A stretch of DNA of 45,233 bases from Escherichia phage vB_EcoM_SHAK7693. This document shows, piece by piece, positions 1 to 45,233 of the stretch. Both the position numbers and the translations under genes were made by a program. The stretch is from the sequence record OR594180. One strand, given 5' to 3'. The notes beneath the pieces are model-generated. The model was given only the letters and a program-made list of their open reading frames with translations. It had not been told where the DNA came from and made no database searches. Positions within the stretch are counted from its first letter, which is position 1. Every line of letters begins with the position of its first letter.

Positions 1-1251
1 ATGAGTATTCAGCTATCCGCGCCGCAGGCACTGTTCCTGAATTGTGACAACAAATACAAGGCCTACGTAGGCGGCTTCGGTAGTGGCAAGACGTTTGTCG
101 GCTGCCTTGACCTGCTTACGTTTATGCTCAAGCACCCCGGTACGCGCCTGGGCTACTTCGGCCCGACCTATCCCGCCATCCGTGACATCTTCTACCCAAC
201 ATTCGAGGAAGCGGCTAACCTGCTCGGCCTTGATGTGCTGGTTAAATCCGGAGACAAAGAGGTTGTGGTTACTCGCGGTAAGACGGTGCTCGGAACGGTT
301 ATCTGCCGCTCTATGGATAACCCCGGCTCGATTGTGGGTTTCAAAATCGCCGCAGCATGCGTGGATGAGCTCGATGTATTGAGCCGAGAAAAAGCTGAAC
401 TGGCATGGAACAAAATCGTCGCCCGTATGCGTCTGGTTATCCCTGGTGTAACCAACCACATCTCCGTCACCACGACGCCGGAAGGGTTCAAGTTCGTCTA
501 CGCCAAGTTCAAAGAGAACCCGACACCGAGTTACTCGATGGTGCAGGCTTCCACACACGAGAATGCGCGGTTCCTCCCGCCTGACTACATTAGCTCGCTG
601 ACCGAGACTTACCCCGCGCAGCTGATTAACGCGTATCTTAACGGGGAGTTCGTCAACCTGACATCCGGCAGCGTGTATTACGCCTACGACCGACGTAAGC
701 ATCGCAGCAAAGAGACAATCCAACCGGGCGACACGCTGTACATCGGGCAGGACTTCAACGTTACGAAGAACGCCAGCGCCGTGTATGTGCAACGTAAAGA
801 CGGCTGGCACGCGGTAGCAGAACTGAAAGGCCTGTTCGATACGCCGGATACCGTGCGCGTAATTACAGAGAAGTGGAAGTCGCAGGGCCACCGCATCGTC
901 GTGTACCCCGACGCCAGCGGCAAGAACCGCAAAACCAACTCAGCATCAATCTCCGATATTGCCTTACTACAGCAGGCGGGGTTCGATGTTCGCGCTAAAT
1001 CTGCCAACCCGCCGGTTAAAGACCGTGTTTTAGCGGTGAATACCGCACTGGAAAAAGGTAAGCTGTGGGTTAACGACCACTTATGCCCTGAGATAGCGAA
1101 GACGCTGGAGCAGCAGGCATATGACGATAACGGGGAGCCCTCCAAAGACGGCATCATCGACCATATGGCAGATGCCCTGGGCTATCCTGTAGTTTACGAG
1201 ATGCCGGTGGTTAAACCAGTAATCAACATCCCGGTGACTTTCGCACTTTAA
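1..1251 (+). CDS. terL: terminase large subunit
   Basis: Walker A GGFGSGKT at aa 24-31; 416 aa; immediately upstream of portal gene. Confidence 0.85.
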   Translation: MSIQLSAPQALFLNCDNKYKAYVGGFGSGKTFVGCLDLLTFMLKHPGTRLGYFGPTYPAIRDIFYPTFEEAANLLGLDVLVKSGDKEVVVTRGKTVLGTVICRSMDNPGSIVGFKIAAACVDELDVLSREKAELAWNKIVARMRLVIPGVTNHISVTTTPEGFKFVYAKFKENPTPSYSMVQASTHENARFLPPDYISSLTETYPAQLINAYLNGEFVNLTSGSVYYAYDRRKHRSKETIQPGDTLYIGQDFNVTKNASAVYVQRKDGWHAVAELKGLFDTPDTVRVITEKWKSQGHRIVVYPDASGKNRKTNSASISDIALLQQAGFDVRAKSANPPVKDRVLAVNTALEKGKLWVNDHLCPEIAKTLEQQAYDDNGEPSKDGIIDHMADALGYPVVYEMPVVKPVINIPVTFAL

Positions 1252-1263
1252 GAGGATTATTCA

Positions 1264-2733
1264 ATGTTAACTATGAACGGTCAGAATCAAGGTGTTAAGA
1301 CAAAACACCGGGAATGGCTGCACCACTTCGATAAATGGCAGAAGGTACGTCATGCGCTGGAAGGTGACCTTATTAGCTATCTGCGCAACGTCGGTAAGAA
1401 CGAACCCGACCCGACCTACGCAGCCCAGCGACAGGAAGAATATGAGAACGGCGCTATCTGCTACAACTTCACTAAACGTACCCTGGCCGGGATGGTCGGC
1501 AGTGTCATGCGCAAAGACCCCGAGCAAATTATTCCACCTGAACTGGAGTACCTGTTGCACAATGCCGACGGTTCCGGTGTTGGGCTGTGGCAGCACGCGC
1601 AGGACACGCTGATGGAGATTGACTCGGTTGGCCGTGGCGGGCTGCTGGTGGACGCCCCGGAGACAGCCGCAGCAACGGCAGCAGAGCAGAATGCTGGATT
1701 ATTAAACCCGGTCATCGCATTCTACACCGCAGAGAACATTATCAACTGGCGACTGACCCGCGTTGGTTCAGTTAACCGTGTGACAATGGTAGTGTTGCGT
1801 GAGGTATGGGAATACTCGGAACCTGGCGCAGAGTTCGAAACAAAGTTCGGCGAGCAATACCGCGTCCTTGACCTGATTGACAGCCGCTATCGCCAGCGCA
1901 TTTACCGCTTCGATTCCGAAGGTGGTGCACAGGATGAAGTAATCGAAATATTCCCGGAACTCGGCGAACAGTTACGCGGCAAAATCCCGTTCACGTTTAT
2001 TGGTGCAAGCAATAACGACGCAACCATCGACGATGCACCTTTGCTGCCGTTGGCCGAGCTTAATATTGGACATTTCCGCAACAGCGCGGACAATGAGGAG
2101 TCCAGCTTCGTTGTAGGCCAGCCAACGCTGTTCATCGCCCCGGGCGGGAATATGAGCATGGAGCAGTGGAAAGAAGCCAACCCACACGGGGTACGCATGG
2201 GGTCGCGTTCAGGCCATAACATCGGTGAGGGCGGCAATGCGTTTCTGGTTCAGGCGGGGGAGAACAACCTCGCCAAGCAGAACATGCTGGATAAAGAGAA
2301 TCAGGCCATCCAGATTGGCGCACAGCTTATTACCCCGACGCAGCAAATCACCGCGGAATCGGCGCGCCTGCAACGCGGCGCTGACACGTCTGTTATGGCG
2401 ACAATTGCACGTAACGTAAGCATGGCGTACACCGATGCGTTGCACTGGGTAGCTGCGATGCTTGGATTGCGTGAAGACACAGAGATTGAGTTCAAACTGA
2501 ACATGGAGTTCTTCCTGCAACCGATGACCGCTCAGGACCGCGCTCAGTGGATGGCGGATATTAACGCAGGCCTGTTACCGGCTACCGCCTACTACGCGGC
2601 ATTGCGTAAGGCGGGCGTAACCGACTGGACCGATGAGGACATTCAGAACGCTATCGAAGATGCTCCGCTGCCGTTGGGGGCTGTTACTCAGGTAGCCGGG
2701 GAGATTCCGCAGTCGGCGCAGCAACAGGAGTAG
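1264..2733 (+). CDS. portal protein
   Basis: 489 aa ORF directly after terL, RBS AAGAGG upstream; size and position typical of portal. Confidence 0.7.
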   Translation: MLTMNGQNQGVKTKHREWLHHFDKWQKVRHALEGDLISYLRNVGKNEPDPTYAAQRQEEYENGAICYNFTKRTLAGMVGSVMRKDPEQIIPPELEYLLHNADGSGVGLWQHAQDTLMEIDSVGRGGLLVDAPETAAATAAEQNAGLLNPVIAFYTAENIINWRLTRVGSVNRVTMVVLREVWEYSEPGAEFETKFGEQYRVLDLIDSRYRQRIYRFDSEGGAQDEVIEIFPELGEQLRGKIPFTFIGASNNDATIDDAPLLPLAELNIGHFRNSADNEESSFVVGQPTLFIAPGGNMSMEQWKEANPHGVRMGSRSGHNIGEGGNAFLVQAGENNLAKQNMLDKENQAIQIGAQLITPTQQITAESARLQRGADTSVMATIARNVSMAYTDALHWVAAMLGLREDTEIEFKLNMEFFLQPMTAQDRAQWMADINAGLLPATAYYAALRKAGVTDWTDEDIQNAIEDAPLPLGAVTQVAGEIPQSAQQQE

Positions 2734-2735
2734 AG

Positions 2736-2768
2736 AAAAAGGCCTCTTTCGAGGCCTTAGTTTTATTT
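2736..2768. terminator. bidirectional rho-independent terminator
   Basis: Stem AAGGCCTC-TTTC-GAGGCCTT flanked by A-run upstream and T-run downstream. Confidence 0.55.
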
Positions 2769-3284
2769 AAATCGCGCGGGCATTAACACCATAAAGGCCG
2801 TGTTTGAAAATTGTATTTTGCATCCTTTGGTTTGGTCCTGGAAATCGAAACGAGCAATTTCATTTTTGTATGCCTTAGAAATCTTGTACGCGTCTGCCAA
2901 ATAGCGCAGAGTGAACCCTATACTGTCGACAACACCCGGTGTGATGTGCGCCACGCGTCTCCAGTCAGGAAAGTTTCCTTCTACAACATCTACCGGAAGT
3001 GTACATATAAGCACACGATTATCGTCATAGAAAGATACACTGCCGTTGTCGTGGTTTACCTCTGCGTAGTTAAATTTAGAAGGCTCTCTCCCTTTGATGT
3101 CTATGAGAGTCCCTTTCTCAACGTTGGTCTTCACATTGTCGCAGAACAATCTATGACCGTCCGTAGACACTATCAATCCTTCAGGGTCTATGTAAAAAGC
3201 GTTCAAATAGTAGCGAACATCATTTTTAGCTCTGCATATTTTTGCCCCTACATACGCAGGGAAAGTAATTACTGTAGTAACCAT
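2763..3284 (-). CDS. DnaN-like protein (beta sliding clamp domain II plus C-terminal half of domain III)
   Basis: Motifs DVRYYLN, STDGHRL, GNFPDWRRV, SIGF..YL.D and C-terminal LMPARF match E. coli DnaN residues ~140-366 from memory; own promoter and terminator. Confidence 0.65.
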   Translation of the reverse strand: MVTTVITFPAYVGAKICRAKNDVRYYLNAFYIDPEGLIVSTDGHRLFCDNVKTNVEKGTLIDIKGREPSKFNYAEVNHDNGSVSFYDDNRVLICTLPVDVVEGNFPDWRRVAHITPGVVDSIGFTLRYLADAYKISKAYKNEIARFDFQDQTKGCKIQFSNTAFMVLMPARFK

Positions 3285-3311
3285 TTTGCGTCTCCTGTTT
3301 AAGTTAACTGA

Positions 3312-3340
3312 ATAGTACCCTATTATATTGGTGTCTGCAA
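3312..3340 (-). promoter_or_regulatory. class-A promoter (TTGCAG-N17-TACTATTCA) for DnaN-like gene
   Basis: Conserved element shared with five other loci; correct spacing to ATG at 3284. Confidence 0.5.
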
Positions 3341-3384
3341 ATATTATTTTTATACGTTACACTGGCGGTACTATAGGAGGGCAT

Positions 3385-4428
3385 ATGAGCTTACTTACAT
3401 CTCTAATCAGTCACCAGATATGGCTGCAACGCGCCGCATCCGGTGAAGTGAAAGACCTTACGCCGTTTATTCAGGAGATGCGGGACGAAATCAAACGGCA
3501 GGTGCTGTTATTCGGCGATGACGGGCGAAGCACCGCGCGACTGAATAAATTGTTACGTGACCTCGAAGAAGCACTAATGGGACTTACAGGCGACTGGCAA
3601 ACAAAGCTGACAGAAGACCTTAAGGAACTGGCGGCGTATGAGGCTGAGTGGAACGTAAAAACGCTGACCGCCAACGTAAACGCGGAATTTGTTACACCTA
3701 CCGCTGAGCAGGTATGGGCCGCCGCCGAGTTTCAACCGCTCTCATTAAGCGACAAGCCGGTTGATTTCACTAAGCTGATGTCAGGTTGGGGTGAAACAGA
3801 AGTTGCGCGCCTGGTAACCGGCGTTAAGATAGGCTTTGTTCAGGGCCAAACCACACGGCAGATTGTTAAGAATGTCGTAGGCGCTGGCGGACTGGCGGAC
3901 ATCTCAGAACGTAATGCAGCTACGGTAATCCGCACTGCGTTGTCTCACGTGTCCAACGAAGCACGCAACGAGACGTACCGCCAGAACGACGACATCATCG
4001 AGAAGTACGAATGGGTGTCCACCCTTGACAGCCGTACCAGTACGATTTGCAGAGCCAGAGACGGAATGACGTGGGAAATTGGTAAAGGTCCGATGCCCCC
4101 GGCTCATTTTGGGTGCAGAAGTACCACAGCACCAGTAATCAGTTCAGAATTCGACTTCCTCGATAAAGGCGCAAAACGTGCGGCTAAGGGCGCAGACGGA
4201 GGTACTCAAGTAAGCGCAGACACAACCTATTACGAGTTCCTCAAACAACAACCGGCGTGGTTTCAGGACCAGGCGCTCGGTCCTGTTCGCGGTAAGATTT
4301 TCCGTAACAGCGGTATATCGCCGGAAGAGTTTCGCGTAATATCTGTAGATGGTTTCGGGAATCCGCTCACGCTTAAGCAGATGGCGGAACTCGATAAACG
4401 TGTTGCTGATTATCTGAAAGGGGAATAA
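3385..4428 (+). CDS. head morphogenesis protein (Mu F / SPP1 gp7-like)
   Basis: Motifs TICRARDG and HFGCRS; RBS GGAGGG before ATG 3385; track ORF start 3328 overlaps promoter. Confidence 0.75.
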   Translation: MSLLTSLISHQIWLQRAASGEVKDLTPFIQEMRDEIKRQVLLFGDDGRSTARLNKLLRDLEEALMGLTGDWQTKLTEDLKELAAYEAEWNVKTLTANVNAEFVTPTAEQVWAAAEFQPLSLSDKPVDFTKLMSGWGETEVARLVTGVKIGFVQGQTTRQIVKNVVGAGGLADISERNAATVIRTALSHVSNEARNETYRQNDDIIEKYEWVSTLDSRTSTICRARDGMTWEIGKGPMPPAHFGCRSTTAPVISSEFDFLDKGAKRAAKGADGGTQVSADTTYYEFLKQQPAWFQDQALGPVRGKIFRNSGISPEEFRVISVDGFGNPLTLKQMAELDKRVADYLKGE

Positions 4429-4889
4429 TGATGGGCTTTTTCAAAGTAACTGATGTACCTGCGCGCCGCGTAGTCCAGTACGCCCGTGTGTCTGGCTCTG
4501 GCGAGAACGTGGTGTTTATTGAAGACGAAAGTGTACTAGGTACACCGGTAGATGATATGCCGTTTGCAGATAAAACCGGTATCGCACTCCCTGCGGCGGG
4601 TATGCTTTACGAGGTTCCATATCTGGCTGACGCTGGAGATGTGTATTTCTCTGTACAACCGCAGGGCGCTGAACTGGCGGACGGAAGTGCGACTATCACT
4701 GTCGAGGTTAAGGCAGGCAAAGCGCCATATGCATTTACCTGGTACAAAGACGGTAAGGAAGTGGTAAACGCCCCGGAAGAGGCTTTGTCTCTGACGGTTA
4801 ACGCGGTCGGCGAATACTTCGTTAAAGTTACCGATGCCGATGGCGTAGAGACGGTTAGCAAGGCGGCGAAGGTTACTAAGCCAGAATGA
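4428..4889 (+). CDS. structural protein with C-terminal Ig-like domain
   Basis: C-terminal segment YAFTWYKDGKEV...GEYFVKVTDADG resembles I-set/Big Ig-like fold. Confidence 0.5.
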   Translation: MMGFFKVTDVPARRVVQYARVSGSGENVVFIEDESVLGTPVDDMPFADKTGIALPAAGMLYEVPYLADAGDVYFSVQPQGAELADGSATITVEVKAGKAPYAFTWYKDGKEVVNAPEEALSLTVNAVGEYFVKVTDADGVETVSKAAKVTKPE

Positions 4890-4890
4890 T

Positions 4891-4920
4891 AAAAGGCCCC
4901 GTAAGGGGCCTTAGTTTTAG
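4891..4920. terminator. bidirectional rho-independent terminator
   Basis: AAAAGGCCCC-GTAA-GGGGCCTT then T-rich run. Confidence 0.55.
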
Positions 4921-5108
4921 TTAAGGTACGCGGCTCGCCCCGCCATATAACCAGCAAGATACATTTTAAACCACTCGTTACATTCTCCATTCTCGTAATA
5001 CGCCCCAATCTTCCACATTTCTTTTGCTTCGCGGTCAAAGCGGAAACGACCTTTACAGTTCTTCTCGAATGATTCCATGATTTCGTACCATTCTTTGGAA
5101 TATAACAT
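4917..5108 (-). CDS. hypothetical small protein (63 aa), antisense moron
   Basis: RBS AGGAGG before ATG 5108; own class-A promoter; shares terminator at 4891-4920. Confidence 0.5.
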   Translation of the reverse strand: MLYSKEWYEIMESFEKNCKGRFRFDREAKEMWKIGAYYENGECNEWFKMYLAGYMAGRAAYLN

Positions 5109-5134
5109 TTTTACCTCCTGTTTAATTTAACTGA

Positions 5135-5164
5135 ATAGTACCCTATTATGTTGGTGTCTGTAAA
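5135..5164 (-). promoter_or_regulatory. class-A promoter (TTTACA-N18-TACTATTCA)
   Basis: Near-identical to element at 3312-3340. Confidence 0.5.
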
Positions 5165-5215
5165 CTATTTATTTACGTATCCCAGTTATTCCACCGAATT
5201 GTAAATGTTGGAATA

Positions 5216-5258
5216 AACTATTCGAATAGTTGACTTTTCACTGAAAATGTGCTAAGCT
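5216..5258 (+). promoter_or_regulatory. sigma70-like promoter (TTGACT-N17-TAAGCT) overlapped by perfect 16-bp palindrome AACTATTCGAATAGTT
   Basis: Palindrome 5216-5231 is a dyad of the ACTATTC half-site found in class-A/B promoters. Confidence 0.45.
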
Positions 5259-5435
5259 CCACCTGAGCTTGTGAAGTATGAACAAGCGACCGCGGCGCGG
5301 GCGGGTAACGGAGCGGGACGTAAGTCCTGAGTGTAGTTACGCTGACGCGTTCGGAAGGGCCATACTCTATTGCTTGTGTAAAAAGTAACTGGTTTACTGA
5401 GATTACGCCGTTTCTATGTTTAAATGATAAGGACT

Positions 5436-5467
5436 AGCGCCCCGCTTTAAGGCGGGGCTTTACTTAT
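5436..5467 (+). terminator. rho-independent terminator
   Basis: GCCCCGC-TTTAAG-GCGGGGC followed by TTTACTTAT. Confidence 0.5.
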
Positions 5468-5482
5468 CGAGAAAGGAGAAAC

Positions 5483-5869
5483 ATGAATCTTAAAGCAACT
5501 GTCGTAGCGGGAGCATGTTTCATCACGCTGACTTACGCACACGGCATCTACCAGTATCGCAGCGGCTGGAACGAAGGCCGGGCGAATCTCGTTTCGCAGC
5601 AACAGCAGAAAGCACAGGCTGAGCTGACGAAGAAAACACAACGGCAGCAGCAGGATGAATCAAAGGCCGCCGCCGCTGACAACGAAGGCAAGACGAAATC
5701 AGAGGTGATTACCCGTGAAGTCGTTAAGTACATTAAAACGCCTGGCCGCAGCGTGTGCACTTTCGACGATGCTCGCGTCCTGCTCAAGTCCCACGCCGTT
5801 GCCAACGCCAATTCCATCCCCGGATACGACGATGATGCAGCCGCCGTGCAAACTGGTGCCGCCAAGTAG
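5483..5869 (+). CDS. i-spanin (Rz-like)
   Basis: N-terminal TM helix, long Q/A/K-rich coiled coil; o-spanin ORF embedded in +1 frame. Confidence 0.65.
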   Translation: MNLKATVVAGACFITLTYAHGIYQYRSGWNEGRANLVSQQQQKAQAELTKKTQRQQQDESKAAAADNEGKTKSEVITREVVKYIKTPGRSVCTFDDARVLLKSHAVANANSIPGYDDDAAAVQTGAAK

Positions 5870-5978
5870 CGACGCTGACGAGGATTTAGCTATCGACGTT
5901 CAGAACACCGAATGCGTACGGCAACTGAGGCTGAAAGTGTTCACGTTGCAGGATTACGTGAGGAATATTCTGGAATAG
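5715..5978 (+). CDS. o-spanin (Rz1-like lipoprotein)
   Basis: GTG start with RBS GAGGTG; signal peptide with lipobox LASC; Pro-rich PTPLPTPIPSP; overlaps Rz-like gene. Confidence 0.65.
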   Translation: MKSLSTLKRLAAACALSTMLASCSSPTPLPTPIPSPDTTMMQPPCKLVPPSSDADEDLAIDVQNTECVRQLRLKVFTLQDYVRNILE

Positions 5979-6060
5979 TTGCCTTGCATGTTGGAATAAT
6001 TTATTCTTGACATGTAAATCCGGGAGGCCCGGATTCCAACGTCCAGGGGACATACTGACT

Positions 6061-6762
6061 ATGAATCGTTTTTTACACTATCCGTTCCAGGAAGAAGCTG
6101 GGGCAGAAGATAAATCTGGCGGTGGCGACGCTCCAAAAATGTTCACCGCTGAAGAAGTTCAGGCGATGCTTGAGAAAGAAGTTGCCGGACTTAAGGCCAA
6201 TCAGGAAGCATTGCTGGCGGAGAAGAAAGAAGCCGCCCGTAAAGCAAAAGAGGCCGAAGAGGAACGTCAGCGCGCGCACCAGGAGGCGCTAAAAGCCGCC
6301 GGTAAGATGGACGAGTTCGAAAAGACGATTCGTAGCCAGTATGACCCGGTGTTAGCCGAGAAAGATGGTCGAATCACCAAAATGGCTGAGCGCATCCTCG
6401 GCAGCGAACGTAAAGCGGTGTTAGGCTCTTTCGCAGGTGATTTCATCACACCGGAAGCAGTAGACATTCTTGCTCCGTTCGTTAAGACTGAGTTTGAAGG
6501 CGATGACGTGGTTACTAAGTTTGTTGGGCCAGACGGCGGTGTAATCACGACTGACCCTGAACAGTTCCGCAAATACCTGCGCGAACACAAAGCGTTTTCG
6601 CATTTGATTAAAGCAAATGCAGCTTCCGGCGGCGGGGCTTCCGGTGGCAAAGGCGGCGGGGCCGCACCAGCGTTTAAAGACATGAGTGAAGCGGAGCGTT
6701 TAGCTCTGTATAAATCGAACCCTGCCGAATTTGAACGGCAACTTAAAGCCCTGAGGAAATAA
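6061..6762 (+). CDS. scaffolding protein
   Basis: Coiled-coil-rich E/K/A protein immediately upstream of major capsid gene. Confidence 0.6.
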   Translation: MNRFLHYPFQEEAGAEDKSGGGDAPKMFTAEEVQAMLEKEVAGLKANQEALLAEKKEAARKAKEAEEERQRAHQEALKAAGKMDEFEKTIRSQYDPVLAEKDGRITKMAERILGSERKAVLGSFAGDFITPEAVDILAPFVKTEFEGDDVVTKFVGPDGGVITTDPEQFRKYLREHKAFSHLIKANAASGGGASGGKGGGAAPAFKDMSEAERLALYKSNPAEFERQLKALRK

Positions 6763-6764
6763 TA

Positions 6765-7814
6765 ATGGCAATTACCACTATCGGCGATATCGTAACTGGC
6801 AACATCCCGGTCCTGGCGTCTTATATGACCGAGGACCCGGTAGAAAAAACCGCGTTCTTCCAGTCCGGTATTCTTACCCCTACTCCGTACGCCGCCGAGA
6901 TTGCCCGCGGCCCGTCCAACGTCGCTAACATTCCTTTCTGGAAAGCGATTGATACTTCTATCGAGCCTAACTACTCGAACGACGTATACCAGGACATCGC
7001 TACCCCGCGTAACGTGCAAACCGGCGAGATGATGGCGCGCGTTGCATACCTGAACGAAGGTTTTGGCCAGGCGGACCTGACTGTCGAACTGACCAGCCAG
7101 AACCCGCTGCAATCCGTAGCGTCCCGTCTGGATAACTTCTGGCAGCGCCAGGCGCAACGCCGTCTGATCGCTACCGCGCTCGGTCTGTACAATGACAACG
7201 TAGCCGCTACCGACGCATACCACGAGCAGAATGACATGGTTGTAGACGTGTCTGCTACTCTGGGCTTCGACGCAGGTGCGTTCATCGACGCCACCCAGAC
7301 TATGGGTGATGCGCTGATGGGCAACGGCGGAGAAGTGCTGGGTGCTATCGCGATGCACAGCTTCGTTTATGCACAGGCCCGTAAGCAGCAGCTTATTGAC
7401 TTCATCAAAGACGCCGACAACGACACACTGTTCGCCACCTACCAGGGTTACCGCGTGATTGTTGACGACAGCATGACCGTAGTCGACACCGGCTCTAGCC
7501 GTAAGTTCATCTCCATTATCTTCGGTAACGGCGCTATCGGTTACGGTGAAGGTTCTCCGTCCAACCCGTTGGAATACGAGCGCGAAGCGTCTCGCGGCAA
7601 CGGCGGTGGGGTAGAAACCCTGTGGACCCGTAAGACCTGGTTGCTGCACCCACTGGGCTACAGCTTTACCAGCGCGGTAATCACTGGCAACGGTACCGAG
7701 ACCGTCGCACGTTCTGCTTCCTGGCAGGACCTGGCGAACGCCTCCAACTGGAACCGCGTTGTTGAGCGTAAGCATGTACCGATTGCCTTCCTGGTAACTG
7801 GTGTCGGTGCTTAA
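6765..7814 (+). CDS. major capsid protein
   Basis: 349 aa after scaffold, followed by strong terminator; HK97-type by size and position. Confidence 0.8.
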   Translation: MAITTIGDIVTGNIPVLASYMTEDPVEKTAFFQSGILTPTPYAAEIARGPSNVANIPFWKAIDTSIEPNYSNDVYQDIATPRNVQTGEMMARVAYLNEGFGQADLTVELTSQNPLQSVASRLDNFWQRQAQRRLIATALGLYNDNVAATDAYHEQNDMVVDVSATLGFDAGAFIDATQTMGDALMGNGGEVLGAIAMHSFVYAQARKQQLIDFIKDADNDTLFATYQGYRVIVDDSMTVVDTGSSRKFISIIFGNGAIGYGEGSPSNPLEYEREASRGNGGGVETLWTRKTWLLHPLGYSFTSAVITGNGTETVARSASWQDLANASNWNRVVERKHVPIAFLVTGVGA

Positions 7815-7830
7815 GGTTAAGCTATAATCG

Positions 7831-7858
7831 AGAGGGACTTCGGTCCCTCTTTTCATTT
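7831..7858 (+). terminator. rho-independent terminator after capsid gene
   Basis: AGAGGGAC-TTCG-GTCCCTCT then TTTTCATTT. Confidence 0.6.
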
Positions 7859-7873
7859 ACTAAGAGGTAAATT

Positions 7874-8173
7874 ATGGCTAAGACTGGAAAAGGCTTGCCG
7901 CGCAGCCTTCAGAATGTCGATTTCGGCGACTTTGATATCCCTGTCGCACCTGCTACTACCAGCGTAGTTGGTGGGGTTAAAAAGTCAGCTACTGTGGATG
8001 CACCTGCGGCCGTTACCGCAGCCGCGGGGGGGCAGTCCGCTGCTGAACCGACTAAAGTCGAGTTCGACGCGCTTGTAGCGGAGTACAACAAACTCCTAAC
8101 CGATGTTACCGCGCTGCGCACTACCGTAGCGAACCTGTTAACCGCGCTTAAAAACGCAGGAACTGTAAGCTAA
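7874..8173 (+). CDS. hypothetical structural protein with C-terminal coiled coil
   Basis: 99 aa, Ala/Val-rich, heptad-like C-terminus. Confidence 0.4.
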   Translation: MAKTGKGLPRSLQNVDFGDFDIPVAPATTSVVGGVKKSATVDAPAAVTAAAGGQSAAEPTKVEFDALVAEYNKLLTDVTALRTTVANLLTALKNAGTVS

Positions 8174-8185
8174 AGGAGATTAAAA

Positions 8186-8557
8186 ATGGTTGATGTAATT
8201 AAACGTCGTATTACCGGTGTTTCTGATGAAGACTCTGACGGTCAGGTTGAAATCGACATGGCAAACATCTCTCCAGCGTCTTTTTCTACCGCACCGAGCG
8301 CCACCACAGCAGTTACAGCCGGGCAGACTATGACACTGACCGTAGTTGTTACTGGTGGTCTGGAGCCGTATTCCTACCAGTGGTACAAGAACAACAACGC
8401 TATCGCCGGGGCAAACGCGGCTTCCTATGCGAAGGCGTCCACCACTACCGCCGATTCAGGTACGTATAAAGTGGTTGTTCACGACGTGTATGGTAATATT
8501 ATCTCCAGCAGCACTAAAGTAACCGTGTCTCAATACAATGGCCCTTCGGGGCCGTAA
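8186..8557 (+). CDS. Ig-like domain protein (putative capsid decoration)
   Basis: YSYQWYKNN...SGTYKVVVHD Ig-like signature. Confidence 0.5.
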   Translation: MVDVIKRRITGVSDEDSDGQVEIDMANISPASFSTAPSATTAVTAGQTMTLTVVVTGGLEPYSYQWYKNNNAIAGANAASYAKASTTTADSGTYKVVVHDVYGNIISSSTKVTVSQYNGPSGP

Positions 8558-8569
8558 TAAGGAAAGGTC

Positions 8570-8749
8570 ATGACAGATAATTATGTAATCCGTGAAAAGT
8601 ACACCCACGTCGATATTGTCGATGGCCAGGTAATGCCCGTCCGCGGTGTTGTGGAAGCGGATGCGCTGGTTGCAGCACAACCGGACAACGAAGAAGCGCA
8701 CAACAACGGCGGTGGCACTAAGCGTCGTCGCCGTAAGTCAGAGGAATAA
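8570..8749 (+). CDS. hypothetical small protein (59 aa)
   Basis: RBS GGAAAGG; fills gap; basic C-terminus; below 60-aa track cutoff. Confidence 0.4.
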   Translation: MTDNYVIREKYTHVDIVDGQVMPVRGVVEADALVAAQPDNEEAHNNGGGTKRRRRKSEE

Positions 8750-8752
8750 TTT

Positions 8753-9265
8753 ATGCCGCTAATCGTGGAAACGGGGGCAATCGTCCCGAATGCCGACAGT
8801 TACATTAGTCTGGCTGACGCCCGCGCGTTAGCGGCTAATTATGGTCTTGAGTTACCCGCTGACGATACTGCCGCCGAAGTAGCCTTGCGCAACGGCGCTA
8901 CTTATGTCGGGCTCGCAGAACCGCAGATGTGCGGTAGACGTGTATCCGCTGAACAGTCGCTGGCGTACCCGCGTACAGGAACAACACTAAACGGCTTCAC
9001 CGTAGCTGATAATGTTATTCCGTCGCAGTTAATCCGTGCGCAAGTAATCGCCGCGGTTACATATGGCGCAGGCACTGATGTTCGGGCTAACTCCGATGGA
9101 CGTTCCGTGCAGACTGAGCGTGTAGAGGGTGCGGTAACAGTGACCTACTTCAACAACGGCAGCAGTGGTGCTACGACCGCGATTACCGCTGCGGACGACG
9201 CCTTACGCCCGTTACTGTGCGGTGGTCTTAACAATGGCTTCTCGTTTAATGTGTACCGGGGTTAA
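8753..9265 (+). CDS. putative head-tail connector/adaptor
   Basis: Position between head and tail genes. Confidence 0.4.
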   Translation: MPLIVETGAIVPNADSYISLADARALAANYGLELPADDTAAEVALRNGATYVGLAEPQMCGRRVSAEQSLAYPRTGTTLNGFTVADNVIPSQLIRAQVIAAVTYGAGTDVRANSDGRSVQTERVEGAVTVTYFNNGSSGATTAITAADDALRPLLCGGLNNGFSFNVYRG

Positions 9266-9267
9266 AA

Positions 9268-9882
9268 ATGGCGAAGACTAAATCTGAGATATTTACCCTT
9301 ATAGGGCAGGAGTTACCCGACAACACGACGGGGCTTATCACTCCGGCCAAGCTGCGCGGTGTTCTTACGCAGATGGCTGACTCACCTATTTACGCCACTC
9401 CTGGCGTTAAAGAGGTTGAAGTTCTCCGTGCCGCGTCTACCGTAACACAAGCGCCTACCGCGGTAGATACGGCATTGCAGTTAACTTTCGGTCCCGCGCA
9501 GGGTAGCACATCTGACCCGGTAATGATTAATGCAGCGGGTCTGGTTACGTTCAACACTGCAGGCAACTACGCCGTTCGCATCAAGTTACAGGCGGGGCGC
9601 ACTGGAGCGAGCGGGACGTCCGTCCTGTTATCGCGCATTCTTCTTAACGGCGCACAGTACGGCTCGCCAGCAGCTACTAAACTGGTAAGTGCTGATACTA
9701 CAATCCCGATTGAATCTCGCGTCGTTATTAACACAACCGCAGGCCAGACGTTTGCTGTTCAGATTATGCGGGATAGTGCCAGGACCAACTTCGGCGGCGT
9801 ATATCCGCAAGTTGCTACCGTAACCGCATGGGGTACAGCACCATCCGCATTACTGGTTATTTCGAGACTGGAGGCCGCCTGA
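9268..9882 (+). CDS. structural protein (putative neck/head-tail joining)
   Basis: Position in head-tail joining block. Confidence 0.4.
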   Translation: MAKTKSEIFTLIGQELPDNTTGLITPAKLRGVLTQMADSPIYATPGVKEVEVLRAASTVTQAPTAVDTALQLTFGPAQGSTSDPVMINAAGLVTFNTAGNYAVRIKLQAGRTGASGTSVLLSRILLNGAQYGSPAATKLVSADTTIPIESRVVINTTAGQTFAVQIMRDSARTNFGGVYPQVATVTAWGTAPSALLVISRLEAA

Positions 9883-9976
9883 TGAATAAGTTCACATGTG
9901 GTGTAGTTTTTGGTTTTCTTACCGCGGTAGTCTTGCACAGTTACAGTGTTCTTTTGACGCTGCAAGAGGTGCTAAA

Positions 9977-10336
9977 ATGAGCACCGCTTTCAGTAAACGT
10001 ATGCAAGGCGTCGGTACACGCCTGCTAACCAAATTCGGTAGCACGGTATCTCTTGTTCGCGCTGGCTCGAAAGTGTGGGATGAAGTTCTCGGTGAGTATG
10101 TCCGGTCCGCGAATGAAGTGCTGCCGTTGAAAGCTGTTCCGGTTCCTGTTAACGCAGGACTGGTAAACGGTACGACGATTCAGGCTGGCGACATGATTGT
10201 TAAAGCGGATTGCAGTGTTGTACCGAAGATGGAAGACAAGGTGCAATTCGGCGGCGAGCAATGGTCTGTCGTAGCCATTGAGAAGAAGATGGTTAACGAT
10301 GATGTCGTGGCATACTTTATCCAGGTGAGAAAATGA
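9977..10336 (+). CDS. putative head closure / neck protein
   Basis: RBS GAGGTG before ATG 9977; track start 9896 lacks RBS. Confidence 0.4.
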   Translation: MSTAFSKRMQGVGTRLLTKFGSTVSLVRAGSKVWDEVLGEYVRSANEVLPLKAVPVPVNAGLVNGTTIQAGDMIVKADCSVVPKMEDKVQFGGEQWSVVAIEKKMVNDDVVAYFIQVRK

Positions 10337-10728
10337 GTTTCGCGCTTGATGTCTCTAAGTTCGTGGAAAAGGCGAAGAAGAACCCAGAGAAGGTGATGCG
10401 TCAGGTGTCTATCAAGCTGTTTTCCGCTATTATAAAGGCGAGTCCGGTAGATACAGGCCGATTTCGTATGAACTGGATGGCATCTGGCGGTACTCCTGCT
10501 TCCGGGATTACGGACGCTACGGATAAATCAGGAAACATAGCAATCGGAAACGCTACAGGTTTCGTACTGAAAGCCACCGACTGGCGCGAGTTCACGCTGA
10601 CAAATAATCTGCCGTATGCACAACGACTGGAGTATGGTTGGTCACAGCAAGCGCCCGCCGGGATGGTCAGGACTAACGTGTCTCGCTTCCAGCAACTCAT
10701 TAATGAAGAAGCCAACAAGGTGAAATAA
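10333..10728 (+). CDS. tail completion protein (HK97 gp10-like)
   Basis: DTGRFRMNW motif. Confidence 0.55.
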   Translation: MSFALDVSKFVEKAKKNPEKVMRQVSIKLFSAIIKASPVDTGRFRMNWMASGGTPASGITDATDKSGNIAIGNATGFVLKATDWREFTLTNNLPYAQRLEYGWSQQAPAGMVRTNVSRFQQLINEEANKVK

Positions 10729-11141
10729 TGGGCTACTTTGAGGACTTAACCAAAGCGTTTGATGTGCCGTTGGTAGCCTTCGGGAACGCAAACGGCATCA
10801 AGGTTGCGCTTGAAAACATCGACGCGCCGACGTCAACAGATACGCCGTATCTGGCGAGTTACATGTTGCTGGCGGATACGGAACAGGCGGATTTGTTCTT
10901 CACCGAGCAACGCTCTGGTATCTATCAGGTCGACATTAACTACGCATCGGCGAAAGGTAGCGCGCCAATCAATAAAATGGCAGACTTACTTAACACGGCG
11001 TTTAAAGCAGGCAAGTCATTTTCACGTAACGACATCTGCGCCGAGGTTCAATCGGTTAGCCTGGGGCCGCTGATTGTAGAAAACGGATGGGCCAAAAGAC
11101 CATTGTCAATTAACTTTATTGCATTCACCAAGAGGCTGTGA
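10728..11141 (+). CDS. putative tail terminator protein
   Basis: Position immediately before major tail protein. Confidence 0.4.
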   Translation: MGYFEDLTKAFDVPLVAFGNANGIKVALENIDAPTSTDTPYLASYMLLADTEQADLFFTEQRSGIYQVDINYASAKGSAPINKMADLLNTAFKAGKSFSRNDICAEVQSVSLGPLIVENGWAKRPLSINFIAFTKRL

Positions 11142-11143
11142 AT

Positions 11144-12310
11144 ATGGCTACAACTCCTTTTAAGGGCGCGACTACCGCGCAATTCTATGTGGCGGAAGTC
11201 ACCCCGGGCGTAACACCGACTAACCCGGTATGGTCGCCGTTGCGTAACACAGGTGGCGTTCCTGCTATTACCCGTGACACGCTGACCTCCAACGAACTGG
11301 ACGGCAGCCGTGAAACTACATCCATCCGAACCGGTAACAAACAGGTTAGCGGTGAATACGCGGTCGAGCTTAGCTCTAAAAGCCAGGACGACTGGCTGGC
11401 GGGTGCTTTAGGCTCTACGTGGCAATCCGGTGTTTCTCTGTCCGGGCTGTCTATTACCGTCGCCCCGGCGGGAAAGACGTTCACCCGTGCTGATGGCAGC
11501 TTTATTACCGACGGCGTTGAAGTGGGCGACCTGATTGCGTTTACCGACTTAACAGGTGATAACGCCAAACCGTTTATCGTAACCGAGGTAAGTGCGACTG
11601 TTGTCACCGGTGCTGGTATCCAACATACGCTGACCACCGAGACCGCCACTACTGCGGCTAAAACTGGCGATAAGCTGGAAACCGGTAGCCAGTGTAAGAC
11701 GTTCTCTATTCTCACATGGTACAAAGGCCAGTGTGGTGGGGCTGACGCGTACACGCTGACCAAAGGCGTGGAAGTTTCTGGCTTCACTATTGAGCAGGCC
11801 GTTAACGCTATGGTAACTGGCAGCTTCCCGTTCATCGGTCGCAGTCAGGAGATTCTCACCACGCAGCCGTCTGGTTCTGATTTCTCTACGGTGACTTTCA
11901 CTGATGAGCCGTTCTCTTCGGTTGACGTTTCTGTGTTCGATGGCTCTACGCCGTTGCGTTGTGATAGCCTTACCATCACCAACGACAACAGCGCGTCCGC
12001 GCAGTTCGAACTCGGCAATACTAATGTGGCGTTTGTGGAGCGTAGCCGCGCGGCTAACACCTTCTCCATCTCCGGCAAGCTGTACGACATGGCTATGATT
12101 CAGAAGTTTATCAACGAACAACAGGTAGAGATTAACTCTATTCTGGCGGGGGTAAACGGGGCTATGTCTTTCAGTCTGAAACGTGCAGAACTCACGGCGG
12201 TTACGCCAGAGATTGGCGGGCCTGAGTCAATCACTCAGTCCATTGAAGGCCAGGCAACCGGCAATCAGTACCAGTCGTCTATTGTTATCCAGCGTATCAC
12301 CTACGCATAA
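11144..12310 (+). CDS. major tail protein
   Basis: 390 aa Thr/Ser/Gly-rich; RBS AGAGG; followed by terminator and then chaperone-frameshift pair. Confidence 0.65.
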   Translation: MATTPFKGATTAQFYVAEVTPGVTPTNPVWSPLRNTGGVPAITRDTLTSNELDGSRETTSIRTGNKQVSGEYAVELSSKSQDDWLAGALGSTWQSGVSLSGLSITVAPAGKTFTRADGSFITDGVEVGDLIAFTDLTGDNAKPFIVTEVSATVVTGAGIQHTLTTETATTAAKTGDKLETGSQCKTFSILTWYKGQCGGADAYTLTKGVEVSGFTIEQAVNAMVTGSFPFIGRSQEILTTQPSGSDFSTVTFTDEPFSSVDVSVFDGSTPLRCDSLTITNDNSASAQFELGNTNVAFVERSRAANTFSISGKLYDMAMIQKFINEQQVEINSILAGVNGAMSFSLKRAELTAVTPEIGGPESITQSIEGQATGNQYQSSIVIQRITYA

Positions 12311-12314
12311 AACT

Positions 12315-12340
12315 AAGGCCCCTTTCGGGGCCTTTTCTTA
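12315..12340. terminator. bidirectional rho-independent terminator
   Basis: GGCCCC-TTTC-GGGGCC then TTTTCTTA. Confidence 0.55.
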
Positions 12341-12499
12341 CTCACTTTTGAATGGCATTTCATGGAAGTTAGTTAACTGACCTCGGTTACTACGTTCTGT
12401 CATTTCTTTCGAGGCCTCTTCCTTACTACCAACAGCATAAATATCAACCCACTCATCCCATTCTTCGTCATATACGCGGATTACGTATATTGTTTTCAT
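12338..12499 (-). CDS. hypothetical small protein (53 aa)
   Basis: Hand-translated; last gene of antisense island. Confidence 0.3.
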   Translation of the reverse strand: MKTIYVIRVYDEEWDEWVDIYAVGSKEEASKEMTERSNRGQLTNFHEMPFKSE

Positions 12500-12506
12500 A
12501 ATATTT

Positions 12507-12737
12507 TCACTCATCAATGTTACTCCGGTACTCCCGTAACTTCTCCAGACTTTCTATTGCTTCTGCTAAGTCGGTTCCTGTGTCTTTGTGTCCGCGAAGG
12601 CCCATACACAACAGCTTCTTCAATGCGTGCTGTAGCGCCGGGTCCCGGATATCGAAGGCGCGGAGCACATCATAAACATCTACTGTCATAGTGCTGCCGT
12701 GGGTATTTGTCATTGTGCGGTTGTATTTATTTGTCAC
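12507..12737 (-). CDS. hypothetical protein (76 aa)
   Basis: ORF in antisense island. Confidence 0.45.
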   Translation of the reverse strand: MTNKYNRTMTNTHGSTMTVDVYDVLRAFDIRDPALQHALKKLLCMGLRGHKDTGTDLAEAIESLEKLREYRSNIDE

Positions 12738-12927
12738 TGTTAACTCTCTTAAATCGGGCTATGCCTGACTCGTTAATGCTGCCTATTTCAAAGAAGCTGC
12801 GATATTTAGGCGAATACATTCTTACGTCGCCGTTCTCTAGGGTGACCCCTTCATATACAGCGCCTACTTCGAATCCATTTTTCTCCGCGTACGGACTCAC
12901 ATCGGTGCATTCATACATATCTTTCAT
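12727..12927 (-). CDS. hypothetical protein (66 aa)
   Basis: ORF in antisense island, overlaps neighbours by a few codons. Confidence 0.45.
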   Translation of the reverse strand: MKDMYECTDVSPYAEKNGFEVGAVYEGVTLENGDVRMYSPKYRSFFEIGSINESGIARFKRVNSDK

Positions 12928-14054
12928 CCCAGCATCTCCGGTGAAATAGTTAAACGTGCGACCTCGCCATATTCGGCACTATAGGTAATTACATTTGCGC
13001 TACGGCCTGACATCCATCCACCGCGCGAGGCGTAGGCGTCTTTAGCCGCCAGGGTGCGGTGTTGCTCAACAATCATGTTACGGCTTTCCACAATCTTCTG
13101 ATGGTGGAGGTGGCCTACGTGGGCGTAGCTGTAAACGCTTTCGCCAAATGCTTTGCGGAACTTGGCAATCATAACCGGTTCGATAGCGTCGAATCGTGCC
13201 TTATGCCCGTGGTGAAAGAACAGCGTCGTTTTGCCGTGTTGCACCATCTTGTAAACATCTGGCGACGTATCGACGAACACACGAGGCTCATTGTCGTACA
13301 GCGTACTAAACATCTCAGCTAACCAAATCATTCCGCTTTCGTCGTGGTTTCCTTGCACGATAAGCAAGCGAACATTTTTATGCTTAACCAGCGCCATATC
13401 GACAACACGGCGGACCATACGAATCATGTAGCGGACAAGTTTCTGATAGCGAGTGTCCGCATCAAGGGCGTGACCGCTTGCAGGCGTAACGGCAACCAGA
13501 CTGTCGAAGTGCGCGAAGTCGCCCAGCAGGTTAATAACTCCAGTTCCTGCATCCGGCGCTTTCTGGAACGCCGCATCGAACCAGCGAGAAAACAGGTCTT
13601 CCGCAATCTTCATATCCCAGTCGTCGCCACTCTCGTCGGCCCAGGCCAGCATACCAAGATGGAAATCAGATACAGTGTAAAGATTGAGTAGTTTATCGTC
13701 ACGTTTGGTGCGAACGGCTTTAACTGGTACAACGGGAGTAATCTCCGACTTCATGCCTTCGATTACGGCTTTCATCAACTCGACCTGACGTTCAGCGTCA
13801 GTGTCTGTCTTAACCCATTGCAACTTAGTGTTGCCGAACTCGTCCACAAGCGACGACGTTCCTTTAATCTTGTAGCCGTCCGGGACAAGATGGCTAACGT
13901 CACGACCGTGACCTACGCCTTTCTTCGCCAGCTTCGCTTTACGGATACGAATAACGCGGTCTGAGATGCCGTATTTACGGGCGATGTCTACATTCTTCAT
14001 CCCGGCGTTCAATTCTTCCTGTAACTGTTCGTCGGTTATTTTCTTCTGGGCCAT
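12924..14054 (-). CDS. calcineurin-like metallophosphoesterase with N-terminal HTH
   Basis: Motifs DFH, GDFAH, GNHD, HHGH, GHLHH; N-terminal ~50 aa HTH-like (DIARKYGISDRVIRIR). Confidence 0.7.
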   Translation of the reverse strand: MAQKKITDEQLQEELNAGMKNVDIARKYGISDRVIRIRKAKLAKKGVGHGRDVSHLVPDGYKIKGTSSLVDEFGNTKLQWVKTDTDAERQVELMKAVIEGMKSEITPVVPVKAVRTKRDDKLLNLYTVSDFHLGMLAWADESGDDWDMKIAEDLFSRWFDAAFQKAPDAGTGVINLLGDFAHFDSLVAVTPASGHALDADTRYQKLVRYMIRMVRRVVDMALVKHKNVRLLIVQGNHDESGMIWLAEMFSTLYDNEPRVFVDTSPDVYKMVQHGKTTLFFHHGHKARFDAIEPVMIAKFRKAFGESVYSYAHVGHLHHQKIVESRNMIVEQHRTLAAKDAYASRGGWMSGRSANVITYSAEYGEVARLTISPEMLG

Positions 14055-14092
14055 GCTTACTTCCTCGTGTTTAGGATTTGTCCTATACTAGC

Positions 14093-14284
14093 TCACTTCT
14101 CTTTGACATTCGAGTTACAAGCCCAGATTAAAATAAATACCCACGGCAACAGAATCCAGCCAAGAAACAGGTTCGCCATGAATATCGCCAACTTCGCTTT
14201 ATGGTTGCGCATATGGGCTACTAAAAACGGGATAAAATAAACTAAAACGATAATGATTAAGAAGAACATAGTAATACCTGTCAT
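14093..14284 (-). CDS. small membrane protein (63 aa, two predicted TM helices)
   Basis: Internal ATG with RBS AGGAG; hydrophobic segments; first gene after class-A promoter. Confidence 0.5.
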   Translation of the reverse strand: MTGITMFFLIIIVLVYFIPFLVAHMRNHKAKLAIFMANLFLGWILLPWVFILIWACNSNVKEK

Positions 14285-14325
14285 GGTGTAGCTCCTGTTT
14301 GAGTTAACATTGTTGGTGTAAGTGA

Positions 14326-14354
14326 ATAGTATCCTATTATGTTGGGGTGCGCAA
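14326..14354 (-). promoter_or_regulatory. class-A promoter (TTGCGC-N17-TACTATTCA) for antisense island
   Basis: Conserved element upstream of island. Confidence 0.5.
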
Positions 14355-14462
14355 GTAATGTGATAGAATAATTTTGCGCCTAGTGTCGCACACGAAAAGC
14401 GGGTGGTTCCCGTCTGGCGCATTTACCATTAACCTGTAACCTCTTAACCAAAGGATTAAAGA

Positions 14463-14879
14463 ATGAAACTTTCTGATTTTTATTACGAAGCTGAGGCAGA
14501 AAAAGGCGCCCGTATGCCGATACCACTGAAAGACGGCACCGATTCAGGGGAGTGGCTGAACGTTGTTTCACCGGAGGCAGACGTTGCCGTTAAAGCTATG
14601 AGGGCGTTTACACTTGCGTACCGCGCGGCATTAGGTAAATTGAAACCGCTTCGCGATAAATGCGAGGAACTGAAAGATTTCTCGGAATACAACCTGAAGA
14701 TGGAAGACGCGGCCACGGACCTTAACCGACAGTTAGCAATTGAATTGGTTAACGGGTGGAGCCTGGACGACGAATTCAATAAAGAGAATCTGAACACACT
14801 CCTGACGCAATATAAACGACTCGCGGAACTTGTTGTTGTGTTTCATAACGAACAACTGCGCCAGTTACAGGAAAAGTAG
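14463..14879 (+). CDS. tail assembly chaperone (G-like)
   Basis: Acidic 138 aa protein immediately before tape measure with overlapping -1 frame ORF. Confidence 0.6.
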   Translation: MKLSDFYYEAEAEKGARMPIPLKDGTDSGEWLNVVSPEADVAVKAMRAFTLAYRAALGKLKPLRDKCEELKDFSEYNLKMEDAATDLNRQLAIELVNGWSLDDEFNKENLNTLLTQYKRLAELVVVFHNEQLRQLQEK

Positions 14880-15244
14880 ACGCGTTGCTCCAGTTCGCCC
14901 GTTGGAACTTCATAACCCGCCACAAACGGCGGGAATTTGACAGTATCGCCGACGGGCATAAAGCCGCGCTAATTGCTATGGGGGTTATGCAAGACGCGCC
15001 GGAAGCAACGCAGGACACCGGGCCGGAATGTCCCCCTGAGCTATTAACCACCTTCGAGAAGTACCGGGAAATCAAATTTACCCGCCGAGTGGATGCCGAC
15101 GGCATCAAGATGTACCCGCGCGAACAGTTACGATGGTCGGATTTAGTGGCATACAGCACCGTTTCAGGCCAGAATATAGGCATGTTTGAATCTGACATCA
15201 TCATGAGCTTAGACGCTATTTTCGAGGGTAGAAACGATGGCTGA
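14849..15244 (+). CDS. tail chaperone -1 frameshift extension (T-like part)
   Basis: -1 frame open from 14849; ends overlapping tape measure start; candidate slip site GGAAAAG at 14870-14876. Confidence 0.45.
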   Translation, partial: RTTAPVTGKVDALLQFARWNFITRHKRREFDSIADGHKAALIAMGVMQDAPEATQDTGPECPPELLTTFEKYREIKFTRRVDADGIKMYPREQLRWSDLVAYSTVSGQNIGMFESDIIMSLDAIFEGRNDG

Positions 15245-17576
15245 TGTAGCTAGTTTAGTTGTAAAAGTATCAGAGCAAGGCGCGAAAGCTACATCAGACC
15301 GTCTTGACAACCTTTCAAAGTCCGCAAAAGTAGCGGGGGCCGCTGTAGCAGGCCTTGCTTCTATCGTAGCGGCTACCGCATATAAAGCCGCGCAAGAACT
15401 GGTTGACTCACAGCGGCAACTGGACAAGATGTCCGCTAGTTTGAAGACCTTAACCGGAAGTACCCAGGGCGCTAAACAGGCGCTTAGTATCCTGCAAGAT
15501 TTTGCGCGCGACACACCATACGGGCTTGAGCAGGCGGTGGAAGGCTTCCGTAAGCTGGTGGCTCTGGGCCTTACCCCATCCGAGGAGGCGTTGCGGTCCT
15601 ACGGCAATACCGCATCGGCTATGGGTAAGGACCTTAATCAGATGATTGAGGCGGTAGCCGACGCCAGTACGTTCGAGTTCGAACGCCTCAAAGAATTCGG
15701 CATCAAAGCCAAGCAGAACAAAAACGACGTAGAGTTTACGTTCCAGGGAACGACAACGGTAGTTAAGAAAAGCGCTGCCGATATTGAGCAGTATTTACTC
15801 AATATTGGTAACGTAAATTTTGCAGGGGCTATGGCGGACCAAGCCAACACCCTTAATGGCGCTATCGCGAGTGCCAGTGACTCATGGTCGCAGCTAAAAA
15901 TGACGCTTGCCACCAGTCTTGATGTTGGCGCACTTGCTGAACCTATCAGGTATATCGATGACTTGATTCAGGAATTAAACGCGTCTGTTGCTTCCGGTGA
16001 ATTAGCCGCTGAAATGCAGATGTGGGGCGACATCGCGTCGGAAGTAGGAAGCGCTATCGAGATGTCATTCGACGCTGCGTTTGGCTTTGTTGGAGATGCC
16101 ATCAACGGGCTTAATGAACTGTGGGATTTCAGCAGCAAGAGTATTACGGATAGCGGAGAACAAACGGCTACTACCATCGCTGAATCCGCTGCCGATGCGC
16201 TTGACTTCATCGCGGAAGAGTTCACAGCGATGGAGAGATTCTTTGAAGATATGGTTAAAGGTGCGCAGGACGCGGGCCGTCTTGTACGAGCCGCTTTTAC
16301 CCCCGGGGAATCAGTAGACGTAGCTAAAAATATCAACTTCCAGCTTGGCATGGCTTTGGATACCCAGCGAGATGTCGCCGACGTTACGCGTAAAAGTTTC
16401 CGCGAACAGGTAGAAGCTCAACAGGATATTGTAGCGTTAAAACGCGCGGCGTATGACATCGATAAGGAATCCGCAAAAGCTGAGGGGTTAAACAAATTTA
16501 AGGTAACCGGAACTGGCGGCGGTTCTGATGATGACGGGTCTGCTGCAAAAGCCGCTAAGAAAGCAGCGGACGCGTTCGAGCGCCAGAAGAAAGCGGCGGA
16601 AGACTTCTACTATCAGTCAATCCATCTTAATGATGACGTATTTCAGAAAATAGAAGCTAACCAGGAAGAGCAACTATCTAAGTTGCAGGATTTCTATAGC
16701 AATAAGCTTCTTAGCGACCAGCAATACGAAAACGCCAAGACGCAGATTATGCTCTCTGCCGAACAGGCCCGCCAGGAAGAACTGGATAAACGCCAGAAAG
16801 AAGCCCTGGAAAAGCAGCAGAAAGGCGACGACTTCATGGCTCAGATTATGGGCCAGAACGCCACTGAGCTTGAGCTTCTCGATATTCAGGAACAGCAGAA
16901 ACTGGCGGTAGCGGATAAGTACCGGGAGCAGGGGCTGATTAGCGAGAAGCAGTATCAGGCCGCGCTTAACGCCATCAACGAGCAATACGCAACCAAGCGT
17001 GCCGACGCAACGGCAACCGCCTTCGGTAACATGGCCTCAAACATCGGGTCTGCGTTGGGTGAGGCTTCTGGCGCGTACAAGGCATTCGCTATCGTACAGG
17101 CCACCATAGCCACGTACACCGCCGCCATTGAAGCGTATAAGTCAACGGCTGCTATCCCGGTTGTTGGGCCGTTCCTCGCACCGGTAGCCGCTGCCGCTGC
17201 CGTTGGGGCAGGTATGGCGCAGGTTTCCGCTATCAGGTCTGCACGTGAACAGGGCGGTCAGTTATCCGCAGGGCAAGCATCTACCATCGCAGAACGAGGC
17301 AAACCTGAGGTCATCATGCCCGCTGGAGCATCGCGAGTGCGCACCGCGCAACAAATGAAAGAGATTATGGGGCAAAACGGAGGAAGTACCGGGCCCGCCA
17401 ATATCAGCATTATAAATAACACCAGCGCACAAATTGGCAACACCAGCGTTGAACAGGACGAAGAAGGCCGCCTACGTATCATCATCGAAGAACAGGTAGC
17501 CGCCTCTTTGCAGAATAGCAACAGCAAAATATCGAAAGCGAGGAAGGCTACAAGAAACGCACCGGGCTTTAAGTAG
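15237..17576 (+). CDS. tail tape measure protein
   Basis: 779 aa, Ala/Gln-rich coiled coil, follows chaperone pair. Confidence 0.85.
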   Translation: MADVASLVVKVSEQGAKATSDRLDNLSKSAKVAGAAVAGLASIVAATAYKAAQELVDSQRQLDKMSASLKTLTGSTQGAKQALSILQDFARDTPYGLEQAVEGFRKLVALGLTPSEEALRSYGNTASAMGKDLNQMIEAVADASTFEFERLKEFGIKAKQNKNDVEFTFQGTTTVVKKSAADIEQYLLNIGNVNFAGAMADQANTLNGAIASASDSWSQLKMTLATSLDVGALAEPIRYIDDLIQELNASVASGELAAEMQMWGDIASEVGSAIEMSFDAAFGFVGDAINGLNELWDFSSKSITDSGEQTATTIAESAADALDFIAEEFTAMERFFEDMVKGAQDAGRLVRAAFTPGESVDVAKNINFQLGMALDTQRDVADVTRKSFREQVEAQQDIVALKRAAYDIDKESAKAEGLNKFKVTGTGGGSDDDGSAAKAAKKAADAFERQKKAAEDFYYQSIHLNDDVFQKIEANQEEQLSKLQDFYSNKLLSDQQYENAKTQIMLSAEQARQEELDKRQKEALEKQQKGDDFMAQIMGQNATELELLDIQEQQKLAVADKYREQGLISEKQYQAALNAINEQYATKRADATATAFGNMASNIGSALGEASGAYKAFAIVQATIATYTAAIEAYKSTAAIPVVGPFLAPVAAAAAVGAGMAQVSAIRSAREQGGQLSAGQASTIAERGKPEVIMPAGASRVRTAQQMKEIMGQNGGSTGPANISIINNTSAQIGNTSVEQDEEGRLRIIIEEQVAASLQNSNSKISKARKATRNAPGFK

Positions 17577-17580
17577 TAAC

Positions 17581-17612
17581 AAAAAAAATAAGGCCCGAAA
17601 GGGCCTTATTTC
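17581..17612. terminator. bidirectional rho-independent terminator
   Basis: A8-TAAGGCCC-GAAA-GGGCCTTA-TTT. Confidence 0.6.
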
Positions 17613-17625
17613 TCCAGCCTCTGGG

Positions 17626-18276
17626 CTAACTACCCTCTTTTATCAAGGCGATAACGCGGTCGAACATACCTTCCCTTATCGCCTCTATCTCACATCTTCT
17701 TGATTCCGCCGCCCTTATCTTTTCAGCAATGTAAGCATCTAGCGCTTCTTCCTGAGTTTCAAAACGTCCTAGATTAATAGTTTTTTTATCACAGCTCACT
17801 GAGGCTTTAAATTTACCTCTAGATTCTTCATAAAAAACACCTGTAGGTGTTCCACTATTTTTCTTCTCCTTTAGGAAAACATTCAACCATTTCGGGATGA
17901 AAATGCAAGTGGTAGGGCTGTATACCTTATTAATACCAGAGAATATGTCCTTATCTAGCTCCCATCCCTCCACATAATTACAAAGCCACCATCTACGGAA
18001 GGACATAAACCTTTGCCACCCATGCCACACAGTTACATCCCTGTACGCAGGCCTTTTGTTTTTATACTCGGCGTCCACGCAACGTTGGATCATCCCTCGC
18101 CATGTAGCGTACGCCAGACACGTCTCACGGCTGCCGTTTATCTTAGGGCTAACCACATAATCGGCGTCATTTATGCCAAAACCACATATAGTTGCACGCT
18201 TAGTTTTGCTGCTTTTGTTCGCAGGATAATTCGCACGCAGCCACATGCTCTTGGCTACTTTTTCGGTTGGCATCAT
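17626..18276 (-). CDS. homing endonuclease-like protein with C-terminal AP2-like DNA-binding domain
   Basis: C-terminal KFKASV...INLGRFETQEEALDAYIAEKIRA resembles AP2 domain; RBS AGGAG before ATG 18276; catalytic motif not recognised. Confidence 0.45.
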   Translation of the reverse strand: MMPTEKVAKSMWLRANYPANKSSKTKRATICGFGINDADYVVSPKINGSRETCLAYATWRGMIQRCVDAEYKNKRPAYRDVTVWHGWQRFMSFRRWWLCNYVEGWELDKDIFSGINKVYSPTTCIFIPKWLNVFLKEKKNSGTPTGVFYEESRGKFKASVSCDKKTINLGRFETQEEALDAYIAEKIRAAESRRCEIEAIREGMFDRVIALIKEGS

Positions 18277-18311
18277 GTTAGTATCTCCTAAACTAATAGG
18301 AGTATCTTGCC

Positions 18312-19697
18312 ATGTCTTCTTTGAAATTTCCAGCAAGTTTAAAGCCAGTGGTATCGAAAGGCTACTCAATGACCAGACGCAACAACGTCTGGAGCGTCGA
18401 TTTAGCCGGTGGCGGGGTGCGTCAGGGGCGTGACACGTATTACGACGTGTTTCCGATAAGCGTAACCCTGATTACATCTGCACTAGGGCGGCAGGCGTTC
18501 CTGTCGTTCCTCGAAAAAGTCGATGGTGGTGCGTCAAGTTTCTGGATGGCGCACGACTTCGGCATGGGCATCGAGGATTATCAGGTAACAATCACGTCAA
18601 CCATCGCCGAGTCCACAGAAGATGGGATTAACTGGACAATCACTTTCACAGCAACCGCCGAGAAATCCCCGTTCCAGAACCTCGAGAATCAGTGCCTGAT
18701 TAACAATCTGCCAGATTTGTATGGTTGCTACGGGGATTGTCTGGGTAGTTTCCTGAAAATATACGCGAACTATGAGACTACGTTCCCGCGCATCTGGAGC
18801 GATGAAGGGCCCGCAGGATACCCGCCGATTAACCTTCTGGCGTCCGCCCTGGATAGCCGCATTGTGTACGACGGGCCGCAGGTTTATTACATCAACCGCA
18901 ACGGCAATCTTGTGCAATCAGCCACTAATGAATGGCCCCTAACATTTATTGATGGTGTTGCCGTTGGGCGTGTGCCGCCGGAGGTTGGTGGTCTAAACCT
19001 ACTAAAAATGTCAGAGGACTTATCGGATCCCGTATGGGCGAAAACAAGGACTACTGTTACCTACGGCGGAACGGGCGCATCCAAACTAGTCCCAACAACA
19101 ACCACTGGTACTCATCACGTTTTACAATTGATAACCCCGGAAGCATCTACGGCATACACCTATTCTGTTTTTGTGAAAGCAAATGGGTACAATAATGCTC
19201 TTGTTCAGATCGGAGTATTTGCTAGTCAGGTGGCAAGTAATCCTGTTTATGTAGACCTATCTACGGGGGTGATAACATCAGCTAATGACTATTCAAGATG
19301 CGGTATAATAGCAGTAGGTGATGGCTGGTTTAGAGTATGGGTGCGAGTTATTACTAATTCCTCCCCGACAAGTATAAACGCGTCTGTGTGGGCCTCTGAC
19401 GCTGCTAACAACACGTCTTTCCCAGGTGATGGTGTTAGTGCTATATCAGTTTTTGGCGCCCAAATGGAGAAATCTAATAATTCATCGTCGTATGTTAAAA
19501 CCGAAGAAAATTTAGTTACACGCCCCGCGGCATCGGCAAAAGTAGCCATGAATGGTGCGACAAGCATCGACATTACATACTCTGATGGTTCCACCGTAAA
19601 CGTGCCCGCAGTAGATAACTACGCCACCATCCCCCAAGCGGATTCGGCGTGGGGTAGTAAATATATCACCCGTATTGATTTTAATGTGGACGGTTAA
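18312..19697 (+). CDS. minor/distal tail protein
   Basis: First tail gene after tape measure; 461 aa. Confidence 0.5.
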   Translation: MSSLKFPASLKPVVSKGYSMTRRNNVWSVDLAGGGVRQGRDTYYDVFPISVTLITSALGRQAFLSFLEKVDGGASSFWMAHDFGMGIEDYQVTITSTIAESTEDGINWTITFTATAEKSPFQNLENQCLINNLPDLYGCYGDCLGSFLKIYANYETTFPRIWSDEGPAGYPPINLLASALDSRIVYDGPQVYYINRNGNLVQSATNEWPLTFIDGVAVGRVPPEVGGLNLLKMSEDLSDPVWAKTRTTVTYGGTGASKLVPTTTTGTHHVLQLITPEASTAYTYSVFVKANGYNNALVQIGVFASQVASNPVYVDLSTGVITSANDYSRCGIIAVGDGWFRVWVRVITNSSPTSINASVWASDAANNTSFPGDGVSAISVFGAQMEKSNNSSSYVKTEENLVTRPAASAKVAMNGATSIDITYSDGSTVNVPAVDNYATIPQADSAWGSKYITRIDFNVDG

Positions 19698-19700
19698 CTT

Positions 19701-20216
19701 ATGAGCCAGGAATCAGTAGAAGCAGCCTACCGCCGTAAGCTGGCGTCTAACCCGGACGGCGAGATGGATTACATCACGTTGCAAATCAGCCATCCGTTGC
19801 TGTCAAAGACGTATTATCTTGTGCGCGGGCTACAGGAACTTACGGCAACACTGGAGACAGGCGAAACAATAACATTCGAGCCAACCCCGATGGAGGCGTC
19901 GGGAGCGGCTAACAACAGTGATATGGACCAGACTACGACGTTTACTTTACCGGATATCCTCAATCAACTGGATGATGAGATGGATAAAATCCCGATGAGC
20001 AATACTGAGTTGCCTAAGTTCGTCTTCCGTCGTTATGTCAGCACCGACCTGTCTTACCCGGCTGACGGCCCTGTCGTGTACGAGTTACAGGCCATCAACC
20101 AGGAGAAGGGCGAGTTCTCCGCGGATGTCGGTACACCTATGCTGAACCAACGAAGCACTGGTATACTGATGACACCTAAAGAGATACCGTTATTACGCGG
20201 CCTGTTGACAACATGA
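19701..20216 (+). CDS. minor tail protein
   Basis: Position between distal tail and K-like genes. Confidence 0.4.
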   Translation: MSQESVEAAYRRKLASNPDGEMDYITLQISHPLLSKTYYLVRGLQELTATLETGETITFEPTPMEASGAANNSDMDQTTTFTLPDILNQLDDEMDKIPMSNTELPKFVFRRYVSTDLSYPADGPVVYELQAINQEKGEFSADVGTPMLNQRSTGILMTPKEIPLLRGLLTT

Positions 20217-20578
20217 ATATTAACGACTACACGGGCATACCTTACGACTTTCGCAAGCGCAATTGCTGGCATCATGTGCGAATTGTGCGGGCGGATGCCG
20301 GGTTAGAAACCCCGGCGTTCGACGTCACAAGCCCAACGGCAATTAATGAAGCGTTCGACGAAGGACATCGCAACACGAAGGGGCTTACGAAAATAGATAA
20401 GCCTGAAAACTTCTGTGCGGTGCTTATGGGGTATCGCCGTGGTGGTCGTATCGTGTGGCACGCAGGAGTTTACTTCGACGGGATGGTTAGCCATTGCGAG
20501 CTTGCTTCTCGTCAGGTACGGCTTGACAGGCTGGCGGACCTCAGAGACACGTACACGGAGATTGAATTTTGGCGATAA
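20213..20578 (+). CDS. tail assembly protein with NlpC/P60-type peptidase fold (lambda K-like)
   Basis: Cys in NCWHH and His residues in WHAGVY and VSHC spaced like the NlpC/P60 triad. Confidence 0.55.
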   Translation: MNINDYTGIPYDFRKRNCWHHVRIVRADAGLETPAFDVTSPTAINEAFDEGHRNTKGLTKIDKPENFCAVLMGYRRGGRIVWHAGVYFDGMVSHCELASRQVRLDRLADLRDTYTEIEFWR

Positions 20579-23124
20579 TCCTGCACTACACGCGAAACGC
20601 TGATGGCGCTTTCGACCGTACAAAACACGTCGGGATGCCGATGGAGTTTGTCGTTAACCGTATCCCGGACGGCGTGCCGGTGCGCGTCTACCTCGGCGAA
20701 ATTGGTGATGATACCGACGTAACTGACGACTTCGACGCACTCAAAGACGAAGACGCCGTGTACCACATTATAGAGGGTGCTGGTAGCGGGGCGCTTGGTG
20801 CCGTTAGTAAGGTGTTTGGTTTTATCCTTAAGCCAATCGCTAAGTTGTTTGGTCTGAACATGTCCGCAAACGCCAACTATACGGCGACTAACAACCAGAC
20901 AACATCACCAAATAACAGCCTCACAGACCGCTCAAACAAACCACGCCCTTACGAGCGCTCCTATGACATCTGCGGGACCGTGCAGACGATCCCTAATGAC
21001 CTGATGCAGACGTATAAGGCGTTCAACTCCACTGGTGCTTTGCTGGAATATTCGTACTATGACGCAGGGCGCGGACATCTGCATATTGAGGCTGATGGCG
21101 TCACAGAGGGCGACACCCTGATAAGCGACATCACAGGTTCCTCTGTTGCCATATATGCACCGTATACGTCACCGAACAACACCACATCGCCGCAACTACA
21201 AATCGGCGACGTCATTGACCAGAAACTCTATGTGACATACTCCAACGACGACGTTGACGGTATTGTACTGAAAGCACCAAACGACATCGGGGCCAACCCA
21301 AGCTCCGGTGGAACCGCCAAACGTATTTCGACCACCGGCTACCTATATGACCCGTCGGGTGATTCTGCTTTTTCTGAGTTTCTTAGTGTTGGTGATGTCG
21401 CAGTGTTGAGCAATTTCGACGTTAAGGACGTCACTAACCTAAACGGCTCGTTTGAAGTTTTATACGTCGACGACTTTGAGGTTCGGTTGTACGTCGGGGA
21501 TATAGGTAACTGGGGCAATCTTAATAACGGAGAGACTTACGCACTTACAGAGCGTTCTGACACGTTTATCGCCCCGAGCAACACCTATGACGTATCTCTT
21601 ACGGACTGGTATTACATGGTGCGCGGAGAGGTTGACCGGGTGCTTGCTAACGTTGCCGGGCAGAACGGCCTCTACAAATACGACGGGGGCTATAACCGCA
21701 CCAGTGTAACGGTGGAACTCCAGTACCAGATGATTGACTCCCAACGCAACCCTTTGAGCGACATTTACACGGTACAGGCTACAATTACAGGCAACAGTAC
21801 GGATTACGTCGGTACGTCTATCTACGGGCAGTTGCCGACCGCGTCTCGTTTCCGCGCCCGCATGCGCCGTATAACTAATTTCGACAAGGACTACGACGGT
21901 ACAGTAAGCGACGAGATAACGTTCATCAACCTGTACGGTCAGTCACTGGACACTACCCCGCATTACGGCAACCGAACTACAGTACATTGCGCCCGTAAAC
22001 AGACACCACGCGCCGCCAGTATCGATAACCCTGAACTGCGCATGATTGCTACAGAGATGTGCTACAAATACCTCGGCAATGGGGTATTCGATACAGTAAT
22101 GTCGCCAAACACTCAGGCCGTGCAGTCGCTAATCAGACTGGCTCGCGACCCGGCGGTGGGCAATCTGGAACTGACAACGGCAAACATGGATAAGTTGCTT
22201 GCCGTGCAGGAAGAAATTGAGTCCTATTTTGGCAGTGAATTAGCCGGACAATTCTGCTACACGTTCGACGACTACGATACCACGATGCAGGACATAGTTC
22301 AGACCATAGCGGAAGCCGTATTCTGTACTGCGTACCGCAAAGGTGCAGATATTATGCTGCGATTCGACCGTCCGGTTGCGGGGCCTGAAATGGTGTTCAC
22401 CCACCGCAGTAAGACGACCGGTACGGAGAAATGGACACGCACGTTCAATGATTCGACAACCTACGATAGCTTGTCGTTCTCGTACATCGACCCGGATACT
22501 AACGTACAGGAAACGATTTATATCCCGGAAGAACTCGGCGCAAACACCGAGGAATACGAATCGAAGGGCGTACGTAACTATCAGCAGGCGTATTGGCTGG
22601 CGTGGCGGCGCTACCAACGCAACGCGTTAAGTAAAGTTGTCGTAGAGTTTGAAGCTACCGAAGAAGGTGCGCTAGCTACCCCAGGCGGTGTAATCAGCGT
22701 AGTTAAAGGCTCGCGTATTGCGCCACAGGACGGCTATGTTGCTGCCGTTAATGGGCTTACGCTGACACTGTCACAGCCGGTTACGTTTACTCCGGGTGAC
22801 GACCATTCCATCATCCTCAAGAAGCGCGATGGCTCTGTACAGAGTATCTCCGTTATTAAAGGAAGCCACGACCGCGAGGTGATTATGCTCTCCGCGCCGG
22901 AGGAAGCAATCTACACGGGGAATAGCGCACTAAAAACTGAGTTTTCATTCGGCAACGAAGCAAGGCATAATGCTCAGAAGATAGTTGTTTCTTCAATCGA
23001 CCCTGGCGACGACCGCACGGTCAAGATTACGGGCTACAACTATGACGATGGATTCTATAAATACGACGGCGTCGCGCCTTTCGGTCGCGGTTTCTCCGAC
23101 GGATTAAGCAACGGTTTTTATTAA
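20569..23124 (+). CDS. tail tip / host specificity protein (J-like)
   Basis: 851 aa after K-like gene. Confidence 0.55.
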   Translation: MAIILHYTRNADGAFDRTKHVGMPMEFVVNRIPDGVPVRVYLGEIGDDTDVTDDFDALKDEDAVYHIIEGAGSGALGAVSKVFGFILKPIAKLFGLNMSANANYTATNNQTTSPNNSLTDRSNKPRPYERSYDICGTVQTIPNDLMQTYKAFNSTGALLEYSYYDAGRGHLHIEADGVTEGDTLISDITGSSVAIYAPYTSPNNTTSPQLQIGDVIDQKLYVTYSNDDVDGIVLKAPNDIGANPSSGGTAKRISTTGYLYDPSGDSAFSEFLSVGDVAVLSNFDVKDVTNLNGSFEVLYVDDFEVRLYVGDIGNWGNLNNGETYALTERSDTFIAPSNTYDVSLTDWYYMVRGEVDRVLANVAGQNGLYKYDGGYNRTSVTVELQYQMIDSQRNPLSDIYTVQATITGNSTDYVGTSIYGQLPTASRFRARMRRITNFDKDYDGTVSDEITFINLYGQSLDTTPHYGNRTTVHCARKQTPRAASIDNPELRMIATEMCYKYLGNGVFDTVMSPNTQAVQSLIRLARDPAVGNLELTTANMDKLLAVQEEIESYFGSELAGQFCYTFDDYDTTMQDIVQTIAEAVFCTAYRKGADIMLRFDRPVAGPEMVFTHRSKTTGTEKWTRTFNDSTTYDSLSFSYIDPDTNVQETIYIPEELGANTEEYESKGVRNYQQAYWLAWRRYQRNALSKVVVEFEATEEGALATPGGVISVVKGSRIAPQDGYVAAVNGLTLTLSQPVTFTPGDDHSIILKKRDGSVQSISVIKGSHDREVIMLSAPEEAIYTGNSALKTEFSFGNEARHNAQKIVVSSIDPGDDRTVKITGYNYDDGFYKYDGVAPFGRGFSDGLSNGFY

Positions 23125-23136
23125 AGAGGATTCTAT

Positions 23137-25374
23137 ATGTCAAGCGGATGCGGTGACGTTTTAAGCCTGGCGGATTTACAAACCGCCAAGAAGCACCAGA
23201 TTTTCGAAGCTGAGGTTATCACCGGTAAATCCGGCGGTGTTGCTACGGGTGCTGATATCGATTACGCGACAAATCAGGTTACTGGGCAGACACAGAAGAC
23301 GTTACCTGCCGTGTTGCGTGATGCTGGTTTTTCTCCTGTATCGTGGGACTTTTCTACAGGCGGTACGTTAACAGTTAATGACCGCGACAAAGTGGTGTAC
23401 GACCCTGTAAGTAAAACGTGGTACTCGTACGCGGGGACGTTACCAGTTACAGTTCCCGCGAGTTTTAATCCTGTAGGTAACGCTAACTGGAGTCCACAGA
23501 CCGATCCTAATTTACGTGGTGAGTTATCCATCATTGAAAACATAGCTGAGCTTATGTCTAAAACGCCAAACCCAGAACTCACGTACACCGTGAAAGGCTA
23601 TGCCCCCGGTACGACTTTCGGCGGGGGCATTTTCTACTGGGACGCCACCCTCCCTAAGTCACAACACAACGGCATCACTGTATTTAGTCCAACGGTGCCA
23701 TGGGACGGAACCTACACCACTCTCGCGACCTTCTTAGCTGGCACAGGGGAAACCACCCCATCCGGCAGAGGATGCTGGGTCCGTATGCAGAACAGCCGCG
23801 ACATGCTCGTTTCTTGGGGCGGCGTTGACATCACAGGGACGAACGTTGCGGACGCCGCTGTAACCGCTGTTATTAAGTATGCTAATACGGTCAAGCGTTC
23901 TGTTAGATTTGACTCTGGTGCAAATATTAAATGGGGCTTCTCTACCCTTGTCCAGCACTTTGACAAGTTCAATCTTAATGTGCAATGTTCTGTTGTTCTG
24001 GAGAATATCAGCGGGATTAAGGTTTACGCGGAGAATGACGTTGAGTTCAACACTGACCACCCTACTTATGCGGAGCGTGTTGTCTTTCGCCTTAAAAACT
24101 GTAGCGAAGTGGAATTCTCTGGATTCAACTTCAACTCCAATTTCGCCGACTATTCGACGACGACATCGGACACTACGTACAAGCCCCAAGAATGGTGGCA
24201 GGGCTTCACAGCCGAAGGTTGTTCTAATCTAGAAATCACTAAGCATCACGTTAATGCGTGCCAAGTATTTGTAAGGGCTGATTGTACAAACTTAGCAGCA
24301 AACCTTCATAACAAAGATATTCATGTTACAGATAACATGTTTAAGTATGTAACGAATTACTGCGTTATTTCCAGAAACATAAATCTGGTTGAATTCAGCC
24401 GCAACAAGGTTTCATTTAACGGGAGGAAATGGGATACCTTTGGTGAAGCGTTCGCTCCAACAACAGGCTCTCTCAATATAATTGCTAGAGATAATATTTT
24501 TACTGACCAGATTGCGCAACAGTCGTGTATAACTCCGACGATAGGCGCTTTATCTGTAACTATTCAGGGTAACTATTGCCGGCGGCAGTATGGTATTTTT
24601 GTTGAACTCGGTAGTTCAAGCAATGTGTTAATTTCTGGTAATACATCGATAAGTACCGGTGAGCGCGCTGATACAACACACATTCTTTTGATTGGGGCGG
24701 TAGATGGCAATCCGGCAGGTGGGCTTTCAAACGTAAACATTACCGCAAACTATTTTCAAGGCGGTGGTTTTGCCATTCAAGAATACAATACCGGAAACGC
24801 ATTGCGCACTGGGTTCAGTATAACTAATAATCATATGATTGACTGCAAATTACCAGCCATCACTAACCAATCTTACATTGGTGTTGTAGTTCGCGGTAAC
24901 TATATGGAAGCACCCACTAACTTTCCTGATTTAGCTATCGCAGGACAGAGGCCTGTTATAGACAGTAACATGTTTGTTGGTGTTAGGGTGCGTGCAAGAG
25001 ATTTAGGGTATAGCGTAATAGCTCCTAAGGTAACCAACAATGTATGGAGAGCAAACTCCCTGGGGGAATCATATCCAGCACTTATCGACTATACCGAATT
25101 CACCGCATTAGTGGCGGATGGCAACGACTCAACAGCAGCGGCGTACACGGACTTCATTGTCCACCCTTCAAATTGTAATAATGCAGGGTTCCGCAGAGTA
25201 GGCCATACCGAAGGGTTTACTGTCAGCCCTACTGCAAGATTTGGAGCCAAGCTCACTGATGCCAGAGTAGGTGATTTTGTAGCTAATTCGTCCCCTACAG
25301 CATCTGGTGCTTATGCGTGGGTATGCGTTAACCGATCAACAAAAGCGTTCAGTTCTATCGCATTGAGCGCATAA
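23137..25374 (+). CDS. tailspike / receptor-binding protein with beta-helix repeats
   Basis: 745 aa; Asn/Gly/Ile/Thr-rich repeats typical of right-handed beta helix; last structural gene. Confidence 0.6.
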   Translation: MSSGCGDVLSLADLQTAKKHQIFEAEVITGKSGGVATGADIDYATNQVTGQTQKTLPAVLRDAGFSPVSWDFSTGGTLTVNDRDKVVYDPVSKTWYSYAGTLPVTVPASFNPVGNANWSPQTDPNLRGELSIIENIAELMSKTPNPELTYTVKGYAPGTTFGGGIFYWDATLPKSQHNGITVFSPTVPWDGTYTTLATFLAGTGETTPSGRGCWVRMQNSRDMLVSWGGVDITGTNVADAAVTAVIKYANTVKRSVRFDSGANIKWGFSTLVQHFDKFNLNVQCSVVLENISGIKVYAENDVEFNTDHPTYAERVVFRLKNCSEVEFSGFNFNSNFADYSTTTSDTTYKPQEWWQGFTAEGCSNLEITKHHVNACQVFVRADCTNLAANLHNKDIHVTDNMFKYVTNYCVISRNINLVEFSRNKVSFNGRKWDTFGEAFAPTTGSLNIIARDNIFTDQIAQQSCITPTIGALSVTIQGNYCRRQYGIFVELGSSSNVLISGNTSISTGERADTTHILLIGAVDGNPAGGLSNVNITANYFQGGGFAIQEYNTGNALRTGFSITNNHMIDCKLPAITNQSYIGVVVRGNYMEAPTNFPDLAIAGQRPVIDSNMFVGVRVRARDLGYSVIAPKVTNNVWRANSLGESYPALIDYTEFTALVADGNDSTAAAYTDFIVHPSNCNNAGFRRVGHTEGFTVSPTARFGAKLTDARVGDFVANSSPTASGAYAWVCVNRSTKAFSSIALSA

Positions 25375-25389
25375 AACTACGGCCCCTAT

Positions 25390-25415
25390 ACGGCCCCTAA
25401 CGGGGCCTTTTTCTT
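25390..25415. terminator. rho-independent terminator
   Basis: GGCCCC-TAAC-GGGGCC then TTTTTCTT. Confidence 0.55.
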
Positions 25416-25551
25416 ACTCTTCTGATAACTTCTCCAGTACAAACGCCAGTTGCGCATTAGCGGCATCTCTTTGCTGGCGTAGGCGTAGAACCTCCTCCTC
25501 GAGTTCCTTGATACGTTTTTGCAATGCTGGAATAGGGGCTTCTAAATTCAT
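25414..25551 (-). CDS. hypothetical small coiled-coil protein (45 aa)
   Basis: Hand-translated; ATGA overlap with upstream gene. Confidence 0.35.
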   Translation of the reverse strand: MNLEAPIPALQKRIKELEEEVLRLRQQRDAANAQLAFVLEKLSEE

Positions 25552-25781
25552 TTAGAAATTCTCCATACGATCGGTACTAGAGCCAAGAATCGTCCAAGTC
25601 GCGTTTTACCCTTACATTGTATTAAATTCCAGTTAATAAACTTTATTTTTGCGGCATTTTCGGGTGTTACACCCAAATCAGAAGACAATAATACCGCAGC
25701 TTTTTCTCTGTGATTTGCTATGTACACACCCCCACTGCCGTCTATTGTCACTTCTTTAGCCAAATGTTGTTTAATCTTCAT
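25548..25781 (-). CDS. hypothetical protein (77 aa)
   Basis: ORF overlapping helicase stop. Confidence 0.45.
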   Translation of the reverse strand: MKIKQHLAKEVTIDGSGGVYIANHREKAAVLLSSDLGVTPENAAKIKFINWNLIQCKGKTRLGRFLALVPIVWRISK

Positions 25782-27202
25782 TTCTTACCTCGTCTCTTCA
25801 TGTAATTAAGCAATTCTTCCTGGACCGATTTCTTCTCGTCGGTACGCGCGGCAACAACCTCATCCAGCGTGTCTCGGGCTATTATTTGATAAATGAATAC
25901 AGACCTTTTGTATCCAGATTGCATCTGCCTTACCGGACCTATGCGCTCGATAACCTGCAGATAATGTTCCAGGTTCCATCCCTGACTCATAAAAGCCATG
26001 TGGTGTCCGCCGTGTTGTAGCGACAGCCCGTGACCCGCAGAGGCCGGGTGTATTAGGAGCATAGGTATCTCGCCACGGTTCCACGCTTCCATCTGCTTAT
26101 TACCCTTAGCGCCTTTGGCAAACGCCTGGGCTTGAGGGAATCGCTTAAGGATACGTTCCAGTTCGTGCTTGAACTGATAGGCCACCAGTAACGGTGCCCC
26201 CTGTAACTCCTCAACAATGGACTCGAGCGCATCCAGTTTCGTATCGTGCACTTTCTCCCAGTCTTTGGTTGCTTCTCCGTCTGGCCCCGATACATATACA
26301 GCGCCGGATGCAATCTGTAGGCACTTCGACGTCTTCGCGGCAGCGTTAGCCGCTTCAACTTCTCCGCTCTCCAGTTCCGCGAATAACTTTTCCTCCATAT
26401 CGATGTACGCCTGACGCGCCTTCTTCGGCAGGTCAATTTCCACTGGCACGATAATCGGCGCTTCGCAACCAAACCACTCGGCGGCGTCAACCGTGAGACT
26501 AATGTCTTTCATCTTCTGATGAATCTCATTATCCGCACCCGGTCGTGCGTGATACTCCCGCGCCATCGCGGATTTCCCTTTCTGTACCGAGTTAAACCAG
26601 CGGTCTGTGAATGCCGTGTACGAAGAACCAAGGCGCTCGCCAGCGTCGATAAACCAGTTCTGCCCCCACAAGTCCTTGAGGCCGTTCGGCGACGGTGTGC
26701 CTGTCAGGTTAATGAAACGCTTAACCTTTCCGAACGCCACTTTGCTTAGCGCCTTAGCCCGTTTGCTTCCTCCAGAACGGCTACGGAAAGATTTCAGCTT
26801 CGTGCTCTCATCAGCAACGATAACCGTAAAAGGCCAGTCGTCTTTGCCGTAGTAGTCAATCAGCCACTCGATAACTTCGTAGTTTGTGCACACCACGTTA
26901 GCATCTGACTCCAGCGCCGCGATACGGCGCTTCTCTGAACCGGTTGCGTCTACGACACTCAGACAGGGGAAGTTCCAACGTGCCTGTTCCGCGGGCCACG
27001 TACCTGACGCAACACGTAAAGGAGCCAGAATTAACACTCGGTCGTCGTCATTAAGTTGCCCATTACGGAACAGCCGATTGAGAACCCACAACGTTGACCC
27101 CGACTTACCGCTGCCCATGCTCGCCCAGATATTGCAGCGATGGTGCCGCAGCATGAACGAAGTCATGAGCTTCTGGTATTCGCGCCTTTGAAACTTACTC
27201 AT
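25778..27202 (-). CDS. SNF2-family helicase
   Basis: Walker A GSGKS, DEST box, LTGTP, C-terminal helicase motif GHGLSLQ. Confidence 0.8.
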   Translation of the reverse strand: MSKFQRREYQKLMTSFMLRHHRCNIWASMGSGKSGSTLWVLNRLFRNGQLNDDDRVLILAPLRVASGTWPAEQARWNFPCLSVVDATGSEKRRIAALESDANVVCTNYEVIEWLIDYYGKDDWPFTVIVADESTKLKSFRSRSGGSKRAKALSKVAFGKVKRFINLTGTPSPNGLKDLWGQNWFIDAGERLGSSYTAFTDRWFNSVQKGKSAMAREYHARPGADNEIHQKMKDISLTVDAAEWFGCEAPIIVPVEIDLPKKARQAYIDMEEKLFAELESGEVEAANAAAKTSKCLQIASGAVYVSGPDGEATKDWEKVHDTKLDALESIVEELQGAPLLVAYQFKHELERILKRFPQAQAFAKGAKGNKQMEAWNRGEIPMLLIHPASAGHGLSLQHGGHHMAFMSQGWNLEHYLQVIERIGPVRQMQSGYKRSVFIYQIIARDTLDEVVAARTDEKKSVQEELLNYMKRRGKK

Positions 27203-28061
27203 TTACCGCCCCCATGAATGCCTTTATAAATTCAGCGGCTACTTGCGGGACGATGGCATTGCCATAACCGCGCAATCGTCCCACTCTGGCGGGTATCCCA
27301 TTAGCCAGCGGGAATGCGCCGGGTTCAACTGGCCTGAATTTTCCATCCCGGCATCCGAGCCAGTCAGTATCTGACCAGAAGCCGTGATGCGGATTGGTTG
27401 TGTTATTTTCAGACCCTGCTCCGTCGAGTAGTCCAGCCTGTCGAATGTTCTGTCTTTTCCGTCCTTGCGAATAACTGTCTCTCCGCTCCCTCTGTAATCG
27501 TTCGCTGTTGGGGTCGGCCATGCCAAAAGGTATTGTGCGTGCGTCGCCAGATTGCAATTCGCATTCGGTCTGTTGAAGCGTTTTTCCGCGTAGGCTTGTG
27601 GGTCTTTCGCTCTGCTGTTGTTGTCGTCCGCAACCGCTGGCGTCGGCCAGGTTGTGCGCGCCGAAGAACAGTCTGTCGCGTTTGTGCGGTGCGCCGACGC
27701 TACAAGCTGGGAGTACGGCAAACCCGACGGCGTAGTCTTCTCCTTCCAGGTGAGTTTGTAAATCGCACATCCACGATTTTGCAATTGCTGGCGCAACCTG
27801 CTCCCCAAAGAGGACTGGAGGTCGGCACTCGCTGATAAGGTCGAGGAACACAGGTGCGAGGTGTCTCTGGTCGAACTGTCCGAGTTGCTTTCCCGCCGCG
27901 CTAAACGGTTGGCAAGGCGGGCTTCCCGTCCAGAGAGGCGCATCTTCCGGAACTCCCGCAAGTCTGAGCGCGAGAGGCCAGCCGCCGATACCAGCGAAAA
28001 AAATGACACTGGGTGAACCCGTCAAGGTCTTCTGGCTTAACTTCGGTAATGCTTCTTTCAT
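27195..28061 (-). CDS. DNA (cytosine-5)-methyltransferase-like protein
   Basis: Motifs FAGIGG (I), PPCQPFS (IV), GEQV (VI), KRDRLFF (VIII), GNAIVP (X); motif I to IV spacing unusually short. Confidence 0.6.
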   Translation of the reverse strand: MKEALPKLSQKTLTGSPSVIFFAGIGGWPLALRLAGVPEDAPLWTGSPPCQPFSAAGKQLGQFDQRHLAPVFLDLISECRPPVLFGEQVAPAIAKSWMCDLQTHLEGEDYAVGFAVLPACSVGAPHKRDRLFFGAHNLADASGCGRQQQQSERPTSLRGKTLQQTECELQSGDARTIPFGMADPNSERLQRERRDSYSQGRKRQNIRQAGLLDGAGSENNTTNPHHGFWSDTDWLGCRDGKFRPVEPGAFPLANGIPARVGRLRGYGNAIVPQVAAEFIKAFMGAVNE

Positions 28062-28149
28062 CTACAACTCCAAAAGGTATGTGACCCTGCTTTATTAATT
28101 CACGCAGCCACGCTGCCGCGCTTTTATCCCATTCATTGTAGTAATTCAT
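27901..28149 (-). CDS. ORF overlapping 5' end of methyltransferase in another frame
   Basis: ATGA-coupled to upstream gene; N-terminus carries NEWDK-like motif; A7/T7 tract at 27997-28003 at frame junction. Confidence 0.3.
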   Translation of the reverse strand: MNYYNEWDKSAAAWLRELIKQGHIPFGVVDERSITEVKPEDLDGFTQCHFFRWYRRLASRAQTCGSSGRCASLDGKPALPTV

Positions 28150-28337
28150 TTCGCCACCAGAACTAACTCTTTACGCCCGAACGCCGTAACGTTACCGGTT
28201 ACGTCTTCGATAACCAGTTTACCGTTCGACTCGACGAACACCGTATCAACGGCAACAGGACGACGGGTCTTAACGTTGAAAATCATGTCGCCCGGTACGA
28301 TGTCACGTGCTGGTTTGCGGTCATATTCGTGTTTCAT
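28146..28337 (-). CDS. hypothetical protein (63 aa)
   Basis: RBS AAGGA; first gene after class-B promoter. Confidence 0.45.
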   Translation of the reverse strand: MKHEYDRKPARDIVPGDMIFNVKTRRPVAVDTVFVESNGKLVIEDVTGNVTAFGRKELVLVAK

Positions 28338-28367
28338 TTATCAATTCCTTATATTGTTGGTGTATGA

Positions 28368-28652
28368 CTAACTATAATAGTTCGCTATTAGGTCGTCAAC
28401 CTGTTTAAACGAACCAACGACAAAAACATTCGCACCACGTTTACGCATCCGCTCATGCTCCCGTAACTGGTGCGGGTCAGGCTTCGTGTTCTCGTCTTTC
28501 TTCACCTCGACGAACCAGATGACGCCGCCGGGGAGAATTATCAGCAGGTCAGGAGCGCCCACTCTATTTTCGTACGACAATTTGCGTACAAGGCCCCCCA
28601 GGGCCTCGAATCGGTCTTTTGCGTATTTCTGAATCTTGCCTTCCGGGGTCAT
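28368..28652 (-). CDS. VRR-NUC domain nuclease
   Basis: GAPDLLIILPGG...FVEVK PD-(D/E)XK-like core; ATGA-coupled start. Confidence 0.65.
   Translation of the reverse strand: MTPEGKIQKYAKDRFEALGGLVRKLSYENRVGAPDLLIILPGGVIWFVEVKKDENTKPDPHQLREHERMRKRGANVFVVGSFKQVDDLIANYYS
28371..28399 (-). promoter_or_regulatory. class-B promoter (TTGACG-N17-TATAGT)
   Basis: Near-consensus sigma70 hexamers; spacer contains GCGAACTAT element shared with 32100 and 34976. Confidence 0.45.
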
Positions 28653-28801
28653 GACCGCAGAACCCAAGTTATAAACGCCCCGCCGAGAACGGCAACGCCA
28701 ACAAACTTAAAGAACAGGCCATAACAGAACATCGCGGCTATCCCCGCACCGAGTAACAGTGCGAGCATGGTTACTATCGTCCAAAATACAAACATTGTCA
28801 T
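28649..28801 (-). CDS. small membrane protein (50 aa)
   Basis: Hand-translated; hydrophobic; RBS GGAGG; ATGA-coupled. Confidence 0.35.
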   Translation of the reverse strand: MTMFVFWTIVTMLALLLGAGIAAMFCYGLFFKFVGVAVLGGAFITWVLRS

Positions 28802-28887
28802 AATACGCACCCCTCCCGTTTTGTATGCTCAATGCCACAGCGCGGACAGATTCGGCAGTCTTCTTCGTAGAACCAGTAAATTTTCAT
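28798..28887 (-). CDS. micro-ORF (28 aa) with CxxCxxC
   Basis: Hand-translated; ATGA overlaps at both ends. Confidence 0.25.
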   Translation of the reverse strand: MKIYWFYEEDCRICPRCGIEHTKREGCVL

Positions 28888-29015
28888 TCCAGCACCCACA
28901 GATAAATTGCGACTAACATACCCAATACGGCGACCATCATGCCGTATTGACCCTCGTGGCAGTAGACACCGGCGGTGAATCCCGCCAGTACTGCGATAAT
29001 CAGTTTACTTAGCAT
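28884..29015 (-). CDS. small membrane protein (43 aa)
   Basis: Hand-translated; hydrophobic; starts inside polymerase 3' end. Confidence 0.3.
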   Translation of the reverse strand: MLSKLIIAVLAGFTAGVYCHEGQYGMMVAVLGMLVAIYLWVLE

Positions 29016-31206
29016 AGCGTTTTAACTCCTGCCCTTCCGCTACAAGAGGGAACCCCTCGGCCCACTCAGGCAGAGAACACATTAATTTTTCCAGTTCGGC
29101 CACCGTGTACTCAGGGGTATCTGGGGTTTCACATACCAGTTCATCGTGTACCGAAAGCACGATAGGATACCCGCCACGCTCAACGTTAATCATCGCATAT
29201 GCCAGTAAATCACGGCACAGCGCCTGGACAATGTTTTCACATGCTTTACCGCCGTGGGTGTATAGAGTTGTCCATTGGCGGGTTAACTGGTTTTCGCCCT
29301 GATACTTGATTCGGACATTCGTGTTTACCCGTCCATCTTCGTCTGTTTCCTTTGTCACACTAACGCCGATTCCCGGATACGAGAGGATACGGCCTGACGG
29401 CAACTCCATACACAACCACCAGCCAGGAACCTTCCTGCCCGACGAATCAAATTCTACGGTACGCCATATGCGGATAGCCCTTTCACCATTCCGGCGCAAG
29501 TGTGCCCCGGCCCAAAATTCACGACCAGGATTACGAACAGCGGCTAAAATTCCGTCTTTAAGGTCGCGCCAGAACGCTACTGTTTCCGGGTGTGACTCGC
29601 GCCACATACGCTTGATTGCATCACATGTGCGCCACACTTTCTTGTCCAGAATATATGATGGTCGGTCATCCTTTTCACCAGGATGCGGTGGTCGCTTGGC
29701 TTCCTGAATACGCGCCCACTCATACCCACGTGCGGTAGCAGCCCAGATGTGGTCGGGGAAAGTCCCGTCCATTGTTTTTGCCATCTCAATAAGGTCAAGA
29801 CCTAAGTTTTTAGCAAACGTAACGAACGCTCCGACGCCGCCCTCGTAGCCGAGACCCAGTTCGCATGCTTTGCCTATCTGTCTGATTTCCTTAAAGTTTT
29901 TCTTAATATCGTCGGGGTCCATGCCAAACATCTTACCTGCGGTTACACAGTAAATATCCAGTCCGGCACGGAACGTATCGAGCGCGGTTTCTTCTCCTGC
30001 TAACCACGCTAACCCACGACCTTCGACGTTAGAGTAATCAGCTACGACAAACTTGTGCCCGGCTTCCGGTATGATGCAGCTACGGACCGTCGATGCCGTC
30101 AGCTTGGCTACGTCAAATCGGCGGTGAGCACGACCCTTAAGTAACGCTGAAATGCCTTTATCCAGTTCATCATCGTGATAGTAACCGCGCGCCAGGTTCT
30201 GCGGCTGAAAGCCTTTACCCGCCCATCGCAGAGTGCGTTTTGCCCCGCCGTACTGCAAGCAACCACGACGGCGGTCGTCAGACGAGCGGCCCAACAGAAG
30301 CGGGTTATATTTCGTGGACGCTGTTGACGCGGCACCGAGGCGCATTTCGATAATCGTCCGGGCGTCGTCCGGTAAATCATCATCTGCCAACAGGTCGTTA
30401 AGCGTAGACTTCTGCGCGTTGTGAATACGGTGCGCAGGCGCAAGTTCACGCAGAATCGGCAGAAAGTCCTTACCCGTAAGCGAGCCTCCGTATTTGCGCT
30501 GGGCTTCTTCCTGTAACTGCGCTTTATGTTTCTCTACGGCATCAATAGCGGCTTCCGCCAGTGCGACGTCAACCTTAAACCCGCGGTCATTAATTAACTG
30601 GTCCAGTTCCAGTACGCGGTCCTCGAACTCGGAGTTACCCCAACGCGGCAGCTTATGGAAGACTTCACGCATCGCAGTGATGTCGCTCACGGCGTACTTG
30701 ATGAACAGCTCCCACTCATCAGGGTGTGTTTCGGCGGTGTAGCGTCTGATTTTGTAGTTCTTCGGCGTCGGCTTAGAGAAACGCTGAATCAGCGCCTTGC
30801 CGCGTTTATCTTTCGCATTGTCAGCGGACACGCCCAGCACTTCGCACAACGCATCAAGTGACCCCGGCAGCGCGTGACGAAACGCCCAAATCATTGTATC
30901 AATGGTGTTGCTTACGGGAATATCAAAACCCCAGCAGTTCTTCATGATGAGTCTGTCGAACATTGAGCCGTTGTGCCACACCATCTTAATACGACTGTTC
31001 GGCTTAACTAGGCGGCGTAACGCGCGATACAAATCTCCCGGCATGTCGCTGCCATCGGTGCAATCCCACACCTGTACAGGCTCGTCATCAAAAGCATAGG
31101 TACAGATAAGCACTTCGGTTGACGGGTGTTCGGCGTAAGCGTAGGACCCGACTTTCTTTAAATCGGCTTCGGAGAATGTTTCAAAGTCCAGGTATAAGTA
31201 GCTCAT
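29005..31206 (-). CDS. DNA polymerase I (family A) with 3'-5' exonuclease domain
   Basis: N-terminal LYLDFETFS exo motif; DYSNVEGR and RQIGKACELGLGYEGG palm motifs. Confidence 0.85.
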   Translation of the reverse strand: MSYLYLDFETFSEADLKKVGSYAYAEHPSTEVLICTYAFDDEPVQVWDCTDGSDMPGDLYRALRRLVKPNSRIKMVWHNGSMFDRLIMKNCWGFDIPVSNTIDTMIWAFRHALPGSLDALCEVLGVSADNAKDKRGKALIQRFSKPTPKNYKIRRYTAETHPDEWELFIKYAVSDITAMREVFHKLPRWGNSEFEDRVLELDQLINDRGFKVDVALAEAAIDAVEKHKAQLQEEAQRKYGGSLTGKDFLPILRELAPAHRIHNAQKSTLNDLLADDDLPDDARTIIEMRLGAASTASTKYNPLLLGRSSDDRRRGCLQYGGAKRTLRWAGKGFQPQNLARGYYHDDELDKGISALLKGRAHRRFDVAKLTASTVRSCIIPEAGHKFVVADYSNVEGRGLAWLAGEETALDTFRAGLDIYCVTAGKMFGMDPDDIKKNFKEIRQIGKACELGLGYEGGVGAFVTFAKNLGLDLIEMAKTMDGTFPDHIWAATARGYEWARIQEAKRPPHPGEKDDRPSYILDKKVWRTCDAIKRMWRESHPETVAFWRDLKDGILAAVRNPGREFWAGAHLRRNGERAIRIWRTVEFDSSGRKVPGWWLCMELPSGRILSYPGIGVSVTKETDEDGRVNTNVRIKYQGENQLTRQWTTLYTHGGKACENIVQALCRDLLAYAMINVERGGYPIVLSVHDELVCETPDTPEYTVAELEKLMCSLPEWAEGFPLVAEGQELKRYAK

Positions 31207-31358
31207 TTCTTTTTCCTTAAATCCAGTGCCTTCGTTTCACTTAATCTTATTTTCATACAATCACGGCAAATCCACACATGCCTGTACCCGGCCCGGTACT
31301 CATCTGCGTACCACGGAAGCGGTTTCATATAGCGATAAACGTGCTTACAGAAAAACAT
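31203..31358 (-). CDS. Cys-rich small protein (51 aa)
   Basis: Hand-translated; RBS AAGGG; stop overlaps polymerase ATG. Confidence 0.35.
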   Translation of the reverse strand: MFFCKHVYRYMKPLPWYADEYRAGYRHVWICRDCMKIRLSETKALDLRKKK

Positions 31359-31371
31359 TATTTTGACCCTT

Positions 31372-31396
31372 AGTAAAAAGGCCCAATGAAGGGCCT
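31372..31396 (-). terminator. rho-independent terminator/attenuator between SSB-like and polymerase genes
   Basis: GGCCC-loop-GGGCC followed by T-run on minus strand. Confidence 0.4.
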
Positions 31397-31416
31397 TAGT
31401 TAAATTGATTCAGATA

Positions 31417-32046
31417 TTAACGGCGGCGACGTTCGCGGCGCGGTGCTTCATCTTCTTCGTCGTCTTCCAGGTCGTCAGTGCTCGCTACTACACTGGAGCC
31501 TCCGAAGCGTTTACCTTCACCCATATACTTGATGCCGAGGATGGTAGCGCACAGGTTTTTCCAATCTTTGTGCCACCATAATTCTACAGATACGTTTGCG
31601 ACACATCCGCTATATACCTGCTCGCCTTCGATTTCTTTCCCGTCGATGTTGAAATCAGGCTCGGTTTGTTTTTCACCTTTAGCCGATGTCATAATCACCG
31701 GTTGACGGTTGTTAGTGGCCCGGAAATACAGACCTTCTTCAAAATCCTCAATAGGATTGTCTCGCATTGCCAGGTCACGTACACAGCACTTGTCCGCGTG
31801 GTGGTCTACACCGTAGTTGGCCTTCATCCATTTCTCGGCAGCGGCGGCACCGATTGCATCTGTTACAACTTCCAGCGCGGTGTCATAAAGCGCGTCGATT
31901 TGAGGGTGGTCAGGCTGCATAAGAACCGTAACCTGGTATTTACCCTTAATCAGTTTACCGGTTTTCTTGTCCTCAGAGTCGGCAGCACGTTCGAATACGT
32001 TAACCCATGCAGTGTTTACTTTACGCAGATTCAGTTTAATACCCAT
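31417..32046 (-). CDS. putative ssDNA-binding protein (DUF2815-like)
   Basis: 209 aa with acidic C-terminal stretch DDLEDDEEDE; neighbours DUF2800-like nuclease and polymerase. Confidence 0.45.
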   Translation of the reverse strand: MGIKLNLRKVNTAWVNVFERAADSEDKKTGKLIKGKYQVTVLMQPDHPQIDALYDTALEVVTDAIGAAAAEKWMKANYGVDHHADKCCVRDLAMRDNPIEDFEEGLYFRATNNRQPVIMTSAKGEKQTEPDFNIDGKEIEGEQVYSGCVANVSVELWWHKDWKNLCATILGIKYMGEGKRFGGSSVVASTDDLEDDEEDEAPRRERRRR

Positions 32047-32099
32047 CGTGATTTCTCGCTTTTCAGTTTACTCCGGGAACTGCCCGGCCAGTGATTAGA

Positions 32100-32128
32100 A
32101 CTATAATAGCTAACTATTCAGGTGTCAA
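32100..32128 (-). promoter_or_regulatory. class-B promoter (TTGACA-N17-TATAGT)
   Basis: Consensus -35; spacer TGAATAGTTAGCTAT. Confidence 0.45.
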
Positions 32129-32132
32129 CACT

Positions 32133-32624
32133 TTATTTGCCGTGATTTTCGTGGAAACCGTACTTAACCTCTGCGGCCTTTCGCGCTGCTATTGCGCCGT
32201 CGATAGTTTCAAAACGTCCGAGATGAATTAGTTTCTTCTCAACTTTTATCTCAGCTCGCCATTTGCCGCGGGTTTTATCGAAACTAACACCCGTCACCCC
32301 TGACGTGTTGTTGCGGGCTAAAGATAAATTACGGCTGTTCTCTTTTCGGGTTGTTTTCCTTAAATTAGAAAGAAGATTATTTTCCCGATTATGGTCAATA
32401 TGGTCTATCTCCTCTCCAGGTTGAAGTTTATTTTCAGGGTTCATCATATCCCATATAATTCTATGCGCCAGAAATGTCCTTCCACGTAAACGTACGCACA
32501 CATAGCCCCAATTACGGACAGACGCGACCTCGCTCCCAGCGGGTGCACGATTGCTGTTAGTTACGCGCCAATACAACTTACCGGTATTGGTATCATACCT
32601 AAAATAATCTTCCCATTTAATCAT
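32133..32624 (-). CDS. HNH homing endonuclease with AP2 domain
   Basis: DHIDHNRENN...ENSRN HNH motif; GVSFDKTRGKWRAEI...LGRFETIDGA AP2 domain. Confidence 0.8.
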   Translation of the reverse strand: MIKWEDYFRYDTNTGKLYWRVTNSNRAPAGSEVASVRNWGYVCVRLRGRTFLAHRIIWDMMNPENKLQPGEEIDHIDHNRENNLLSNLRKTTRKENSRNLSLARNNTSGVTGVSFDKTRGKWRAEIKVEKKLIHLGRFETIDGAIAARKAAEVKYGFHENHGK

Positions 32625-33862
32625 TCCAAATCCTCCTCTGTTACCCCCTTCCACTCAGGTCGTTTGTCGTCCGCCGTTGTAACGCATGGGGCTCCGGGCT
32701 TACGCGTGATGAAGTTTTTTAGTTCTTCTTCTGGGATAACTTTCAAGGCTGCTGTAGGGGTCATGATTGACTTAGTCATAACTTTATCACCAAATTTAGC
32801 AATAACGGCATCGGGGTCCGCCCAGGAGCGATTGCCATCCCGCCCTTCAACCAGTTTGTACCCCTGAACTTTCTTACCGGAATGCAATGCGGCGGACATC
32901 GCTTTTTCAACCTTGTCAATGTGCTGACGCAACAACGGCAACTTCTCATACTCAGCCACGAGTTGCTCAGGTGTCAGTTCCGGCAAAAAGTCGTCCTCCA
33001 GTTCTTCTGCCAGTACCGAATTAACAGTCTTCGTTCTGGCAGCGCACTGTTCAGAGAACCTGCACCACTGGCAACCATCAACCGACGGCTTAAAGTCTGA
33101 CGCTTTCAGGTTCTTCTTACCGCGGAAGTACGCATCGAGCGCTAACAGTGCGCGTTTCTGTGCGAACTTAGCGAACAGTTCCAGACCTTGAACAGAGATA
33201 TCCCACTCCGAAGCACCGCCAGCATACGGCTGGAAGATGACCAGACGAACAGTTGTTATGTTATAACGTCTCTTGAGTCGGCGATAAACACCGAGAGCGT
33301 AAAGCATAAGCTGCTTGTTTTCTTTCGCTTCGACACGATGCCGTCCGGTTTTCAGGTCGCCAATAATGAGCATGTGCTCGTCGGTGTTTGCCAGGTCCTG
33401 AACGGCAACGAGGTCGGCGGTCCCGAACGTCTCAACGCCTTCATATCCCGGATGCAGCACCTCGGTAAGATTTACGCGCATTTCCAGCTTGGCGTAAGTC
33501 GCTACATCGATAATAGCTTTGCAGTAGTCGGTGTACTTACGCACCTGCTCAATCATGTCCGCCGTAATAAGTACCGCACCTTTCACAGGGCTGATTAACG
33601 CCTTAATCTGGCCTTTGCCTTCATCCAGCACGTAAGCGCCAACTTCACGCTCTAACGGCAATGCAGTGCCACGGATATAGGCGTTTAGATGGACCTCTGC
33701 TATGGTGTGGCACGCGGTCCCTGTAACTGCGGCTTTACCCGACGTGTTAGGAATATCTTTTTCACAGGCTAGCGATGCAGCGCAGCTTAGCCACTTTTTA
33801 GCGCCCGACGGCGACAGTAAGGCGTGTACATCGTTATTGCCGCCGCGTTCTTTTAGGATCAT
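32621..33862 (-). CDS. PD-(D/E)XK nuclease, DUF2800/Cas4-like
   Basis: N-terminal LSPSGAKKWLSC hallmark; C-terminal Cys cluster CQWCRFSEQC; ATGA-coupled. Confidence 0.5.
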   Translation of the reverse strand: MILKERGGNNDVHALLSPSGAKKWLSCAASLACEKDIPNTSGKAAVTGTACHTIAEVHLNAYIRGTALPLEREVGAYVLDEGKGQIKALISPVKGAVLITADMIEQVRKYTDYCKAIIDVATYAKLEMRVNLTEVLHPGYEGVETFGTADLVAVQDLANTDEHMLIIGDLKTGRHRVEAKENKQLMLYALGVYRRLKRRYNITTVRLVIFQPYAGGASEWDISVQGLELFAKFAQKRALLALDAYFRGKKNLKASDFKPSVDGCQWCRFSEQCAARTKTVNSVLAEELEDDFLPELTPEQLVAEYEKLPLLRQHIDKVEKAMSAALHSGKKVQGYKLVEGRDGNRSWADPDAVIAKFGDKVMTKSIMTPTAALKVIPEEELKNFITRKPGAPCVTTADDKRPEWKGVTEEDLE

Positions 33863-34131
33863 ACCCTGTTCTCCCACTGGTCAATTAAATGTCGTGTCTT
33901 ATGGTCGCAGTGCATAGCCCACCCATACATCGACTCGAAGACATAAAAGTCAGGTTTGGCGAAAGTCGTGCGCTTAATCTGCGACACGTGGCGGCCTATA
34001 TCTTTAGGCCGGGGTGCTTTGCCTAAGTACGCCATCTCTTCCATCTGGTGCGCACCGGACGGCGCACGCAACAGCCATAGCGACTCTGTGTTGTCTCGCC
34101 TGTCTACGGCGCGGTAGAGTTGGTAAATCAT
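33859..34131 (-). CDS. hypothetical protein (90 aa)
   Basis: ORF in replication operon. Confidence 0.45.
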   Translation of the reverse strand: MIYQLYRAVDRRDNTESLWLLRAPSGAHQMEEMAYLGKAPRPKDIGRHVSQIKRTTFAKPDFYVFESMYGWAMHCDHKTRHLIDQWENRV

Positions 34132-34430
34132 TTATCCACCTCATGCATTCTCAAGAAGACAATCATAGCGGCGCGTAGAGGGTTTTCGTGCGTACTTTTG
34201 GTGAACGAGGCGGAGTGATACGCTCTATATGTGAACGTATGCCGGTTAACCGTAACGCATTCAATTGATATGTGATTATCAATTATTATAGGCCATGCGT
34301 CCTCCACCCGATTACAATAATCGACTCCTCCGGAAGCTAATTCCATCTGATGCCCCCGCGAAACATTTCCGTATAGCGCGCGGCTGACACGTGCATTGAT
34401 TTCTATGTCTGTTAAATTTCCGTAGTTCAT
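34128..34430 (-). CDS. hypothetical protein (100 aa)
   Basis: ORF in replication operon. Confidence 0.45.
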   Translation of the reverse strand: MNYGNLTDIEINARVSRALYGNVSRGHQMELASGGVDYCNRVEDAWPIIIDNHISIECVTVNRHTFTYRAYHSASFTKSTHENPLRAAMIVFLRMHEVDK

Positions 34431-34473
34431 AATTCCGACCCTCAGTTAAAGCGGCCCGAAGGCCGCGGGATAG

Positions 34474-34944
34474 TTATTCTTCTTCGAAATACTTGTTCTT
34501 GATTGCCGTCAGGCGTTCCAGATACTCCGCCAGGTCTTCGTCTTTAATCGCGGCAATCTTCATCTTCTTACCGGTGAACTCTTCCAGCAGTTCATCAGAA
34601 TCATCACACGCGGCATCGCTCGGACCTTCGTTAATTGCATCGTCGATAGCCTGAATCTGGTCGCGCAGAGACTGGTAATCGACTTCTTCTTTATCCTCTT
34701 CCGGTTCTGGCGTCGGTTCCTCTACTTTAGCTTTACGCGGCTTGCGTTTCGGCTTCTCTTCTTCTACCGGTTTAGTGTCAACTACGTCTTCACCTTCTAC
34801 CGGGATTTCTTTTGTTGCATCTTTTGCAACAGTAGGCTCGATTGTTGCGGTTTCAGCAACGACAACTTGTTTCGCGCTGTTAGCAGCAATCAGTTCGTGG
34901 GCAACTACGAAACGTTCTAGTAATACTAAGAATTTCTCTAACAT
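34474..34944 (-). CDS. acidic hypothetical protein (156 aa)
   Basis: Glu/Asp/Lys-rich; first gene after class-B promoter at 34976. Confidence 0.45.
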   Translation of the reverse strand: MLEKFLVLLERFVVAHELIAANSAKQVVVAETATIEPTVAKDATKEIPVEGEDVVDTKPVEEEKPKRKPRKAKVEEPTPEPEEDKEEVDYQSLRDQIQAIDDAINEGPSDAACDDSDELLEEFTGKKMKIAAIKDEDLAEYLERLTAIKNKYFEEE

Positions 34945-34975
34945 TTGTTTCTCTCCTCTCGTTTGGTATTGGCTA

Positions 34976-35004
34976 ACTATAATAGCGAACTATTCACATG
35001 TCAA
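34976..35004 (-). promoter_or_regulatory. class-B promoter (TTGACA-N17-TATAGT)
   Basis: Consensus hexamers; divergent from HTH regulator gene. Confidence 0.45.
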
Positions 35005-35009
35005 TGGGC

Positions 35010-35045
35010 TTTTCTAAAATAATTAATATGGTACTATTCACATAT
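35010..35045 (+). promoter_or_regulatory. class-A-like element (TACTATTCA) upstream of HTH regulator gene
   Basis: -10-like TACTAT with TTCA; weak -35. Confidence 0.35.
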
Positions 35046-35068
35046 CAACTGACTAAGGAGTAATTGAC

Positions 35069-35284
35069 ATGCAACCATCTGAACTAGGCATCCGTGTAGA
35101 ACAACGCCGTAAAGAACTCGGCATCTCCCAACGTCGTCTGGCTGTTCTGACCGGCGTTTCCCAGGGCGCGATTAACCAGCTTGCACTCGGTGTAACCCAG
35201 GACGTCCGCCCGGCAACGCTGTTTAAACTGGCGGAAGTGCTGGAAGTAGACGCCAAGTGGCTGGCGTTAGGTGAAGGGGCTTAA
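35069..35284 (+). CDS. XRE-family HTH transcriptional regulator
   Basis: ISQRRLAVLTGVSQGAINQL helix-turn-helix; RBS AAGGAG. Confidence 0.7.
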   Translation: MQPSELGIRVEQRRKELGISQRRLAVLTGVSQGAINQLALGVTQDVRPATLFKLAEVLEVDAKWLALGEGA

Positions 35285-35300
35285 GCCCCTTTCTTTTTAT
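35268..35300 (+). terminator. rho-independent terminator
   Basis: GGGGCTTAAGCCCC palindrome then TTTCTTTTTATT. Confidence 0.5.
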
Positions 35301-35611
35301 TGCAACTTATCGAGTTCTTCCAAATTCTTAATCGTGTGTTGCACATTCAGGTACTGAATCCAGGCAAAAAGCCATACGCTCACCGGAAAACTAACCGCGG
35401 CAGCCGTTCTGAAAACAATGTGGGCGGTACACGCTACAATTTCCTTTAACGTCATATCCAGAACATGGCGCAATTCTGCAACTTCCTCTAACGCTAGCTT
35501 GCAAACAGGCCACCATTGGTGGGCTACACAAGAAACACATGTCAGGTATGTCGGGCGGTATCCGGCCCTAACTGCTTTAAACGGGTTATTTATAAAATCG
35601 TAAATATTCAT
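35297..35611 (-). CDS. hypothetical protein (104 aa)
   Basis: ATGA-coupled to primase/helicase gene. Confidence 0.45.
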   Translation of the reverse strand: MNIYDFINNPFKAVRAGYRPTYLTCVSCVAHQWWPVCKLALEEVAELRHVLDMTLKEIVACTAHIVFRTAAAVSFPVSVWLFAWIQYLNVQHTIKNLEELDKLQ

Positions 35612-37875
35612 TCCAAATCCTCCTCTGTCACTGTCAGCATTTCATTCGGTTCGTATATTGTCTTCGGAATCTTGTTATCCGTTATTCGGGTGTTCAACCT
35701 GTAACGGCCAGGTATTATCTGATTGTTTTCGTCGGTCCCTGGCACAAGATACCCCGCCTCAACCATTTTCTTAATCTTCCCGCGTTCTATAGCTTCTTTG
35801 GAGTTAAACGCCTTCGCGTTGGGGTCAGACTGTGCGAGCTTATTTGCCGCGGCTACTGTGATACCCTCGTTGCCGTTGTAGGTTCCTTCTGCCAGTTCAA
35901 ACGCCGCGAGTATCGTGGACTCGGAACTGTTGACGGCGTTCTCTACGGTTTTACGTACGTTTTGTTTACCTTCGTTAGTTAACCTTTCTTCCCGCTCTTT
36001 CTCCTCGTCAGTCTTGAACGGCTCGAAACCCCACGGCATCAGCACAAGCGCCTTGTGCGGCTCAGGAAGGTCGAGGTTTATGATTGTGCCGTATTCCTCT
36101 GTGCTACCGAGGAACTCAACCGCACGGTACTCTTTCGGCGGTGGTGCTTCACGGAACTGTACTGACTCAAGCACCATTCCAACCGTTTTCTGTTGGGGGC
36201 CGTGCTTAAATTTAGAGTGGTATACGTTTATCTGACGGTCGGTAGCGCGCTCAATTGTCAGTTCTACGTCAACACCGGCATACAGCGCCCCACTGCCACG
36301 GGCTTTCTTTCCACCCTTCGGCGTATGGTGGACAGCACCCACCGCGGCTTTAGTCGCGTCGCGTACTTCTTTCAGGATGGCGATAACTTTACCCATGCCG
36401 ATTGCCGTTGATGAACTGTTCTCGTCGAACTTATCAATCGTCAGGGCCAGCGTCTGGTTAAGGGTGTCGAACGCGACCATTCCGATAGGTTCACCCCCAG
36501 CAGTTTCGCGCATTAACTTAATCAGGTTTTTCAGTTTTCCGACTTCGCCCATGTCGATAACATGTACATAATCTTTACCTTCCGCGCCGTATTTAGCGGC
36601 TAGAGCATCAATACGTGTTCGCGTAGCTGCACCACCTTCACCATCAATATAGAAATGGTGGCAACGCTGGGTATCAGCCCCGGCAAACCGGTATCCGGCG
36701 GCGCTCAGGTACATCATCCCCAGCGTATAGAACGATTTATACGTACCGGACTCACCGACAATATCCCATATGCAATCCGACGGCATATAACCTTCAACGA
36801 CGAAATCAGCCTTTACCGGTTCCGGTAGCTCGTCCTCCTCTGAGCCATCATCGTCTTCCAGGTCGTCCAGGCTGCATGAAACAGATTCACGCGCACCCCA
36901 TCCGATAGCCTCGGCGACTTCACTGAACGGCAGCCCGGTCGCATCACACGCATACTTCCACACCTCTTTCGGCGACATGCCTTCGGTTGCCGTAATGTCA
37001 GTGTCGTGGATCATGGTTACGTTCGGCGCTTCGTAGCCCTCGCGCGGGAAGCACAGCAGGAAGTCGTCCGGCCGCGGCGTAGGGTCGCTGTAATTTTCTG
37101 CATGTTCCGGCGTAGCTGGCATCTTAAGGCCGCGGAGCGTCATAACACCGCCGTACTCAAACGCCAGCGCCTCAAACGCATCAGTAAACGCGGTACGCAG
37201 TTCTTCCGGTATCTGGTAATCCGATGCGCTGCTAACGTCAACGGCGGGGATACCTTCCAGTAACTCGTCCGGGTCAATCAGGTCGTTGCGGCGCGACCAG
37301 ATAACCGTAGAGCCAACCGGCGGCAGGTACATCGGTTGTGACAGAGTAAACCCGCTGCGGTCAGCGCCCATGCCTTTGAAGAAGTGCTCAAGCAAGCCAT
37401 GACGAACACGGATGATGTCACCACCCTCAACAGGACGGGCCATCGGCATGACGACGCGAAAGCGTGGTGACTCATCGGTATGGGATGCCGTGGTGTAGAG
37501 GCACATAGCCAGGCGGCTGCGCTTAACCAGGCGCACAGCTTCCTGATACTCTTCCGGTGTTGCGCTGTCGAAGTCCAGATAGGCGAGCGACGATTTGCTT
37601 ACAGACGCGTCGCAGCGATAGAAGAAGCCTTTACGCGCTTGCTTAAAGTCACCGGTTTCCGGGTCTTTTACGGCGCTGTGCGTAGAGTCGCACGCGGCAG
37701 TGATATAGCCAGGCGCGGTCTTCGGGTTAATTCCGTCACGAACAACATCGAGTGGCTGGATTAACTCTTTCAGGTCGTCCAGTGTTGCCGTGTGGGTGGT
37801 TCTGACGTTTATATCCTTTTTCTCTGCCCGCGCGTTGCGACGAGACCACGAGTAGGATAAAATTACATCGGACAT
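35608..37875 (-). CDS. putative primase/helicase (RecA-like ATPase)
   Basis: Walker A GESGTYKS in central domain; 755 aa; large N-terminal domain. Confidence 0.55.
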   Translation of the reverse strand: MSDVILSYSWSRRNARAEKKDINVRTTHTATLDDLKELIQPLDVVRDGINPKTAPGYITAACDSTHSAVKDPETGDFKQARKGFFYRCDASVSKSSLAYLDFDSATPEEYQEAVRLVKRSRLAMCLYTTASHTDESPRFRVVMPMARPVEGGDIIRVRHGLLEHFFKGMGADRSGFTLSQPMYLPPVGSTVIWSRRNDLIDPDELLEGIPAVDVSSASDYQIPEELRTAFTDAFEALAFEYGGVMTLRGLKMPATPEHAENYSDPTPRPDDFLLCFPREGYEAPNVTMIHDTDITATEGMSPKEVWKYACDATGLPFSEVAEAIGWGARESVSCSLDDLEDDDGSEEDELPEPVKADFVVEGYMPSDCIWDIVGESGTYKSFYTLGMMYLSAAGYRFAGADTQRCHHFYIDGEGGAATRTRIDALAAKYGAEGKDYVHVIDMGEVGKLKNLIKLMRETAGGEPIGMVAFDTLNQTLALTIDKFDENSSSTAIGMGKVIAILKEVRDATKAAVGAVHHTPKGGKKARGSGALYAGVDVELTIERATDRQINVYHSKFKHGPQQKTVGMVLESVQFREAPPPKEYRAVEFLGSTEEYGTIINLDLPEPHKALVLMPWGFEPFKTDEEKEREERLTNEGKQNVRKTVENAVNSSESTILAAFELAEGTYNGNEGITVAAANKLAQSDPNAKAFNSKEAIERGKIKKMVEAGYLVPGTDENNQIIPGRYRLNTRITDNKIPKTIYEPNEMLTVTEEDLE

Positions 37876-37932
37876 GTTGTATTTCCTTCAGCAAGTAATT
37901 TGGCCTCGGCGCTCTAACGTCGGGGCTTTCTT

Positions 37933-38166
37933 TTATTCCAGGTCTTCTAAAGTGGCGGCCATTCCGCGAACTTCAGCAACAGCGCTATATTTCCCACCAA
38001 CATTTTTCACGACACCGGATTTAACCAGTACCCTCAACGACCCTTCAATAATGGCTGAACTATAGTACTTAAAATAACTACGGCGCAAGTCCATAACGCT
38101 GCACGACCCTTTTTTGCGGGTTAACGAAACGACCGCCGTAAATACGCGTGACTGGAACTCGGTCAT
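37933..38166 (-). CDS. hypothetical protein (77 aa)
   Basis: ORF between regulator and primase/helicase. Confidence 0.45.
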   Translation of the reverse strand: MTEFQSRVFTAVVSLTRKKGSCSVMDLRRSYFKYYSSAIIEGSLRVLVKSGVVKNVGGKYSAVAEVRGMAATLEDLE

Positions 38167-38333
38167 TTAACGTTCTCCTTAATCCACGCTTCCACTTTCT
38201 CTGGGTCAAACGTACCCGGCTGCCGGCGGCCCATAATGCGGATACAACAATCCGGGAACTTCCCACTCTTTAACCAGTTATTAAGCGTGCGGCGAGTAAC
38301 CCCAATACGCTCAGCTACCTCATTCTGTGTCAT
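38163..38333 (-). CDS. AlpA-like HTH DNA-binding protein
   Basis: MTQNEVAERIGVTRRTLNNW helix-turn-helix; RBS GAGGG. Confidence 0.55.
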   Translation of the reverse strand: MTQNEVAERIGVTRRTLNNWLKSGKFPDCCIRIMGRRQPGTFDPEKVEAWIKENVK

Positions 38334-38365
38334 TCTCAAACCCTCATTATCAGTCAACGAAACCA

Positions 38366-38394
38366 AGTATACATTGCGAATAATGGGAAATCAA
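38366..38394 (-). promoter_or_regulatory. sigma70-like promoter (TTGATT-N17-TATACT) for minus-strand early operon
   Basis: Hexamers and spacing read from sequence. Confidence 0.4.
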
Positions 38395-38764
38395 ACATAA
38401 TCGCACCTATTGACATTATGGAAATCTTCGTTTAAGGTGCTTCTATATCTTAGTTACTTTTATTCCTGTTCACCTTGTAAGAATGTTTAACCCGTGCGTC
38501 AAGCAAAGGGTTAAACACAGGCTTACTGAACATTAGAATTATAGTAACTTTCCTTCCTAAGTATCTCCAGTTGCCTTGGGCAAGCTCTATTCTCATCGGC
38601 AGCATATATCTTAAGTATCTGATTTTCTTAAAGTGCCGTAGATTCGCAACCGTAAAAATGTAACGATTATTGGGCAGGCCTTAAGCCTGCCCTTTAGTTA
38701 CCAAGTAATAAGAATAAAGGCACAACCTTCCCCGAAGAATCACAACGGCAACGTAACTATTCTC

Positions 38765-38793
38765 TTGCACACCCCAATATAATAGGATACTAT
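38765..38793 (+). promoter_or_regulatory. class-A promoter (TTGCAC-N17-TACTATTCA)
   Basis: Conserved element; extra AACTATTC half-site about 20 bp upstream. Confidence 0.5.
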
Positions 38794-38827
38794 TCACTTA
38801 TCGGAACGAGACAGAGGAGTTGGGGTT

Positions 38828-39097
38828 ATGTTTAAGAAGGGTCAGTTGGTGAAAACGAAACGCGGTGGGCAGTACGTAATAGTGTTGCAGGACGAGAACG
38901 AGTATGACGAGGATAATATAGTCGACGTATGGGGCCTGGTAAGAAAGAAACCCGGGTTCGCCTTACGCGATAATCTGGAATTAATTGGCAACAATTTTAA
39001 ACTCAAAGGGGTATTCGATGGCGGACTGAAAACCTCATTCACAACGGCATCGAATCATGATGCTTGTGCCGACGACTCTGAGGGAGGTTGCCGTTAA
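38828..39097 (+). CDS. hypothetical protein (89 aa)
   Basis: RBS GAGGAG; first gene after class-A promoter. Confidence 0.45.
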   Translation: MFKKGQLVKTKRGGQYVIVLQDENEYDEDNIVDVWGLVRKKPGFALRDNLELIGNNFKLKGVFDGGLKTSFTTASNHDACADDSEGGCR

Positions 39098-39288
39098 TGA
39101 AAATACGTATAACTGATGTTGATTATATGAGCCCGCGCGATGGTGACTATTTGCCGCTTAGTTACTGGGGTGTTGTCGTAGGGGATGAATTTAATGTCAC
39201 CCACGCCTATCCCGATATGTTCATTATCAAATGCGACGCTGAGTATGTAGTTGTGTACCCAAGTGAGTGTGAGGTTCTGGAGGACTAA
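39097..39288 (+). CDS. hypothetical protein (63 aa)
   Basis: RBS GAGGGAGG before ATG 39097. Confidence 0.4.
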   Translation: MKIRITDVDYMSPRDGDYLPLSYWGVVVGDEFNVTHAYPDMFIIKCDAEYVVVYPSECEVLED

Positions 39289-39291
39289 GTT

Positions 39292-39447
39292 ATGAGAGAA
39301 GCATTCGAACGGTGGGCCGTCGTCGAGGGTCTGCCCGTTAATAAGGGTTCGAAGAAAGAGTACCTGAACGTTAAGACGCGTCTCGCGTGGCGGGCGTGGA
39401 AAGCTGGTGTGTTGTCTGTTGTGTTGTCTGTTGCGAATCCGAGGTGA
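39292..39447 (+). CDS. hypothetical small protein (51 aa) containing 12-bp tandem duplication
   Basis: Hand-translated; GTGTTGTCTGTT x2 encodes VLSVVLSV. Confidence 0.35.
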   Translation: MREAFERWAVVEGLPVNKGSKKEYLNVKTRLAWRAWKAGVLSVVLSVANPR

Positions 39448-39450
39448 GAT

Positions 39451-39651
39451 ATGGGTAAGTGGATTAAGTGTAGTGGGATGCTGCCGGGCAATGGGTATAC
39501 GGATAAGGAGTTCCTGGTGTATGAAACGTTGAATAACGCAGTGCAGCACGATTATTACATCGTCCCTGATGATGTGAGAAAGCCTTTCTGGAATCACTAC
39601 GATAAGTTTGTTACCCACTGGGTGCCGTTACCCGAGCCGCCGGAAGTGTGA
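39451..39651 (+). CDS. DUF551-like protein
   Basis: C-terminal VTHWVPLPEPP motif. Confidence 0.45.
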   Translation: MGKWIKCSGMLPGNGYTDKEFLVYETLNNAVQHDYYIVPDDVRKPFWNHYDKFVTHWVPLPEPPEV

Positions 39652-39692
39652 TGTTATATTGTAACAATAGTTTGGGATTTTACTGAGTGACT

Positions 39693-39730
39693 TACGCTGC
39701 TACACAGCAGCGTATCATTTTTCTCATTTT
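39693..39730 (+). terminator. rho-independent terminator
   Basis: TACGCTGCT-ACAC-AGCAGCGTA then T-rich run. Confidence 0.55.
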
Positions 39731-39807
39731 TGTTCTATTTCACCAAACGCAACAATCGAAGCGACTATTGCAGGAGATGCAACAATACAAACACCAATAA
39801 AATTTAC

Positions 39808-39836
39808 TTGCACACTGGGATAGAATAGGCTACTAT
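39808..39836 (+). promoter_or_regulatory. class-A promoter (TTGCAC-N17-TACTATTCA)
   Basis: Conserved element. Confidence 0.5.
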
Positions 39837-39969
39837 TCATTTACACGAACGAGGGGGGAGACGGAATATGATTCCTGGGCATTAGGCGAACTGGTAGATG
39901 CTTACGAAATAATGGGTAGCACTTCGGTGCGCGACGGTGACACTAAAGCGATAAAAATGGGGGTTGAGG

Positions 39970-40416
39970 ATGAGTAACAAAAACGAGGTATTCGAGTACC
40001 TGATTGGCCAGTTACGGCAGCAGGTAAATGGCAACCAGTGCGAAGACCTGGCGCACGAGGTGTTGTCACTCAAGAATCAGTTACGTGATGCGTCAGAACA
40101 TATTAAGGAGTTGCATAAGGCGTTGGCTACAGCTACAGGTGACGTAGGCGCTTATATAGCAGCAGAGCAATCTGGTTGCCGTAAGGAAGATACTCAGTAC
40201 AACGCCTGGAGGCCTCATTATGGTGCACGACAACCTGTGCCGGATGGGACTATGGTATTTATCCGGTATCGCAACGGGGAGGAGCCGAAACACAGTGTAG
40301 CAGCAGAAAAGCGGTCGTGGATTTGGGATGGAACATACGCAGACATAGTGGAATACAAGATTGACACACAGGAATGCGAACACGAGTGGTATTGGTATAA
40401 CAGGTGGGTTAAATAA
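39970..40416 (+). CDS. hypothetical protein, paralog family member 1
   Basis: Shares CRKEDTQ and TQECEHEW motifs with 40879-41238. Confidence 0.45.
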   Translation: MSNKNEVFEYLIGQLRQQVNGNQCEDLAHEVLSLKNQLRDASEHIKELHKALATATGDVGAYIAAEQSGCRKEDTQYNAWRPHYGARQPVPDGTMVFIRYRNGEEPKHSVAAEKRSWIWDGTYADIVEYKIDTQECEHEWYWYNRWVK

Positions 40417-40617
40417 ATGACCTCACTACTTTTCATCTGGGCACTGACCGCGGGCCAGTTACAGCTAGCGGCAACAGAAACGTTTTACTCACTGGAGGCG
40501 TGCCAGGCTGCGGCACGCAACGCAGAGAACGCGCACTTCCTGTTTCAGGATAAGCCGATTGATACTGAGGTGCGCGCGACATGTTCAACGAAACGATTAG
40601 CTAAGCAGGAGAAATAA
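40417..40617 (+). CDS. small protein with N-terminal hydrophobic signal-like segment
   Basis: MTSLLFIWALTAGQLQLAA hydrophobic N-terminus. Confidence 0.4.
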   Translation: MTSLLFIWALTAGQLQLAATETFYSLEACQAAARNAENAHFLFQDKPIDTEVRATCSTKRLAKQEK

Positions 40618-40618
40618 G

Positions 40619-40882
40619 ATGGTACAGAGATACGAGATAATAAGATGGGGTCTGCCGGAGATGGCTAAGTACCCATACGGTGACTACGTTGAGTATGATA
40701 GCTATAAGGAACTGGAAGACAGTTTCCAGGACTACATAACGACTACGGACATGGAAATAGAAGGGCTTGCGGCGAGACTGGCGGAAGTAAACGCCGAGTT
40801 ACAGAAATACAAAGACCAGTTCCCGGATTACGTCGAGTGCGCGAACTGTGGGTCAGTTACTCATGTGGAAGGGGTGGAATGA
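40619..40882 (+). CDS. hypothetical protein, paralog family member 2
   Basis: MVQRYE N-terminus and ELQKYKDQ motif shared with member 3. Confidence 0.45.
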   Translation: MVQRYEIIRWGLPEMAKYPYGDYVEYDSYKELEDSFQDYITTTDMEIEGLAARLAEVNAELQKYKDQFPDYVECANCGSVTHVEGVE

Positions 40883-41238
40883 TGGTACAGAAATACGAGG
40901 TTCGCGGTACCGAATTAGGTGGCGATGCATTCTACGAAGATTGGGTTGAGGTAGTTCGCTACGAAGATTACGCGAAACTCGAAGCCGAGCTACAGAAATA
41001 TAAAGACCAGTTACGCGATTCTTCGGTACAGATTAAGGAGATGCAGAAAGATATAGATGAGTTGCAGCGAGAGGTGCAACATAAGACCGAAGCACTAGAC
41101 TACCTTTACGCAAACCAGGTATCGCCAGGGCAATCCGTTTGCCGTAAAAACGATACCCAGGAATGTGCGCACGAGTGGAGTAGGTACATTGTACACCCCT
41201 ATAGAAAGATATGCTTGGTATGCGGAGTGAAGGAGTGA
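40879..41238 (+). CDS. hypothetical protein, paralog family member 3
   Basis: MVQKYE, ELQKYKDQ, CRKNDTQECAHEW; C-terminal CxxC. Confidence 0.45.
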   Translation: MMVQKYEVRGTELGGDAFYEDWVEVVRYEDYAKLEAELQKYKDQLRDSSVQIKEMQKDIDELQREVQHKTEALDYLYANQVSPGQSVCRKNDTQECAHEWSRYIVHPYRKICLVCGVKE

Positions 41239-41402
41239 CGTTAGCAACTGACATCCTGAAACACAGCGGCAAAGCGCCGCTGTCACCACGTAAAAGACAT
41301 TTCAACACGCATCCGACGTATCTTGAATTGCATGAGTGCCGGAAGACACCCGCACAACGACTGGCTGAATATTGGAGAAAGCATGACTACTATCGCATTT
41401 GA
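41235..41402 (+). CDS. hypothetical small protein (55 aa)
   Basis: GTG start with RBS GAAGGAG, GTGA overlap. Confidence 0.3.
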   Translation: MTLATDILKHSGKAPLSPRKRHFNTHPTYLELHECRKTPAQRLAEYWRKHDYYRI

Positions 41403-41823
41403 CGGTAAGACTATGGCCTGTGATACCCGGGTTACGTGCGGAAGCAGTTACTATAATACCGACACTAAGATATACGAGAATGATTTTTATATTATCGGAG
41501 TAGCCGGTGACGCGGGTGTCGGAACTATGCTCGTAGACTGCCCGTATATCCTCCAGGCCAGACATTATGACTTCGATTTCGAAGCCCTGGTGTTTGCTAA
41601 AGACACGCGGAAACTGTATAAAGTCGCGTTCTATAAATCGTGGGATTGCACTCTTAGTTCAGTTATCCTCGTCGCCGACAAATTCTCTGCCGTTGGGTCT
41701 GGTTCTCCGTACGCTCTGGCCGCCATGTATTTAGGTAATACCGCTACACACGCTGTTATGGTAGCGGCGGAGTTCGACACGAACACAGGCGGCAAGATTA
41801 TTACCAAACCATTATTCGGATAA
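41383..41823 (+). CDS. HslV/proteasome-like Ntn-hydrolase protease
   Basis: N-terminal M-TTI (Thr1 nucleophile after Met removal), conserved Lys ~33, GSGSPYALAA motif; alignment to E. coli HslV done by eye from memory. Confidence 0.6.
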   Translation: MTTIAFDGKTMACDTRVTCGSSYYNTDTKIYENDFYIIGVAGDAGVGTMLVDCPYILQARHYDFDFEALVFAKDTRKLYKVAFYKSWDCTLSSVILVADKFSAVGSGSPYALAAMYLGNTATHAVMVAAEFDTNTGGKIITKPLFG

Positions 41824-41839
41824 TTCCTAACCGTGGTAT

Positions 41840-41875
41840 CCTCCAGGTACAGCATACTAAATATGCACCTGGAGG
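41840..41875 (+). promoter_or_regulatory. hairpin sequestering the holin ribosome-binding site
   Basis: Perfect 9-bp inverted repeat CCTCCAGGT...ACCTGGAGG; right arm contains the GGAGG upstream of TTG start. Confidence 0.5.
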
Positions 41876-41882
41876 ATTCATC

Positions 41883-42191
41883 TTGGATAAATTTACTGAA
41901 ACTGTGACAGGCTGGCTTCTGGCTGCCGCACTAGCTGGCGGGGTAATAGGCCTACGGCAACACAAAGCCACTATTACTGGTCCTGTCGATGCTCTCTGTT
42001 TTCTCGCCACTGGATTTGCGTGCGCCGTATTCGGTGCACCTCTTGCCGCTCAATGGTTCGGTATCGCAGGTGAACGCGAAATAGCAGGCCTTGGGTTCAT
42101 CATTGCTATTCTCTGGATGCCCATCTATTCCCGCCTCTCCGGTATCGTCGCCGGAGAATATATCGCACGTCGAGGAGGCACAGATGAATGA
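41883..42191 (+). CDS. holin-like membrane protein
   Basis: Several hydrophobic helices; directly upstream of lysozyme; TTG start. Confidence 0.5.
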   Translation: MDKFTETVTGWLLAAALAGGVIGLRQHKATITGPVDALCFLATGFACAVFGAPLAAQWFGIAGEREIAGLGFIIAILWMPIYSRLSGIVAGEYIARRGGTDE

Positions 42192-42456
42192 GTTATTCTG
42201 GTTCGGTGGTATGCTGGCAATCGGAGGCGCATCGCTGTTTAATGTGTATCACCCCCGCGTGGACGACGGACTATTTGGCCGGGTGCTCTATATCCTGACT
42301 GCTATTGTCTGCGCCGCCGGAGGCATTCACCTGTTACAGGGCAGCATGTCGCCCACGTTGCCTGAGACCTTAATCACATTAGTTGCGCTGCGTCAGATTC
42401 GTCAGGCGTGGCTATCATATGGAGGATATAAGCGTGTCTCGAAACATTTCCGATAA
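42184..42456 (+). CDS. second lysis-cassette membrane protein (holin/antiholin-like)
   Basis: Two hydrophobic helices; RBS GGAGG; overlaps holin stop. Confidence 0.45.
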   Translation: MNELFWFGGMLAIGGASLFNVYHPRVDDGLFGRVLYILTAIVCAAGGIHLLQGSMSPTLPETLITLVALRQIRQAWLSYGGYKRVSKHFR

Positions 42457-42953
42457 TGGCTTACATTTCTGCGCCGCGTTCGAGGGATTCCGCGGAATTG
42501 CGTATCGTGCTACGCCGAATGAGAAGTACCTGACTATTGGGTACGGTCACTATGGGCCGGACGTAACACCAGGTAAGACCATCACCCCTGGCCAAGGCCT
42601 CCTGTTACTGAATCGCGATAGGCCAAGGCCTCCTGTTACTGAATCGCGATATGGCTAAGGCCGTAGCTGCGGTTGATGCAGCAGCACACCATTCGCTGAC
42701 ACAGGCGCAGTTCGACGCCGTGTGTGACCTGGTCTATAACGCCGGTGCAGGTGTGATTGCAGCTACTACTGGCACGGGTAAGGCGCTGCGTTCCGGTGAT
42801 GTTGCGACGCTACGGGCTAAACTGGCGCTGTTTATCAACCAGAACGGCAAACCGCTACTCGGCTTGCGCCGTCGTACAGCGGGTCGTCTGGCGCTGTACG
42901 ACGGTAAACCATGGCGGGAGGCAGAGGCTATTGGGCGCGCGGTGAAAGGTTGA
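42419..42953 (+). pseudogene. endolysin (GH24 lysozyme) interrupted by a 31-bp tandem duplication
   Basis: N-terminal ORF has EG..AY...TIGYGH; C-terminal ORF has QFDAV..L.YN.G lysozyme motifs; frames differ by +1 at duplication. Confidence 0.7.
42590..42651. repeat. perfect 31-bp tandem direct duplication
   Basis: GGCCAAGGCCTCCTGTTACTGAATCGCGATA at 42590-42620 and again at 42621-42651. Confidence 0.9.
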
Positions 42954-43017
42954 CACCTAAGACTAATCCGACGATACTTAAATCACCTCCTGTTCCCTCC
43001 CTCTGCTCTCCAGTTTT

Positions 43018-43052
43018 CTCCCGGCCCTGACCCAGCCGGGATTTTTTTTTAT
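43018..43052 (+). terminator. rho-independent terminator after lysis cassette
   Basis: CCGGC...GCCGGG stem followed by T9. Confidence 0.6.
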
Positions 43053-43072
43053 CTATTTTCTGTAATGACTAG

Positions 43073-43101
43073 TTGACTATTATCCTGGACCCTATTATAT
43101 T
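43073..43101 (+). promoter_or_regulatory. sigma70-like promoter (TTGACT-N17-TATATT)
   Basis: Near-consensus hexamers with 17-bp spacer. Confidence 0.5.
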
Positions 43102-43133
43102 TACTTCATCGACAACGAGAACGGAGTAGAGAA

Positions 43134-43283
43134 ATGAAAATCACAGATATCGATGCATTCGAAGACGCACAACTGATGGCACGTATCGCTGTTAGTAACC
43201 TGAGCTGCAATATCCCGGCGGATGCGTTCTGGTCCGCTGCGATGCAGACCCTTAAAGCAGCTTATGCAGGAGAGAAGAAATGA
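43134..43283 (+). CDS. hypothetical small protein (49 aa)
   Basis: RBS GGAG; first of a chain of overlapping small ORFs. Confidence 0.35.
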   Translation: MKITDIDAFEDAQLMARIAVSNLSCNIPADAFWSAAMQTLKAAYAGEKK

Positions 43284-43435
43284 GTGAACAAGGTCAAGTA
43301 AGCCCGCCATTACAAGTAGGCCGTAAAGTCAGTAACACCCCGTTTCCGACACGCGAGGAACTGATGAAACGTAACAGTTTCCCGGGGCCAGACAAGAACA
43401 AGTATCTCAATCGCATGTGGGGAGAGAAGAAATGA
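43280..43435 (+). CDS. hypothetical small protein (51 aa)
   Basis: ATGA overlap with previous ORF. Confidence 0.35.
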   Translation: MSEQGQVSPPLQVGRKVSNTPFPTREELMKRNSFPGPDKNKYLNRMWGEKK

Positions 43436-43605
43436 CTAACAACGAATACGAGAAAGCATGCGTAGAATCGGCGCTAGGTATGTACGCTATTGAAGAGTGT
43501 GACAAGACGATTGCCGAATTAGAAAAGGCGTTATATGTGGTACAGGAGCATCGTCGTGAACTGATCAACCGCTTCAACCTGAACAAAGGAGCCACTAATG
43601 CCTAA
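43432..43605 (+). CDS. hypothetical small protein (57 aa)
   Basis: ATGA overlap; track ORF 43417-43605. Confidence 0.4.
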   Translation: MTNNEYEKACVESALGMYAIEECDKTIAELEKALYVVQEHRRELINRFNLNKGATNA

Positions 43606-43837
43606 AATCACAATCTCATCACTTGAGCGCCGTATTCTGGTGCTTGAGTCGGAGAAACAGACGTTAGGCGGGCAACTGTCAATTAACGGTGAGTTTCAAC
43701 TGGAGGCGTTTAAGTTGTTACTTGATAAGTTGAAAGCGGACGAAAAGCCTTGTGAGCACGATTACTACATACGTGTTGTTGGCGGGTCACGACGTATCAC
43801 ATGCCTGAAATGCGGTAAAGCGTATGGGGACGCCTGA
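43598..43837 (+). CDS. hypothetical protein with C-terminal CxxC...CxxC zinc-ribbon-like motif
   Basis: CEHDYY...CLKCG. Confidence 0.4.
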   Translation: MPKITISSLERRILVLESEKQTLGGQLSINGEFQLEAFKLLLDKLKADEKPCEHDYYIRVVGGSRRITCLKCGKAYGDA

Positions 43838-44006
43838 ACCAGTAATTATCGATGGCGTCCTGTGGAAACCTTACTCGGTCAACCACATCGACGCCGACGG
43901 GAAGAAGTTCAGCTTCTACATTTTTGCAATCAGCCGAGAGCACGCCGCTTGTGTGGTTGACGATATAAGAGAAACGGCGTGGTTGGGCGACGAGATAGTG
44001 GGGTAA
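43824..44006 (+). CDS. hypothetical protein (60 aa)
   Basis: Overlaps neighbours; complete ORF. Confidence 0.4.
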   Translation: MGTPEPVIIDGVLWKPYSVNHIDADGKKFSFYIFAISREHAACVVDDIRETAWLGDEIVG

Positions 44007-44008
44007 AT

Positions 44009-44179
44009 ATGTTCAGTGACATCAACGCAGCAATCGAAGAAGCAATCTGGCGTCGCTACAACGGTGAGCAACAGCGGCACTTCTGCCTGGTGCAACGCGG
44101 TAACATGGTTGCGGTAGTGCAGGACCGCGATAACAAGTATCCGAATGCGATGTGGACGACGAGGAATTTCGTAGGATGA
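44009..44179 (+). CDS. hypothetical small protein (56 aa)
   Basis: RBS GTGGGG before ATG 44009. Confidence 0.35.
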   Translation: MFSDINAAIEEAIWRRYNGEQQRHFCLVQRGNMVAVVQDRDNKYPNAMWTTRNFVG

Positions 44180-44412
44180 TTACCAGCATTCCGAACCTGA
44201 TTAAAGAATTCGGCACGATGGCCGAGACATGCCGACAAACCGGCATCAACGAAATGACCATCGCCAAATACAGTAAAGACGTCGATTGCGAGCGCCATGT
44301 AATTTATAACAATCGTCTGATGACGCACGTTAAGACAAGCCCGGTGTTATTCACGCGCCGGGGTATCACTAAAACAGAGCAACGTATTGCTAAAGAGGAG
44401 AGTGAGGAGTGA
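44176..44412 (+). CDS. small HTH-like protein (78 aa)
   Basis: AETCRQTGINEMTIAKY helix-turn-helix-like; ATGA overlap. Confidence 0.35.
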   Translation: MITSIPNLIKEFGTMAETCRQTGINEMTIAKYSKDVDCERHVIYNNRLMTHVKTSPVLFTRRGITKTEQRIAKEESEE

Positions 44413-44563
44413 AAAAGTTAACTGTCTACTGGAAAACCGGCGCTACGTCAGAACTCGATGTTTTCAGTGTAACGCAGTGTGAGAAGTTCTGGTGCGCAGA
44501 AACATTCAACGGAGAAGTGAGAATACCAATCGCACTGGTAGACGGCGGCGATATAACCGAATA
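44408..44563 (+). CDS. hypothetical small protein (51 aa)
   Basis: GTG start overlapping previous stop (GTGA); hand-translated. Confidence 0.3.
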
Positions 44564-44573
44564 GTCACACCAC

Positions 44574-44598
44574 AAGCCCTCTACGGAGGGCTTTTCTG
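44574..44598 (+). terminator. rho-independent terminator
   Basis: AGCCCTC-TACG-GAGGGCT then TTTCTGT. Confidence 0.5.
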
Positions 44599-44691
44599 TA
44601 CATCCTGCCTAATCCCCTTATATAATCCCTTTAGACGCGTAGGGCGCGTCTGGTGCGCTCTGATGGTCAGACGCATATGCAAGGGGGTTCT

Positions 44692-45233
44692 ATGAAGCTG
44701 AAACTTAAGCGGCCATCGCCAGAGGTGGTGCAAGCTGCGCATGAAGAAGCTGTTAGCGCAAACCGTCGCCGTAAACGACCGCGCGGTAAACAGAGTCTTT
44801 ATCAATCATCCCGTAATTCCGCCGCGCTGTGGGACCCGGACTATTGCGACGCGTTAATCGAGTTCTTCGACCGCACGTCTTGGGAGCTTGTGCCTACGTC
44901 CAAGGGTGACGAACGCCCGCTGATTCAGGATAAGCCCCCGTCACTGGCCCGCTTCGCCTTACACATCGGCGTAACTATCCCTATTATTAAGCTGTGGTTG
45001 CGTGAGATTCCGGCGTTTGCAGAAGCCTATGAAACCGCTCAGGCGCTGGAAGAGGCGTATTTCACTGAGACAGGCGCTGCCGGTATCTCCGCTACGTTTG
45101 CTGCGGTTAAGCTGGGCTTAAGCAAAGAGAAACCTGTTGAATCCTCCGAAGAAACTGCGCCGACTGAGATTGTGTTCACCGTAGCGGAGCCGGTAGGTAA
45201 AATCGTTACCACGAACATGGGTGAGGTAGGGGA
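44692..45233 (+). CDS. putative terminase small subunit (3'-truncated by window end)
   Basis: RBS AAGGGGG; HTH-like ARFALHIGVTIPIIKLWLREIPAF; last gene before terL assuming a circularly permuted genome. Confidence 0.45.
   Translation, partial: MKLKLKRPSPEVVQAAHEEAVSANRRRKRPRGKQSLYQSSRNSAALWDPDYCDALIEFFDRTSWELVPTSKGDERPLIQDKPPSLARFALHIGVTIPIIKLWLREIPAFAEAYETAQALEEAYFTETGAAGISATFAAVKLGLSKEKPVESSEETAPTEIVFTVAEPVGKIVTTNMGEVG

Follow-up and report, generated by a model that had tools for sequence, protein, structure and literature searches.

Does the hairpin that stands directly in front of the first holin gene of this phage hold back the synthesis of that holin, and would that make it a brake on lysis? 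Phage lysis timing is a central fitness trait, set by holin dosage, and the two-holin cassette of Kagunaviruses, which are widely collected for therapy against K1 and ExPEC E. coli, is uncharacterised. The DNA analysed here (the window) is a stretch of 45,233 nucleotides from Escherichia phage vB_EcoM_SHAK7693 (sequence record OR594180) and, at 45.2 kb, is approximately the whole genome of a Kagunavirus-like siphophage (Guernseyvirinae). Its positions 41300-43000 are matched by 130 GenBank phage records, mostly from Escherichia phages, at 80-90% identity. Occlusion of the ribosome-binding site (RBS) of lysis genes is textbook knowledge for T4, lambda, and MS2. Our literature searches found no experimental data for this phage group, no earlier description of this hairpin, and no transcript maps for Kagunavirus or Dhillonvirus. 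A reading of the letters made without database searches (the sequence-only reading) had proposed that the hairpin is a translational brake on lysis timing.

The genes at the locus are as follows:

41383-41823, + strand: HslV-family peptidase-like gene, adjoining the lysis leader upstream (PHROG 1040, E = 4e-35; weak Pfam Proteasome match)
41883-42191, + strand: holin-like gene 1 (holin-1), 102 aa, TTG start (PHROG 2359 'holin', E = 5e-29)
42184-42456, + strand: holin-like gene 2 (holin-2), 90 aa, with an ATG that overlaps the holin-1 stop and its own open Shine-Dalgarno sequence (SD) GGAGG (PHROG 2508)
42434-42953, + strand: P22-type endolysin, GTG start, open SD (Pfam PF00959 on both halves)

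Holin-1 has what marks a holin of PHROG 2359, i.e., a profile match, several transmembrane (TM) segments, and the form of a small protein beside an endolysin. Its hydrophobic segments (about three) lie at ~6-24, 31-62, and 61-90, and the endolysin is encoded two genes downstream. In phage Schulenburg, gene 1 is annotated as 'antiholin/holin' with three TMDs and gene 2 as 'holin/antiholin' with two TMDs.

The sequence-only reading had placed the holin start at a TTG at 41883, and that is where it lies. Holin-1 homologues at 38-48% identity are found in Dhillonvirus (HK578, slur05, and others) and in KLB22-like Klebsiella phages, and these begin with ATG at the same codon as the Kagunavirus TTG (MDK.../MHK...). 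The TTG start is therefore supported in three ways: it is the first start codon of the holin-1 ORF, every Kagunavirus copy has TTG-GAT-AAA at this place, and the Dhillonvirus ATG falls on the same codon. The non-ATG start that had been pointed out earlier is thus conserved across Kagunavirus copies. The first ~7 codons of holin-1 are nearly invariant among relatives, synonymous sites included. A dual-start holin of the lambda type is absent: the N-terminus reads MDKFTETV, and the next in-frame start is a GTG at codon 8 without an SD. The Dhillonvirus homologues are likewise single-start. Non-ATG starts occur in two of the three lysis genes (TTG 41883 for holin-1, GTG 42434 for the endolysin); each of these start codons stands 7 nt past GGAGGAT, and both are conserved in the relatives inspected.

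The endolysin gene of the window has features of its own. It carries an exact 31-bp tandem duplication at 42590-42651 (GGCCAAGGCCTCCTGTTACTGAATCGCGATA, twice; detected with TRF), which frameshifts the gene into two ORFs, 42434-42658 and 42651-42953. When one copy is removed, the reconstruction is a 163-aa endolysin that is collinear with relatives. The duplication is absent from the relatives inspected (L001, L037, L039, L059, and Ivi) and represents either an artefact of assembly or a mutation that disables the gene. In L002 and L062, the endolysin frame enters HNH-endonuclease-like sequence after codon 10, ~551 nt past the holin-1 start, which points to an insertion of the homing-endonuclease or intron type. 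The endolysin gene of the window also contains, in its 3' part, the longest perfect inverted repeat of the whole stretch (42869-42881 / 42892-42904, 13 bp, 10-nt loop). Directly past the endolysin, at 42950-43101, are two strong sigma-70-like promoters (TTGACA-17-GATACT and TTGACT-17-TATATT), and between them, at 42988-43049, are weak, sub-threshold Rfam sRNA-like matches. The next transcription unit probably begins in the stretch 42950-43101.

The following elements lie upstream of holin-1:

41806-41837, + strand: non-coding leader travelling with the lysis cassette (pairwise identity 0.91-0.99, compared with 0.5-0.85 in the flanks)
41838-41848, + strand: 5' arm of the hairpin, ATCCTCCAGGT, with the anti-SD element CCUCC at 41840-41844
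41849-41866, + strand: apical part of the hairpin, with a 3-nt bulge, a 5-bp inner helix, and a 5-nt loop at 41857-41861
41867-41877, + strand: 3' arm of the hairpin, ACCTGGAGGAT, containing the SD GGAGG at 41871-41875
41878-41882, + strand: spacer TCATC separating the hairpin from the start codon, without a T-run, unlike the T6-T8 of Dhillonvirus and KLB22-like phages

The arms had been described as a perfect 9-bp repeat, CCTCCAGGT at 41840-41848 and ACCTGGAGG at 41867-41875. Both are present at those positions and the repeat is real, but its length was understated: it is perfect over 11 bp, with 41838-41848 pairing with 41867-41877. The 18-nt spacing between the arms was also given correctly, but this region is not simply a loop, as it is partly paired by the inner 5-bp helix (41852-41856 with 41862-41866 in this window; weaker in most relatives). 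The RNA of 41825-41900 folds at -27.6 kcal/mol, compared with -13.6 +/- 2.9 kcal/mol for 200 dinucleotide shuffles (z = -4.83), none of which is equally stable, and the hairpin by itself accounts for a fold of -22.4 kcal/mol. Perfect inverted repeats of at least 11 bp with a loop of at most 30 nt number three in the window against 0.26 expected, and none of 100 shuffles reaches three. The holin-1 hairpin motif occurs once in the genome, and the Rfam 15 covariance models give no match at 41800-41900, even at E <= 1.

The hairpin closes the ribosome site of holin-1. The GGAGG at 41871-41875 lies wholly within the 3' arm of the 11-bp stem, 7 nt before the TTG, and has a pairing probability of 0.99. 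Freeing positions -14 to +3 costs 18.1 kcal/mol, so that holin-1 ranks first in occlusion among the window's 94 SD+start candidates (median 5.8 kcal/mol, 90th percentile 10.2 kcal/mol). The earlier claim that the repeat occludes the GGAGG before the TTG is borne out by this position and rank. Within the lysis cassette, only the holin-1 RBS is occluded: the opening cost is 4.5 kcal/mol for holin-2 and 4.4 kcal/mol for the endolysin. The same holds for phage Schulenburg, with 14.5 kcal/mol for holin-1 versus 5.4 and 4.7 kcal/mol for holin-2 and the endolysin. De Smit and van Duin reportedly related the stability of RBS hairpins to translation, and for hairpins from -14 kcal/mol (genus consensus) to -22 kcal/mol (window), initiation is predicted to be nearly silenced.

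Conservation of the stem in relatives had been named as a way to check the brake, and the stem is indeed kept: approximately 64 IMG/VR and metagenomic copies, which collapse to 19 haplotypes over -60 to +25, retain it, and the 100-nt block 41806-41905 around it is present in 120/120 matching GenBank records at >=87% identity. No other stretch of the locus is as conserved as this block, which has a pairwise identity of 0.94-0.995, compared with 0.75-0.90 in the rest of holin-1 and ~0.5-0.7 upstream. It stays with the lysis cassette under three different upstream genes. The upstream gene is variable cargo: the window and some relatives have an HslV-like peptidase, most relatives have an unrelated small ORF, and LSPA1 (L027) has a third type. 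The mosaic joint between this cargo and the lysis leader lies at about 41806 in the window and at the equivalent place in L001-L039. Within the leader are GATAAT at 41819-41824, a weak -35-like TTCGGA at 41815-41820, and CGTG at 41832-41835. Loop and flanks match the stem in their degree of conservation, and the pairing is therefore not set apart by conservation as such.

Variation within the stem is sparse. The genus consensus hairpin (-14.2 kcal/mol) is weaker than that of the window, having a stem of 9 bp with a U.C mismatch and one U-A pair, and a poorer inner helix. The consensus mismatch, 41847:41868, has been repaired twice, from opposite sides: T41847>G in the window and its nearest relatives L001 and Ivi gives G-C, and C41868>A in the LSPA1/TU03 lineage gives U-A. 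Other changes yield G.U pairs (41845 A>G, 41843 C>T in phage Ivi, and the inner helix of L027), and two to three variants break pairs (L079 41870 T>C, VT223 41877 T>C, and the inner helix of L074). In a covariation test on 15 distinct Kagunavirus haplotypes, 9 of 11 pairs were invariant and the score was reached by 432 of 500 shuffles, which reflects too little variation. The apparent strand-specific G.U signal, with three compatible versus two incompatible transitions in the main stem, is not significant. Judged by these sequences, stem conservation within the genus is indistinguishable from the general conservation of the block.

The sister groups allow a wider comparison. In front of their holin genes, a strong hairpin ends 5-7 nt before the start and carries an SD-like purine run in its 3' arm. 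The HK578 holin stem is AGTCCCAGTGAG/CTTACTGGGACT (-19.3 kcal/mol), of which L056 carries a variant, and the KLB22 holin stem is TCCCCGGA/TTCGGGGA (-11.2 kcal/mol). These stems are unlike those of Kagunavirus in sequence and equal in geometry, and the leaders of Kagunavirus and Dhillonvirus look homologous (CGTG-N-TAT...CCAGT). Ranked by RBS occlusion, the holin comes first among 59 annotated genes in HK578 (21.6 kcal/mol) and 8th of 71 in KLB22. The hairpins of HK578, slur05, L056, and KLB22/L057 have T6-T8 directly after a GC-rich stem and are called as intrinsic terminators, and the HK578 site is the end of the rightward early operon, before the lysis and structural genes.

This cross-genus parallel supports a functional hairpin at the holin start, with a transcriptional face in the sister genera. 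It is not holin-specific, because the same layout of hairpin, T-run, and ATG recurs at HK578 gp18 and gp09 and at KLB22 TerL, tipM, and MVRL070, and because the KLB22 holin is only 8 of 71 in occlusion. The recurrent layouts of HK578 (L100) are at 14153-14181 and 7540-7571, and in these and in KLB22 (L101) a -10-like hexamer often abuts the 5' arm. RNAalifold on a cross-genus MAFFT alignment gave no consensus structure, with the arms aligned out of register. The cross-genus argument rests on the individual folds, and we regard the RNAalifold outcome as a failure of the method, not as counter-evidence.

Our preferred explanation, held with moderate confidence, is that the hairpin is a cis-acting element which sequesters the SD, strongly damps holin-1 translation, and thereby fixes the holin-1 : holin-2 ratio. 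Any + strand transcript with both arms would form a stable stem-loop from 41838 to 41877, in which the anti-SD CCUCC pairs with the SD GGAGG of holin-1, ahead of a weak TTG start. Since the 5' arm is transcribed first, the SD would be captured once made. Binding of the 30S subunit, and hence holin-1 synthesis, would be strongly lowered, while holin-2 and the endolysin would be translated normally off the same message via their own open ribosome sites. The element would set a low holin-1 output, independent of upstream transcription, and this low output would fix the holin-1 : holin-2 ratio, on which lysis timing depends. Two further points speak for occlusion: no T-run follows the hairpin, and the element is unlike this genome's own terminators. 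We infer both the lowered translation in vivo and the effect on lysis time.

The idea of a translational brake is partly supported. There is an exceptional, conserved hairpin that specifically occludes the holin-1 SD, an occlusion with a sound computational basis, but a simple, always-on brake on lysis timing is less secure. One reason is that the predicted near-silencing implies either that very little holin-1 is wanted or that some relief mechanism exists; near-silencing is hard to reconcile with a needed protein unless there is relief. Another is that there are two holin-like genes and gene 1 is annotated 'antiholin/holin'; if gene 1 is the antiholin, its occlusion would speed lysis. In addition, the canonical intrinsic terminator at the homologous position in sister genera makes a transcriptional role possible, and stem conservation within the genus comes without usable covariation.

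Relief could come from a promoter inside the hairpin, an alternative we consider possible but tentative. As in T4 gene e, the hairpin would silence holin-1 only on read-through transcripts from upstream genes, and a promoter with its -10 overlapping the 5' arm would start transcription at about A41849, giving an mRNA that does not include the 5' arm and is freely translated. The candidate is:

41834-41842, + strand: candidate extended -10, TGgTATCCT, overlapping the 5' arm, with a predicted +1 at A41849; weakly supported

The predicted +1 is the first base past the 5' arm, and without that arm the calculated opening cost falls from 19.2 to 5.8 kcal/mol in the window, from 11.0 to 4.9 kcal/mol in Schulenburg, from 17.8 to 1.4 kcal/mol in HK578, and from 12.2 to 2.3 kcal/mol in KLB22. 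Equivalent geometry is seen in HK578 (TGaTATAGT) and KLB22 (TTGACC-17-TACTAT). TGnTAT is common to Kagunavirus and Dhillonvirus, and in Kagunaviruses it is mainly the 'n' (41836) that is polymorphic, apart from phage VT223, which carries CG instead of TG and so counts against the promoter. An extended -10 in such geometry is rare (~0.4% per site genome-wide, and 1 of 37 ordinary terminators). An internal promoter would also explain why the conserved ~30 nt upstream of the stem travel with the cassette, would resolve the near-silencing problem, and has a documented precedent in T4 (PMC3014915).

However, TATCCT has only 4/6 consensus bases, and the -35 has 3 or 4/6 and is polymorphic. A sigma-70 consensus scan reports no promoter at the hairpin in the window; among relatives, it picks out GATAAT as a candidate in Schulenburg and gives a good promoter in KLB22. 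Of 37 ordinary terminators from three genomes, 27% have a plain -10-like hexamer directly next to the 5' arm, so the promoter-in-hairpin geometry is partly an effect of composition. Against a genome-wide background of ~5%, the geometry had looked like strong evidence, and we downgraded it in view of the 27% in the terminator control. Neither the CGTGnTATCCT box nor the leader recurs above chance in the window, and a competing GATAAT at 41819-41824 (GAGACA-18-GATAAT in Schulenburg) would start transcription upstream of the hairpin.

An internal promoter could also be part of something more general, although we think this doubtful: a nested module, used by at least three sigma-70-dependent siphophage groups (Kagunavirus, Dhillonvirus, and KLB22-like phages) to reset expression. 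In this module, the 5' arm would overlap a host-type promoter, the hairpin itself would serve as a full terminator in some genera, and the 3' arm would carry the SD of the next gene, with reuse at HK578 gp18 and KLB22 TerL, tipM, and MVRL070. If this were true, RNA arriving from upstream would be terminated and/or untranslatable, and expression of the downstream gene would depend entirely on transcripts that begin within the hairpin. Lysis timing would then be independent of upstream read-through, i.e., the logic of T4 gene e carried out with host promoters.

It is unlikely that the hairpin is a weak or degenerate intrinsic terminator (an attenuator) between the upstream genes and the lysis cassette, with SD occlusion as a by-product. 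Such an origin would fit the canonical terminators at the homologous place in HK578, slur05, L056, and KLB22/L057, the HK578 site at the end of the rightward early operon, and the apparently homologous leaders of Kagunavirus and Dhillonvirus. At -2.76, the tail score narrowly clears a lenient threshold, but 12.6% of random positions reach this score, most + strand terminators here score -3.4 to -5.2, and those of HK578 and KLB22 score -4.88 and -5.64. The tail, TCATCTTGG, has no T-run; it is invariant in the genus yet not T-rich. Terminators of the window (e.g., those at 5439, 7830, 12315, 25392, 37902, 38672, and 39693) are GC-rich stems with tetraloops and T-runs, whereas the holin hairpin has a long apical region, and a terminator scan made zero calls in 41200-42600. 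The holin-1 hairpin is at most a weak attenuator. The structural-gene region of the window contains near-identical bidirectional terminators of the form AAGGCC(C/T)C-N4-G(G/A)GGCCTT, at 2739-2758, 4893-4912, and 12315-12334, and also at 31397 (- strand).

The GATAAT at 41819-41824 leads to a further, improbable reading, in which the lysis mRNA begins from this promoter at ~41831 and the hairpin, as a 5'-terminal stabiliser, shields it from 5'-end-dependent decay. GATAAT has 5/6 consensus bases and is nearly invariant, and most relatives have a GAGACA -35 at 18 nt from it, a combination which the scan calls in Schulenburg. The window, however, does not have this -35 because the HslV coding sequence occupies its place, GATAAT is out of register in Dhillonvirus, and a stabiliser has no need to contain the SD.

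We consider it very improbable that the palindrome acts in DNA as an operator bound by a dimeric protein, or that it owes its conservation to module-boundary recombination alone, with no function in RNA. Conservation does extend equally over arms, loop, and flanks, and the block does lie at a mosaic joint with variable upstream genes. However, in several variants (41845 A>G, 41843 C>T, and the L027 inner helix) pairing survives only as G.U in the + strand RNA, the sister genera have a hairpin of another sequence equally far from the start, an arm distance of 29 bp centre to centre is unusual for an operator, and an operator would here be a single motif in the genome. Translational coupling to the upstream gene is disfavoured, as the upstream stop lies 14 or ~34 nt before the stem and the identity of the gene varies, and an RNase III site was considered unlikely, with a consensus stem of only 9-10 bp.

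SD sequestration by the holin-1 hairpin, our preferred reading, is a new example of a known restraint on lysis genes, not a new principle. The hairpin is nevertheless a useful handle: for telling holin from antiholin, for engineering lysis time, and for testing the insulation of the lysis clock from upstream transcription.

Among known systems, the lysis gene of MS2 has its start closed by secondary structure, so that synthesis of the lysis protein is low, and the hairpin is opened by translational coupling to coat-gene termination. The closed start is the likeness to holin-1; the difference is that coupling is unlikely here, because the position of the upstream stop codon varies.

In its working, the element would resemble the leaders of T4 gene e and lambda S. 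In T4, inhibitory RBS hairpins are present on long transcripts of the genes e (lysozyme), soc, 49, and I-TevI, a promoter inside the region encoding the 5' strand gives transcripts that do not have the inhibitory helix, and the RBS hairpin of gene e cuts translation about 100-fold (PMC3014915). As in gene e, the SD or start of a lysis gene is here held in a cis helix immediately upstream, inside a longer transcription unit. The target in T4 is an endolysin, whereas here it is a holin-like gene, and the T4 transcripts come from mapped late promoters (TATAAATA), whereas here the host-type promoter is a candidate with a weak sequence match.

In lambda, a stem-loop (sdi) just upstream of S controls access of ribosomes to the SD and tunes lysis timing (bioRxiv 10.1101/2025.05.14.654169). 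The position just upstream of a holin gene is shared with holin-1. However, sdi is a short structure, spanning nt -21 to -7, and divides initiation between the in-frame S107 and S105, whereas the Kagunavirus gene has a single start, its second holin-like protein comes from a separate gene, and its hairpin is much more stable.

The hairpins of Dhillonvirus (HK578, slur05) and KLB22-like phages resemble that of Kagunavirus in their position before a homologous holin, in the SD-like run in the 3' arm, and in a leader that is probably homologous. They differ in that they have a short loop, T6-T8, and terminator calls, whereas Kagunavirus has a long, partly paired apical region and no T-run.

Follow-up and report, generated by a model that had tools for sequence, protein, structure and literature searches.

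Endolysins made from two polypeptides are represented by PlyC of the streptococcal phage C1, where a whole catalytic chain and a binding chain are separate gene products, each with its own translation signals, in an arrangement that is conserved. It is established phage biology that lambda R and T4 e mutants form no plaques. A single-chain system is EC340 of the E. coli phage PBEC131 (the parent of mtEC340M), a single-domain lysozyme of 162 aa that is active in zymograms and has no cell-wall-binding domain (PMC8886149). Assemblers can also make short duplications, since Sanger sequencing proved that internal repeats of about 79 bp in przondovirus assemblies were artefacts (PMC10438801). It is also documented that circularisation can fail by leaving duplicated bases where the ends are joined (PMC6966772), and frameshift assembly errors are among the common defects of phage submissions (PMC8785237).

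The window, i.e., the whole 45,233-bp stretch of DNA analysed here, is a Kagunavirus (Guernseyvirinae) genome of about 45 kb. It is approximately 90% identical to several E. coli phages, and no near-identical public record to it was found. A sequence-only reading of this DNA had described a perfect 31-bp tandem repeat in the endolysin gene, and this was corroborated. The 31-mer GGCCAAGGCCTCCTGTTACTGAATCGCGATA is present twice, the copies are identical at 31/31 positions, and Tandem Repeats Finder agrees (period 31, score 134, 2.3 copies). No other perfect tandem duplication in the window has a period above 12 bp, and by our arithmetic the chance expectation of this one is about 45,000 x 4^-31, or around 1e-14. 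The positions of the features are collected in Table 1.

Table 1. Positions of the features discussed, in the window unless another record is named.
Feature	Record	Position	Strand	Remarks
Holin 1	Window	41883-42191	+	phrog_2359, E = 5e-29; intact; 99% identical to the phage Ivi homologue
Holin 2	Window	42184-42456	+	phrog_2508, E = 9e-31; intact; 3' end overlaps the endolysin start
Shine-Dalgarno GGAGGA of the native endolysin start	Window	42421-42426	+	7 nt before GTG 42434
N-terminal endolysin fragment ORF	Window	42434-42658	+	74 aa from the native GTG
Left member of the imperfect 10/11 direct repeat, TGGCCAAGGCC	Window	42589-42599	+	
Copy 1 of the 31-bp unit, GGCCAAGGCCTCCTGTTACTGAATCGCGATA	Window	42590-42620	+	Native frame reads ...GQGLLLLNRD
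Copy 2 of the 31-bp unit, equal to copy 1	Window	42621-42651	+	Gap in relatives (alignment); +1 frame RPRPPVTESR...
C-terminal endolysin fragment ORF	Window	42651-42953	+	100 aa, MAKAVAAV...GRAVKG
Right member of the imperfect 10/11 direct repeat, TGGCTAAGGCC	Window	42652-42662	+	
Terminator-like hairpin CCCGGC...GCCGGG followed by T9	Window	43020-43050	+	Downstream of the lysis cassette; read from sequence
Methyltransferase ORF	Window	27901-28149	-	
Methyltransferase ORF	Window	27195-28061	-	
60-bp tandem duplication	fFiEco02, MT711523.1	40334-40459		In frame, hypothetical gene FE2_062
56-bp tandem duplication	L039	667-782		No open frame of at least 60 codons; about 0.8 kb upstream of the endolysin
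21-bp tandem duplication	L086	28377-28423		In frame
3 x 15 bp tandem duplication	L038	1290-1337		In frame

Another repeat in the window, the 12-bp tandem repeat TGTGTTGTCTGT x 2.2 (39408-39433), has a conserved counterpart at the corresponding site of phage Ivi (44559-44584 of that genome). This marks it as a genuine inherited feature, in contrast to the 31-bp duplication.

The length of the duplicated unit is 3n + 1, so the duplication is out of frame. The frame split that had been claimed was found as described: the gene as written encodes no uninterrupted polypeptide, and its two ORFs lie in different frames. The N-terminal fragment consists of 62 native residues and a 12-aa frameshift tail, RPRPPVTESRYG, which ends at the TAA at 42656-42658. 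It keeps the catalytic-Glu motif AAFEG and the TIGYGH motif. In an alignment of 26 sequences E17, the putative catalytic Glu, and T34, G36 and G38 of the TIGYG turn were invariant, and all of them are in the N-terminal fragment. The C-terminal fragment restarts at the ATG at 42651, 5 nt upstream of the stop of the first fragment (overlap ATGGCTAA), and the final base of copy 2 is the A of this native Met63 codon.

Regarding translation, the native start is the GTG at 42434, which agrees with the annotated start in the relatives. Its Shine-Dalgarno duplex (-9.3 kcal/mol) is in the top 1.3% of random ATG contexts. The TTG and ATG further upstream are not the start. The ATG of the C-terminal fragment has no Shine-Dalgarno sequence (+0.4 kcal/mol versus the native -9.3 kcal/mol, weaker than 89% of random ATG contexts), and therefore this fragment could be translated only through reinitiation after the overlapping stop in ATGGCTAA. 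A programmed +1 frameshift past the insertion was discarded, as no recognised slippery motif was seen in copy 2 by inspection.

The removal of one copy gives a single endolysin ORF of 162 aa with the junction ...TITPGQGLLLLNRDMAKAVAAV..., as the sequence-only reading had anticipated. Against Pfam PF00959 (Phage_lysozyme), the repaired protein scores 92.9 bits (cutoff 22.3) with a single unbroken match to positions 2-122 of the 125-position model, and it is also colinear with the relatives. Moreover, it aligns end to end with PDB 8HP8, 'Endolysin mtEC340M' (E = 1.6e-95), through ...GQGLLLLNRDMAKAVAAV..., and it has the same length of 162 aa. The underlying gene is an ordinary, already characterised type of endolysin (GH24/PF00959, T4-lysozyme-like). 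Unlike EC340 and the PF00959 family, the window has two ORFs, and neither fragment alone is a known functional unit; the N-terminal one scores 33.4 bits (model positions 2-47) and the C-terminal one 46.0 bits (model positions 49-122). The break separates residues 62 and 63, midway along a predicted helix (residues 54-73) that joins the catalytic N-lobe to the C-lobe. This helix comes from the AlphaFold model of the closest intact homologue (94% identical), from which only the helix assignment near the break was used, the N-lobe residues 20-55 having a pLDDT below 50.

The relatives and the public collections were examined for the same duplication. Searches of the phage collection returned 109 and 165 matching records, and none of the 30 and 40 relatives listed carries two copies; each of these GenBank relatives spans 31 bp less than the window. 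A two-copy record would rank first in such searches as a single-piece match, and none did. In IMG/VR, all of the close relatives (52/52) have one intact ORF of 159-166 aa, except for two cut by contig ends, and no tandem duplication of at least 10 bp was found in the endolysin gene of these 52. Furthermore, the best 120 protein clusters out of 5.8 billion all encode products of 157-168 aa. The new junction of the two copies reads CTGAATCGCGATAGGCCAAGGCCTCC, and the junction pattern of the duplication had no match in the viral, metagenome or genome contig collections. The exact fragments (alternative starts included) and the exact repaired protein were absent from a collection of 15 billion proteins.

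Judged by these searches, the duplication appears unique to this record among the relatives and collections examined, which argues for an artefact. The sequence-only reading would have been contradicted by a consistent two-ORF arrangement in related phages, but this arrangement was found in none of the relatives examined. In addition, the 31-bp segment differs at up to 17/31 positions among the relatives while the copies in the window are identical, which also favours an artefact. Since the duplication has no counterpart and its copies are identical, the event must be either extremely recent or not biological.

The organisation of the record offers an explanation of the second kind. The record starts exactly at the terL ATG (window 1-3). 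The small terminase gene terS (44653-45233, 96% identical to Ivi terS) crosses the end and finishes in the overlapping ATGA at the start, and the joined end and start align to phage Ivi across 987 bp with no gaps. The record thus represents an assembly that was made circular and then cut at a gene of choice, and its limits are not physical genome ends. The original contig ends of the assembler must therefore now be internal, and this favours an assembly artefact as the origin of the duplication.

In our opinion, copy 2 is probably not in the phage genome and would come from an untrimmed overlap between the start and the end of a circular contig, or from an equivalent duplication during contig joining or sequence handling. 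The circularly permuted genome would have left the assembler as a linear contig with the same 31 bases at its start and at its end, the contig break landing by chance inside the endolysin gene. Once taken to be circular, the contig would have been cut anew at the start codon of the large terminase gene, which would leave the two overlap copies adjoining each other in the interior of the record. We infer that the original contig ends were at 42620/42621. The real phage would have one copy and an ordinary single-chain GH24 (T4-lysozyme-like) endolysin of 162 aa, together with two holins and a spanin pair. This explanation was drawn from the finished sequence. Identical adjacent copies, arbitrary breakpoints and rotation to terL are what the window has in common with untrimmed circular-contig overlaps.

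Untrimmed overlaps of this kind occur in sister records, and this also favours an artefact. The terminal-repeat check took in eight complete Kagunavirus GenBank records, and exact terminal direct repeats were present in two of them: 55 bp in OR992644.1 and 87 bp in OQ696342.1. In OQ696342.1, joining the ends after removal of one copy gives an unbroken alignment to the window in the tail-tube region and the naive join splits it, so the 87-bp repeat is an untrimmed assembler overlap. The ends of OR992644.1 are in a tailspike segment without a homologue in the other genomes compared; its repeat, a putative overlap, has a length of 55 bp, equal to a default SPAdes k. An untrimmed terminal overlap is the precursor of an internal back-to-back pattern once the record is rotated, and it is common in the genus.

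The length of the duplication can be read in two ways. A value of 31 is a very common assembler k. Nevertheless, the default settings of SPAdes, the commonest phage pipeline, would leave 55, 77 or 127 bp and not 31. The assembler used most for phages does not have 31 as its default final k, which counts against an artefact.

The main alternative to be weighed is a genuine, very recent 31-bp duplication, produced by template switching or replication slippage, that inactivated or crippled the endolysin. Tandem duplications are known in the genus, and four internal ones, of 15, 21, 56 and 60 bp, were found in relatives. The 60-bp slippage-type duplication in FE2_062 of fFiEco02 resembles that of the window in genus and in having perfect or near-perfect head-to-tail copies of some tens of bases. 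The perfect identity of the copies in the window is also compatible with a recent event. On the other hand, the junctions of the four comparison duplications show microhomology of 3-6 bp each, and under random breakpoints P(>=3) is 0.044. In the window the junction microhomology is 0 bp: the period-31 identity ends at the copy boundaries and does not continue one base further on either side. No extension is the modal outcome of random breakpoints (P = 0.58), and the two exact, directly adjacent copies thus have arbitrary limits. This difference from the duplications of the relatives speaks for an artefact. Furthermore, three of the four comparison duplications are multiples of 3 and in frame, and the fourth is outside long ORFs, whereas the one in the window has 31 bp and destroys an essential enzyme, its product being out of frame in a sole endolysin gene that is intact in every relative examined.

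A genuine event also finds some support in the surroundings of the unit. It is bracketed by an imperfect 10/11 direct repeat, TGGCCAAGGCC and TGGCTAAGGCC, the second member of which accounts for the 2.3 copies given by Tandem Repeats Finder. Such a repeat is present at only 0.16% of the genome positions (a post hoc count, with an uncorrected p of about 0.002), and it hints at a sequence-driven event, which counts against an artefact. However, its members are 32 bp apart in the single-copy sequence, not 31, and simple slippage on them was rejected because it would give a 32-bp unit keeping a T that is absent between the copies. The repeat does not account for the junction, and its position around the unit would be an unexplained coincidence.

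The lysis genes bear on whether such a phage could persist. Both holins and the spanin pair (5483-5869 and 5715-5978) are intact. No second muralytic gene that could compensate for the endolysin was found in the annotation of the relatives or among the ORFs specific to the window. An out-of-frame duplication in the only muralytic gene, with a C-terminal fragment that has no Shine-Dalgarno sequence, favours an artefact, and a phage whose majority genotype had no endolysin should not propagate or dominate the lysate. A genuine duplication would have to persist by one of three routes: a bottleneck together with complementation from wild-type phage in the same cells, leaky activity, or frequent copy loss by recombination restoring the wild type. 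Considering both sides, we regard a genuine duplication that inactivated or crippled the endolysin as rather unlikely. A genuine recent duplication of any outcome, a functional two-piece enzyme included, would be a minority possibility.

Two other features of this region were observed. The hairpin downstream of the lysis cassette was not called by a consensus terminator scanner, because its loop is 9 nt long. Directly upstream of the holins there is an HslV-family peptidase-like ORF (41323-41823; phrog_1040, E = 3.5e-36), which is only 63% identical to the 'putative protease' of Ivi, while the flanking holins are 98-99% identical.

It could also be proposed that the two fragments are made from one mRNA by termination-reinitiation at ATGGCTAA and assemble non-covalently into an active lysozyme. 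The position of the Met63 ATG just upstream of the stop fits translational coupling, each fragment retains a recognisable half of PF00959, and endolysins are generally made in excess, so that low activity may suffice. As in PlyC, two polypeptides would be encoded side by side. Unlike PlyC, a single catalytic domain is cut here in mid-helix, as predicted from the homologue, the second piece has no Shine-Dalgarno sequence, and the arrangement is in one record only, being absent from the hundreds of relatives examined. The N-terminal piece would also carry its out-of-frame tail, and the overlap of ATG and stop arose by accident, from the native Met codon and a TAA that is out of frame. Hence, an active two-piece lysozyme is very improbable. 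The same holds for a real duplication in a viable phage in the wider sense, either with two associated pieces or with a few ribosomes or genomes restoring the frame.

The sequence-only reading had left three options, of which an assembly artefact is the most likely and a recent mutation is possible; the third, a reversible expansion-contraction (contingency) switch in which the copy number of the repeat turns the endolysin ON or OFF, was unsupported. It is established that a two-copy perfect repeat readily loses a copy by slippage or recombination, and the change from OFF to ON would be easy. Nevertheless, no variation in copy number was found in the listed GenBank relatives or the 52 IMG/VR loci, and the change from ON to OFF would have no microhomology at the breakpoints of the single-copy sequence to make it occur at appreciable rates. 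Known contingency loci consist of short units in long arrays. Moreover, a virulent phage would have no conceivable benefit from its sole endolysin being OFF. A switch of this kind is hardly credible.

The quality of the record was evaluated through other frame breaks. The gene encoding a cytosine-C5 DNA methyltransferase is split by one additional base in a run at 27997-28003 (A7 on the + strand, T7 in the gene), and apart from this gene and the endolysin none in the genome is broken in comparison with two annotated relatives. The run has 6 bases in 40/40 listed relatives and 7 in the window, and the gene is one continuous ORF in K1G, fTaEco01 and Ivi. The downstream ORF still has an ATG before the FAGIGG motif. 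This +1 change may be an error of sequencing or may mark a true pseudogene. As another unique slippage-type change in the same genome, it is consistent with a genuine origin of the 31-bp duplication as well.

When the homopolymers of at least 6 bases (n = 12) were compared with 8 relatives, a length difference was confined to the methyltransferase run; the G7 at 8026 reflects a substitution rather than a length change. An argument from a low-quality sequencing platform was considered and down-weighted, since just 1/12 homopolymers has a length discrepancy. A genome-wide megablast census of indels gave mostly paired alignment gaps in diverged regions and was set aside as carrying no information. 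With no systematic homopolymer errors, the record is not obviously a low-quality assembly, and the lack of a systematic sequencing-error signature is a point in favour of a genuine duplication.

Other differences from the relatives were observed along the genome. An HNH endonuclease ORF (32136-32624, minus strand) encodes a protein 99.4% identical to that of Ivi, in genomes that average about 90% DNA identity. It is absent at the same position in fFiEco02, and a weak paralogue is present at 17713-17865. This suggests a homing endonuclease that may have moved recently. The tailspike (23137-25500) has only its first 135 residues or so in common with the tailspike of fFiEco02, the remainder being unrelated, and it looks like a typical swap of the receptor-binding module.

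If the duplication is an artefact, the finding is mainly one of quality control: one well-known endolysin would be mis-annotated as two hypothetical ORFs, and the genome length would be 31 bp too high. A general screen follows from it, in which a perfect tandem duplication with zero junction homology, in a genome rotated to a gene start, is presumed to be an untrimmed overlap until reads are seen. The same screen picked up the 55-bp and 87-bp untrimmed terminal overlaps in the two public sister genomes. If the duplication is real, it would be a natural experiment on an enzyme with the T4-lysozyme fold split in its inter-lobe helix. It would then show how a lytic phage gets by when its only endolysin is damaged, which would be moderately interesting for the biology of these phages but not field-changing.

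Follow-up and report, generated by a model that had tools for sequence, protein, structure and literature searches.

A conserved pair of triloop hairpins upstream of terS in Kagunavirus-like phages, a candidate cis-acting 5' leader RNA of the packaging operon

What is the role of the inverted repeats that lie between an intrinsic terminator and the gene for the small terminase subunit (terS) in Escherichia phage vB_EcoM_SHAK7693? We addressed this question in sequence record OR594180, a complete Kagunavirus-like genome of 45,233 nt that was analysed at its full length and is referred to as the window. The original prediction, made from the letters alone, described nested repeats and regarded them as a candidate pac or cos-proximal recognition site or as a translational operator. 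A check of the sequence located its repeats, its terminator, its TATAAT box and its ATG exactly where they had been placed. The features on which the analysis rests are the following.

44574–44599, plus strand: intrinsic terminator that ends the upstream small-ORF unit; 8-bp stem, 100% complementary; stem-loop AAGCCCTC-TACG-GAGGGCTT at 44574–44593, then a TTCTGT tail.
44597–44626, plus strand: predicted sigma-70-type promoter of the packaging operon, TGTACA-N18-TATAAT, with 10 of 12 hexamer matches.
44597–44602, plus strand: −35 hexamer TGTACA.
44610–44633, plus strand: direct repeat TAATCCCCTTA / TAATCCCTTTA, covering promoter spacer, −10 and discriminator.
44611–44619, plus strand: anti-Shine-Dalgarno segment AAUCCCCUU, a 9-bp complement of AAGGGGGUU at 44681–44689.
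44621–44626, plus strand: −10 hexamer TATAAT.
44632–44652, plus strand: hairpin H1, 9 bp, U-AGACGCG-U / G-CGCGUCU-G, with triloop AGG (44641–44643).
44633, plus strand: predicted transcription start A, the seventh nucleotide past −10, where the AGACGCG arm begins.
44633–44651: inverted repeat AGACGCG-TAGGG-CGCGTCT.
44646–44652 and 44668–44674: inverted repeat GCGTCTG / CAGACGC.
44653–44676, plus strand: hairpin H2, GUGCG/CGCAU lower stem and UCUGA/UCAGA upper stem, with triloop UGG (44664–44666).
44659–44671: palindrome TCTGA-TGG-TCAGA.
44663–44695, plus strand: mini-ORF MVRRICKGVL, with its AUG in the H2 apex and its stop overlapping the terS ATG.
44677–44691, plus strand: A/U-rich linker with the Shine-Dalgarno (SD) sequence AAGGGGG (44681–44687), single-stranded in the promoter-initiated transcript.
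44692–45233, plus strand: terS, 181 aa, starting with the ATG at 44692 and wrapping round the window end.

The identification of the downstream gene as that of the small terminase subunit was borne out by a match of its product to phrog_3064 ('terminase', E = 4e-73) and by the overlap of the gene with terL; relatives of the window's TerS match PF16677 (GP3_package). The last terS codon, GAA, is completed by window base 1, and the TGA stop at 2–4 overlaps the ATG (1–3) of the Terminase_6N-type terL as ATGA, by which terS and terL are translationally coupled. The packaging operon comprises terS, terL and portal and extends from approximately 44633 through the window junction to a bidirectional terminator at 2739–2758, the first strong one, after which a convergent minus-strand gene follows. 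Upstream of the leader, the genes beyond the terminator are mosaic and differ among the lineages that share the motif. In Ivi, Bas74, SETP7 and other records, terS is annotated from an in-frame start further upstream (GTG 44653 or ATG at −39). We rejected this start, which lacks an SD sequence and whose frame varies between lineages; the changes in this stretch are compensatory, not synonymous, and the protein alignment begins at the downstream ATG.

The promoter's −35 hexamer had been missed by the original prediction, as had the 9-bp complementarity between AAUCCCCUU and the SD segment AAGGGGGUU. The U-tract of the upstream terminator adjoins the −35 element, and a terminator is kept at the equivalent place in most related lineages. 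Jerseyvirus retains the promoter hexamers and their spacing with a diverged spacer sequence, and the remaining lineages all have a perfect TATAAT, accompanied by TTGCCN at −35 or by an extended −10. Promoter geometry predicts that transcription starts at A44633. Among the 45 distinct homologous sequences, the distance from −10 to the beginning of H1 is 6–11 nt, mostly 7–8 nt.

The relevant structure of the leader consists of two side-by-side hairpins with 3-nt loops, H1 and H2. The repeats are thus not nested as originally described: the minimum-energy fold and the conserved fold both contain adjacent hairpins. The core of H1 folds with −11 kcal/mol (z = −4.2). H2 carries a single bulged C at 44658, and its apex GAUGGUC (44662–44668) is nearly invariant. 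Folded as RNA, the 45-nt core (44632–44676) reached −23.5 kcal/mol (z = −3.7), a value that none of 200 dinucleotide shuffles matched; folded as DNA, the same core gave z = −4.9 against dinucleotide shuffles. The whole 111-nt leader is modestly unusual in its folding (z = −2.2). In the promoter-initiated RNA, the SD sequence and the AUG are unpaired and lie 5–16 nt 3' of H2, and the centroid structure leaves 44677–44710 open. The alternative pairing of GCGTCTG with CAGACGC is present in the window, but was discarded since the second arm reads CATACGC in Jerseyvirus and the pairing is absent in other lineages; this palindrome is Kagunavirus-specific. The direct repeat AGACGCR is likewise confined to Kagunavirus. 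AGACGCG occurs 16 times in the genome, compared with 7.4 expected copies, and these are scattered through coding regions, which led us to reject it as a dispersed protein site. A genome-wide check showed that the two-hairpin motif itself occurs once in this genome.

The same two hairpins recur in more than 15 lineages, represented by 45 distinct sequences. They are present in Kagunavirus, Jerseyvirus, Cornellvirus, Dhillonvirus and metagenomic lineages and in phages of Serratia, Klebsiella, Pantoea, Hafnia and Enterobacter. The architecture was seen at 10 of 13 metagenomic loci and in six of seven further isolates, and it stands upstream of terS homologues down to approximately 25–35% protein identity, as in Salmonella TS6, Serratia Smarc3, and a Dhillonvirus. 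All 27 representatives formed both triloop hairpins in their own minimum-energy structure. The gap between H1 and H2 is 0–3 nt. In a loop-anchored alignment, in which the 100% pairing arises by construction from stems taken from each sequence's own fold, 13 of the 16 base pairs were changed on both sides. Compensatory changes affected six of the seven loop-proximal pairs of H1 and seven of the nine pairs of H2. The covariation score was 0.83 versus 0.26 in shuffles, none of 500 shuffles reached 0.83 (statistics that are inflated by the phylogenetic relatedness of the lineages), and the score fell to 0.18 or less once the partners were slid. A CM-based alignment yielded weaker numbers, with 87.5% paired and eight pairs with double changes, and RNAalifold found a poor consensus on it, since it shifts the Dhillonvirus rows out of register by one column. 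At the level of sequence comparison, the recurrence of the structure together with the compensatory changes is the decisive evidence against chance.

While the stems vary, the loops are constant as D-G-R. The H1 loop reads AGG, UGG, AGA, GGG or UGA, and the variants of the H2 apex retain pairing (UAUGGUA in Klebsiella 37P2, GGUGGUC in Pantoea AH01, and GGUGGCC in lineage L134). The loops also stay constant where TerS is down to ~27% identity and its N-terminus has diverged strongly. We counted 32 G-U pairs on the plus (mRNA) strand versus 3 on the minus strand, a bias that alone is no proof of RNA, as hairpins of single-stranded DNA tolerate G-T wobbles too. The plus-strand fold was more stable than that of the minus strand in 15 of 16 lineages. 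Rfam 15 contained zero matches overlapping 44600–44690, even at E ≤ 10, and zero matches on the homologous leaders of eight other lineages at E ≤ 1. A pattern scan of IMG/VR gave 25 model-confirmed loci among the 80 matches listed, every one from the same phage groups; the other 55 of those listed were chance matches without covariance-model support. In the literature on these genera, we found no prior description of the motif, no mapped pac site and no data on transcription starts. We conclude that the two-hairpin leader is a previously undescribed RNA motif of a known kind.

As the best explanation, to which we assign a probability of roughly 0.55, we propose a promoter followed by a structured, cis-acting 5' leader RNA of the terS-terL-portal mRNA. 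Host RNA polymerase with sigma-70 would initiate at about A44633, and the first 45 transcribed nucleotides would fold into H1 and H2, with linker, SD sequence and AUG remaining single-stranded. The base-paired 5' terminus, with 0–1 unpaired nucleotides, would keep RppH and the 5'-end-dependent attack of RNase E away from the triphosphate end, and the terminase/portal message would thereby be stabilised. In E. coli, mRNAs are stabilised by 5'-terminal stem-loops preceded by fewer than about 2–4 unpaired nucleotides; the ompA leader and the 5'-end dependence of RppH and RNase E are known examples. With the predicted start A44633, which itself derives from promoter geometry, the transcript would stay within a limit of about 2 unpaired 5' nucleotides. 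A stabilising role alone under-explains the motif, however, because a plain stabiliser needs no conserved loop sequences. Since the loops are nearly constant and the stems are free to change, the two D-G-R triloops are the probable docking surface for a trans-acting factor of the host or the phage, which, once docked, would tune stability or translation.

The upstream complementarity may add a further level of control. The anti-SD segment AAUCCCCUU is carried only by transcripts that read through from upstream, and the longer RNA folds such that the leader closes into a three-way junction with the SD sequence paired. In RNA leaking through the terminator, AAUCCCCUU would pair with the SD sequence and close this junction, and we infer that terS would be translated from promoter-initiated transcripts alone, the read-through ones being silenced. 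The complementarity between the −10/discriminator and the SD region exceeds that of shuffles in 9–10 of 14 lineages, with a summed ΔG of −95 versus −55 ± 7 in shuffles. In keeping with this role, L144 and L145 lack it; their upstream genes are divergent and leave no room for read-through. Against the role, the complementarity is missing in about one third of the lineages, including Serratia, L134 and Dhillonvirus L122, which all have co-directional upstream genes.

The explanations that compete with this leader RNA differ in whether they place the function in DNA or in RNA. The original prediction was right in postulating a structured functional leader, and with the translational operator it named the right class, an RNA-level element; its preferred choice, pac or cos, was not upheld. 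A packaging signal in the DNA, be it a pac site or a site recognised by TerS, would suit an element that adjoins terS upstream in headful packagers and is strictly linked to one TerS family, and the pac site of SPP1, which reaches from upstream of its terS into the gene, offers an analogy. Conserved loops with compensating stems are, however, the signature of a single-stranded hairpin and the opposite of a double-stranded DNA site for a protein. A strand-symmetric, conserved double-stranded sequence was not found, the wobbles are strand-specific, the register to the promoter is fixed, and the loops are invariant although TerS diverges. These genera are published as headful packagers with circularly permuted genomes and no detectable termini. 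PhageTerm gave no termini in the Kagunavirus fBC-Eco01 and random ends in Jerseyvirus; the reports of headful packaging come without a pac position. They speak against a lambda-type cos site, which would have cohesive, non-permuted ends and a cosN flanked by TerS-binding repeats; R-type direct repeats were missing, apart from the 11-nt pair inside the promoter. GenBank and IMG records that begin inside the region do not mark physical ends, as longest-ORF starts at −39 or 'start at terS' conventions explain them. Relatives of TerS match the P22 gp3 family, in which pac is located within terS itself; by analogy, the pac site of these headful phages may have the same location. Altogether, we consider a packaging signal at the hairpins improbable. 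Still less probable is a double-stranded operator at which a repressor, bound to the inverted repeats at about +10 and +33, blocks the packaging promoter. Its attractions are the perfect 7-bp inverted repeat overlapping +1 to +19 and a small NinH-like, putatively DNA-binding ORF just upstream (44152–44412; a weak Pfam match with E = 6e-5, below the cut-off). Against it, only the centres and not the half-site sequences are conserved, the imperfections are all G-T on one strand, and the genes upstream of the terminator are mosaic across the lineages sharing the motif.

Among the readings at the RNA level, a translational operator bound by protein is a minor but real possibility. TerS, acting autogenously, another late phage protein or a host RNA-binding protein would bind both hairpins as a dimer or oligomer and repress or activate translation of terS and, via the ATGA overlap, of terL. 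This proposal overlaps with the favoured leader RNA, the difference being which function is primary. Variable stems with a shared D-G-R loop class resemble operators of the coat-protein and N/boxB type, the two terminase genes are translationally coupled, and the motif strictly co-occurs with one TerS family (phrog_3064 / PF16677-related), being absent outside those phages among the pattern matches listed (25 of 80 confirmed). A classical operator has the SD sequence and AUG inside the structure; in the promoter-initiated RNA they lie outside, the hairpins ending 15–25 nt upstream, so that simple occlusion is unavailable, and occlusion was seen only in the longer read-through RNA via 44611–44619. 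The constancy of the loops despite the divergence of TerS and its N-terminus also speaks against such an operator, an RNA-binding domain was not detected in the neighbouring small ORFs, and the GGA core needed by CsrA/RsmA is absent from the loops, which are closed directly by pairs. A minimal put- or nut-like RNA appears unlikely. In that case, the nascent double hairpin at the start of the packaging operon would bind the elongating host RNA polymerase, alone as HK022 put does or by recruiting a phage factor, and would alter its elongation, pausing or termination, suppressing pausing or termination downstream. The first base pair of HK022 putL is at A3, and its two unspaced stem-loops begin 1–3 nt from a sigma-70 start (PMC9378689), a topology and position also seen here with H1 at the predicted +1 directly 3' of the promoter. 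Loops that are invariant across divergent phages would agree with a host partner that is itself conserved, RNA polymerase for example, and the plus-strand structural region contains strong terminator-like hairpins at 2739, 4893, 5439, 7830 and 12315. In a related TerS group, terS is preceded by a promoter and then by a leader hairpin with a U-run, an arrangement suggesting that some relatives use the late leader as a checkpoint for antitermination. The unit is short, however, with no strong terminator before 2739–2758 and a convergent gene behind it, and a repeated promoter motif (3309, 5132 and 14323) serves the later structural modules, so that long-range antitermination from the leader is not required. 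This context is a weak argument against suppression of downstream terminators through the β' zinc-binding domain of RNA polymerase, the mode of action of put. The 45-nt element with near-perfect stems also contrasts with the ~70-nt put RNA, which has bulges, an internal loop and a stem I triplex (PMC9378689), and neither sequence similarity to the put family nor an Rfam match was found. For a nut site, we found neither a boxA like CGCUCUUA nor a boxB with GNRA-like pentaloop; all loops have 3 nt, and the boxA-like CGCUCU occurs only in H2 of Kagunavirus, other lineages having GCGCUA, UGCGUU or UGUUGC. An intrinsic terminator or attenuator would show a U-run behind a hairpin; GGUGCG follows H1 and AUGCAAGG follows H2, and a terminator scan gave none at 44600–44700, the real one lying upstream. 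A sigma-70 pause element, GATGGT, was dismissed, as it is lost in L134 (GGTGGC). Hardly credible, finally, is a leader peptide, whose mini-ORF would open at the H2-apex AUG and whose termination at ATGA would allow re-initiation on terS. An AUG or GUG does occupy the apex in all lineages, and in four cases (the window, TS6, L142 and L144) the stop shares bases with the terS ATG; such an overlap is automatic for any ORF in the +2 frame because terS begins with ATGAA. We rejected the mini-ORF as a conserved feature: among 13 lineages, its length varies (5–17 or more codons), its frame is offset by 0, 1 or 2, and its stop position ranges from −18 to at least +17. The encoded peptides bear no relation to one another, an SD sequence is lacking, and the AUG is half buried in the stem.

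The element was found in the examined relatives of a terS family that spans ~650–700 deposited phage records, including phages developed for therapy and synthetic biology (Kagunavirus, Jerseyvirus and Dhillonvirus). It is unannotated, and many GenBank records overwrite it with a terS start placed too far upstream. If the favoured leader RNA indeed controls the stability or translation of the terminase/portal mRNA, it would provide a handle for the dosage of packaging genes in engineered phages and, being small and clean, a model for protective or regulatory RNAs at 5' termini. The analysis also removes a tempting but unsupported pac assignment. Should the put-like reading hold, the motif would represent a second, structurally distinct class of cis-acting polymerase-modifying RNA, widespread in virulent enterobacterial siphophages (Guernseyvirinae, Dhillonvirus and relatives).

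How does the leader compare with known systems? With the pac sites in P22 gene 3 and of SPP1 (pacL-pacC-pacR), it shares the location beside or within the gene for the small terminase subunit of a headful phage. Those are double-stranded DNA sequence elements, whereas the element described here displays RNA-type covariation, strand-specific wobbles and a fixed register to the predicted start. Lambda N-boxB and the MS2 and Qbeta coat-protein operators likewise combine variable stems with a small conserved loop, and two copies could bind a dimer; the Qbeta operator even has a 3-nt loop. BoxB, however, carries a GNRA-like pentaloop next to boxA, and the coat-protein operators contain the regulated start codon, whereas the A/U-G-G triloops lie 15–45 nt upstream of the regulated AUG. 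HK022 putL is also a phage RNA with two adjacent stem-loops within the first 3 nt and no separate gene (PMC9378689), but the operon headed by our element is short and free of internal strong terminators. The 5' UTR of the ompA type also bears comparison. It differs in that both hairpins of the phage leader are triloops with conserved D-G-R loops and in that the context here is the packaging operon of virulent siphophages. The ompA 5' UTR itself contains the hairpins hp1 and hp2 and then a single-stranded ribosome-binding region. In the same manner, the first hairpin of the phage leader begins no more than about 1 nt from the predicted 5' end and is followed by the second one and by an open A/U-rich segment with the SD sequence; the leader would act in cis and on the mRNA strand only.

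The window comprises the entire 45,233-bp genome of a Kagunavirus-like siphophage of E. coli (Guernseyvirinae) in circular representation, and its segment 44400-45233 shares 91-95% identity with phages Ivi, fFiEco03, K1ind2, and others. The relevant features are as follows.

43073: sigma-70-like promoter (TTGACT-N17-TATATT) of a small-ORF cluster
43134-44564: small-ORF cluster upstream of the terS unit, with this promoter of its own and the 44574 terminator at its end
44574-44593, + strand: intrinsic terminator AAGCCCTC-TACG-GAGGGCTT with T-rich tail
18 nt upstream of TATAAT: −35-like TGTACA, missing from the original prediction
44611-44619: anti-Shine-Dalgarno (anti-SD) segment AAUCCCCUU, with 9-bp complementarity to the SD AAGGGGGUU at 44681-44689, likewise missing from the original prediction
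44621-44626: −10 box TATAAT
44632-44652: hairpin H1, 9 bp, loop AGG
44633-44651: palindrome AGACGCG-TAGGG-CGCGTCT
44646-44652 and 44668-44674: repeat GCGTCTG / CAGACGC
44653-44676: hairpin H2, 5 + 5 bp, bulged C, loop UGG
44659-44671: palindrome TCTGA-TGG-TCAGA
before ATG 44692: SD sequence AAGGGGG
44692 past the window end to a stop at bases 2-4: terS, small terminase (phrog_3064 'terminase', E = 4e-73)
1: ATG of terL, large terminase, 416 aa (phrog_2)
3309-3326, 5132-5149, 14323-14340, + strand: 18-nt motif
32103-32120, 34979-34996, 35023-35040, 38779-38796, 39822-39839, − strand: 18-nt motif

The terminator, the TATAAT box, the three palindromes or repeats, and the ATG of the original prediction were all present where it had placed them. 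Its assignment of the downstream gene was confirmed by the phrog_3064 match and by relatives of the window TerS, which match PF16677 (GP3_package). The terS stop and the terL start share an ATGA overlap. A mosaic boundary lies at ~44572: in many related genomes, alignment to the window starts only at the terminator, the genes before it being different, and terminator, promoter, leader, and terS behave as a conserved block beside a recombination hot spot. The 86-aa ORF 44152-44412 (+), which lies directly 5′ of the terminator, strongly matches phrog_268 (function unassigned in PHROG) and, below threshold, phage NinH (PF06322, E = 6e-5); a NinH-like gene is annotated at the matching position of Salmonella phage SenTO17. 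The H1-arm heptamer AGACGCG is ~2-fold over-represented across the genome (16 copies vs 7.4 expected) and builds a perfect 10-bp palindrome, AGACGCGTCT, at 39374-39383.

The repeats had been described as nested. They are present, but the 45-nt core folds into two side-by-side hairpins (−23.5 kcal/mol, z = −3.7), a stability reached by 0 of 200 dinucleotide shuffles, and the GCGTCTG/CAGACGC pairing is destroyed in Jerseyvirus. Four lines of evidence favour a single-stranded element of mRNA sense. All 27 representatives folded individually into the identical layout of two triloop hairpins. In a loop-anchored alignment of 21 distinct sequences (7 + 9 pairs), where 100% pairing holds by construction, both sides were changed in 13 of 16 pairs, and a single position showed as many as five pair types. 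Covariation scored 0.83, compared with ≤0.18 for slid partners and 0.26 for shuffles; kinship among the sequences inflates such comparisons with shuffles, and the alignment fitted to the covariance model was partly misregistered. The loops, both of class D-G-R, hardly changed: H1 carries AGG, UGG, AGA, GGG, or UGA, and H2 carries UGG, rarely UGA. The core was more stable on the + strand in 15 of 16 lineage representatives, with 32 G-U pairs on the + strand versus 3 on the − strand; single-stranded DNA, too, accommodates G-T wobbles. Finally, H1 pairing begins 6-11 nt (mostly 7-8) past the −10 hexamer in 45/45 distinct sequences, which corresponds to +1 or +2 of the predicted RNA. The AGACGCG arm of the window opens with A44633, the seventh base after TATAAT. 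The literature yielded no mapped transcription start for these phages. Our preferred reading is an RNA-level, cis-acting leader of the packaging operon.

Fifty IMG/VR loci with close TerS relatives formed two groups. The leader is almost identical in the Kagunavirus group and altered in a structured way in the Jerseyvirus group: H1 reads AGACGCUC-AGG-GGGYGUCU, and the upper stem of H2 changes from UCUGA/UCAGA to UAUGA/UCAUA. A further change affects the lower stem of H2, where GUGCG/CGCAU alternates with AUGCG/CGCAU. Distant TerS homologues (25-35% identity) were found by tblastn. The region 5′ of terS shares the window layout in Salmonella phage TS6, Serratia phage Smarc3, and a Dhillonvirus; it consists of terminator, −35 or extended −10, perfect TATAAT, 6-8-nt C-rich discriminator, triloop hairpin, second hairpin with apex GAUGGUC, SD, and ATG. 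The first-hairpin stems of this set are quite different (GAGGUGCGC/GCGCGUCUC, AAGGCCC/GGGCUUU, AGAUGGC/GCCGUCU). R1, a covariance model built from 19 representatives, found exactly one copy in the window (44629-44694, 81.8 bits). It matched all tested loci of the Kagunavirus, Jerseyvirus, TS6-like, Dhillonvirus, and Serratia types, 10 of 13 loci that stand for additional metagenomic TerS lineages, and Salmonella SenTO17, Cornellvirus FSL SP-031, Hafnia TS33, Enterobacter phiEap-2, Klebsiella 37P2, and Pantoea AH01. One lineage with 61% TerS identity (L134) kept the architecture with the apex changed to GGUGGCC. An IMG/VR pattern scan combined with R1 confined the motif to these phage groups, among the matches listed, and no Rfam family matched the window leader or its homologues in eight other lineages.

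Vibrio phage NF (L153, distant terS homologue at 559) keeps the terminator-promoter arrangement (TGGTATAAT) 5′ of terS, with an A/T-rich, unstructured leader; thus, the hairpins are not obligatory for the terS family. The lineage L140, which has no intergenic region, lacks the motif too. The double hairpin is also absent from the L123-L131 group, in which a GNRA-loop hairpin with a U-run follows an extended −10 promoter. The extended −10 promoter reads TGTTATAAT or TGCTATAAT in the distant loci L124 (~960-1035), L126, L127, L128, L131, and L133. The L124-type hairpin, GCGGAUC-GAAA-GAGCCGC plus U-run, lies directly 5′ of the SD and looks like a terminator or attenuator before the packaging genes.

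The segment between the −10 box and H1 is complementary to the SD region, reading AAUCC... against ...GGAUU in most lineages. Kagunavirus carries the additional upstream copy AAUCCCCUU, part of the 11-nt direct repeat TAATCCCYTTA. The pairing beat shuffles in 9-10 of 14 lineages, with a summed duplex energy of −95 versus −55 ± 7 kcal/mol, and changes covary (CCCC/GGGG, CCU/AGG, CGCCUG/CAGGAG). Since the segment lies upstream of the predicted start, it occurs only in RNA reading through the upstream terminator; such RNA is predicted to fold with H1 and H2 inside a three-way junction and the SD buried. The complementarity is absent from L144 and L145, whose divergent upstream genes make read-through impossible, and also from a few lineages whose upstream genes are co-directional, which makes this part of the model tentative. 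The −10-to-+1 discriminator (44621-44632 and homologues) is rich in C in almost every lineage (CCCTTT, CCCCTAA, CCCCCTT, CGCCTGA); besides providing anti-SD complementarity, this could make promoter activity depend on the stability of the open complex (ppGpp/DksA, initiating NTP).

On the downstream side, transcription of terS, terL, and portal would meet no strong terminator until the bidirectional one at 2739-2758, opposite which a − strand gene converges. Three near-identical bidirectional terminator hairpins, AAGGCCYC-N4-GRGGCCTT (2739-2758, 4893-4912, 12315-12334), lie at module boundaries; two of them face cassettes that are inserted within the structural region and run convergently on the − strand. 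The 18-nt motif TGAATAGTACCCTATTAT, also written TGAATAGTAcCCTATTAT, contains the palindrome AATAG-N4-CTATT and occurs 8 times in the window versus none expected. Each copy sits just 5′ of a gene module, namely the later structural modules (from 3328, 5483, and 14463) and the − strand replication genes, where it occupies the spacer of TTGACA-N17-TATAGT promoters. The motif probably serves a phage regulator as an operator embedded in a family of promoters. For Kagunavirus fBC-Eco01, the same consensus has been published under the name 'phage promoter'; despite this label, no RNA polymerase gene is annotated in these phages. Mapped over the window, the motif is absent from the terS promoter. Given this difference and the terminator at 2739-2758, the packaging operon is short and separately controlled, and the double hairpin heads this operon rather than the whole late region.

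A base-paired 5′ terminus would shield the packaging-operon mRNA from 5′-end-dependent decay, a protection whose basis is known from ompA-type 5′ stem-loops, RppH, and RNase E. Promoter-initiated transcripts would keep the SD open, read-through transcripts would be silent in translation, and the conserved triloops would serve as docking site for a putative factor.

Among the rival explanations, a uORF is the least likely and was rejected because frame, length, and stop all vary among lineages. Many GenBank records place the terS start at an upstream in-frame codon within H2 (GTG 44653 in the window, ATG/GTG at −39 to −45 in relatives), and several are linearised there; examples are phage Ivi (CDS 5342-5926, L154), FSL SP-031 (CDS from L152:456), and Dhillonvirus (L053:706). 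As the frame of this start varies between lineages and an SD is absent, the N-terminal TerS extensions are probably annotation errors hiding the RNA element. A repressor operator in double-stranded DNA ranks just ahead of the uORF: inverted repeats are present, but variable stems around fixed centres are the reverse of such a protein site. Next comes a pac/TerS DNA site. Record start points do fall inside the leader; they coincide with an in-frame GTG/ATG located 39 nt before the true start or with 'start at terS' conventions. Kagunavirus, Jerseyvirus, and Dhillonvirus are described as headful packagers with permuted genomes, published PhageTerm analyses gave no termini or random ends, and a cos end, of unrelated sequence, is reported in one paper on a Dhillonvirus. 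On these grounds, pac is placed neither at the leader nor elsewhere. Covarying stems, fixed loops, + strand bias, and promoter register likewise leave the original preference for pac/cos unsupported, whereas its view of the leader as structured and regulatory, and perhaps an operator of translation, holds.

A protein-dependent translational operator is the strongest rival and overlaps with the leader mechanism. Second stands a put- or nut-like polymerase modifier. The double hairpin resembles in topology putL, the antiterminator RNA of HK022, but the case for a long-range antiterminator of this type is weakened by the position of the leader, which heads a packaging operon that is short and under separate control. 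As an RNA motif, the element is widely conserved and previously undescribed; its kind, the 5′ leader, is familiar.
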